NCBI GenBank assembly: GCA_051047955.1
Contig: JBPGPT010000012.1
Coordinates: forward strand, 124,001-188,000
Source of the DNA: Cystobasidiomycetes sp. EMM_F5
Taxonomy: Eukaryota
Direction: 5' to 3'
Length of the DNA: 64,000 nt
Position 1 is the stretch's first letter. Each line of letters begins with the position of its first letter. The position numbers were made by a program, and so were the translations under genes. Below are positions 1 to 64,000 of this stretch, piece after piece. Under the pieces are notes generated by a model that worked only from the letters and a program-made list of their open reading frames with translations, searched no databases and was not told the origin of the DNA.

Positions 1-419
1 TCGATCCCGCCCTGTTGCGGCCAGGCAGATTGGACAGGAAGATCGAGTTTCCATTACCCAACAGAAGGGAAAAGCGCCTCATCTTTCAGACAATTGCGGG
101 CAAGATGTCCTTGTCCCAGGACGTCGATCTGGAGGACTATGTGTCCAGACCCGACAAATTATCAGCGGCGGAAATTGCCAGCATATGTCAAGCAGCCGGC
201 CTCCAGGGTATGTATTGACAGATATTATTATGAGACCCTACTGATCTATGTTATCAAAGCCGTCCGAAAGAATCGGTACGTCATTCTGCCAGCCGATTTC
301 GAGGAAGCTTGGAAGCAAACGGTGAAGCGGAGTGATGAGACACTCGAATTCTGTAAGTTGCTCTCATATCTCTATCGAGGCGATATCCGCATCCTCACGC
401 GTCGCTCACAGACCGGTAG
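1..419 (+). CDS. RPT3: 26S proteasome regulatory AAA-ATPase subunit 6B (3' part; runs off window start)
   Basis: [13 protein letters not shown]...[33 protein letters not shown]...EF|YR*; GT-AG introns 208-259 and 353-411. Confidence 0.93.
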
Positions 420-560
420 TGGCATGTCATTGGATCAGAAGGCTACCGCAGCTATTACATGTATCTTCAAACTTCCTGATCTATGCGATTGTCTACGCAA
501 CAACAAGCTCAAACCACGGGCCACCACTGAGCCGACTGATGAAACTGTACTGACTGCCGA

Positions 561-3500
561 TCAAGCTGCTACGTAATGCCGAATTGCTTTTTCGAGAAGA
601 CCAGCTTCTTTGATTGTCCATTCCTTCTCACACTCTGCTAGAATTTTGTCCCTCTTCTCTGGTACTATTTTTTTGACCTTGACGCTGAACAGTCCGCTGA
701 TAGGCTTATGATCAGAGATATCCGCGGGCCAATCACGATACGCCAGTGGCGAGACCTTGCTACCATTCTGTAGTGGATTATGGGTCCTATACAGGATACG
801 ATCGCACCACGCTGGTATACGTTCTTTTGCGGAGGTGTCGTAATTGTCGGTACCTCTTCAGTATGTTATCAGCTCGGTTTAGGCGCGATGCATGAGACAG
901 CGACTTACGGATCATATTTGTAAGTTGGCGCGAATTTGATATCCGCTTCGCAAAAGCTGCGAAGTCGAAACCCTCGATTTGTCTTCATCTCCTTCAGTAG
1001 TTGATCGTGCTCTAGCAGCAGACTGTAATTCGCTGCTCGAACATTAGCCTGTACTACGCTCTTTGGCAAGTCGATGCGGTAGTTGAGATCCCCGCTTAGA
1101 AAGCATATTTCATGTTCGAACACAGTCTGACCCGGTCCATTGATGAATACTCCTGCTGACCGACTGGATGGCTGCAGGAATGCAGACTTGCTTTCGAGTA
1201 TATCGATGAGATCCTTGTTGCGTTGTCGCTTCGCACGTTGTCCCGCCTGTCCTTGCAGAGTCAGCCGAGAATCAGGATAGCGAATGCCTCAGAACCGACA
1301 GCTAGATGGCAATTGAGGAAGCAGATCGAACTATCGTCGAGAATGAGTCGTGCAAGAATCCCGCCCTGCTCCACAAGGTGAGTTGTGATCAGGTCAAATT
1401 GGCTTGTTGCGACCTACCTTGTTGCCGTATCGACCTCCCATTCCAGTCTTGACCTTTACGCTTGCAATGTCCGCTACACCTCTCATCTCGGTGTTGCGCA
1501 CAAAGATGCACATCAAGAGCCCCACCATGCTCTCGGCTATGATGACGGAGTACGGCGCAGTGGCCGGCAATGCTGTTCGTACCGCTTGCGCGAGGCAATC
1601 ATGCCATCTCTGGTATTGATGAGAGACATGATCTTGAAACTTGGTCTCCTGCTTCTTCAGCCCAAAGAGCATTGATTCTATACAAGAGCATCAGTTTCTG
1701 TACCTAGCAATGCCGCACCGGACTCACTGGCTGTGAGTTTCTTGTTCTCCAGATCAATGACCTCCTGCAAGCTGAAAGCAATAATCTCGGGGGGAGAGGT
1801 AGAAGCCGAAGCTGCGTCAAAGCTGGAAGTGAGCACGTCCTTCAGGAATGACGCACTCCTGTTCGAATTGAACAGCTCGGCAGGCTTGCTAGAATCGATG
1901 TTCCAAGAGCACACCAAACTCTTGATCTGCCGAAATTCGCAAAACTTGTTTTCCTTCAGAAGCATAGTCTTCTCCAGCCAATCAATCTGGAATAGGCCGT
2001 CCCATATCCCCATGCTCTCCCTACAGAATGTCACGACATGGAGTTTACCTCTCTAGGGCCAGAAGTTCGTCAGCCTAGACATCTACGGACATCATGATCG
2101 GTCCTCACTTCACGCAACGTGGCGAAATCGATTCGGATGTCGAGTATAGTTTCATCGGAAGCCTTCCAGGCCTTGACGACTCGCCAGGGAGAATACCTCA
2201 CATCGTAAACATGGACAATACCTTCCCTGTTTCCAGCCCACAGGTATCCAAGCACACCTTGCACTGCGGTAATGGCATACTGCGATATCTTCAAAACCGA
2301 CATACACTCGAACGTGCTGGCATTCCATATGGAAATGTGGCCAGAGTCATGAGAAAAGTAGACGCTGTCGGGAATGTGTGCGATTGTCGTGCCCGCAAGA
2401 ACTGCCCCGATCTGACCAGCGTCATCGGGAGTATAAACAGTTTTCGGAGTGGGATTGAGGGGCATTCCAGGCGCCAGCTCGTGCACCCTGACTCCCGGAG
2501 CTCGCGCCTCTGCGCCGTGGTGATGGCGATGAGGGCCCTGTGCCGTCCATACCTGCGAACCTATAGCGAAGAGGCAGTTGTACTTTTCCACAATGCGTTG
2601 TGTACGCGGTTGCACCTCAAGTGAGACTCCGGGATCGGTAAACTCATCCACTTGGTCGTACACACTGCCTCCGCTCCAGACCTGGATCTTGCCAGTTTCA
2701 TCGATGGTTGACACGATATTTCCTGGCATTCTGTATATAGCGCATATAGCGTGAGAATGGAGGCCCGACTTGCTTCTCAAAATAGCTTTATTGGGCATGT
2801 CGACTTCAAACAGCGTTCCATCCTTCGTTCCCACCCATATGATCGAAGAAGGCGTAGCTTGGCCTTCAACGTCCACCTTTTCAACTGCAGTAACTTTGTG
2901 TTCTGCCGGAAGATTGATTATAGCTATACTGTTGCCATTATAGCTGTCCCATAAGCGGACGTGCGAAGTCGCCGTTACGGCATAGAGGCCGCAGATGGCG
3001 AAAGCGTGCACGGGATGTCGCATCAAGACTCCCCTTCGCGGTAAGATGTGAGGTGGGCGCCTATTGGCAAAAGTGCTGTCTGGCATCTCGAGGGCCCGCT
3101 TGACAGTCTCGTCGTCCTGAACCTCTTCGCAGTCCGAATCATCCTCTGGAACGGATATGCTCTGATCGGAAGTCGCTTTGGATCCGTGATGAGGCAGGAC
3201 TGAAATCGTGCTAGCCGTTGCATCTGCAACTTTCCTGACGGGCGGGGGAAGAGGCACGAAAGGGGTTCTTGTATCAGTTGGTGCGGACTGTACACCAATT
3301 GCAGTCAAGGACCGCGGCCGTCCCGAAGGTATGGCGGGCGCCTGTCTTTGTGATAAAACGGTATCCGCCGAGTTGAGTCCAGGTTGCTCGACGGATATGG
3401 TCTGCTGTCGAGATGGCAGCGGTGGCAATGGGCGCGAGGCCGAATTATTGGCATCGCCTGATACGTGCGTGTATGATGATGCATCCAGACGCACTGGTTG

Positions 3501-4404
3501 CATGCTACTAGCTGTATCGTTCGTTTTTAGTAGCGTCATCAGGCCGACAATGACAACAAACCTGAGGCTCACCCAACGTCTTGCTGCGGAGAAGCAAGGT
3601 TGCTGCCTCCACGCCCTGGTCATCGCGCTTGGAGACCGGTCTGGGGGACGTGATCGCGGGCGGGGAGCGAGTTAGGACCTTCGCCGTGCTGGGAGCCATC
3701 TGCGCGCCATTTGCGTTTGCTTCAACGCGAGTAGACCCTGCTACATTGAGAGGCAACATTGGCTCATCAGGTACATCGTGTAGTATTTGTACAGCAGCAA
3801 CATCAGAGTCGAGTTCAATTGTCGGGAACGTAGACTGCTTGCGTCCACCGCGCGGCGACGGTACTGGAGGGGGAGTCTTGGACCGTTGAAGCACCGGCGG
3901 TTGTATATCGTCAGGCGGAGACAGAAGGCTGCGCTCTGCCACATCTGTGCTTTTTCGCTGCGGTCGAGAAGAGATGGGTACAGGAGGAGGCTGCAATGAT
4001 TGTGCTGCTACCGGCGAGGATGTGCTAACAAACATGTTGATAGTGGCGCCGTCGCTCAGCACGGTGGAGGGTTTCAATGATTCTTCTTTCTCTTCCGCTA
4101 GAGTATTGTAAAGCTTCGGAGTGAGTCCCATATCCGCAGCGCTTCCAGCCATGCGGGGCAGCGGACTCGTCAGAGGACTCGTGTTGGCACTCGACGCCGC
4201 CGTCCGCAGCTTCAAAGGCTTTGCAGGTTTGGCCGGAGCATCATTAGAAGGAATCGGCTGCCCATCATTTCTCAAGGCCACCGGTGCGCTAGCTGGTCGT
4301 GCAATGCTGCTGCCGCCATTCGACTTTGTCGCCAACTGCTCGAACCTCGACGCCAGCGAGCTGACCGACGTTGGCTGAGTACTGCCGTCTGGACTGCCCA
4401 CCAT
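561..4404 (-). CDS. Inositol polyphosphate 5-phosphatase with Pro/Ser-rich N-terminus and WD40-like middle region (multi-exon)
   Basis: Catalytic motifs SWNID, FSLQEVIDL, FLSGDLNYRID, FAPTYKYD, PAWCDRILY across ORFs 905-1123, 1394-1672, 1678-2034; stop TGA at 561-563. Confidence 0.9.
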
Positions 4405-4589
4405 GGCTGCGAACAGCGTGCCATCATGTCAAAAATCTTAGCAGCATGGCATCTCTATCATTTTGTCGTCGGAAAACAGCAATGACGGCTATTTATGGTC
4501 TGAATCCAATGCGAAACAAATATCGAATGCATTTTACACCAACTGCAAACCACTCACAACCATACAAGCTCACGAAATTGGAGATCCGT

Positions 4590-6671
4590 CTACTCTCTCT
4601 GCCTCTTCCCGCCGCGATCATCGTCGCGTCGGTCAAGGCCGTGCTTCTTTGGCGGTGCCTTTGTCGCTTCCGTCAAGAAGGCATTCACACCAAATGGATC
4701 CGCAACTGGCGCATCCTTTTCAAACTGTACTGGACCTTCTCGGACCTCCTGCAGTTCTGCACCAGCAAACTTGCCCTGTCCAAGCCCAAATCGGTCATTG
4801 CGCATGGAAGATTCAATGCCTTCAGCAGTACCCGCTAACCCTTGGTCGTCATTGCCGGTGAAGTCGCTGCGGTTGTAGATGGCAGCAGCGGCAGCTTGTC
4901 CAGAGAAGAGTGGCTTGTCGTAGAGGTTGTATGTATCGTCATCGCCAAAGGAATGCGAGAATTGCTCCTGGTTGAAGAGGCGCGAATCGAGCATGCTCTC
5001 TTTTGACATTGTCGGCTTGGCAAGCCCAAGAGCCACCTTTTCACTTATATCACGGTTCTGAGCGCGGGCGAGAACTCGGGCACGCTGTTCAGTGCCCATG
5101 TTGGACATTCGCAGCTCCCTTTCTCGTTCCTGACGGCGCTCGCGACGCATGATATCTCGCTCCCTAGCCGCTTTCCTCTCTTCAGCCGTCTCGCCTTCGT
5201 CTTCGTCGCTTTGAGCACCATCACTTCCGTCTCGTGCTCCGACCGGAGTGCTGCCGCGGCGGGCACGACTGCCAGACACGGCACCGACACCTCCGTCATC
5301 GGCCTCTTCGTCTGTATCGTAGCCGACTGCGGCACGTTCTGGAGCACCCGACAGCCTGCTTGCACCAGCCGAGGTTGACGGGGCAGCAATACCGGCACGC
5401 TCATCTCGTGCTCGTTGTGCCAGTGAGCGCAGATGCTCCTCTTTATCCTCCTTCTGTTTCTCGGCAATGCGTTGTTGTAGCTGAGCTCGTTGACGGACTT
5501 CCTCTCTCGCATGCCGGTCGGCAACGTATAGCGACTCTGAGAACTGGGCAAAGCGATCATTGATGTGTATATCCTGAAGACCACGTCCATCGGCAGCTAG
5601 ACGCTTGTCCAAGGGAATAGTATAACCCTTGTTGTTCTTCCAATTTGACACGCAGGGCGGAATCATCCAGTCCTTTTGATCCTGGGCAGTCAGTTTGCGA
5701 GGCGGCGACCGCAGTATCGGAGCAGGCGGTGATGGTGGGCCGCGTGGAATCTTCTTTGCCTTGAAGCGCGGAGGCTCGAGTGGATCTTCGACCACTTCGA
5801 CCATCTTGATGATGCGCTGCTGAGTGCCATCTCCTTGGTTCTGACCGCCCGCAGCTGGTGTGTAGCGAACGTATGACACGCCTGCCTGCGACGAGGGCAC
5901 ATTTTTCGGATTTGCTGCCTTGATTTTGCCATTGAGGAGCTTTTCGAGTGCAGCTTGTGTGCGTGCGGCCGTGTTGGCTACATCGTCTTCGCTCGGCCTC
6001 TCCATCACAGCATTGTCGACATCAGTTCGATGAGCGAGCGGAACGAGATCCTTAAAGGAGGCCTGGACTTTGCGCCCTGCGCGGTGACCTTGTTGCGCAA
6101 TCGCATCGCTACAGCAAGTAAGTAAGCGGGAGGTCTAGGCAGCTTCGTAAGTATAGTACCCACTATCTAATTTTCCCCTCGCCATCAACTTGCAGCGCTA
6201 GGGTGTTGCTGTTTGTCTACCGAGTAATGATTACATCAGCAGCGTCTTGTCAAGCGCACTACCCTCTGAAGCTCACTGTTCGCTTTCTCCCCAGGTTTAG
6301 CGGAAATTGAGCTCGGTGGATCTCTGGGCTGTATCGCGACGACCGCACAGACGTCCACTATCAGTTTGTGAGCCTTAGGAATAGTAATACGACCCTCACT
6401 AAGCTCCTCCATCTCCATAATCCTCTGGCTTTGACGGAATCCAGCCTTTTCGTGACCCATACGGCGGCGGTCTCGAGCTCACTAGAGCGGTACTGCCCGT
6501 CGTCGCTGCACTTCCCGCACCACCTGAAGATATCGCTGCCTGCTTCTGCCCTGCCGGCACCGGCTTGCCCGCTCCTGCTCGCTGTTGGCTGCGATGAGTC
6601 TGCTCCTCGACAATCGCGACCTCCTCCTGGTGGATGGGCGCCGGCAGGACTGCAGAGAGCATGGTAGCCAT
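4590..6671 (-). CDS. PRP45: Pre-mRNA splicing factor SNW/SKIP
   Basis: DPLEPPRFK, IPPCVSNWKNNKGYTIPLDKRLAADG (SNW motif), RDISEKVALG; N-terminal exon GWIPSKPEDYGDGGA. Confidence 0.95.
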
Positions 6672-7004
6672 TGTTCAGAAGTAAAGAGCTGGGGTGCCCC
6701 TTTGAGGTGCTATCTAGGTTGTGGTATTGATGCAGAGTCAGTCCAGAGTTCAGAGACGGCCAATAGTAATGGCAAGCTGAAAAGGGACAGCGCCCGAGCG
6801 ATATCGTAATTCCCACGATATATTCTATCATGCAACATACTACAGTTCATCGACTTGCCCAAGACACTAGCACATACGCTCGCAAAGTAACGAATTCCAA
6901 AGCTGCAAGACCATTTGCAAATACCTAGCCAATCCAAGGTCGAATGATGAGCGAGTCACAAGATTACGTATCCAGTACATTGAAACGACGTCGGACGAGC
7001 CGGC

Positions 7005-8124
<1,120 letters not shown>

Positions 8125-8261
8125 GGCTAGGGCGATATTGTGCGTGCAGTGTGAGCCAGTATCGCTTGGACGGCCTCAGGTATTTCCCAGCAATTACCCC
8201 AGTCGTTGGCTCGGTTGTATCGCATTCAAGCTTCGTTTAGCGACAAAACGACCAGACCGTT

Positions 8262-10205
8262 ATGAAGGTCACCGATATTATTTCACAGAGGCGGCATGAC
8301 GAACCATACTATACGTTCGAGGTGAGCGAAGGGACTGCCCGGTCTGACATCAAGCAGCTCCAGCCTGACGGGCGCGCATTCTGTAGATATTTCCACCAAA
8401 GACGACGCAGGGTACAGCCAACCTGCTGGCACGGCTCGAGCGGATGCTAGCGACGCTGCACCCAGCTTGGATACACGTAACTTGGTCGGCGGGCGGTACT
8501 ACCTACGAAAAGAGCTTGGATCTCGCTCGAGCGGCTCACAAGCTGGGTGCCGAAGTGTGTCTGCACATAACATGTACAAACATGGAGCGGAGGAAGCTCG
8601 ATGAGACTTTGGAGGTATGTTTGTCAATCCTTGCAACAAGGGACTTCGTGATTGACCATCGGATGATTTGTAACAAACCAGGCATTGAAAGAAGCCGGTA
8701 TTCGCAATATTCTGGCACTCCGAGGTGATGCACCAAGAGGCGAAGAGTACTGGGTAGCAAGCGATCCAGAGTTTCAACACGGTAGTGACTTGGTCCGATA
8801 CATCCGGCGACACCACGGCGATTACTTCTGCGTTGGAATCGCAGGATATCCGGAAGGTCACTGCGACTCGAGCGACAAGCAGGCTGATACAAAGTATCTC
8901 GTAGAGAAGCAGACTGCAGGTGCAGACTTTATAATCACGCAGCTCTTCTATGACACGGACGCCTTTGCGGCATGGCAAGCAGATGCTCGAAAGCAAGGGG
9001 TCACAATTCCCATCCTGCCCGGCATTATGCCCATTCAGACGTTCGGCGGCTTCAGTCGTATGACACACATGTGCAGGACTTTTGTACCAGACACAGTTTT
9101 GGCCGGTTTGGACCCCATCAAAGGAGACGACGCAGCCGTCAAAGACTATGGCGTTCAATTGGCCACCCAGATGATTCGAACAATGTACGAGCAAGGTGTC
9201 CGTGGCTTTCACTTTTGCACGTTGAACCTGGAGAAGAGTGTGCATCGGATACTGCAAGATCTCAATTGGGTGGAGGACGATGAACACCGCCAGTACCAGA
9301 AGATAAACGGTGTTAACGGTCATCATTCAGCGGAACTACCGAACGGTCATATGAGTATTCCAAGAGTATCAGCACTGAAATCCGCCGCTTCAGCCACAGA
9401 TCCTCGTCGGAGAACAGACTCGCCAACATCCTGGGACGAGTATCCGAATGGTCGTTTTGGCGATGCGCGTTCTCCTGCATACGGCGATCTCGACGGGTGG
9501 GGCGTATCACTCAAAATGACACCATCAGAGGCGCTGCGCAATTGGGGTACTCCAAAAGAATATGCGGACGTATCCCAGATCTTTGTTCGGTACTTGCGCG
9601 GCTCGTTGTCTGCCATCCCATGGTCGGAGGAGCCTCTGCGCAGCGAGACAAACTCGATCCTACCTCGCCTGCTTGAACTTAATACTCAGAAAAATTGGTG
9701 GACAGTCGGTTCCCAACCTGCCGTTGACGGAGTCGAGTCCGAAGACTCGATTCACGGCTTCGGTCCAGCGGGAGGATATGTTTACCAGAAAGCTTTCGTG
9801 GAGTTCTTTTGTGATCACGAAGATGTCTTGCGAATCCAAGCGAAAGCGAAAGAGGTTGAACAAAAGACAGGTCGCCGGAAAGTGACCTTTTACGCTGCTT
9901 CGAAAGCAGTTGCTGCGAGCGGGAAGGGAATCGCCACAAACATGCAGATTGGAGAGGCAAATGCTGTCACATGGGGTATCTTCCCGGGGAAGGAGATTGT
10001 GACTACTACTCTGATAGAGGAGATGTCTTTTACTGCTTGGGCAGAGGAGGCCTTCTCCATCTGGACTGAGTGGGAGCACTTGTATCCTCTGCAAACGGCA
10101 AGTAGACAGCTTCTTGAACGGGTAGGTCAGTCGCGGTGGCTCATCAGTGTGGTACATCATGATTATAAGGATGCAGAAGGATTATGGCAGTTCTTGTTGT
10201 CGTAA
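8262..10205 (+). CDS. MET12: Methylenetetrahydrofolate reductase (MET12-type)
   Basis: FE|YFPPKT, VTWSAGG, LHITCTN, NILALRGD, IITQLFYD, FHFCTLN, regulatory domain WDEYPNGRFGDARSPAYG. Confidence 0.92.
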
Positions 10206-10292
10206 AATTGGCTTTGCAGAGTGAATGTACAAGCAACATGCGCATCTGCTTGCGGCACTCTTCTAAGATTCGTCAAATCACTCAGTCAAGCT

Positions 10293-11661
10293 TCAGATGC
10301 TCAATTCCATGTCTTCCTCTCCCAAATCACCCTGATCCTGCTCAGCATTCTCGCGGTCCTCGTCTGTTTCCGAAGAATTCGATGTCGAAGGTGGGAACGA
10401 TGGGGAGCGCGGCTGCGCTCGGGGTCGTCTAGCATTGTTATCGTCATTTGGCGTATCTGTGCTTGAGACTTGCTCATTCCCGTCATCGTGTCCATTATAG
10501 GTCGAATCTTCCAATCCGTAGCTGGCCTCTTCTGCTTCGGGTATGTCGGCGTCCAAATCTCGTGTGCCAGTCTGCATATGACGATGTGATGCACCTCCTG
10601 TAGATGGGCCTGCTGCGCCAACGGCATGAGCAGCTGTTGCACCATTGGCCGAATTACCTCTGATCATGGCGCTTGCGCTATATCGAGGTGCGACAGCTGT
10701 ACTCGTACCGCCTCCATTTGATGATGATGTGCTGTAACGATCTCGGCCGCCTGCAGGCGGAGCTCTGGCAGGAAGCGGAAGCGGTCCAACACCGATCGAG
10801 TCTCTGCTGTTGGGAGGGCCGTACATGCTAGCTCCGGAAGCACGTCTAGCCATGTCGGAAGGCCCCGGTGCACCCTGTCCACTCTGTCGGGACGACCTCC
10901 TCCGCGTTGCGCGACCGTAACTTGATGAGCGAGGGCGCGATGGTTCAGGATCTCGACTGTGCCGGTCTGAACGCCGGCGTCTCGTAACAGGAGCTGTTGC
11001 GATACCGTCCTGCTCGGGGTCATATTCCGCTTCGCCTTCAGTGTTGATGCCGCTGAGCGTTGGCTCCATTACGCTGGAAGTGGGTACGGCATCGCCATCT
11101 ACGCGTTGTCGGACCGCTCCATTATCGTGTTCGCCAAGAGTCGCAGCTCTTGCCTCCTCATTGATTGCTTCATCCTGTTGTAATATATGATATCAGCAGG
11201 CCGTCACATGTGGACTCGATGCCTTGTAAATACATCAGCTTCGGCTTCTTGATTCATGCTCTTGCCGACCGGAACCAGAGACGAGTACCCATACGTTCGG
11301 TGTGCATCTTGCTGGATATCATCTGCATCAGCTGCCGTACTCAGCTTTGCGAAACCGCCCTAACCCTGGCTTCGTATTCTTGCTCGTCGTCGCTGATGGT
11401 TAATGCTTCCGACTGATAATCCCAAGCGAAGCGACCTGAAGTCCCACGCAACGCGTTCTCGAGGTCCCTACGGAGCGCATACTGCTGCTCTAACTTGTCT
11501 GCATCCCGTATCTGCGCTTTTGTCAAGCCATTATGCCGCTTTATTGGATCATACAGACTGGATAGACCTCGACGTTGACGCGGGTTGCCAGGCTCATAGA
11601 TTGTACCAGGAGCCCACAGGGTCTTGATGGACCACGCTGCATCGAGCGGCGGAAGAGTCAT
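10293..11661 (-). CDS. Acidic low-complexity protein, tentatively Apc15/Mnd2-like APC/C subunit
   Basis: Splicing gives ...EYEAR|QDAHRTYGYSSLVPVGKSMNQEAEAD|... and a later RDLDADIPEAEE motif, resembling fungal Apc15 motifs as I recall them. Confidence 0.45.
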
Positions 11662-11871
11662 GGCTATAGCATGTTGTCGCAACTGATCAAAGGCTCGTTT
11701 GCAATACTAGCGAGTCAAATACCTAGGAGCTGCAGCACACGCGATAACATAGCAATTATGGCTGCCATTCTTGACCAAATCACAACGATAGATTAGGATG
11801 ATGCTCGCGCTCGCAGTAACTCCGTTCTTGTGCTATAAAGCATTTCATAGCGAAGCGATATCGAGCTGGGG

Positions 11872-13521
11872 TCAGTCAGAATCGCTCATCCAAAGGCCCA
11901 GGCAAGTCTCAAGCATCGTTCTCTCTTCGATGCATCTTAATATGGCCAAACACATCTGGATGGATGTGGAGGGCAGCTGTCGAGAGTGTCAGCTACTCCA
12001 CGTAAAGCAAGCACAGCCAGAAATACATACATAAGCGAGATCTGCTAGCTCCGGCAAAGTCATTTGAGATCCATGCATTCGACGTAGCCTAGCATAGCAG
12101 AGTCTTGCGACTAGCTCCTCGAAAGTTTCCGTCCCGCAGGACGTGTGTAACAGGCGTAATAGCGTATAGAGACCGATGGAAAGCTCGCCATCAGCGTTGA
12201 TGTACAGCAAGTCGTGAGGTTCTTGCGCAGATGAATCCCAGAGGTAGACCTGAGCAGGATCTTCGACGCGACTGTTGCTTGAGTACGATGACGATGAAGA
12301 GGCATTTGCTACAGCCATTCTCAGGGTGAGTAGGGTAATCGCGCTCATCGACGATGTCGGCGTATCCGGCAGGGCCTGCCGCTCGACGTCGAAGAGCGTG
12401 AACCAGTGCAATTTGTCTTGACTATTGCCTTCCAGAGAGAACCCATAATTTGTGAGCAGAAACGCGTTGGAGAGGTTGCCATACGTATTGAAGACTTCTT
12501 TCGTTCCTTCCACTAACGATGGGGTGAGACACACCATCTCGACGCTTTCAACATCCGACGAGGTCGCATTAGTCCCGCTGCGACCAGCTTGCTCCGGCTT
12601 CGACGAGATGGATCCTCCCGCATCCGATTCTTCATCGTGCCGACAATTCAGGTAAGAGCCGCAAATCGGACAGACTATATCATCCGTTTGTAGCGTCACA
12701 TTCGGGTTGTAATAATGATTGAAAATATCCGCAAGCGGTGTTAGAGCGAGTCCGTGGAAATTGTCAATCGAGAAAGCACGCGACGATACTATCGAGTACG
12801 CCAACGCAAAGTCTGGCCACACGACCTGGCAACCTGTCGTGTCCAGGGTAGGCCGGATGACTTTGTCGAATATGATCTGTAGGGTAGCCTGCCAACATTG
12901 AGATTTAGACTACAAGGCTTGCTGCAGCCATCTTTGCATGCAAATCACCTTGTCACTTCCTTGTCTCTCCATCAAAGCTTGTACGTCCGTTCCCTCTAGC
13001 CAGCTCACGGCTTGAGAATCTGCCCAGAACGCCGGTAGCCCCACATGTTGCACGTCCTGTGGCAGACTTGTGATGTAACCGTAAAAGCGCGAAGAAAGTC
13101 CAGCACGAAATTCGAATACCAAAAGTGTGGCTAGGATAAGGGTTTCTGCTGATCGCTGGCAGCGTTCATCGGGGTAAGTAAACACGGCGGCCAGGAATGC
13201 TTCAAAGTGGTGCGGATACGTCAGGGCCAAGGATCCAGTCTTTTTGCTCAAGACGGCACTTTTTGGGATGGTAGCAACCACACAGTCTTCTTGCACATCT
13301 TGTAAGACATCGCTGCCTGCCGCAAAGATGCCATACGCTGGATAGTCGCGGTTGTCCGTTCCAAGCTTGATCGATAGACTAGGATGTAGCCAGACGTTGT
13401 TCGCGTCAAGCCATTTCAGCAAGCTGTCCAAACGGTCACCATCATATTCCTGAACGTCGTGATCTGCCTCGCCGACCAATTGAGTGTCATTTGGCCTGCT
13501 GCAGTCAGACGCGCCGTGCAT
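11872..13521 (-). CDS. SET-domain protein lysine methyltransferase (Rkm3/SETD6-like)
   Basis: VATIPKSAVLS, SRFYGYITSLP, VSSRAFSIDNFHGLALTPLADIFNH, CPICGS..C.H insert, EVFNTYG, LLTNYGF. Confidence 0.85.
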
Positions 13522-13638
13522 CAACGAGTTGGACTTCCGAAAAGCCAGAGCGACCACGCTGGAGCCACCGCATCGCTTCTGGCGAGACCCTGATGTCGAT
13601 ATACCGCAATCTACCTTGATGTGGTGTCTTCATTCACA

Positions 13639-15045
13639 ATGAGGCAGCTGCAGTTGCTCAAGTCGGTGTTCGCCCTGCTCCTGTTCTTTCTATTGCTGCC
13701 CGTGTCTCTAGGATGGAAGCCGCCTATACGACCGCGAAGCTATGCCGTTCTATCTACAGACTCCCTTGCTAGTGTCGCAAATATATCTTCTGATCTCTCA
13801 GACTCCATCCTCGACTACCACAATCCGAGCAGCACACTGGCAAAACTATTGATACCCAGAGCTGTTGGCTCGCAGAATCTCACCAACGTGCAAAATCTCA
13901 TAAGGGACCATTTCAGCAAGATCTCGACTACCATCGGCTCAACGTCATCGTCTTCTTCCCAGCAAATAAAGACTTGGTCACGCTTTGAGGATACGTTCGA
14001 AGCGGATACCCCTTATGGCTTTCGGACTTTTACAAATCTCGTCTTCACGCACGATCCTCAAGCGGACCGTAAATTTGTAGTCGCCGCGCATGTAGACTCG
14101 AAGTACTTTCCCGGTCCACCGGAAAGCGGTTTCGTAGGGGCAACAGACTCAGCCGTACCTTGCGGTATGATGCTGGAATTAGCCAGCACTCTGACACCTT
14201 TACTGGATCGCCTCGTCAGTAGCTGGAATTCGGACAATAAGCCTCAATATGGTGAAAGAACAACACTTCAGTTGGTCTTCTTTGACGGAGAAGAGGCTTT
14301 TAAGGAATGGACAAACACGGATTCCATCTATGGTGCAAAGTAAATTCTGACCTCAAGCCATGACGTTGCAGCTGAACTGGGTTCCCTATAGACATCTAGC
14401 GGAGCGCTGGGCCGCCTTGGAGTCGACTCCATCCCCAACCACACCACAACACGATCAACTTTACTCAATAGACGTGCTCATCCTACTAGATTTGCTAGGC
14501 ACTCCGTCTCCGTACATACGCAATTTCTTTTTGGAGACTGGTTGGCTATTCGATGCAATGGTGGACGCGGAAGATCGGCTAGCCAAAAGCGGTCTGCTAT
14601 GGCCTGGAGTTGCAGGTGAAGGGTGGACAGGAAAGACGGCACAGACAGGGCAGCAAGCAAGAAGCTTCTTCGAACGCCGTGCGAACGAGTTTAGCATCTT
14701 TGGTGCTAGAATCGAGGATGACCATTTGCCCTTTCTCGCAAAGGGAGTTCCTATTCTACATATGATTCCTGTGCCGTGAGTCGCTTCTATGGATATGCTT
14801 CTCCCCTCACTGAAGCGTTGATTACAGGTTTCCGGCCGTCTGGCATACGCTGGCAGACGATGCCTCCGCACTCGATCTGCAAACCATCCGGGTTTGGACT
14901 CGTATCATGAGAGTAGTCACGGCAGAATACTTGGCGTTGACGCCGGCAGGTGTAAGTTACCGTCGCAGCGAATCGCGGGATGAATTGGTACGCTTTGAAT
15001 GTTTCTTCGTTTGAATACAACTTTGCTAAAAGTGGACGGTAGTAA
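13639..15045 (+). CDS. Glutaminyl-peptide cyclotransferase (M28 fold), secretory pathway
   Basis: Signal peptide; AAHVDSK, GATDSAVPC, FFDGEEAF, LLDLLG, IEDDHLPF, FPAVWHTLADD. Confidence 0.92.
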
Positions 15046-15214
15046 AGGCGTGAGCTATTCGCGTATATGGCCGCAGCATATTCGTTCTAGCTGTGCAGCT
15101 CGTTGAACCAGTTTAGTGAGTTTTGAGCTTGTTGTCGTTGTTACTACTACGGTGTTCTGGAGGCCATTCGGCAGTCCATATACAGTTACGCAAGCGGCAC
15201 AGAGTTTGTCCTCG

Positions 15215-15930
15215 TTAGAAGCCCCCCAAAGCCTTGGCGAGATCGTCCAGCTCGGCCGTTTGCGCTTCTTTGAACTCAGGCAGTGCTTTCCACGCTTTGA
15301 GCAATTGGTCGTCTTGGTCCCAGCTCGTTGACGGAGATGTAGCATTATCTTGTAGTGCTGCAGCGCAGAGCGTGAACAATCCTTGCTTCGTCCGCAGATG
15401 ATCCGAATGAGCGTTAATGAAGGTCGACAAGCGGTCTATGTCGTGTTGTCCCAGGGTGGAGACCGGCAGCACTTTAAGCTGGTCGACAATAAGCATCATG
15501 CTTTCTCTTCAAACATAACGTCAGGAGTCGGTCGAGCCAAGCGAAGGTAGTATCCCCACAAGTCTCTCTGCATATCTCGAAGAGCATCTACTAGCTTTGC
15601 GTCGAGACGTGCGAGTGTTCTTTCACGGCTCGCTGAAGACGGGCCGCCGACGCGTCCTTGCAGAGCGCGCACATTTGTTCTTTGTGATTTGAAAGCATGG
15701 TACCGCTCGGCCGAGGCAACTTTGACGCGTCAATGTATCAGCCATATGCCGTCGTTGCCCTTATGGTGCCGGATCCCATTACTGCTTACCCGATGACGCA
15801 TGGACAGCCTGCAACTATCATTGTCAGAGACCGCTCCTCTGACAACTTGAACGCTGCTTCCACGCACCTGCAGCTGCGCAAAGAGATTATCGGCTGCATG
15901 GAGGACTATCACAGCAGTGGATTGGCTCAT
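15215..15930 (-). CDS. Hypothetical protein (multi-exon; boundaries uncertain)
   Basis: Helical-looking ORF 15215-15499 plus upstream short exons flanked by GT/AG; no family recognised. Confidence 0.35.
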
Positions 15931-16165
15931 GCGTATGGCATTGTGTCAGTCGTAACAGTCGCAGCAATTTGGGTGCCCATTCGCACGCAAACAAGCAGAG
16001 GACGCGGTCACGATCATGGTGCAACAAGAAAGACAGATGAAATTAGGGCTGCTAATCGCGACAAGACGATGAAGGGTGCACGCAATGTAATCACTCATGG
16101 TTCCGTGATTCACTTTCTCTTTAATCCGCGGAGATAGCTTATTGGCATCAGACCGATATGTACAG

Positions 16166-16974
16166 CTACAGAGATACCCGCTCGGTCATCTCGACCTCGC
16201 AAATGTCCGCAAATTCGATGATTGCGTTGTCATCCATCAAAGAAGCTGTGCGCCAATTTGCGGAGAAGTCTGACAGCTGGTCAACATCGATATGTCGACA
16301 ATCGCATAGCTGTCGCACGGTGCTCTTGGCTTGGAAATAAGCCAGCATATGCACAACCCGCAGGTGCTCGAAGGCTTCGGCTGTGGGAACTCGGTTCGTC
16401 AGCTCGGCGGCATCGGCGTGTGCGATTGTAGGAGGCATACCAAAGTGAGATATCGTCCACGTCATGAACAGCTCTTCACGAAACCCGTACTCGAAACTCC
16501 GCTTGTCACAAGCGCTGACCAGGACATTTTGCATCTGAGTATTCAGCGTCTTCATGCCATCGTATTGCTTTGTCTGTCAGCATTGTGTAGTCTAACGATT
16601 TCAGCAATTGTCGAATCACTCAGCGAGCCGCGACGCACGAGTTTCTCAAACACAGCCACCATAGCTAAAATTGCTGCCTCGGTATCGGACGCATGATTGC
16701 TTTGTCCGGAGGTCGCCTGACCCATGGCCAGACGTTTCAAGCACTGCAGTCCTTGTGCAATTATGGCCTCCCAGTTCGTTCGGATGGTAAAGTATGTCTT
16801 GACTATTGCTCTGATGGAACGCTGCTCGGTCGTCTCTGCTCTATGAGACAGGCGCCGCGATGGTGATGCGTCATTGTCATCAGTGCGAATATCGCCCAAC
16901 CTGCTCGAGGCTACCGGTGGTAAGGTATCGGATAGGAGACTCGTCAGTCGTACGCGGGCTGAGGAACGTGGCAT
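16166..16974 (-). CDS. Conserved helical protein, tentatively CINP-like
   Basis: Exons ...TNWEAIIAQGLQCL...FEKL|MKTLNTQM...LFMTWTISHF|...NW...IIEFADICEVEM; the LFxTW.xxHF motif recalls CINP. Confidence 0.5.
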
Positions 16975-17204
16975 GACATATCGTGAGCTGCTTGGAAATG
17001 ACACAGCTGCATAGGTGTGAGTCGGTGATGGGACAAGCAAAGCGCGGGGCAATTCAACGAGATATAAAAGTTACAACAAATATCGGGGTATCTTGGGACA
17101 TTTCGGAACTAGCATGTCTCTGGCCCTTTATCTTTGACATGTCTGCGCTCCGACGGTGAATTTTGCGGTTTCTGTGTTCACCTTGCCAGCGTAGTCTGCT
17201 CATT

Positions 17205-18141
17205 TTATATTTTCCCGTGAAGAAGGTTGCGTATCATCTCACGTCCAGTGATGCGAGTCGTATGCCATAATGTCTCGACGTCAAGGGTGGAGAAGATTCC
17301 GTCCGCGAATCCGAAGAAGAACATGGGCGGAATCCAACCTGACGAATTAAAGTTATGAACTCGCACTAATACACATTGAGCCCAACGCATACCTCTGGCG
17401 TACTCGAGAGCCCAACATCTGTCATGGCACTTGTACTGCTTCACGGTACCCCGCTTCAAGTGATGAACAGATCCCGCTGGGTATACCTGTACGTGACTCG
17501 AATTAGCGACAAAGGACCAAGCGACCCGTTTTGTGACCTACCTCTGGATCCAAAGCGCCCGCAGCGAACGCAGTTTGCTCTCCGGAGAGAATGTGGAAAT
17601 GGTCGTCGGCGGTATGGCGACCCGTGTGGCCTTCAGTGCCTATCGGCGTGCCAAAGATGATGAGGTATTCCGTTATGCTGGCATGAATAATATACATGCT
17701 CCCCATGGCGCCTCCTGCGACGTTAAAGATCTGAAATTCGAGCTTAGTCTTAGTACAAAAAATGCAAAGACTTGGCACAAGTACCCATTCTTCATTCTTT
17801 GAGACGGCGCTTTCGGGCACACGCGATCGTACGTTCGCTACAATATCGTCGATAACAGCGCGCGTGTTGTTGCCGTGCTTTTCAAGGGCCGACGTCTGGA
17901 TGACCCGCAATGTCGGTAGGTCAAAGATATACCATCGATGCTGTACGATATGTATGTCAGCCCACGTAAAACGGCATTTGCAGACTGTGCATACCTTGAT
18001 GCGATCTAACGCAGATCCTATCAGCGTCAGCAGGCCAAGAACTAAGCCCGTGATGAGTAGGGATTTTAAGGAGAATCGACTCTTTCGCGGGATCGTGACT
18101 ACTTTTTGGCGATAGACGACTTTGGGGGCAGGAGTCGCCAT
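17205..18141 (-). CDS. ERG2: C-8 sterol isomerase (sigma-1 receptor family)
   Basis: FNVAGGAMGSMYIIHASITEYLIIFGTPIGTEGHTGRHTADD, WALEYARG|WIPPMFFFGFAD. Confidence 0.96.
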
Positions 18142-18358
18142 GCCGTTCAAGAGAACGAACGCGTAGACTGCAACGGTTAGCAAAAACGTGTTAGAATGCG
18201 GAGAGGTACGCGGTGTGCAAAGGAAAGCAGAAGCTGGCCAGCCCATTTCGCGAGGATCTTCCACACGACACGATCGACCCATTTCGACTCTGGACCGGCC
18301 TGCCGACCGTTCTTGTCAAACGATATCAGGCCAGTCCTCTACGTACGCGTCGCCCATC

Positions 18359-18950
18359 ATGTTACGGTCTGTGACGCATCATCAGCCAAAAGTCTCCAAA
18401 TTGGTGCTGGACATTCTGCGCAAAGAAGGACCGAAAACGTCACGAAGTGTCTTTGCAGCCTGTCAGGCCGCAAACCTAGAAGCACCCAAGACTCCGTACT
18501 ATCCTCCGCATCAGCGCGTATATCCATTCGGAGCAAAGAGTGGTCCAGCTCCCGGCGTCGAATCGCGAGCCGAGTTGCAGCAGGCAATCCGGAGCATGCG
18601 GCAGTAAGCAAAGGCGCATGACAAACAGGCCTGCAGCACGTCTCAAATAGGGCAGTAGTCTTACAGTCTTCGTCTGTCGCAGAATCAAATCCACTCTGCG
18701 AGCTCTCGAGCAACGAGGACAAGTCACACAGATGACCATACAAAAATGGAACAATATCGTCAAAGAATCCAAGATACCAGAGCTGATACAGCAAGCAAGC
18801 GATATCGAGAAATCTCTCAAGCAGAGTGGCGAGAGCTCGTTTGTCTGGGTCGACGGAGGTGTCCGTGAGCAAGCTGTTGGCGCAACTATTCGAGCCAAAT
18901 CTCCAAAGGTCATCAGATCCCAAGCCACAACGCAACAAGCCTCTTCTTGA
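18359..18950 (+). CDS. Hypothetical basic protein (2 exons), possibly mitochondrial
   Basis: MLRSVTHH...IRSMR|QIKSTLRALEQRGQV...SFVWV...; GTAAGC donor at ~18604, acceptor ~18682. Confidence 0.55.
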
Positions 18951-19054
18951 ATTGCCGAAAGCTACCTTCTTGGCGTTTGGCCGCTCCTCACTACTGTGTT
19001 GCCCTCGAACTAAACCTTACATTGGGTGTCTATGATCGTTCCGCAGCAAGGGCT

Positions 19055-19717
19055 TCATCCCTCTGCAGCTTCCTCATGGTCATCTCCAAGCTTTGCACGC
19101 GCCTTGCGTCGCTGCTTGCGACTTCTCGCAGCCTTTTTGGCGCTCATTACCTCCCATTTGGCTTCTAGCTTGGAAGCACCGGGATTTAAGGCAAGATCGA
19201 CTGTTCATGGAGGCATTCGACCTGGTTAGCGTCCGGGTGCATATTGGACGCATCCATATAGGAGTGCTCCAGAAGGAATTGCGAAGCTCACCGCGTTCGC
19301 GCAAGATCCGGCGAGCCAAGCTGCGGTTCGTCTCCCTAGAGCGCTGCTGATGGCATTGCACGCGGATACCTGAAACAATGGCAAGGGTTAGCGGGCAAAT
19401 AGCCAAGCAGTCGCGTCTATCGTAACGTGCCCGTTGGCTTGTGTAATAGCGAGACGGAGATGTTGGTTTTGTTGATGGCTTGACCTGTTGTAGTATCAGA
19501 CTTTCAGATTAGAGACAATACGACGGCAAGCACACGTTGGCATTTCTCATGCAAGCAGCCTACCTCCAGGACCACTGCCTCTTACAAAAGTCTCCTCAAT
19601 GTCATCTTCGTTCAATGGCGGCAGAGCCGGCAGCTTCTTCGGAAACGTATACTTTGTCGTCGTCGTGAAGCTCGCTCTGCGCAAGCATGTACCAATCCAT
19701 CGTCCTGGACAGATCAT
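19055..19717 (-). CDS. Mitochondrial RF-1-domain ribosome rescue factor (mtRF-R/C12orf65-like)
   Basis: LNEDDIEETFVRGSGPG|GQAINKT..VSLLHKPT|GIRVQCHQQRSRETNRSLARRILRE|..basic tail; GGQ motif. Confidence 0.9.
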
Positions 19718-20057
19718 TCAGGCTGCATCTGAACCGTGACTCGGAGTGACAGGCCTGACATTCGCATGAAGGGAACCCAAGCGTCTTCAAGAAGTCTACA
19801 CGCAACAACCTCCCGCCATACATGCATCACGCTCAAAAGAATTATGGTCAAGGTTTGCATGCTTAATCTGTACTGCTTGATTGCACTATCTACAGCTTGA
19901 CAAGGCCAGCCTGTCCTTCTGAGGTGGTAGGCTATGCGCTAAATTAACAGAGTCGTGATTAATGATTGACGTGTATGTGCATGCAGAATGCGTATTCGGA
20001 TGTTGTTGATTAGTTCATCTGTTCCTCTCCATCGCCGTCTGACTCTAGCGCTGCTGT

Positions 20058-22961
20058 CTACACATACGCTGGCGAAGATTTCAAGGCGTGTTTGTAGGAA
20101 GGAGGTGGACAAAGCCACGCCTCCTCACCATCATCTCCGACGCGTTCGTACCGCTCAGCTTCGCTCTCGTCAAGGTCGCGCGCCGCTCTTTCGGCGGACT
20201 CTTCGGCCGTCGCAGAAGGCGTTTGCCTAGTCGCAGAGGGGATTACGCTTGCGAGGCATTCGGCTGTCCGATTCGCGATGCATGACATTTGTGGTTCGGC
20301 AACCGAGCCAATGGTGACAGGAATGAGTATCTCCTTCATCTTGCCAGGGAATGCGGGTAATTGTGGGGCATGCTGGAAAGGGCTGCACTGAGCACGCTTG
20401 ACCCGGTGCGTAGCAGATGAGGCGCAAGCGAATGGGTTTGTGACAGACAGCCCACTCAATGGGGAGGTGGAGGGCGATTTGGGACACGTAAACGTATTGG
20501 CTGAAGGGATCTCCATGTCTGGAACGCACTCGCTGATTTCTCGCAAGGTCCGGCCGAGGTCGGTAGGCGCGAAACCAATCTCGATGCTGATGAAGTGTCT
20601 AGAAGATGCGTGCACGTATTTTTGATAGTCGGATGCCAACGGTTTTCGTTCGCTCAAAGCTGCCGAGAACCATGAACACTCGCCGTGCTGCATGCTCGGC
20701 GGAGAGCTGGGTCCCAGATCAATGAAGCTTGTATAGCCATGATCCCAAGATCCATCGTCGCTGCCGACTGGTAGTGTTATGTCGGATATGACTACTTGTG
20801 CCTTGTTGCCTGGTGCTGCGCCAGCCTTGGCTCTGACAGAGTAGGGAACGTAACCCCAGCGGGACACGATCTCCTCTTCCTCTTTGCAGAACTCTTCCAT
20901 GAAGATATCCTCGGGCAGACCCCACTCATTTGCGGCTTCATGCGCGGAATCTCGAACGTAAATCTTGCGAATCAAAGACAGACGAATGTACAAGTCTGTT
21001 GGCTCGGTGGGACAGTCTGCTATGCGTAGAGTTATTGGGATGACCGATCCAGGGGAGAAGCTGGAAGTTGGTATGGATGGAGAGACTATGTGAGTGCATG
21101 TCTTGTCGGCCAACTGTTTGGCAGCCGAGGATGTAGGGCGGGTCAAGGACAATGCGCGCGCCATGCCCGCAAGAAACCCGTCTTTCCGGGTATCGTGGGT
21201 CAAGGTTGGAATTTGCGGTGGAAGTGTGGGAAGTGTGGATGGCATCACGTGAAAGGGCGTCGTCAAGCAGTGCAGCACTTCAGGTCGTCCATCAGGTGAC
21301 TTCCGTGAGCTGAAGAGGGCTAGCGACATAGTGTATCGTATGCGAAAGTGTGCTGACTCAAAAGAAGGAGGTAATTTGTCTGAACACGGAATCTTCATGC
21401 TGAGTGGAAGCATGAACGTTCCGGGAGCCAACATTTCCTCCCAGGATGCGTCGTCCAGATCCTCTGTTGGCATTGCGTACCGCGCCCGCCATTGCCGTTC
21501 CACACGCAATTTTTCCTTGACGATAGGACCTGCGTCCCGTCTCCAAATCTTCAGACCATTGGTTAGATCCGTAGCGAAATCTGCAATCATTCTTTGCGTC
21601 TTAACGACGGTTCTGTATGCGAAAATTAGTCACGCAAAGAGTGTCACTGCAGGCCAGACTCCTCACCTCCCGCACTTTCGGCTCTTCTCCGCATCGATGA
21701 TCTCTACCATGCCGGTGACACCGAGCATCATTCCCGCTATACCTGCCCGACCGCTATCACTGCTAGTGTCAGAGCTTCCAACAGCCAACGGAATGCCTCC
21801 TGGGGTTCTGATTTTGAGCTGGGGCGCGAAGCTGACCCTTTGCAATGGGAAGAAAGCAGGAGGTGCACTAGAGTCGGCATCTGATACGTACCCGCCGGGG
21901 GCAGCGAAACGCAGACACGACTCCAAGTCACTCGGACGTAATTCGCTGACAGGAGTTGGCGCGGGAAATGTGAATGGTGGAGTGCGGCCGGATCGTTTGC
22001 TTTGTTCGTCAATGCTCAGATCGCTGGTGGGGGGAGAGGATCGGGAGCTGTTGGTAATGGCAGCCCATTGTGAGGGCGGAAAGGAGCTGGCTGTGGTACC
22101 TTTAGGCGATGGAAAGCAGTCCGAGGGGATTTGTCGTTTCTTTGAGCTCGTAAGTCTGGTCCTAACGGATTTTCTGCGAGAAAAACTCGATGTCGAGCAA
22201 GAAGAGGAAGACATTGATGTGCTGCATGATGATACAGATGAGGGATTGCTCCAGGTGGAAGACGTTGATGCGGAACTTGAGGCTGATGATGATGGAGACA
22301 TGTCAGCAGAAGAGAGGCTGCTGTCGACAGAATGTGGGGAGAAGGGCCGGGAGGAGTCGGAATAGTCTTCGTCGTCAGATGACGCTGTCACGTCTTGCTC
22401 TTCTTCAGAATCGACCGGATCATACTCATCCTCGTCGATTTCGCTCGCTGGAGAAGATGGACTAATGACGGGTCGAACATTTGGCGAGAGAACAGAGGGA
22501 AGGACTGCCTTGTTTGCGCTCGAAATGCGGTAGTCAGCCTGATATAACCATCGCGTCATGTTTGAAAGGGAAGTTCGAATGGGAGGAAAAAGACAATGAC
22601 ACGTCGTAAATCAGTAAACAAGCCGGGGGCCATTTGAAGCTCTAGACTATTGCTTGGTGGGACTTACCCATTCAGGAAGAGCAGACGCAGCGGAGTTGAT
22701 CCATGAAGGTACCTCCAAGTGACGTCGGCCAACGTTCGAAGTCTCGGATGGGATGCCCATAGCGGAGAGGTACGCGGCAGCTGGCGACGGTCTCGAGCAG
22801 ATGGAATTTGCAGAGGAAGAGGACGACGGACAGCAGCACGCCGTAGTCGAACATTGCTGCACCTGGTGTACCAAACCGGAAGCTAGTGCTAGCGCTGTAG
22901 CGGTTTGCTCAGCATACGTTGTGCTAGCATCCTCGGTGGCGAAGGTACGCGAAGACGGCAT
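20058..22961 (-). CDS. Alpha-arrestin-like adaptor with Ser-rich N-terminus and C-terminal PPxY
   Basis: LPLSMKIP...LPPSF...IRYTM, FSPGSVIPITLRI, IPVTIGS, terminal PPPSY. Confidence 0.65.
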
Positions 22962-24434
22962 GATTTTGGGCAGAGTATTTAGATTGTTTGGGCGACAGAA
23001 GCTGCCAATCTACGCGGAGTTATTGAGCACAGTCGCGCCTTCCGAAATCGGATTGACCGTGTCGAACGCAGCGGAGTTTGTCTGGCAACAAAGGGGAAGG
23101 CGAGTTTCGGCTTTCTGCGCGTTGCAGTTGCTTGGGACAGAGGCGTCAACAGTAGCAGAATGATGCAGAGGTTCGTGGAGAACAAGTCGGCTGGGTTGCT
23201 CGCAGCTGGATGGGTCCCAGTGTACGCGTGGTGGGTTTATGAGTAGCCAGACTCGAGGTGCGGATGCAGGGCGACCCAGACTGTGACCAGACAGTTGGGC
23301 GTTATTTGCGAGAGTGAGTGTGGGTCAACTGCGACGACGGTCGATGTTGGCGGTAAGAAGGCAGAGCAGACTTGCTAATCCGTCCTCCAGAGTTGACTCC
23401 TCGGTCAGTCCCCTGGCGCGCGTTGACCCGGATCATGCACAGACTATTTTGCTTCCAGAGGGTTACTCCTTATTCTTTACTCTTGAAATATAATACTACG
23501 ACTCCGTTGGAATGCTGCTTCTTCCTGGGATTATCGCTGCTGTCACGCAAGCTGATTTACGCGTTGCCCTTGCCTTTTCTCCGCGTGCCTCAGGGAATCG
23601 CCGCGACGCGTCCCAAAGTTGTCCGCGCGTGTGATGGTTTGAAAATGCCCTGCTTGCAGCTCGAGATGAATGCCACTAATGCACGCGACGTCTTTTCAGT
23701 GAATACGGCTCTGCACGGCTGCTAATTTCTTGCTGCTAGAGCTACTGGTCGGGGCCCCGGATTGCGGATTGCTGATCATCAACAGACAACTGTGTGGTAC
23801 AGATCTGAGAAGGACTGGTGCTGTATGTGCGCCCAGAATGCTCCCGATAATGTCGCTCCGACCCGGTCTGCTTGATCTGACAGCCCCTTGCGCTATTGTT
23901 CGCACAGAGGCCTGTGCGCAAGTGGCGACTCTGCCTTCGTCAGGCTGTTCAAGCTTAAGGTTGGTACTGAAACCGATATATCCCGTGCTGATGCAACACT
24001 TGAACGACAAATCTACAGGGTTCCCTGGGCAATTGCATGCGTGCGCCAATGGCTGCTGGCTTGACTGCACTTTTCGGAGGCCATGTTGTCTCGGCTGGCA
24101 AATGAGCGATAATATCACATTCAAGATGCGATTATTGAGACGACTACGCTGCAAACAGAGCGGTTCCTCCCACCCCTCGTTGTAATGACCTTTCCATCTC
24201 ATCGTTTTCAATTCCTTCGGAACAGGCACAGCATCAAGCTGCCGCCGCTGGCGTCGTCGGGGAGCGCTAGCCAAATACAGCGGTCGACTCCGAACGAAGC
24301 TGTCGCCATTGGCGTCCCGAAGTTCTCGTCTTAATTTCCTCCTTTCTTCTTTGCAGTACCCATACATCCAGTGTTCTCAATTTCTCACCAGCCTTCGCCC
24401 GGCGTTACAGCGGTCAACCGCAAACCAAATTCAC

Positions 24435-24837
24435 GGACGTTATGAGAATTGGCTCGGCTGCTGAAAGCTGCTCTGACTCGAACGAATGTACCTCTCTGTT
24501 ACGTCCATCGTAAAGTGTTATTTGCTTCCGCTCGGGGAGCCCAACTTATGCAGATAATATCTCCCGAGCATGCATAGCCATTGCGAAAGCGTTGATGTGC
24601 AGGGGCTGTGCTTCATTCGCTTGGATGTGACCTCATATGAATGGATGTGGAGCGGCCAACATGCAATCAAGCGATCATGATTTCGCTGAAGCTATGCTTA
24701 GACACCACGGGATCGCTCAGACCGCAAGAATATTATTACCGCGATCACTTGCCTCTTATATTGACCTTTTGACGGCTGTTGGCTTATTCTCAGTTTCAGA
24801 CGTCAGCGCGGTGTCGGCCTCGGTCCTTTTTACATTT
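24435..24837 (+). ncRNA. Candidate large structured RNA, H/ACA-like
   Basis: Five consecutive hairpins including a ~125-nt rod; ACACCA (H-box-like) 24702-24707; ACA 24832-24834. Confidence 0.45.
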
Positions 24838-24949
24838 CTCTGACGGATCGGTAGTATCTACGTAATGCTTCCGTTTACATGGTATTACCATAGTGCACTG
24901 ATGCTGGTGTGCGTGTATTTACATGGCTTTGATCATATATTAGCGACAA

Positions 24950-26909
24950 TTACGACACATTCAGCTTCTTCGCTACCTGTTTCTTTAGGCGTCGCATCTT
25001 TCCTTGCTGTAGCACCGGCGTAATCACATATTAGTAAGTCTGTCGCCAGCTCGAATTGTAATAGATAGGGCCGGTGCCACTTACAGCCGCGTGTAGCGTG
25101 TTTGCTCGTTCAACGAACCACAGTTTCAACTGCAAGAAACAATTCAGCCATTCCATTTCTACGCACCTAATCATAATCATACCTCTGTCGTTCCAACCTT
25201 GACTTGGCTTAGGTCTGCTCCCTGGGATTCCAATTCATCGATAAAGTGCCTGAAGTAGTTTGCTTTGGTCCGGTAGTGACCAGACATTGGGTTACATTTC
25301 AGTAAAACTCCATCTCGAACAATCATGGTACCAGCAGATGTGATGGGCCCTCCGGCCAAGAAGGATGAATGCTGAAAAGTGCCCTTCTGTTTAATCCCAA
25401 CGTACAGACGGTAATCTGCGAGATTTACATCAGTGGCCATCGCCATAATTTAGCTTTGTTAACATCGCTCACTCTCATCGGATACGTAGATCCAGACATC
25501 CCCCTTCTCCTTTTTCGCTTCATGCTTGCTCATCTGCCCATTTTTAGAGATCTTGCCGCTGTCCGGGTCCGATCGTAAAGGTTTGAAAGTATCAGATGAG
25601 GTGCGCCTGAGTGCAGTCGGCCTGGTAAAGTCGACACTGCTGTGCGAGGATGACGAGTCGTCGAAGTCTGCAGAATTGGATGACGTTTCTGAAGAATCAT
25701 CACCCGTGTCGCTTTCGCTTCCTGTACTCGACGGGGTCCTTGCGTCGCCGGCGGCATGCACGGCGTCAGAAGGCGCCATGCCTTGACCTTGACCAAGATC
25801 TGTCCAGTTCCGGGCGGTCTGATGCATTGATGGAGAGTCAGAGTAGGTCTGTGAGCGATTTACATAGTCTTATATTACCGTATCGACCGGCGGATGGGCG
25901 TCGCCAGTATATTCCACAGCTTGACGAGTCGGCGAGGCCCAACGAAATTTGCCATCCGAAGAATCCACTGCCACTAAGTAGTGCTTCCTCTGCTCGGCGG
26001 TAAGGTAGATGATGCACTCCTTCTCAAGCTTCTCACGAGGACACTCCTTAAGTGACAGCGACGCGCCCTCTCCATGATCCAGCCAATCAAAGCTATAGCA
26101 ACGGCAGCTTCAGCCTATCGCAACGTATCGCAATGCTCAGACCGGCATACAAGCTGCCCTGCGTGTCCTTGCGGGATTGCCATTCTTCGAAATAGTATTT
26201 CATGTTGGAGCCGTATCGGTGCTTCTCATCTAGCATTTCCAGCCAATGCTGTTCCTCTAACTTCTTCTTGACTTTGACTGCCTTTTGGCCCTCCTTGCGC
26301 CCAAATGGTTTCCGGTGGCCGGATGCATCACGATTGTAGGCGTAGGCCTTTGCAATTTTGATCTTGTCCTTTGCGGTAGCTCCTTTAGCGTCCTTTAAGA
26401 CATTGGCCAGCGTATTTGGGACAGTCTCCGTCTGCTCTGCATTGCGCTTATCCTCTTTCTTTTCCCGCGCAGCATTCGGGGCACGTGAGCCTGCGTCGCC
26501 AGATAATCTCCCGGCCAGTGAAGCTCCTTGTTGCCATTTATCGAGCGGAGTGCCGTTACTCTTGCTTGACTTGCCTTCTGTAAAGTGTTGCGCACGGATA
26601 AGTCGAATTCGGACCGAATTCCAGAAATAGCTGTACTGTCAGGATACCTGTCAAAGTGAACTTTTCAGCCTACTCACCTGGCTCAGCGAGCCTTCCCGAC
26701 TTGCGACTGCTGCGGAACAAGTCTTGTATGACTTTGGCTGCGTCTTCCTGGCGTAACCTACCATTCTTCTGGCTGGAACCAGTCGTAGCAGCTGTTTGTG
26801 GCTGTGACGTCGGCTGCCGGGACTTTGCAGCTTCCAGGTCAAATGCCCGTTTGATGGCAGCCGCAGCCCGACGGTCTCTCTCGTCGTCGTCTGGCAGGCT
26901 GTCGCTCAT
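24950..26909 (-). CDS. IQ calmodulin-binding motif protein (IQM-like)
   Basis: AAKVIQDLFR, KHRYGSNMKYY, WLDHGEG, CPREKLE, WIYVSD, KGTFQHSSFLAGGPITSAG..PMSGHYR. Confidence 0.85.
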
Positions 26910-27057
26910 GTTGCATTATAATTTTGTTGGGTAGGCCGCATCGAAGTCGGGCAAGAGTAGAAGTGCTGGTTTATTGTGAACCACACGACACCGCATCCGA
27001 CCTGCTGGACAGGTTGCCGGCTGCGCTCACATTCACTTGCCTTCTATATCTTGCAAT

Positions 27058-27880
27058 ATGCCAGACATGTCCGGAAAGCTAGAGTTGATGCACCTGGTTG
27101 AGCGGCTCAAGCTCCAAAAGCGCACTGGCTGGGTCCGCGAGGGCTGCAGAGACCCTGAATCAATTGCAGACCATATGTACCGAATGGCAGTCATGGCTCT
27201 ACTGTCCGAGGAGGACGAAGAGCTCGATGTCGCAAAATGCGTTCAGATGGCTGTGGTTCATGACCTGGCTGAAGCTGAAGTTGGCGACATCACGCCGTTC
27301 GATGGCATATCCAAAGAGGAAAAGCAGGCTCGCGAGACTGTGCGAACGTCATTCATCAAGCACATTAGGCTGCAGCAGATCGCTGATATATCTGTCCTAC
27401 AAGGCTGCAATGCATCGAATCACGAATACACTCCTTCAGCCGTCTGGACCAGCAGCAAGGCGCATCGATAGTTTATGGCACGAATACGAAGCTGGACAAA
27501 GTCGCGAGGCGATGTTCGTAAAAGACCTCGATAGGCTGGAGATGGCTCTTCAAGCTTCCGAGTATGAATCTGCTCAAGGTAGTAAACGAATGCAGCCTTT
27601 CTTTGAGAGTTCGATACCCAAAATCGCACATCCGGAGGTTAGGAGTTGGGCGAGTGCTTTGTGAGCGCAACTCCTTGCAATACCCTATGTAGGCCGCTAA
27701 CCGAATTACAGGATGCACCAACGCCAGAAAGCGCATTCTCAGGATGAAAATTATCAGCACGTCTCCACTTCGACAGACCTGGATCTCACCGAGCCGCATC
27801 CCACGACTGAGGAGCTACCATCGATCGTTGGGACGCCAGGCGCTCTTATAGCTGTTCTGGATGCTCACGAAGAGGTATAA
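27058..27880 (+). CDS. HD-domain 5'-deoxynucleotidase (HDDC2/YGK1-like)
   Basis: LKLQKRTGWV, ESIADHMYRMA, MAVVHDLAEAEVGDITP, LWHEYE, FVKDLDRLEMALQASEYE. Confidence 0.92.
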
Positions 27881-29036
27881 TCCAAACTCCTCGGCCCTTC
27901 TGAAAAGACTGCGAACTAGCGTCTTTTTCTCTTTCCGCCTCCCGAAACACTTCATCCGGTGTGCTAGATATTCGATTTATACACGTCCCTGGCAGCCCAA
28001 CCGCCAGCGGACGTTGCCGATGCATCCAATACTACAAGCATGACGTCCACTTCCCAGTCAGGGCTAGGGTTTATTGATGCAAAGAAGACCTATGTCGAAA
28101 TCAGTATCGATATTCCAGTACGGAGTAAGCCTCGAGACCCGCGGGATAAGAAAAGGCACAGAACCAAACTGCAACAGCACCACGACACGCGAATGCGTGA
28201 CCTAGAGCAGAAGCTTCACTCATTTCGACATATTCAGGTTGAGATACAGCAGGATTTGGGCGGGCTGCATCATCGGGCTGGCGACACCGGTTCAGTCGTA
28301 TGGCGAGCAAGGTCAGTCGTCATGAATATGCCAAAGGCGTCGAATTCGTGGCTAACCCTTGGCTTGCGGAAGCGTCGAGTTTTCCCGTTTCGTGCTGACC
28401 CAGGCGTTTGATGAGACTACGAACTCCTTCCTGAATAGCCATGCATGCCGCAATGGCGATGTTCTTGAGCTTGGGTCAGGCACGGGTGTACTAGCCCTTC
28501 TGCTCGCACCGCTCTTCCGATCTTGGACTGCCACAGACACGGAGAGTATGTTACCGTTGATTAACAAAAACGTCAAGCGGAATGCGGACCGAGCACAGCT
28601 TGGAAATATCAAAGTGGAAGAGTTGGACTGGACATGGTCAGCTAAGCAATTCCAGCGGATGTTTCCACCTACGGACAATCGACTATGCGAATACCAAGCA
28701 ATTTTTGCTGTAGACTGTCTCTTCAACGAAGCACTCGTGCAGCCGCTGATAGATACGCTCGACCGCATTTCGGCACGCTCAGTATTCATCATTTCCGAGC
28801 TGCGCAGCGAGACTGTGCTGCAGCTGTTTCTGGAGAAGTGGCTCGGTGTAAGAGAAGGCAAGGACGGCAGCGCTAGTTGGAAGTGGAGAATCTGGCGAAG
28901 CTGCAAACACGGCGATGAGCTACAAATAGACTTAGATGGCGTACCGCATCTGGAAAAGCTGCCACTTCTTGGTCGTAAATACGTGGTATGGACAGCCTGG
29001 CGCCTAAGCGAGTCAGGTGGCCACTATGAAGCCTGA
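27713..29036 (+). CDS. RKM5: Rkm5-like seven-beta-strand lysine methyltransferase (5' end shared with the HD gene)
   Basis: DAHEE|IFDLYT, GLGFID, QQDLGGL..RAGDTGSVVWRAS, motif I VLELGSGTG, ATD, EELDW, IFAVDCLFNEAL, ISELRS. Confidence 0.75.
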
Positions 29037-29142
29037 AAGCCAAAGTTGTAAGCAAGGAAACACAGCTTGACGGCGTGCAGAAAGCAATGGATTTACAGCA
29101 TCGGACAAGGCCTGACTAGTGGGGAAAAGGCATGCTGGTATG

Positions 29143-31449
29143 CTACACTTGCATCATCTCGTAGTCTTGCTGCTCCTGCTTAATTGGAACAATTACAATG
29201 CCAAGAGCGTTGCTAGGGCATATCTCCCAGATGAGTCTGCGTCTGCTTCGAAGTTCTGCGGTTTCTTTTTTGCGATGCTGTAACAGTCTCGAGGGAATAG
29301 CGTCCATCAAAGGAACCCTTTCCAAAGCGGTAGACAGAGCGCTCTTGTCCAAGGTCACATCACCGTTATGTATAGCTTGTGATTGAGGTAGAGAAGACGG
29401 CGATGGTTGTGGTAAGAGTGTTGGTGCGTTTCGTATATGCTTCGTGGGCGAGGTGACACAGCTACATCTTTGCTCAATTGAGCGTCTGTCCATCTCTTGC
29501 ATAGCGACTTCACTCCGGCTGACGAAAGCTTGAAGGCGAGATATAGTATCGCGTGCCAATGCACACTCCCTTGCCAGCTCGTCGCGCAGGACTTGCAAAT
29601 GATTTTCGTGCGCGATTGGGTGCTGTTCTTGATGCGGATTGGGGGTGGAACCTTCGTTAACGTCTAAAGGATCCGTAGCCGCCCTAAGCGGTGCGTCGGA
29701 CATCAAATGCAGCGGGTGAGAATGGGCATCCAGCAATGCAGTGTCGAGCCGAGTCGAATGTTCCAATGATCGCTCATGGTTGGAGTGCATAGCGAGGGCG
29801 GCCACTGCAGCGAGCTCGGGCAAAGTGAGATGCTCTGACCGCGCTGAAGAGAGGTTGGCTTCATCGGTCACAGACAAGTTGTCTGACATAGGCGGAGGCG
29901 AAGTAGAAGACCCAGAGGCAGCAGTCACCGTTCCCAGTGCTTTCCGCGCCTTTTTACGAGCAGGCTGACCAGATGGATTGCGCCCTCTATTCATTTTGCG
30001 TGCGGATTGCATTTCGTCTAATCGATGTACTGATTGCGCTTGATCGAGTTCGACTGATTCATCGGGATTATCGGCGGACATGGGAAGATTTGTGGCGTAG
30101 GCAAGCGGACTGTCTGAGCCAGGGGCAGACTCTTGCAGATACTTCGACGACCCCGCAGGCGTAGCGGTAACTATTCGTTTGCGCCTCTTGATTGTGGGTT
30201 TGCTGAGATTAACGGGTCTATGCACACCGTGCAATTTACAGTAAAGTCCTGCAGCGAGAGAATTAGCCAGGGACACGACATGTTTAGCTCCACATACCAC
30301 ACGCATTGCAAGCTACTCGACCTTCAACATCCCTTCTCCACAGAGGAGTCGTCTTTGTCCCACAGTTCTCGCACATCATTGCACTAATGGCTGGATCGGC
30401 TGAACGGTTCAGTCCTGACGGAGCGGTAGTGGAGGCATTGGTAGGGCCTGCGAGAGAATTTTGATTCCCACTAGTATCTATCTTATCGACAGCCACACGC
30501 GCTGGCTCCGTTGCACCCGATTCCCTGCCCTCTTGGGTAGTGATTTCGACTGTAGAAGGTTTGGATCCGCCGTTGTCAATGTCCGCAGTACTAGATGATG
30601 CAGCTGTAGACTTTCGGAAACGGTTATTGAATGCGGGACAGCCGTTGCAGCAGGTTCTTCCGCCTTCTCCGTTGCAGTGCCCGTCACCTGGGCAAGTCAT
30701 AGCGGGGGCTGTCAACGGCTTCGCATTTGGACGTTTGAGATGCGGCTGAGAACGCGCATCGAACTTTGAGGGCATGGAAGAAACAGAAGCACTTGCCCTT
30801 GCTACCGGCGAAGGTGATCGTGAGTCTGGCGCTTTGTGTTTGCTGTCAGTGTTGTTCCCCTCCAGAACTGGTGACGAGTCAGGAATGGAGACGGTAGACG
30901 CAACAGGTCTCACAGACCGTGCTTGCACAGGTATCGATATGTGCGGCATGGGGGCAGGTATTGCTTCGGAGTCAACGTTTGTAGGCCGAGAAGCTTCGCT
31001 TGGCTGACTAGCAGGCGTTGGTTGCGTGGAAGGGCGACGCACGGTAGCGAGACCTGCAAAGCCTCATCATCAGCAGGTGCTTTTTTCGCAGACCACTAAT
31101 CATACATACCGCAGGCATTGCAGACGGGTTTGGCAGTTGAATCCCGACGCCACAGCGGTGTTGCTGCTGTTCCGCAAAAGAAACAGCGAGCCGAGACGGG
31201 CGCAGGTGACATCTCTGGCGCGCCAGGCTGCAACTGCCGCTTTCGAGGCTCTGATACTGCCGTTGCTGATGTTGCTTGCGAGATTGGTAATTGGGCGCTG
31301 TTTCCAGCACTGCTAGGAAACTGGCTGCGATGCAAGTCGTGCTGCTGCTGGAGCAGGCTCTGCAGCTGGAAATGCGACGTGTTAGGTGACGGGAGGCCAG
31401 GCGAGGCTGCCATTATCCCGTTGCCTCGCTGCTTGTCCATTCTGCCCAC
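29143..31449 (-). CDS. sreA: Iron-responsive GATA repressor (SreA/Urbs1/Fep1 type)
   Basis: Two GATA fingers ([40 protein letters not shown]) flanking the Cys-rich [21 protein letters not shown]-terminal coiled coil. Confidence 0.92.
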
Positions 31450-31627
31450 GCGGCAACTTGTCTTGCAATTTTCAGGATTCTAGCACGCGAGTCCTGTTAT
31501 TCCAGTATTTCCACCATCTTCGCGAGCATCAGCAGTGTCTGGTGTCAGTATTGATGTCGCCGGTGGTCGGTTCGTCAGCTCGCCAAGCTGCTCTTAATGC
31601 TGGATTACAGCCACACGTGGAGTCCAG

Positions 31628-31667
31628 CCAATGGCAAACAGCCGAAATGGCTTGATCAGATAAGATA
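31628..31667. promoter_or_regulatory. CCAAT box and ATCWGATAA/GATA sites upstream of the GATA repressor gene
   Basis: CCAAT 31628-31632; ATCAGATAA 31655-31663; GATA 31664-31667. Confidence 0.5.
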
Positions 31668-31784
31668 GATTTGGTACAACGAGCGATACATGCTAGGCTA
31701 ATGCAGCGTGATGTATGTTCAATGCTATGCGGGTAGTGCTACAAGCGACATTGATAGATGGCCAGCAAATCACGTTCAGCTACG

Positions 31785-33658
31785 TCAAGAGCGGGTGGAG
31801 ACCTTCGAAGACGCTCGAAATCGCCATTCGATGATGGTGTAAATGATGGCATCGACAGCACCCATACTTAGAACGGATATCCGGTTCAGAATGTTCATGG
31901 CAGCAGAGCTCCTGTTTCCGGTAATCAATACAGTCAGGACTCGCCCGACGGAAAAGCCAATGAGAACAGAGTACGCTGCGGGATACAGCATCATGAGATG
32001 CGATACTCGTCTGTTCTCTTCGGATGCTGTGAGTGGTACAGGGTGATGCTGCTGCCTCGCAGGCGCCGCAGGTGACGGTAGTCCTTCTGCAACGAGAGAC
32101 GCTGGGCGCAAGAAGGCAAGCGCGTCCGCGAGATTAATGACTTTAGAGGCTTGCGACTGATCTGTGCATGTCCGATAGTGACCTTGGTCGTATATACGGT
32201 TCGAAGCGCAACCTTCAGATTTGGTTTTCCTCGCATCGACAGGCAGGGTAGTGGCTGCAGTATCAAAGGTTGAGGTTTCCGAAGCAGTTGTCTGTCGAGA
32301 TATCTCCAGATCGATTTCCGGGGTCACTTCCATGTGTGCCGGCTTCTTCACTGCGTCGTTTTCGTCCGTCGCAAGGTCGGGTACATTGACCGTTGTCGGC
32401 AGCCGTACTCCGACTCTGGTCATTGCAACATCCACCAACGTGTTCTGAGAATCCTTACTGCCCTTACGCCCAAAGTTGCCTTGCCAGAATTTCGAACTGA
32501 ATGGCGGAGAATGAAGGACGGAATCAGATTCCGATGCGTTGTCTGTGCCAGGCGTAGCGATATTCGCCTCAATTTGAAAGTCTCGTAAGTCGAGAGGAGC
32601 CGCAGTACCATCTAACGATACGTATCGGATGTGCGTGGCAGAATTGACTAGACTTCCGTGCGTATTGAGCGGATCAGACTCGACCTTGTGGTGCTTGGTA
32701 GTCTGACGTCGAAAGAACAGGAAGAGACGGACATAGATGAGAACGATAAAGAGAAAAGCCGTAGTTCGCGGTATAAAGATGACCAGGTTGCCGTAGATAT
32801 TGGGAGGGGCTGAGGGAAAGAAATAAAAGCCTGATACGTCTATGACTGAATAGAGGCTGACGCCTATGGTGGAATTGACGATACTGTTCGATGATCTTAG
32901 CACCTGCGCACGCGGAAGCCGGACGAGACTACCTGATCAACCAGATGAATGCCCAAATGACGAGCATGATGCGGGGACGATGCAGCGCGCGTGCCGCCAT
33001 CGACAGCGGCAGTACAAGTGTTGTATCTGTCCTCGAGGAACCGACTAGTCAGCATCTGAGGGGTCGCCAGGGTATTCAGACGTACATGTCGATGCTGCTA
33101 TTCTGCAGTTGCTAAATCAGCGGGCATGGATCCCCGATGCCGTATGTAGCATTGCTCGACTCACGAAAGAGCCCACAGAGACCCGGAGACAACGAGCGAC
33201 AGGTATAGAAAAGCATCTATCTTTCCCCCTGTGGTGTTCGCGGGCATTGGTCCAGTGAGATGGGAGTATACGCTAGGGACAAGCACCTGAAAGAGTATCG
33301 AATCAGCTTCCAAGGATTTGTGGGATACTCGCTTCCCACCGTTAAGGCGTGCATCCCATCGTTAACGGCGAGACCTGTGTATACCAATGTTTCAGTAAGT
33401 TAGAGGCAACCACAATGACGATCCTCACCTAGAATCAACTGATGACGAATTTTGCGCAATTGACGAGACAGGAAGAATGGCACAATCATAACCACAGCGC
33501 CGACCAGACTCTGCAAGTTGGAAATGGAAAAGGATCAGTTGGCCCCTGTGTGGCGGACGTAGTAAAGTGTAACCTACCATCGTACAGCATACGAGGTTAA
33601 TTGCAATGAGCGTATCATAGCTCTCGGGCAAAGCATCTTTGTTGGCGGAGTTGGGCAT
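31785..33658 (-). CDS. Git3/Gpr1-like 7TM G-protein-coupled receptor
   Basis: Several TM exons, long intracellular loop 3, TM6/7 MMLYPAAYSVL and SMGAVDAIIY. Confidence 0.75.
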
Positions 33659-34155
33659 GCGTACATGCGTGTTGTGGGTCTTGCGGGCGGGTTGCAACGA
33701 ATGGGTCCTGACAGGTGTCGAGCACCGTACGAGGGTAGGATGTCAGACAACAAAGATCGGAGCACAGTTCCCGTCGTCAGGTCTCAGCAGGAGTCGCATG
33801 GATGTCGCATATAAATATGAGCAAGCCGCATCGGAGTTGGCTCAGAGTCACGCCTGTCGTTGGCCACCACTCGGTCAGTGGGCAGAGGGGCGGGCAAGCT
33901 GTCAGGGGAGGAAGAATGTGTCAAGTCACCGTAGAGATAGTCGTAGCATGACAAGCAGCTTAGGGGGCGGAAGCTGGGCTGCTACATTGAAAGCTGCCCC
34001 GAGCGAATAAATTGATCGGCTAGCCATTGCGGACATAGAATTACGAAAATTCAGGAAGTATAGAGTGGCTTCCACGCATATCCTCGTTAAAGCACTTGCA
34101 ACGCAAGATTCATACGCCAACCGCTAAAGTGCTGCAAATGATGCTCGAGGAGAAA

Positions 34156-34194
34156 GCGCGGGGTCCCGCAAACCTGGCGCGGGGCCGCGCGGGG
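34156..34194. promoter_or_regulatory. Three GCGCGGGG boxes (CreA/Mig1-type SYGGRG)
   Basis: GCGGGG at 34158, 34179 and 34189, each preceded by GC. Confidence 0.5.
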
Positions 34195-34415
34195 TACCCT
34201 TCGGATCGCGTGACAGGGGAACCGCCCAGCAGAAGATAACGACACCTGCAATACTACTGAATCATCTTGCCTCCTCTCACACTCCTTCTACGGCTTCTTG
34301 CGAATTTCTGAATCACCCAACCGCCACTTATCACTTCGAATAAAGCATGCCTGCCAACGCGAACAACGTGTCTGGGAACTACATACGCTGGTAAGCACCT
34401 GTAGTCATGCTCAAC

Positions 34416-35943
34416 ATGAAAGGGAGTGACGTTCGAAACGCGCTGCTTAGGGATGCTCCCGGTGTCGAAAAGCCAGCAAAGAATGAGGAAGAGGATATCA
34501 AGAATGTTGCAGGGCAATTCTGTCGCTTTCAGATGAACAACTTCGCAGAACATCTACATTGCTACCGTGGAACACACCTAAAGACGCAAGGAGTGGGTTT
34601 GTATTGCTACAGGACCCGCAATATTCGAAACCGGCTAATGGCCTCGCCGGCAGTGTGTCAAGGGTAAATTCATCGTCAAAGAAGGTTTACCGGCCCACCT
34701 CAGCCAAGGAATGTTCTCTAAGCCCGGAACGTACGATGTTATCATGCGGTACAGCTCCCTTACTCCAAAGCTTGTGCCAGACAACATTCCTGCCCCTCGC
34801 GGTATCGGGATGAAGATCTTTGGGATCAAAGTGACTTCACGTAGATCAATACAAGCAAGCCGACGCTGACTTCTGACACTTCCAGGGCGAGAAACTCTGG
34901 GGCGAGGACATGGAGACTCAGGACTGGACATTCAACAATTATCCTATCCTGGAACTGCGCGACGCAAAAACCACGTACGACATTGCCGAATCGCTCGAAC
35001 GCAACTGGAACGACTTGCCCACTTTTGCAAAGGAACAAGCTGCGCGAGAAGATGCCGATGTAGCGACCTACGGTGGAAAGCTCCCGAATCAGCACAGTCA
35101 GTATTGCTTGCCTCTTATCCGCTGGGCGGGAGTTTGATTGATGCCTCGTCGTACCTACAGTGGCTGCTATGCCAGAGTATTCCCAGTCGGCATACAGATT
35201 TGGCGAGTACGTGGCCAAGTTTGGCGTTTTCCCGCTTGGCGAGGAGCAAAAGAAGCTGGCTGATTGTAAGACCATGCGGGGTTTGCATAAGTGAATTACT
35301 GATTTGAGCTATTTGTAAGGGCGCATCAAAGCGGATGACCCTATCAATATCATCTCACAGAGCCTCCGAGAATTCCACCAGAACAACAAGGTAACATACT
35401 CGTTTTGTGCTCAATTGCTCCAGAATCTTGATGAGCAGCCCGTTGACGAGTGAGCTTCAATCGTTTATGTCAGCCGCAATACTTGGTCTGAGGACATGTC
35501 TATGCACTTCAGTATCGGAGTCGAGTGGAACGCGGAGAAGTTTCCATTTGAACAGATTGCTACCATCGAATTCGAACCACAAGACAGCTGGATCCCCGAA
35601 TTCCGCGTATGGTGGGATGATAAGGTCAGTGAATGAACAAACAGGGGTATTGCGCATCCCCTCAAAAACTCTGCTCAGATCACTGTCAATTCCTGGCACG
35701 GTCTGAAGGAACATCAGCCTCTAGGCAGCACTAACAGAGCACGCCGAGTTGTGGTGGGTGTAGCTCCCTCTACATGCCTAGTTGGTGGTCTGACTCCAGG
35801 TCATATACTATGGTGATTGACAGTATGCCGAATCGCGAAAACTGCGTTTGAAGGTCAACGGCTACTCCGATTACATCGAGCCAAAGTCGGTCAACGAGGT
35901 ACCAAAGTGCCCAATTCCAGCCGCTCGTACTGTGATTGCGTAG
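34416..35943 (+). CDS. Small catalase-related heme protein (multi-exon)
   Basis: RGTHLKTQG|CVKG (distal His), IMRYSS, PRGIGMKIFG, DWTFNNYP, YSQSAYRFG, HQPLGSTNRARRVV|Y (proximal Tyr); stop 35941-35943. Confidence 0.88.
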
Positions 35944-36530
35944 ACCGGGTTCGATGATTGTGCGTTACGAGATTGACTCGATGACCAATGCAGACTGTGG
36001 GTTAGGTGTTTCTGTAAGGATGTAATCGCTGTGATTGGTAGATGCTTTCATACGATAACAGATGTAGCTAGCTGCCCATACATTTGGATACATTGTGTAA
36101 GCCAGACAGAGGTCGTATCCGTTTGCACAATCTGGAAGTCCGAAGCGGAGCCCCAGGAAAAGGGGGATCCTGACGCGCGAATGGCGACGTGCGTTAGACT
36201 TGATGGCCAAGCGAGTGACAGATATGAGGAGATTCGGCATCAGTGTGGCTATATATCGCTAATGCAATTAGCATTGAAAAACAAGGCTCTCAGTGCCTGC
36301 CAGCTGCAGACTCGAACGCTCGAAACGGCTTAGTGAGGAGGCATCGCAGCACAAACGTACGCAGCAGGCAGCCAGGATATGTAACGCATCACAACACTCT
36401 TGTGCGAGTGTCGTCCTTTGCGCTTATCGTTATTGCCAATCGTTATGTGTCAGCCTGCGTTCGGATTCCGCAACGGTCTTCTTCTTGAAGCGCGGACGAC
36501 ATGCGACATGCGCGCAGATTATGACGGGAA

Positions 36531-39500
36531 ATGGAACACTCGATGGCTCAGCAGGAGCAGTGGCCGGGAGAGCCGCCGAGAGACCTTGTCGAGACTTCTG
36601 TGCATCATGTCCTAGGAAGGCATCCGCATTTGGTACCCGCTGGCCAGCAGCAGCTCGATTCGACAGATGGCGAGGATGAGCCGTCTACTGGCGCAGGCCC
36701 GTCAACTGCATCGAAGAAACAGCGTCAGAGGAACGCCCTGAGCTGCGCCGAGTGCCGACGACTCAAGCTGAAATGCTCGCGAACACCCTGGCCCTGTACG
36801 GTAAGCTCACGGTAGGAAGACGCGAAATGCGGCCGACATGCGCGTCAAGTTATACGATCTCTCTCAACTAACGTAAATCTCCTCCTCGGTCTTCCAGAGC
36901 TGCGTCAAAAGGTTCGTTGGACATTCCCATTATGTCATTAATGTCGTGAAATCACCGGGCCCCGCTGACATGTCAGACTCTACACATTCCCTCGTCAAGA
37001 AAATGCGCGCACATTTGTCCAGATGATGTCCTGAAAGAGATAAGACCTTCTAGATCGAAGGAAGTCGGAGACCTGAGGACACGGATACAGGAACTCGAAC
37101 AGAAACTGGCTGCGGCCACGGGCATACGTTCCACGCGTTCCGGCGACCATAGCTATAGCCACGATGTATCGCCGGAAGATACTTCGTACGACAGCTTGGC
37201 AATACCCAGCGCAACCGCTGTGGCCGAACAGCAGCACCATCCTGGAATTTCGGATGTGGTCGAAGTCATGGGAACTCTACTGATATCCGATGACGGAAGC
37301 AGTCGCTATTTAGGCAAGAGCGCAGCGAATGCTCTCTTCCACGAGGTTCATAGCGATCGCGACGCAGCGTCCGAAGGCTCCGATAGCGAAGACGACGATG
37401 CTGCCTCAACAGCAGCTTCCGCTCTGACTGGCAGACCCTACGCGTCTGCAGCTTTCCCATGGGTGTCACGCAGTCTCGATGTGAGCGACTTTCAGGCACT
37501 CTTACCGCCAATGAATGAGGCCAGAGCATTTGCGGATTCTTACTATTTTTACTGCTCATACGTGAGGATCCATACTGTTTGGAAACAGAGTACGACATCG
37601 ATGACCCTGTTTCTCTTGGCAGGTGTTTGAGCCTTTGCGTCGCGATGCATTCGAAAAGCATCTTGTTGCGGCGTACACCAACTCACTCGGTCAACCGGCA
37701 ATAATTACGCTGGAACAGCTGGCAGTCGTGTTCATGGTCTTTTCACTTGGAGTTTTCTTTGACATCGAATGTCAACCTAAAGATCCTCGCATATATCGCT
37801 ACCACGCGCTCGCTCAGCAATGTTTGTCGGCTGGCAAATTTTTGAACATCCCCTCAATAGCGAGCATACAATGCTTGCATCTCATGAGCACATGGCATTT
37901 GTCGGTTCATAGTCAGACAGGCTCTTTTCGTGCCTGGCCATTGTTGGGTTTGGCTGGGCGCATGGTCTTGTCGACTGGCTTGCATAGAGGTGAGTAGCAG
38001 CCGTCAGAATAGAAGTGAGTGCGTTTTTTGGGGGGAGGGGTTCATGATGCGTCTACCTATCAGACGGAAGTATCTGGTCCATACCTGAGCCAGATCTCAG
38101 TATACGAAGGCAGCTCTTCTGGGAGATCATTACGTATGATAGGCAACAAAGCTTGATTCTTGGTTGGTCGAGACTTGCATTTTCGTGTTTTACTATGCGA
38201 TCTGAAACTTGTTCAATAACGTAGGTCGTCCTTACATGCTAAGCGCAAAGTATTTCGACACCGAAATGCCAACGGAGCATCCTCAAAAAAGCGATGTGAG
38301 TAAACGCGCTCTGAGACGCCTGCGATTGGCACTCATTGTTATCACTCATTGTTATCACGCTATGCTACCAGATCGAGCTAGAAAGTCAGCGATGCCGATA
38401 TCAATTTGCGCTGATTGTCGGTGATCTCTGCGATGATTGCTTCTCCATCGGTAGACCAAATTACGAGAGTAAATCAACGTATTTTACCATGTCAGACGCA
38501 AGCGTTGACGTAGGTTCTATAGCTGTGCTGAGACTTGATCGACGCATTCGTGCATTCAAGCAAGCTCTGCCTGAATGGCTTGCCTTTGATGCCAATGCAC
38601 CATTACCTACACAAAAAATCGCAAAATTCTCGCCCGAGTTGTTTCAACTACTGCATCAACATACCCTTGCCGTGCAAATCCATGTCTCGCTGTTGTGAGT
38701 ACTGGAGAAAGCCTGCGCTGCTGACACCAATTCGCGTCTGAATTTCTCTTCATCTAGAGTTCTTCATCGTGTCGCATTTGCTCAGGCACTGGAGTTTTAT
38801 CCAAACGAACCCGTAAGTACTGTTCGCACGCACACGGACCTCGTGCCTTACGTGGCTACCTCGTCCGCAGCTCCGCTCCCCGTGGACACAGAGCGTTGTA
38901 TCACTCTGCTTGGAAGCTTCACGCACACTCATTGCTGTGGCGCGTTCTGCACACATCGCCTATCCAGAGCTTGCTGCCCGTTGCTGGTAAGGACAGCATG
39001 CTTTCTCCGCCTACGCAACGACATCTGAGTGATCGGTGCATGCAGGCACATACAGATCCACGCGTTCGGCGCCGCAGTATGTTTTGCAGCTATATGCATT
39101 AAAGCTCCGTGAGTCTGCCTCGCGGCTTCTCCCCCTGAACTGTGCTAGTCTGACGTGTACTACTGCAGTGGATCAGCTTTGACGCGGCTCGCGTGGCGAG
39201 AGCTATCGGAAGCGTTGAGCGTGCTGGAGCAAGAAAGCGAGAAAGGCAATTATGCTCGAGACCTGAGTCCGCGTCTGGCCAAGTTGCGAGATCAAGCCAA
39301 AGTCAAGATGGACGGGCACCGACGCGACACTGCGGTGCTTGATCAGCTGAAGGATAACGATGGACGCAGGCAAATGAATGCGACATCTGCTCCTGCGACT
39401 GATTCTGCCAATGAGTCTGACCTTGCTGTACTTGGCACAGCTACGCGAAAGCTGGACTTTAACAGACCTAGTGCAGGTCTGCGAAGCGCTTCGCATGCCA

Positions 39501-40954
39501 TGCGTATGGGCATAGATGGTCTCAGCGGAAACGCAACATACAACAGGTCGTATGGTACGGGAGGTGCCTCATCTGAGCCGATTCTTTCATCGAATCTCCA
39601 GCGATCCTCCGCCTCACCAGTTACGACATCTCGAGGGTCAGGCAGTCCAGGAATACAAGCGCCCTACAGAGCGATCGTCGAAAAGTTCATCGATGATGAT
39701 TCTGCCACTGTATACCAACAGTCTACTGAGATGCCTCAGCCATTTGTGAACCTCGACCCGGAGTTGGCGGACATGCTGGCGAGCGTTGCCGGAACAGACG
39801 TCCAGCATCTAACGTCAACGAATACTGCCTTGCCGTCAGGAACAACAGGCGTGACTTTGGCTGCTCCCACCAATTTGCCACAGCCTGGCGGATTTGAGCA
39901 GCATCTAGTCTCTGCGGGCCGCAACATGGCGGAAAACAAGCCATCACATCTTCATCCCGCTTCTATGCATGCCTCATCCGCTACCGCGACATCGAGTTTC
40001 GGACCACAAACCCTGCCCAGCACTAGTGGATCCTTCTCCCCCTGGCTGACATCTGGACAAGCATCCATAAATGCAAACAGTAGCAGCAGCATTCCAATCC
40101 CTACATATGCGGGTGACTCGACATTTCACGAAGATTTCCTCGCTTCCACTTATCACCCTCCGACGAATGGCTTTGACTCTCGACCAAACTCAGTCAAACA
40201 CTCCAATGAATTGTACAGTACAGGATTTGCGTCGTTTCTCGAAGGCGAACCACTGTCGAGTTTGTATACGAGCGGTCCTTTGCCTGCCAGCCAGTCCCAC
40301 CATGGTTATGGGCCGGGCGCCGGCCTTGTACGAGACGCGCAGCATCAGCAATCGCCTCCTCTGTCGCAATCGCAGAGCCAGCATACTCTTTACGCACACA
40401 CACCTGCTCAACAGGCTCGCGATATACACGGATTTTCTCGACCTGGTGGGAATGCATATACGGGGCAGCCTTCAGGACAAACCATGCAGAGCGCTAGTCT
40501 GCTATCGCAGGACCAACGTCCGCGCTATACAAGCGCCATAGCTAGTGCATCATTGCAGCAGTACCAGCCAACGTCGGGCTCTAGTCTCCGGCACGACTCT
40601 GCCTCGACGGGACGCATGCCCGTCATCAATCAGGTCAATCAACAGCAATACCGTTACGACAACACTACTGGTGGACAGGCGTACCATCACAATGATCTTG
40701 TGAACGCTGGTAGTTCCATTTCCTCCAGCATGGCGCCAGTTCTTGCTCCGTCGAGCGGGCGTGGGCCATTCAACAACACACCGCATGGCACGGCTTCCCA
40801 GCCACACCCGATTGCTCAACAGACCATGGTCAGTGATGGACAGTACAGCGGCATGTCTGCGGCTCAGCATAGTGGACTGGGCATGTATGATGACCTGTTT
40901 TCATCGCTGAGCGGGCCGGATTCCCGCCTTCAGCAGCAACAAATTCAACAAGTA

Positions 40955-40998
<44 letters not shown>

Positions 40999-41023
40999 AC
41001 AGCATCAGCACATGCGGATGTGA
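36531..41023 (+). CDS. Zn(II)2Cys6 transcription factor with fungal-specific middle domain and polyQ tail
   Basis: SCAECRRLKLKCSRTPWPCT|SCVKR|KCAHICPD; GLHR|D..RRQLFWE; GRPY; long S/Q-rich C-terminus. Confidence 0.92.
40955..40996 (+). repeat. CAA(CAG)10(CAA)3 microsatellite encoding 14 Gln
   Basis: Read directly from the sequence. Confidence 0.95.
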
Positions 41024-41514
41024 TACGGGTGTACGATAGAAGGGTCTGTAGCGCAAGTCATGAAATCAGGGTAGTCGGTGCAACTTTTCAAATCTGAATG
41101 CCATGCTGCTCTCGACCGAATTGAATGAAGCCTTCTGCTTCGTTGCCGCCTTTCACATATTCTATGACACATGTGTGTGTTGTGTGTGTTTTTCTCCTTT
41201 TTTCTTTCTTTTTCGAGGAATGTTTACGCACTCGAGGCGGGCGTGCTGAATGAAAATCGCAAAACAACGGGGGGCGAGACTTGCCACATTTTGTAAACGG
41301 GTGACGGGAGCGAGGCGCAGCAACAGCGGCAGTTTAGTACTTGGACGAGTTGGACGCAGCACAAATATTAATTACAACACTCTGCAAGCGCACACACAAC
41401 GACATACACGCCCAGCTGCTGTCGACTTGTGCACCGCATTTCTCTCGCAACAGGGCAATCGAGAGAAAACACAAACCAGCTCTGCAGAGCTCTTACGAGG
41501 TTTCTGCGCAAATC

Positions 41515-43755
41515 ATGGCGTATCACCAGCAGCAGCAACCGCAGTACTCGCCAAACATGTACCCCGTACAGCAGCCAGCGTCCGCCCAGCCCTACCCTCA
41601 GTCGCCGTACGGCGGTCCCGTCCATCAGCAGCAGCACCAGCACCAGCCGCCCCAACAACACATGTACGGCGTTCCCGGAGGCAGCCAGCCAAGTCTGCCG
41701 CGATACGCTTCCCAGGCCAGCTCGTTGGGCAGCCCGCTCAACCCGTACTCGCAGCAGCAGCAGCAGATGCCATTCAACCAGCAACCTCCGCGCCCGAGTT
41801 CGAGCGGAAACTCGAGCCCAGGCGGGCCATACAGTCCAAACGGCAGCAACGGCAACAAGTACTCTACGTACGGCTACGGGAACGGCGGTCCTGGCGCTCA
41901 GGGTGGTGCTCACCCACTCTCACACGCCCTGTACTCTGAATCCCCGTCGTCGCCCACTTTGGCTGGCGATGCAGAGGACGAAAAGAAGGGTCTCGCCTCG
42001 TTTCCACCAGTCTCGTCCAGCTCATCGTCTGGCTCGTCTGGCAACCACAACACCAAGGGAATTCGCGGTCGTGCAGGCGCAGCGGCCAGCAGCGCAAAGG
42101 CGGTAGGCAACTCTGCGTACCGCAGGTGGTCGGGAAGCCACGCTACTGCAACTGCAACAGACGCACGGCATACAAAGATTGAACGCTTGGGATGGCTGGA
42201 CGGGCTACGCTTCCTCGCTGCCTGGGCAGTCGTCAATGCTACCTTTTTCGGTGCAGTCATCCCAGACCAGAATGTGAGTACCGATAGGCTGCATGCCTCG
42301 GAGTGATCGCGCACAAACAATGCGCAGACAAGGGTGCGACAGAGACGCTGACATACTGCCATGTGCTTGCGTGATTCTAGATGTACTCTGCTATACAACG
42401 CAGCTCTCCACTGTACATCTTCCGGTAGGTTGGACTTTGAAGGGCCCGCGCGCCACCGATCGACCTGCATATTGTACTGACTGTACTGTTGTCGTCTGCA
42501 GCTCGTTTGGCTTGGCTCTCTCCTTCCTGCTCATCATCCTTGGTCGCGCGTGCACTGCTTCCTTGTGGGATGTTTCACCGAGCTCACCGGCTGCAAAGGT
42601 AAGAATGGCCTCCACTGCCGTTCTAGGTCTATATACTGAGGGTTTGTCCCGTATCATACAGCCTGGTACTGCTAGCGGCCCAACAATTGCCTTTCCTCGA
42701 TTGACACGGGCCATGCTGACGCGGACCGCACGATTCGTCCTGCCGGTTCTTGTGATCGCAGCGGCATTATGGGGACTCGGAGCATCCAACGCAACGAAGG
42801 ACTGCAATACCGCGGGTATGCAGCAACCCTACTGGAATTTGATCCGAAGCTTCTCTGGTTACATGACGATTGTCTTCAACTGCTTCTCGGCCTTTTCGTA
42901 CCAGACTCAGGCGGCGCAGTACTTTGCAGGCAATCTCTGGACAAATGCTTGGTTCTTCCAGGCTAGCTTTTGCGTATACATCTGCCATATGATGCTAGGT
43001 AATCTGTCATCGGCGAGACACTGGACATACATTCTCCTCATCTTCTTCATGTGGACTACGTACCAATACTTTGCAGTAAGCTGGTGCGCAATCTCCTGAA
43101 GTAGGGCAACGCTGACGAGCGCGTGACTTTATCACAGCTCGCAATGATTGGTGCAGTGTATAGCGATCTGGCAGCCCATGGCGTCTTTGCGCGCATGAAG
43201 AAGTGGCCGTTTGTCCGAACGCTCGGTATCCACATTATCCTCGTTGGCGTGGCGTGCGCCTTGCAATTCATCAATGTCGTACGCAACGGTCTCAACAACG
43301 CAATGGCGACCATCAACGTTGGCAACATTGCCGAACTCCAGTTTGCCGACTTGATCTTTGCATCGTGCTTCATGTTTGTCTTTGAATCCTCTTCGATCCT
43401 TCAAGTCATTCTCGGTAACATCGTCATGCGCATGCTCGGTAAACTCGCTGCCGGCATGTACCTCCTGGCTCCCATCGTGACGTACACCATCGTTCCGACA
43501 CTGGCCGTTTCGCTCGCCAAGAATGGCTCATCTGGGATGGCAGTCACTGCAGTCACCTGGGTCGTATGCTTTGCAATCTGCGTCGTTGCTGCTCTACCCT
43601 TCCATTTCCTCGTCGAGCTGCCCAGCAAAATGGCAGGAGAATACATTGGCGACATGCTCACAAAGTGGGGTGCTCTTCCAGACGATGGCACTGCCCAAGT
43701 CAAGGCACCCCAAAAATCTGCACCAAAGAAGTTGAGCGGTCCAGGCGCCAAATAG
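41515..43755 (+). CDS. Acyltransferase-3 family multi-pass membrane O-acyltransferase with Q/P/Y/G-rich N-terminus
   Basis: RLGWLDGLRFLAA motif, R..RF..P, NLWT, LGKLAAGMYLL, HFLVELPS. Confidence 0.8.
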
Positions 43756-44059
43756 AGGCTTGTTGCCTGAAATCATGCAAAACGCTTTCCTTTTTTGCTT
43801 TGGTGGGATTCTGCTCTTCTTTTGTGCTCAACAGTCGCCTTTATCGCCACATTTTTAAACCTCGCATCGCTACACTCCTTCTTCTTCTTTCTCTTCGCAT
43901 CCTGCAATACACCCTTACGTCGTCTTTTCTCGCCAAGGAGTCGTTCTTTCAGCTCGCCGTGTGCGGGCGAATCAATTGCAAACACGTCAAGCAGTCTTTT
44001 CGGCGGTCGTCAAACATGAGACTTTGCCGCGCACACTCATTCTTTTACAAATCATGGAC

Positions 44060-44415
44060 ACTTGTCATTCTCGGTTCCTTGCCCGCTAGACGTCATCTGG
44101 GCAAGCAGGCCTAATGGCAAATCACATTGTCAAGGCGAAGGACGCTGTACTCCAAGCACTTCGAGGCCCCTCTGGAGTTTGCTGCATACGGACTGTACCT
44201 CGTTACAGTCAGGACAGCCGTATCCCTGTTCTTTTGTCAGTATCGTCGTTCTTTATCCGTTGAAACCAGTATTACTTGTGCCAACAATGAAGAAAGTTGT
44301 ATTCATCTATGGCTTCTTTACATTGAGTGTGCTTCCTCGTGGCAGCAAAGATCTCATTTGAATGACGCGTCATTGCTGAAATTTCCCTCTCTGCTGCAGT
44401 GACACTGACAGACAG
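44060..44415 (-). ncRNA. Candidate large structured RNA (H/ACA-like) or structured 3' UTR
   Basis: At least six stems; G-U pairs work only on the minus strand; AAAGAA after the 5' domain; terminal ACA-NNN. Confidence 0.45.
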
Positions 44416-44583
44416 CTGTATTTGATTATGGGTGACTGAGCCGCTTGACTTCCTTGTCCGTCGCTGCTATCCTTATTGACTGCTTACTCATTCTATCCTC
44501 ACTTCCTCCCTTGCTACCACTCCACTCCCCTCCGTGCTTCCCCCACAAAGCCCTCTGCCTATCGGCCTCTTCAATTTCACAGC

Positions 44584-45710
44584 TCAATATGCGTATCGAT
44601 CCTCTGGCGCTGGCTGGTCGGCCGAGATGGCTCTGAAGAAATCGCGATGTGCTTTGACAAACGTCTTGACGTCGGAGCGGAGCTGCTTGTGACAAGATAG
44701 GTAGAGATCAGCATCTTTCGCGACACATGGCTCTGCGAAGCTGGATTTGATCGAGATCTTCGTACCTGCTGATCCCTCTTCTGCTGGTCCTTCTCTTTGG
44801 ACGCTATTGCCCCTGCTTTGACGGTCAGCCGATCTGCGAAACGCGTCCTTATTTTCTTGTCTGTGTAAGAGCAAAGACAAGCGATCAGCAGCAGCGCTAG
44901 AGACTCGCAGCCAGGAGACCTTGACTGACGATCTGCCAGCAAGAGACCTTGTGGTCCATTCTTTGCATTCCGTTCTCTTTCGATATTGTCGGCAGTGGGT
45001 CGGTCGTCGTTGACGATGCATGAACGGTAGACATTGGTACGAGCTGTGACCTCACCAAGATGAAACGGATCGGCAACTGAGAAGTCGAGAAGGCTTGCTT
45101 GCATCTCCTGCTCCTGCAGAGCGCGTTGCTCTTCCAGAATGATGCGGAGTTGTGCCCATTTTTCATCCCTGATGAAATGCAATGGCGTGTCAAATGTCAG
45201 AATTTACGAGTGTAAAACCTTGATTCGACTTGCATCCTCTCTCTCAAGTTTGTTGTAATTACCCGTGCGTGCTCCTCTACATCGTCCAGGACCGGATTGA
45301 TGGCATTCTCGAGAGCCTCTCCGATTTTACGAGTGTTCTTCTTTGCTCCGGCTGGACGATTGATGAGGAGAGGTCAAGCTCCCCATTAGACGCAGTGTCA
45401 GGTCGTCGCTTGTAATGCTCTCACCTAGTAGATTCGACAAGAATGGATCACTGCCACTGCTCGATGACATTGTGGCCTGACCGCCGCTGCGTCTGCCGGC
45501 ACCATTACCGCCTCGTCTGTCGACTTCATCATTGTCCATGTAGTCTTCGTCGTCTTCGTCGTCATCGTCGTTGCGCATTGCTGTCCTCGCGGATTTGGAT
45601 GACTTTGCTGTTCGATTCTGTGCTGCGGGACCTGGAGCTGCTCGTTTGCGAGACTTGGGTGCGGACGCAGCTGCTGCAGCCGCATCGTGAGCTGAAGTGG
45701 TCTTTGCCAT
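44584..45710 (-). CDS. Orphan protein: basic/acidic disordered N-terminus plus coiled-coil C-terminus
   Basis: MAKTTSAH..PKSRKRA..DDDDEDDED..; spliced exons ..NLRERM|DEKWAQLRIILEEQRALQEQEMQ..; includes a GC-AG intron. Confidence 0.6.
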
Positions 45711-46102
45711 TTCACGGCTTGTATGTGTTTGCAAAAAGTGCAACACGGCTGCTTGATTGGCCGTAAGCGCGTTGTTATACAACTGTCGGCAACGAAAGAC
45801 GCGTATACTATTCGCGAAAAAGACATTCAAATGGCCGAGGCTGGCTGACAAGTGCAGTAACACTCTTCTGGCGATGCGATAAAAAGAGTCGACTTGACAT
45901 TCGGACGCCAATAAGCTGGCTGACGAAGTTGCTAGACTCGGGCTGTGCACTGACCCTCAAAGCGGGTGCTGTCAGAACTGACGTCACTGGCCAGAGCGTC
46001 AGGATGTCGTGATTGTCCGGCTCCGTCGTAGGTTGCCTCTGCTTCACACAGCTGTGGATTCCAATATCTGACATTTCCACTCCATACAATAAAACTTCAG
46101 CC

Positions 46103-46619
46103 ATGTCGTCGACAAACAATTCCTCTGCTGAACCATCAAAGGCGAATGCGGTATGTCGACTATTGAATTGGAAGCCTTGCTTTACTTACTTGCTCTAGTA
46201 TAACTAGTCGTACAACCAGACCGTGGGCTCGGCCAAGCAGACGGTCGGAAGTCTGGTCGACACAACCCTGGGAACAGACTTACAACAGCAGGGACAGACT
46301 CAGTACAACGAGGGTGTAGCTGAGCAGAGTAAGTCCAAACCAGCCCGTGAGGAGTATTGGCAACAACGCGCTGAAATTGTTCTCGCTCCTACTTACAGAG
46401 GCTGCGGAAGCTGAAGGCTACATCAAGGGTACGGCGGGTGAGTTGCGGGTCCCCGAATACAACACAATCATCCTAACAATGTTTGTTGTGTGCGCAGATC
46501 GCGTCGAGGGCAAGATCAACAATGTCGTCGGAGCAGTGACTGGAGACCGTCAACAGCAGGCAGAGGGTCAGACTCAGCACGATAAGGGCATTCTCAAGCA
46601 GGACATCAACAGCAACTAG
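46103..46619 (+). CDS. CsbD/LEA-like stress protein (Ustilago Hmp1-like)
   Basis: [68 protein letters not shown]. Confidence 0.85.
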
Positions 46620-47208
46620 CTAGTGCCTATACTGCGAGGTGAGAGCGCTCGATGTAGCACTTGCCATTCTGTGTCGTTAGTGCCTGTATCGCGCGGCCAA
46701 ATACAGACGCAATAAATCTGCTCTCCATGTGATGCCGGAAAGATACTGGCGAGCATTCGAGTGACGCCGCCTTGATCACATCCTGCAGCAGGACTATTCT
46801 AGATGGGAGCCTTCCGGACCACAGCCCAGGTCGAGTCCATTGCAAACCTGGCGGGATCGTGATAGAACGATGTGCGTGGACGGAGTGCTGGTTGTGTACC
46901 GGGCAGTAGAGGACGCAAGCCAGTGCCAGTTGGATGAGTACCATGGTCCATTCTCTGTCGTCTGAGATTTCTGTTGTCTGAGTTATAATTGCGCGATATA
47001 TGTCGTCGAGATGCAACAATGCCGCCGGTCCAATAGTTTACAGAGCATCCGACAGATCTAATCCCGCACATTGCAAGTATGCTGGATATTCTTGCCCGCT
47101 ATCGGATCTTTTGACGTCAATGGATGTGCAGCATCGTGTTCTTTCGCAGTACGTTCACTGCGATTGCTTGATGCCTTGTATATTTACGAGTTATACTGTC
47201 GCCGGACT

Positions 47209-47864
47209 TCAGTCCTTGACCTCCTTGGGTGGCACAATGCCCTTTGATATCTTGTAGTAGACTATGGATGAATCGTCGGCAGAGATACCGAGGTAGATGG
47301 ATTCGACGGGCGGCGTGATGTGCGAAAAGAGACTTTGTAACCTGTACATACAGAGTGAGATTAGCCGACAACCTGGGGTGGAGAATGTGCATGTGCGATG
47401 TACGTATTCATATTCGTCTGATTCTGTAAATGCATCGGTACTACAACTTGCTTTGTCCGGTCCTGTCTTATTCTGCTTAGTGCCTATGTGAGAATACCAA
47501 GTAATGGGCGCAGCTTACAGCAAGCTTCGGTCTGATACCTCTGATAGCGCAACAGTTTACGTCCTGAAGATCTAGTAATTCGACCTCTTCCCATCGTTGG
47601 GCTTGCAGAAACACAGATCAAAGACCAAATTAGAGATCAAAGACCAGATTAGCGACCAGAGCTGCGGGCTTTGGCTAGGTCGTTCACCTCACCCAGTGTG
47701 AGGTCAATGTAAGCTTGCCAAAGTGCTCCCGCTTGCTCGGGATATCTATTACAAACGTCCTTGACTCGCTCATACTGCACGTGCAGCATACCAACGATGG
47801 TTACAGTGTCAACCTGCAGTCGTGTCCGAAATGCCAGAGTTCTCACCTGCGGATGGTCATTCAT
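47209..47864 (-). CDS. SEN15: tRNA-splicing endonuclease subunit Sen15
   Basis: MNDHPQ|..YPEQAGALWQAYIDLTL|AQRWEEVEL..RG|..VVPM|..IYLGISADDSSIVYYKISKGIVPP; fragmented by introns and not seen as one ORF. Confidence 0.85.
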
Positions 47865-48101
47865 TGGTGTACGTCGGCAGCTTATGGTAGAATCACGAAG
47901 TCGGTCAAGGTCAAGAGCAAAAGGCAGATAACAACCATGAATGGAGGAATCTATCTGAGGAGGAAGGATAGTATGTATTACGTGGAGGACCAAGGCATGA
48001 AGGAGGAAGTAATACAGACAACAACCCTTGCGAACTACCGGAGAACGCTAATACTCGAGGTTACAGATGACACAACTCGATTGTGCGCGTTCGGAGCATA
48101 T

Positions 48102-48815
48102 CTAGGTGTGTAGGAAAGCAGAAATATTCAGGTGCTTCACTGCCGAGGTGTATCTTGGATTACGAGGGCTGCGGCTATTATAAAGAGGGCTTTGGTCAAT
48201 CCGCCATTGGAAGCCAAATTGAGGCTCGTTAGACTCACGTTCAGTAGGTTGCGCGAAACGTCTAGATTCTGATTGAGAAGACCGAGGGACTTGGCTGTCT
48301 GAGAGCTTCGAAGATGAGGGAGCAGTAGTCGCCTGAGACGTCGACTCCAAGCCTTGACTGAGATGAAGGATATGCACGAGATCGGCAGGAAGCGCCATTT
48401 CCTTATGCTCCGCTACAGGTGCCGTCAAGTCCGATCTTGGCGCACGACGATTCCGCTTGTGTGACTTGTGCATCTTGATAAGGTGATTTGGCTGGCTGGG
48501 CGTAAAGTCCCGAGCGATTGCAACGAACGCTGTGGCCTCGACGACAGGTAAGGTTGAAGTCGAGGCTTCTGCGCTGATGACGTCTTCAGGCAATTCGTCG
48601 CGCTCGTGGTGAGAGCCAGCCAGTACATCTGAAGGCAGGCGTTTGTGGGAGTTGTCCGGGTTGGTGAGATGGACTTCGAAGAGGTTTAGGTCCGAAATTT
48701 GCTTTGCGTCGGGCTGTCTGCTTGTTCCGACATTGAGAGCATGGGGATGGGCTTGAGCAGCGGAGAGGTATAGGATTGCCAGTGAGAGTACGGCTACGGA
48801 TGATGTGGATCGCAT
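48102..48815 (-). CDS. Secreted orphan protein (237 aa, single exon)
   Basis: Signal peptide MRSTSSVAVLSLAILYLSAAQA; low-complexity body with several dibasic sites. Confidence 0.6.
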   Translation of the reverse strand: MRSTSSVAVLSLAILYLSAAQAHPHALNVGTSRQPDAKQISDLNLFEVHLTNPDNSHKRLPSDVLAGSHHERDELPEDVISAEASTSTLPVVEATAFVAIARDFTPSQPNHLIKMHKSHKRNRRAPRSDLTAPVAEHKEMALPADLVHILHLSQGLESTSQATTAPSSSKLSDSQVPRSSQSESRRFAQPTERESNEPQFGFQWRIDQSPLYNSRSPRNPRYTSAVKHLNISAFLHT

Positions 48816-49535
48816 GTTTGTATGGGTTATGTGGGATAGATCGTAGACTGTGGGTGCTGGGGGTTGACTTTGATATTCAGATATTGATGTAAATGACAGT
48901 AGGGTGCTGTGTGAGCGTAATTCGCCGTTGCGATGTCAAAGGGGTATGTTGATAACGATTGTAGTGGTTTTGGGTAAAACGATTGTATTGGTAGGGAGAA
49001 ATGCAGAGTTTCAGCTTGTGTTGTATAGATGGATAGAGCAGGTCGAGGCCACAGGCCGCTTTACCTCTGCACCTGCACTACGCCTAGCGAGGCCGATTAA
49101 TTGCCTTGTTTACGCGGGCGGGGAGATTCGCGAGGAATGCGCTTTGCTCTGACTTCTCGTCTGCTTCGGGCCAGCCGACACCTTGACTACTGTGTGAGAC
49201 GAGATATGTAGAGGTATGTGACCCGTGTTGACTTGTTTATCGGCAGGTATGCTTTTATGTTGACGCGTCCCTGCGAGCTCTTGCGGAAATGGGTTCACTC
49301 TGCGGGTGCCAAATTGCCGCGCCTGCCAGCAGGAAGCAACTTCAGTGATGCGCACGTAAGTTATGTGCGTGATTGCGCAAAAGTCGCAAGTCTGTAATTG
49401 AGTCGTGGTGTAGGGAAGTTATGCAGTACGTTCAGGAATGCAATGATGAGCTGCGCGACGCGTACAGTGCCCGTGTTGATGAACACACTCGAACAGGCTA
49501 CATGATGATATATATACATATGCATGACCGCTAAG

Positions 49536-51501
49536 CTATGCCTCAATCGGCGTGTCCTGCTCTAGTTGCGCTCGCTTCTCGTCCTCGGCGGCTAAGCGTT
49601 TGATCTAAAAAAACAGTAATTTAGCCCACCGCGCTGCGGACATAGACCTTCACACTGACCTCCTTGGAGTAGTGACTCCTGTCTCGTATTTGTGGCCCAT
49701 ATTTGTAAAATGCAAAAGGCAGTATCCCTAAAACGGTAGCAATAGCCGCCAATATGGTAGTCGCGACTTGCGGCCCAAGGTTGTCGTAATAGGTTTGTCC
49801 AACAATGATCATCGTAGCACTGATCAATTCTCTAGCGAAAGATTGACCAGTAACACTGCCGGAACACAATCAATTAAACAGCATGCCATGTCGCAACTTC
49901 ACTCACGCGCTGGAACTCAAATGCCCGTAACTCTCGACGGTGAAGTCAGAGACCATCAAGAACTGCGTGAGATATGTACGTTAGTACTGGGCCAAATGTC
50001 GTTTCGCGTCTTTCAAGATTACCAAAATATGGCTGGCTGTTCCAAAAAGAGCCAAGGGGACCAGCGAGGCGAACCAGAAAATTTGGGGAAGCGATAGCCA
50101 TGCGAACAGATACAAAGAAATTGGGAAAGCGATACCGGCAAAGAAGCCCCAGAACAATTTCCCTTCCGGCACGATTTGCCCTTTGCGTTTGTTTAGTCTC
50201 TGATTGGCCATCCACTGTATAGGGAACAGCGCAATGCCAACAACGTAACCAAGGACGATGGAGAACAGCATGAACTCCACGCCTGGATCGTTAAACCCGT
50301 GCTCAGCGTATATGATTGGAACGGCTTCGATCGCCAAGAAGATGATGCCGTAGTTTAAGCCATCGTATAGAGCGAAGAGATTGACTATCGGTTCCCGTAG
50401 AAGCATAAAGACCGGTCTGTACAGAGTGTTGACGAGTACGTCATTGAAGGAGCGACTGCTGGAGAATTCGCCAAGGGCATGATATTGGTCATCTCCTGAT
50501 CTACTTCGAAGGCGTTTCGCTCGTTTGGCGAGCAACACGCTATGACGGGTTTCGGGGACCAGAAGAATGAACACAGTTGTTATGCCCGCGCCGACAATTC
50601 CAGTGATGCCCCAGAGCCATCTCCAGCCATAGTCACGCGTTATGTAAGCGCCCCAAATAGGGGCTATCACGATGATCTCAGCGCTGAACGCCCAGAAGTT
50701 GAGCGCAAGGCCCGCTATGAACTCGTCTGTTGACCTCCACAAGTCGGGTATATTGCAGCAAGACTATATATTCCTTCTTTAGACTAAATACCGGATCGGA
50801 GTATACTGTACTGACATTAAATATTGGGCTGGCGACGAAGCCAGCAATAAAACGACAGATGATGAGAGTAGCATAGTTCGGTGCGAGTGCGATGGGTATC
50901 TGGAAGAGGTAAAGGAGAATGGCGCTAACAGTAAAGGTGATCTTGCGTCCGTAGTCCTCCGAGATTGGCGTAAGTACCACCTGAGATACCGTCATTCAGC
51001 CGTGCATCGCAAGACGGCAGCTGGAACAACGCACCGGACCGAGTGAGAAACCAACTGCAACAAACGTAAGCGGGTGCCTATCAGAGGTATGATCTCGCCC
51101 CTTACCTAGATACATCGCCTGGGGTACCCTCATTACGAGTTCGGATGTGCCAAACTCAACTGCCATAGCAGCATTAGCTGGAGACCAGGAAGCTCCTATG
51201 CCGGTAACCCATATGATCTTCGAGGATGGTTGTCAGAGAATTTATACGATGGAAGCTTGAAGTCTAAGCTACCTGGCAGGCCAAAACTCCGACTATCATG
51301 AACTTCTTCCACAGAGGATAGTAGAATGGGCACTCTGGATCTCCTCGCTGTTTGCGGTATGTGAGCAACGAATGACAAGCGAGACCAAGTTCCGCATACC
51401 TTGAAGTACACCAGATGCTCGTCCGGCACATAGCTGATTTGCTTCTTAGGCGCCTGCCCATTGTTTGCCACCGATTCAGCCGGTAGACTGCCTTGGATCA
51501 T
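49536..51501 (-). CDS. MFS transporter, DHA1 (drug/polyamine:H+ antiporter) family
   Basis: GDPECPFYYPLWKK, PISEDYGRK, CRFIAG, GWRWL, VPETR, LYRPVFMLLREP, PEGKL, YGPQIR. Confidence 0.92.
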
Positions 51502-51672
51502 CGTGTACCAGCAGTATGTCAGCCATTCAGCAGCGTAGAAGTCAGTTGTCGAGCTTGTCAGCAGGAAAATAAGAGCTAGCAAACAATTTTAAGAGCCCTG
51601 TCGGATAGTGATCGCGACCAGTCGCTTACTTACGGCCACCGTCATGGTCACACAGAAAGGACCCTTACATAC

Positions 51673-53642
51673 ATGGCTGCCGAAGCATCATGGGAACAAT
51701 CAAGAACGGCAAAATCAATGGCGGAAGCTCTGAAGACAGAGTTATGGCTCGGATCCTGCAGAGGTCCACAGGCTTGTTTGGCGTTGATTTGCTTTGGCTG
51801 CTTGTCAGTTCTTCAAGGAATTATCAGTGCAACCTTGTATGTGCTGATAGAGGGACTGCAGCTCGTCCGGTGTACAGCCTTCAACCCAGTCTGCACATCC
51901 ACGTACACTTTCGACAAGGAAATCGAGCCTGACGACCTCCGTGATGCGCTAGAGCGACAATGCCGGTTGTTTCCAAAGTATCGTCAACGAATAGCATGGC
52001 ATGGACTATCAAAAGCTCCGACCTACGAAGATGATCCTCACTTCAGCATAGACCGCCATTTCACGGTCGTGCGGCTGCCAGAACCTGCAGGCCCCGAAGA
52101 GCTCGATGACTTTGTATCCAAGGTCATATCGCGTCGATGGGACGAAAAGCTACCTTTGTGGGAGGCTATTCTTCTGCCTAACTACCGCAATGGCCGAGCA
52201 AAAGCTGCCATGGTGTCTCGAGGGCACCACACCCAAGCGGATGGGCAAGGCTTCATATTGTCTGCTCTTTACATTACGAGCTACGGCGAGCATCTGCAAA
52301 AAGTGATGGACGATGGTGTAGAGAAGCGCCACAAAGCGCGACTTGGACAACTATGTCCTTCTGAGATTTCACCCTTTCTTCGGCATCTGAATTGGGCATT
52401 CGAACAACGCTGGTTGAAGCCGTTCGTCCAGTTATTCCTCTTCTCTCTATACTGGCTGGCAGCTTTCGAAGAATGTATAGAGCGGTCGTTCTGGTCAATC
52501 GTACATTTCTTCTATACCTTGGCTTTCTTCGTTGCAACAGCATGGCGGATAGAGATGGTTGTTCCGGTCAAGTCAGGACCGCGTGAGGCCGTTTGGGCTC
52601 TGTCTAAGCCAGTAGAGCTTTCCGATGTCAAGACAATACAGCATGCCTTCTCGGGCGATAGACCCGGACGCAATGTGAAAGGAGATCTGGGTCACGTAAC
52701 GGTCAACGATGTTCTCTGCAGTATTATGGCAGATGTGATAGCTGCAGCAATCAAGCGCAATCCTCCCCGCGGGGTGTGGGCCAACCTCAAAGCTGGCTGC
52801 GGCAAGGTCCTTCCAGTACCTATTGCGATGTTCATGTAAGTCACGAGGGGTCGACGCACATATTTACAGCGGCAAACTGAAGTCTGCCATCTTTGCTGCT
52901 TTCGGTAGACCAATATCCGTCCGAGCTCCAGGGCAATGGGATATGAGAAATCTATCAACTGCAGCAATCGCATATCTAGGCTACTGTCGGCAAAGCAAGC
53001 CGACGGCCAAACAAATCCACAAGCACATTCACAAGAGCAAGAGAAGTCTGAATGTCATCAAGAAGTCTTACCTTCCCGCGATAGTCTTTCACCTTTGCCA
53101 ATTGGCAGGAAATGTGCCATGGATCTTTTATCCGATACTGGGCCGTGGTCTGCCGCAAGCATGGCCAATCCGGGAGTTGCGGCAATTCGTCGCTGCGAGA
53201 CTTATTTCAATCAGTAAGTCTAAGTAACCGCTGCGTAGTCTGACCCGCTAATTTGTGCCCCCAGTGACGGTTGTTCTAACCAATATTCCCGGACCGCCAG
53301 AAGCCGCAGTATTGGCGGGCGGTAAGATACTACGCTGGTCAGCAGCGCCACCGCAAGCTGGTAGAGGTGTCCTTGCCATTGGTAAGGATTTTGGCTCGCA
53401 TTTTCAGGCTTCCTTTTGACGCGTCCGTGCAGGAGTCATCACCTATGACGCTTCGGTAGCTGTTACAGCATCTGTGGATAAGTATGTCGGACTCAACTTT
53501 TTCTACCTTTAACCTGATTGACTATCGTCGTGTTCGTAGAGTCTTTGGCTTCGAAGATGCAGCGCAGCGCATCTGTGCGGACTTTGAGACCCGCTTCAAG
53601 CACTATTTACAGATGGCGGAAGAAGCTTTGGACAATAATTGA
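51673..53642 (+). CDS. Wax ester synthase/diacylglycerol acyltransferase (WS/DGAT) family
   Basis: FPKYRQR, FSIDRH, PLWE, catalytic HHTQADG (HHxxxDG), TVNDVL, PISVR, LTNIPGP. Confidence 0.85.

Positions 53643-64000: not shown

Follow-up and report, generated by a model that had tools for sequence, protein, structure and literature searches.

A candidate fusion of an HD-domain phosphohydrolase gene and a Family 16 lysine methyltransferase gene through one exon in Cystobasidiomycetes sp. EMM_F5

On the forward strand of a 64,000-nucleotide stretch of contig JBPGPT010000012.1 from Cystobasidiomycetes sp. EMM_F5 (the window), an HD-domain gene is followed by a predicted methyltransferase gene in such a way that a single exon appears to serve both, raising the question of whether the locus at 27058..29036 encodes one bifunctional protein, two proteins with a coding exon in common, or two ordinary neighbours. 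The original prediction had offered the first two of these as alternatives. The answer depends on two candidate introns that flank the exon, each with an in-frame stop codon within its first six bases. Comparison with homologues lends support to both splices, which would make exon 27712-27874 encode, in a single frame, both the tail of the HD protein and the start of the methyltransferase.

The HD-domain gene and the 51-nt candidate intron

The upstream gene starts at ATG 27058-27060 in an exon of 94 codons (27058..27339), which is separated by a 64-nt intron (27340..27403, GTGCGA to AAG) from a second exon (27404..27660) that breaks off after the first two bases of the codon for the Leu in WASAL. 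Exon 1 matched positions 1-82 of the HD_3 profile (PF13023; E 4.1e-30, 105.3 bits) and exon 2 matched positions 85-149 of 165 (E 8.3e-13, 49 bits), both above the cut-off of 22.5, with the profile passing from 82 to 85 across the intron. The translation contains ..IADHMYR.., ..VVHDLAEA.. and ..FVKDLDRLE.., supplying a His ... His-Asp ... Asp set that we take to be the metal-binding residues, and the core FVKDLDR.EMALQA.EYE was invariant, the block being present in all 15 aligned sequences. The best matches were Cantharellales proteins, and exon 2 was 56-68% identical to named HD proteins from Cantharellus, Hydnum and three Ceratobasidium records; a metagenome scan with the same exon returned 13 loci at 38-64% identity, which were too distant and were set aside. 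The HD part is an HD-domain phosphohydrolase of the HDDC2/YfbR type and probably a 5'-nucleotidase. Members of this family are described as ubiquitous HD-domain 5'-nucleotidases (PMC5098729). Unlike the 21 relatives found here, which stand alone, the window gene has its stop codon within a candidate intron and a frame that could run on into the methyltransferase gene.

Read without splicing, the HD frame ends in ...WASAL at TGA 27662-27664. This stop lies inside the 51-nt candidate intron (27661..27711, phase 2), whose signals, all canonical, are GT at 27661-27662 (GTGAGC), CTAAC at 27697-27701, 11 nt before the end, and CAG running to 27711; a second in-frame stop, TAA 27698-27700, also falls within it. 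With this element removed, base 27712 would finish the Leu codon and ATG 27713 would open the MHQRQK...DAHEE frame. Comparison with homologues also supports the intron. In the 13 HD homologues that reach the C-terminus (from an alignment that left out 7 of the 21 matches, namely P0045, P0046, P0048, P0051, P0055, P0058 and P0059), the protein continues for 6-22 residues beyond the last Leu, with Arg at L+4 in every case and Glu at L+3 in 11. The unspliced window protein ends exactly at this conserved Leu and the spliced version reads L-M-H-Q-R, with Arg at L+4, so that the C-terminal motif W-x3-L-x2-(E)-R is present in the window only with the 51-nt intron out. The 27660/27712 splice of the original prediction restores the conserved HD tail and, as described below, is mirrored in a related species.

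Two numerical comparisons bear on this splice. On a profile built from the 13 homologues, the HD protein scored 264.9 bits when cut off after the Leu and 271.9 bits once the 20 residues that follow the splice were added, a modest gain of 7 bits; shuffled tails scored 268.0 +/- 1.1 bits, and the observed score was reached by 4 of 500. Matches to a strict intron model (GTRNGY followed by CTRAC and YAG, with a length of 45-80 nt) numbered 22 on the forward strand of the window and 20 on the reverse strand, against 12.5 +/- 4.8 per strand in thirty dinucleotide-preserving shuffles. At a chance rate of about 2 per 10,000 start positions, a frame-keeping pattern placed exactly on the stop codon would be unlikely, by an estimate made post hoc. 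Another in-frame pairing, donor GTTAGG at 27638 with acceptor 27727, was rejected because the conserved V-x-x-W..L block is lost.

The methyltransferase gene and the 93-nt candidate intron

The original prediction placed an open HD frame from the 27711 acceptor to DAHEE, followed by GTA TAA at 27875-27880, and all of these coordinates hold: on unspliced DNA the frame adds a single V past DAHEE and then stops. Removal of a 93-nt candidate intron (27875..27967, phase 0, GTATAA to TAG) was expected to join DAHEE to IFDLYT...GLGFIDAKK in frame, and the translation agrees, restarting at 27968 with IFDLYT, running to GLGFIDAKK and continuing from there. DAHEE|IFDLYT can be read in the window only after the 27874/27968 splice.

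The case for this intron comes from homologues, drawn from one search with 35 matches and another with 2, which had one protein in common; 19 of the 35 were fetched. Eleven methyltransferase homologues, picked for reaching the N-terminus, were aligned (P0007, P0013, P0018, P0019, P0020, P0022, P0027, P0029, P0033 and P0037, together with P0006 from the second search). All eleven, which are basidiomycete proteins, carry the N-terminal motif E-x-F-x-x-Y ... LGF.D that the original prediction had ascribed to Rkm5 homologues, with Leu for Phe in P0013 and P0022, and the window has this motif after the 27874/27968 splice. Directly before F/L-x-L/I-Y, ten of them have D-x-(D/Q)-E-E-(V/I) and the eleventh has ADQEI. 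The donor GTATAA (27875) and the branch site had been called weak, which was borne out: the donor is off the usual fungal donor at +5 and +6, and a consensus branch site is not evident. A heuristic intron collection assembled for donor hexamers, of 700 and 968 candidates, was too noisy to judge GTATAA. An acceptor at 27919 had also been proposed as giving a third, truncated C-terminus; its AG is present at 27918-27919 and would lead to 15 more codons and then a stop, and it was rejected, the truncated C-terminus drawing support from no source.

The next exon (27968..28311) runs from IFDLYT to GDTGSVVWRA and holds an internal ATG at 28040, where the original prediction had it, and the last exon (28373..29036) contains the Methyltransf_16 domain and closes with TGA 29034-29036. 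They are separated by a 61-nt intron (28312..28372, GTCAGT / CTAAC / AAG). One contig from run X1 skips exactly these 61 bases, which have GT..AG ends, and homologues read WRAS uninterrupted across the position. X1, the only run found for 26950-29150, contains 5% of the sampled words, and its RNA nature is a guess; two of its contigs, each of 151 bases, fell on the methyltransferase with a match of about 95-97%, and contig coverage excludes 27250-28210, the span that holds the junctions 27660/27712 and 27874/27968. A 47-base X1 piece on HD exon 1 was rejected as belonging to a different organism. Neither the intron at 28312-28372 nor the HD intron at 27340-27403 had figured in the original prediction.

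PF10294 (Methyltransf_16) matched with an E-value of 2.9e-17 and 63.4 bits (cut-off 21) over profile positions 36-158 of 174, and among solved chains the nearest were 7oas (E 1.6e-9), which is named only as belonging to the AdoMet-dependent methyltransferase superfamily, and METTL21D (E about 2e-9). The segments GDTGSVVW and LELGSGTG, candidates for the active-site Trp and the Gly-rich AdoMet-binding motif, have conserved counterparts in the aligned homologues, one of which, P0029, bears the source name 'Ribosomal protein lysine methyltransferase'. In the ESM Atlas, the methyltransferase domain fell in Methyltransf_16 clusters only, with the HD family in none of them, and the N-terminal exon gave no usable match. 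On these likenesses, the second enzyme is predicted to be a protein lysine methyltransferase of Family 16 (Methyltransf_16); the label Rkm5-like rests on Methyltransf_16 membership and the source name of P0029. Family 16 enzymes, whose active-site Trp is W222 in Efm2, are described as having variable N-terminal regions that are thought to set substrate choice, and yeast Rkm5 is listed among them as the monomethylase of RPL1A/B-K47 (PMC5324768).

The exon 27712-27874 and its counterpart in a related species

The exon between the two candidate introns (27712..27874, 163 nt) begins with the HD tail MHQRQKAHS..., continues through a linker and ends with the methyltransferase N-terminal segment ...LPSIVGTPGALIAVLDAHEE. 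It is open over 54 codons in the window and over 51 codons in a relative. The start of the exon matches the HD profile and its last ~20 residues align with methyltransferase N-termini; these ends are conserved across the two species and the middle is poorly conserved, which is the pattern expected of two domains with a linker. ATG 27713 was predicted to be the only Met codon between the 27711 acceptor and the methyltransferase motif, and it proved to be the only one in the whole exon. It has A at -3, and the Met is kept in the relative (MNERQ), where there is likewise no other Met between the first codon of the exon and the motif. In the 11 stand-alone methyltransferase homologues, a Met of their own precedes the EE by 10-51 residues. 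In contrast to other Family 16 enzymes, the window protein would have its N-terminus in an exon common with the upstream gene, with its sole Met 54 residues before the motif. When the exon by itself (P0002) was compared with longer proteins, none of 22 candidates matched.

The relative is represented by two Logan ORFs, P0057 and P0063, which are 78% identical to HD exon 2 of the window. Both are single ORFs read from unspliced DNA, finishing in ...SMNERQ...LVKLPNGSGQVTDADEEV before a stop, and the end of P0057 is homologous to the exon described above. The 3' part of the upstream HD sequence is readable in the relative only in an offset frame, which is compatible with the window at 17 of 25 residues, the H-P-E-V and W positions among them. 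Its Cys-Met-Phe forces G(T/C)ATGT from the third base of the same Leu codon, and its His-Ser-Met permits YAG one base before the ATG. This implies the same layout in the relative, with the donor in the same Leu codon and the same phase and a 52-nt intron that would keep the frame. With that intron out, the HD part would join MNERQ in frame, with E and R at L+3 and L+4, and the in-frame splices implied in both species would involve two intron lengths, 51 and 52 nt, each of them frame-keeping. At the end of the exon, the relative's frame meets a stop right after GTN. Since the layout is deduced from amino-acid sequence, the relative's codons are ambiguous: the Cys codon may give GC rather than GT, the Ser codon may be other than AGY, and the Asp-Glu pair may conceal, two codons ahead of the Leu, a TGA in the HD frame.

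One fused enzyme or two

We lean slightly towards reading the locus as a lineage-specific HD-methyltransferase fusion gene that forms one transcription unit. The 51-nt intron, with the stop codon inside it, would be removed and the HD frame would enter exon 27712-27874, which would supply the HD tail (L-MHQR...), a linker of ~30 residues and the methyltransferase N-terminal segment in turn; with the 93-nt and 61-nt introns removed as well, the frame would reach the TGA at 29036. Taking out all four introns leaves 1710 nt, or 569 codons with no internal stops, for a protein of 569 residues. If the first flanking intron were kept, the product would be an HD protein of 180 residues, and if the second were kept, one of 235 residues. 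ATG 27713, one base after the acceptor, may in addition start a stand-alone methyltransferase of 389 residues on transcripts that begin in, or keep, the 51-nt intron. The actual splicing, a single mRNA with all exons, and these isoforms are parts of the fusion reading that we infer.

A fused HD-methyltransferase protein was found neither among the 35 methyltransferase matches (the longest of 430 aa) nor among the 21 HD matches (154-263 residues, stand-alone). The architecture is implied, with codon ambiguity, by P0057 and P0063 and is absent from the 35 methyltransferase matches and the other 20 HD matches, and our literature search on gene fusions of an HD domain and a lysine methyltransferase in fungi found none. 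Counted against the fusion were the stand-alone homologues, the off-consensus GTATAA donor and the conserved ATG 27713 with its A at -3; the in-frame stop that opens each flanking intron would also fit products that are kept separate.

A second reading, possible though on balance doubtful, is that there are two genes with one coding exon in common and no fused protein. The HD mRNA would then splice the 51-nt intron and end in, or keep, the 93-nt intron, giving 235 residues that finish ...DAHEEV, and the methyltransferase mRNA would begin within the 51-nt intron or shortly before it; with translation from ATG 27713 and the 93-nt intron spliced out, its product would have 389 residues. This would suit an ATG that has A at -3 and is retained in the relative as the MNERQ Met, stops that follow at once on GTA in the window and GTN in the relative, the weak donor of the 93-nt intron, and a set of homologues every one of which is a stand-alone enzyme; co-transcribed neighbours in Agaricomycetes are also described as being transcribed independently (PMC4503453). 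However, it needs a promoter within the HD coding sequence, and it leaves the HD protein with a useless tail made of the methyltransferase's conserved N-terminal segment. Met also stands at L+1 in P0044, an HD homologue, and Met 27713 may therefore be an inherited HD tail residue rather than a start codon. We consider it unlikely that exon 27712-27874 works as a three-way switch under splicing control, conserved between species, at which splicing or keeping each intron, together with Met 27713, would yield a stand-alone HD nucleotidase, a stand-alone lysine methyltransferase of the ribosomal-protein type or a bifunctional fusion.

It is quite improbable that these are plain tandem genes, with the 51-nt element unspliced, the HD protein ending at WASAL (180 residues), and the methyltransferase starting from ATG 27713, 48 nt past the HD stop, on an overlapping transcript or a bicistronic mRNA. 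The genome is very compact at this locus, with ~145 nt between the divergent start codons 26915 and 27058 and ~110 nt between the convergent gene ends 29036 and 29146, strict intron patterns arise by chance, at a density in the shuffles of about 12.5 per 64-kb strand, and polycistronic transcripts have been described in Agaricomycetes (PMC4503453), all of which would accord with such an arrangement. It would nevertheless leave the HD protein without the tail found in 13 of 13 homologues, invariant Arg included, and would make the likeness of MHQR... to HD tails a chance event or a relic, although only 4 of 500 shuffled tails scored as well and although the donor position, phase and in-frame outcome recur in the relative despite another intron length. 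Least credible by far is a separate methyltransferase gene that begins at ATG 28040, with the DNA upstream of it non-coding for the enzyme: this ATG has A at -3, 27876-27945 offers a TATAAT and a CT-rich tract as a possible promoter, and the mechanically called ORF P0008 begins there, but the sequence ahead of 28040 holds the family motif (D/Q)EE-(V/I)F.LY..LA, conserved and in an open frame in the window, a short upstream ORF (ATG 28019 to TGA 28041-28043) overlaps the start, and P0008 runs into the 61-nt intron that is removed according to the X1 contig and is therefore not a gene model.

Transcription-mediated gene fusion, or tandem chimerism, is known mainly from animals. The fusion that we favour would resemble it in that splicing leads from an exon of the upstream gene, beyond that gene's stop codon, to the gene behind it, and would differ in that there is no intergenic spacer here and the downstream gene seemingly has no start besides the first codon of the shared exon. 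The locus also resembles the polycistronic and read-through units of Agaricomycetes, since the two genes are same-strand tandem neighbours close enough for co-transcription. The configuration of those co-transcribed pairs is conserved among Agaricomycetes, and as described by Gordon et al. (2015, PMC4503453) they keep their ORFs separate, whereas at this locus the removal of two introns would place both ORFs in the same frame and give a single protein.

For annotation, the locus illustrates two errors that arise from introns hiding stop codons: callers that work from ORFs truncate the methyltransferase so that it begins at ATG 28040, and a model that relies on the stop codon costs the HD protein six or more residues of its conserved tail. 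If the exon is shared between two genes, or acts as a switch, the locus would be a compact fungal case of alternative splicing choosing between separate and fused enzymes, and a switch would tie nucleotide turnover to methylation of the translation machinery. Should the fusion prove real, it would bring together HD_3 and Methyltransf_16 in a domain pairing not seen among the 56 relatives examined, and the joining of two otherwise separate enzymes would be a hint that an HDDC2-type nucleotidase is functionally connected with a lysine methyltransferase of Family 16.

Layout of the HD and methyltransferase genes

The genome at this locus is fungal and compact. On the plus strand, the HD gene, whose best protein matches come from Cantharellus (68%), Hydnum (61%) and Ceratobasidium, starts at ATG 27058 and carries a 64-nt intron (27340-27403); the Pfam HD_3 match breaks off at profile position 82 before it and resumes at 85 after it. 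Its frame before further splicing ends in ...HPEVRSWASAL, followed by TGA 27662-27664. This stop lies within a 51-nt candidate intron that opens with GTGAGC (27661-27666), contains CTAAC (27697-27701) and closes with CAG at 27711. ATG 27713 stands one base past that CAG, in a frame of 54 codons that runs to DAHEE and then GTA TAA. A putative 93-nt intron, GTATAA...TAG, ends at 27967, after which the IFDLYT frame picks up; a 61-nt intron (28312-28372), skipped by one contig of sequencing run X1, interrupts the methyltransferase gene, which ends at TGA 29036 downstream of the Methyltransf_16 domain. Once joined, the five exons read through 1710 nt (569 codons) as one open frame. The feature is real and was rightly described by the original prediction, all of whose coordinates are correct.

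The acceptor is AAG, not YAG, in two accepted introns (27401-27403 and 28370-28372, the latter confirmed by the contig that skips it), whose donors are GTGCGA and GTCAGT. Splice signals look loose in this fungus, and against that background GTATAA is a less unusual donor.

The neighbouring genes are close on both sides. A GATA zinc finger gene (minus strand, 29146-31063; PF00320, E 7.9e-9, ORF piece 30287-31063), which appears to extend into ORF 29146-30312, runs convergently toward the methyltransferase stop, and the two gene ends lie only about 110 nt apart. Upstream, a divergent neighbour (minus strand, 26673-26915; start codon 26915-26913, MSDSLPDD...) had no Pfam match and, since it begins only about 145 nt from the HD ATG, the promoter region shared with the HD gene is very short.

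The two putative introns flanking the shared exon

We aligned 14 of the 21 HD matches, 13 of them through the C-terminus. All 13 homologues continue for 6-22 residues past the Leu of W-x3-L, with Arg at the fourth position after it (13/13) and Glu at the third (11/13), whereas the unspliced window protein would end exactly at that Leu. Removal of the 51 nt yields L-M-H-Q-R-Q-K-A-H-S. When matched to a profile derived from these 13 sequences, the protein ending at Leu scored 264.9 bits and the protein with the first 20 spliced residues 271.9 bits, compared to 268.0 +/- 1.1 bits with shuffled versions of that tail, 4 of 500 of which reached the observed score; the gain is in the right direction, if modest. 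Strict intron-like patterns number 22 and 20 per strand in the window, against about 12.5 per strand in shuffles, and because they are rare, one falling on the stop codon and keeping the frame by chance is improbable, on an after-the-fact estimate.

A relative provides a second comparison. P0057, a 181-residue ORF from Logan assemblies that is 78% identical to HD exon 2, follows the HD frame first, departs from it after ...ASEYER and ends in ...SDIVHSMNERQASQAGNTDYKHV...LVKLPNGSGQVTDADEEV and a stop. This end is the counterpart of the shared exon: BLASTP pairs MHQRQKAHSQDENYQHV with MNERQASQAGNTDYKHV, and the D-A-x-E-E-V-stop ending is common to both. The preceding residues, KACSSSSSRLSPNFSIQRSKAGDESC, fit the HD C-terminus in only one frame (the last base of one codon plus the first two of the next), which permits ..L-Q-x-F-F-E-S-S-L-P-K-L-x-H-P-E-V-x-G-W-G-x-x-L and 17 of 25 window residues; the remaining two frames reach at most 5 and 13, whatever the offset. 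P0063, its cluster mate, has one residue different, which changes the possible Glu of FFESS to Asp, the family consensus. P0057 is therefore unspliced DNA, with different HD and methyltransferase frames. Its Cys-Met-Phe forces G(T/C)ATGT from base 3 of the Leu codon that the window's intron also interrupts, and its His-Ser-Met permits CAY-AG one base ahead of the ATG, implying an intron of 52 nt, although these codons are inferred from amino acids, so that the Cys codon may yield a GC in place of GT, the Ser codon is not necessarily AGY and a TGA in the HD frame could lie concealed in the Asp-Glu pair. With that intron removed, the HD frame would meet M-N-E-R, with the Glu and Arg at their conserved positions. 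The introns differ in length (51 vs 52 nt) and in genomic frame relation, yet both restore the frame, as selection on the spliced reading frame would predict. We regard the intron at 27661-27711 as supported by these comparisons. Over residues 62-87, P0057 leaves the HD frame after ...ASEYE(R) and is back at ..LQ.FFESS in another; the relative seems to carry an extra HD intron here, absent from the window.

For the methyltransferase, a whole-library HMMER search with exon 27968-28312 returned 35 proteins at E <= 0.001, and a word-based search gave two Calocera proteins, the best named matches, one of them shared with the 35. Nineteen of the 35 were fetched, and 11 homologues with covered N-termini (10 of the 19 plus P0006 from the word-based search) were aligned to the upstream exon. 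Removing 27875-27967 had been predicted to rebuild the N-terminal motif, and it does: D-x-(D/Q)-E-E-(V/I) directly precedes (F/L)-x-(L/I)-Y...LA...GLGF.D in 10 of the 11, with ADQEI in the eleventh, and in the window LDAHEE|IFDLYTSLAA arises only when 27874 is joined to 27968. The 20 residues ahead of the junction, LPSIVGTPGALIAVLDAHEE, also align to the homologues' N-terminal segments; the methyltransferase thus needs exon 27712-27874 and does not start at ATG 28040. In six fetched ORF-type fragments (P0009, P0010, P0012, P0031, P0038 and P0041) homology breaks exactly upstream of (V/I)F, with Q at the break point in four, which may mean that other species have an intron at this position as well. 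The 93-nt intron is likewise supported, from sequence comparison, and we agree with the original prediction that its donor is weak.

TATAAT and a CT-rich stretch within the 93-nt intron (27876-27945) may serve as an internal promoter or represent a polypyrimidine tract. The internal ATG 28040 is overlapped, as ATGA, by an upstream ORF of seven codons that runs from ATG 28019 to TGA 28041-28043. A Logan ORF, P0011 (296 aa), is a spliced methyltransferase that begins only at M-P-GLGF; its 3133-nt contig is long enough for an upstream gene.

A fused protein or a shared exon

In a single frame, the shared exon joins a conserved HD tail, about 30 poorly conserved residues and a conserved methyltransferase N-terminal segment. 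ATG 27713 is, as proposed, the only in-frame Met between the 27711 acceptor and the methyltransferase motif, and the relative has no other either; each of the 11 stand-alone homologues has a Met of its own, placed 10-51 residues upstream. The simplest reading, and on balance a probable one, is a lineage-specific fusion, in which the final exon of the HD gene would have merged with the first exon of the methyltransferase gene, the former spacer would have become a linker and a single mRNA would encode a 569-residue HD-methyltransferase protein. Counting against the fusion are the weak GTATAA donor and the absence of a fused protein among the 35 methyltransferase matches (up to 430 residues) or the remaining HD matches (up to 263). 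The X1 contigs span neither of the two junctions. Atlas clusters near the methyltransferase domain comprised methyltransferase families only.

The choice originally posed, between a fused enzyme and an exon shared by separate proteins, stands on two splices that comparison with homologues supports, P0057 backing the 27660/27712 one as well. That the exon serves separate proteins only is possible, though we consider it unlikely. Both flanking introns begin with an in-frame stop (L-stop and V-stop), which the other two introns lack, so that an HD protein on its own, of 180 or 235 residues, would result if either were retained. Transcripts starting in or retaining the 51-nt intron could encode a 389-residue methyltransferase from ATG 27713, which is conserved and has A at -3; this Met need not be a start codon, because P0044, a stand-alone HD homologue, has Met at the same tail position. 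Plain tandem or bicistronic genes, with the 51-nt element left unspliced, are improbable. Both alternatives stay alive because adjoining genes in Agaricomycetes, according to PMC4503453, can be co-transcribed yet are also transcribed independently. A methyltransferase starting at ATG 28040 is scarcely credible, given the aligning residues before the junction and given that P0008, which starts there, is a mechanical ORF call extending into the 61-nt intron that the X1 contig skips.

Each half of the favoured fusion is a regular member of its family, HDDC2/YfbR HD_3 (PMC5098729) and Methyltransf_16 (Family 16). The nearest solved chains to the methyltransferase are METTL21D and 7oas, whose name says no more than that it belongs to the AdoMet-dependent methyltransferase superfamily. 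In PMC5324768, the N-terminal parts of enzymes in Family 16 are believed to govern the choice of substrate, and Rkm5 is the monomethylase of RPL1 K47 in yeast. The only hint toward Rkm5 orthology is one homologue's source name, 'Ribosomal protein lysine methyltransferase'. Our literature search found no fungal fusion of an HD domain with a lysine methyltransferase. Gene fusion, or a chimeric read-through gene, is a known kind of event; the domain pair would be new.
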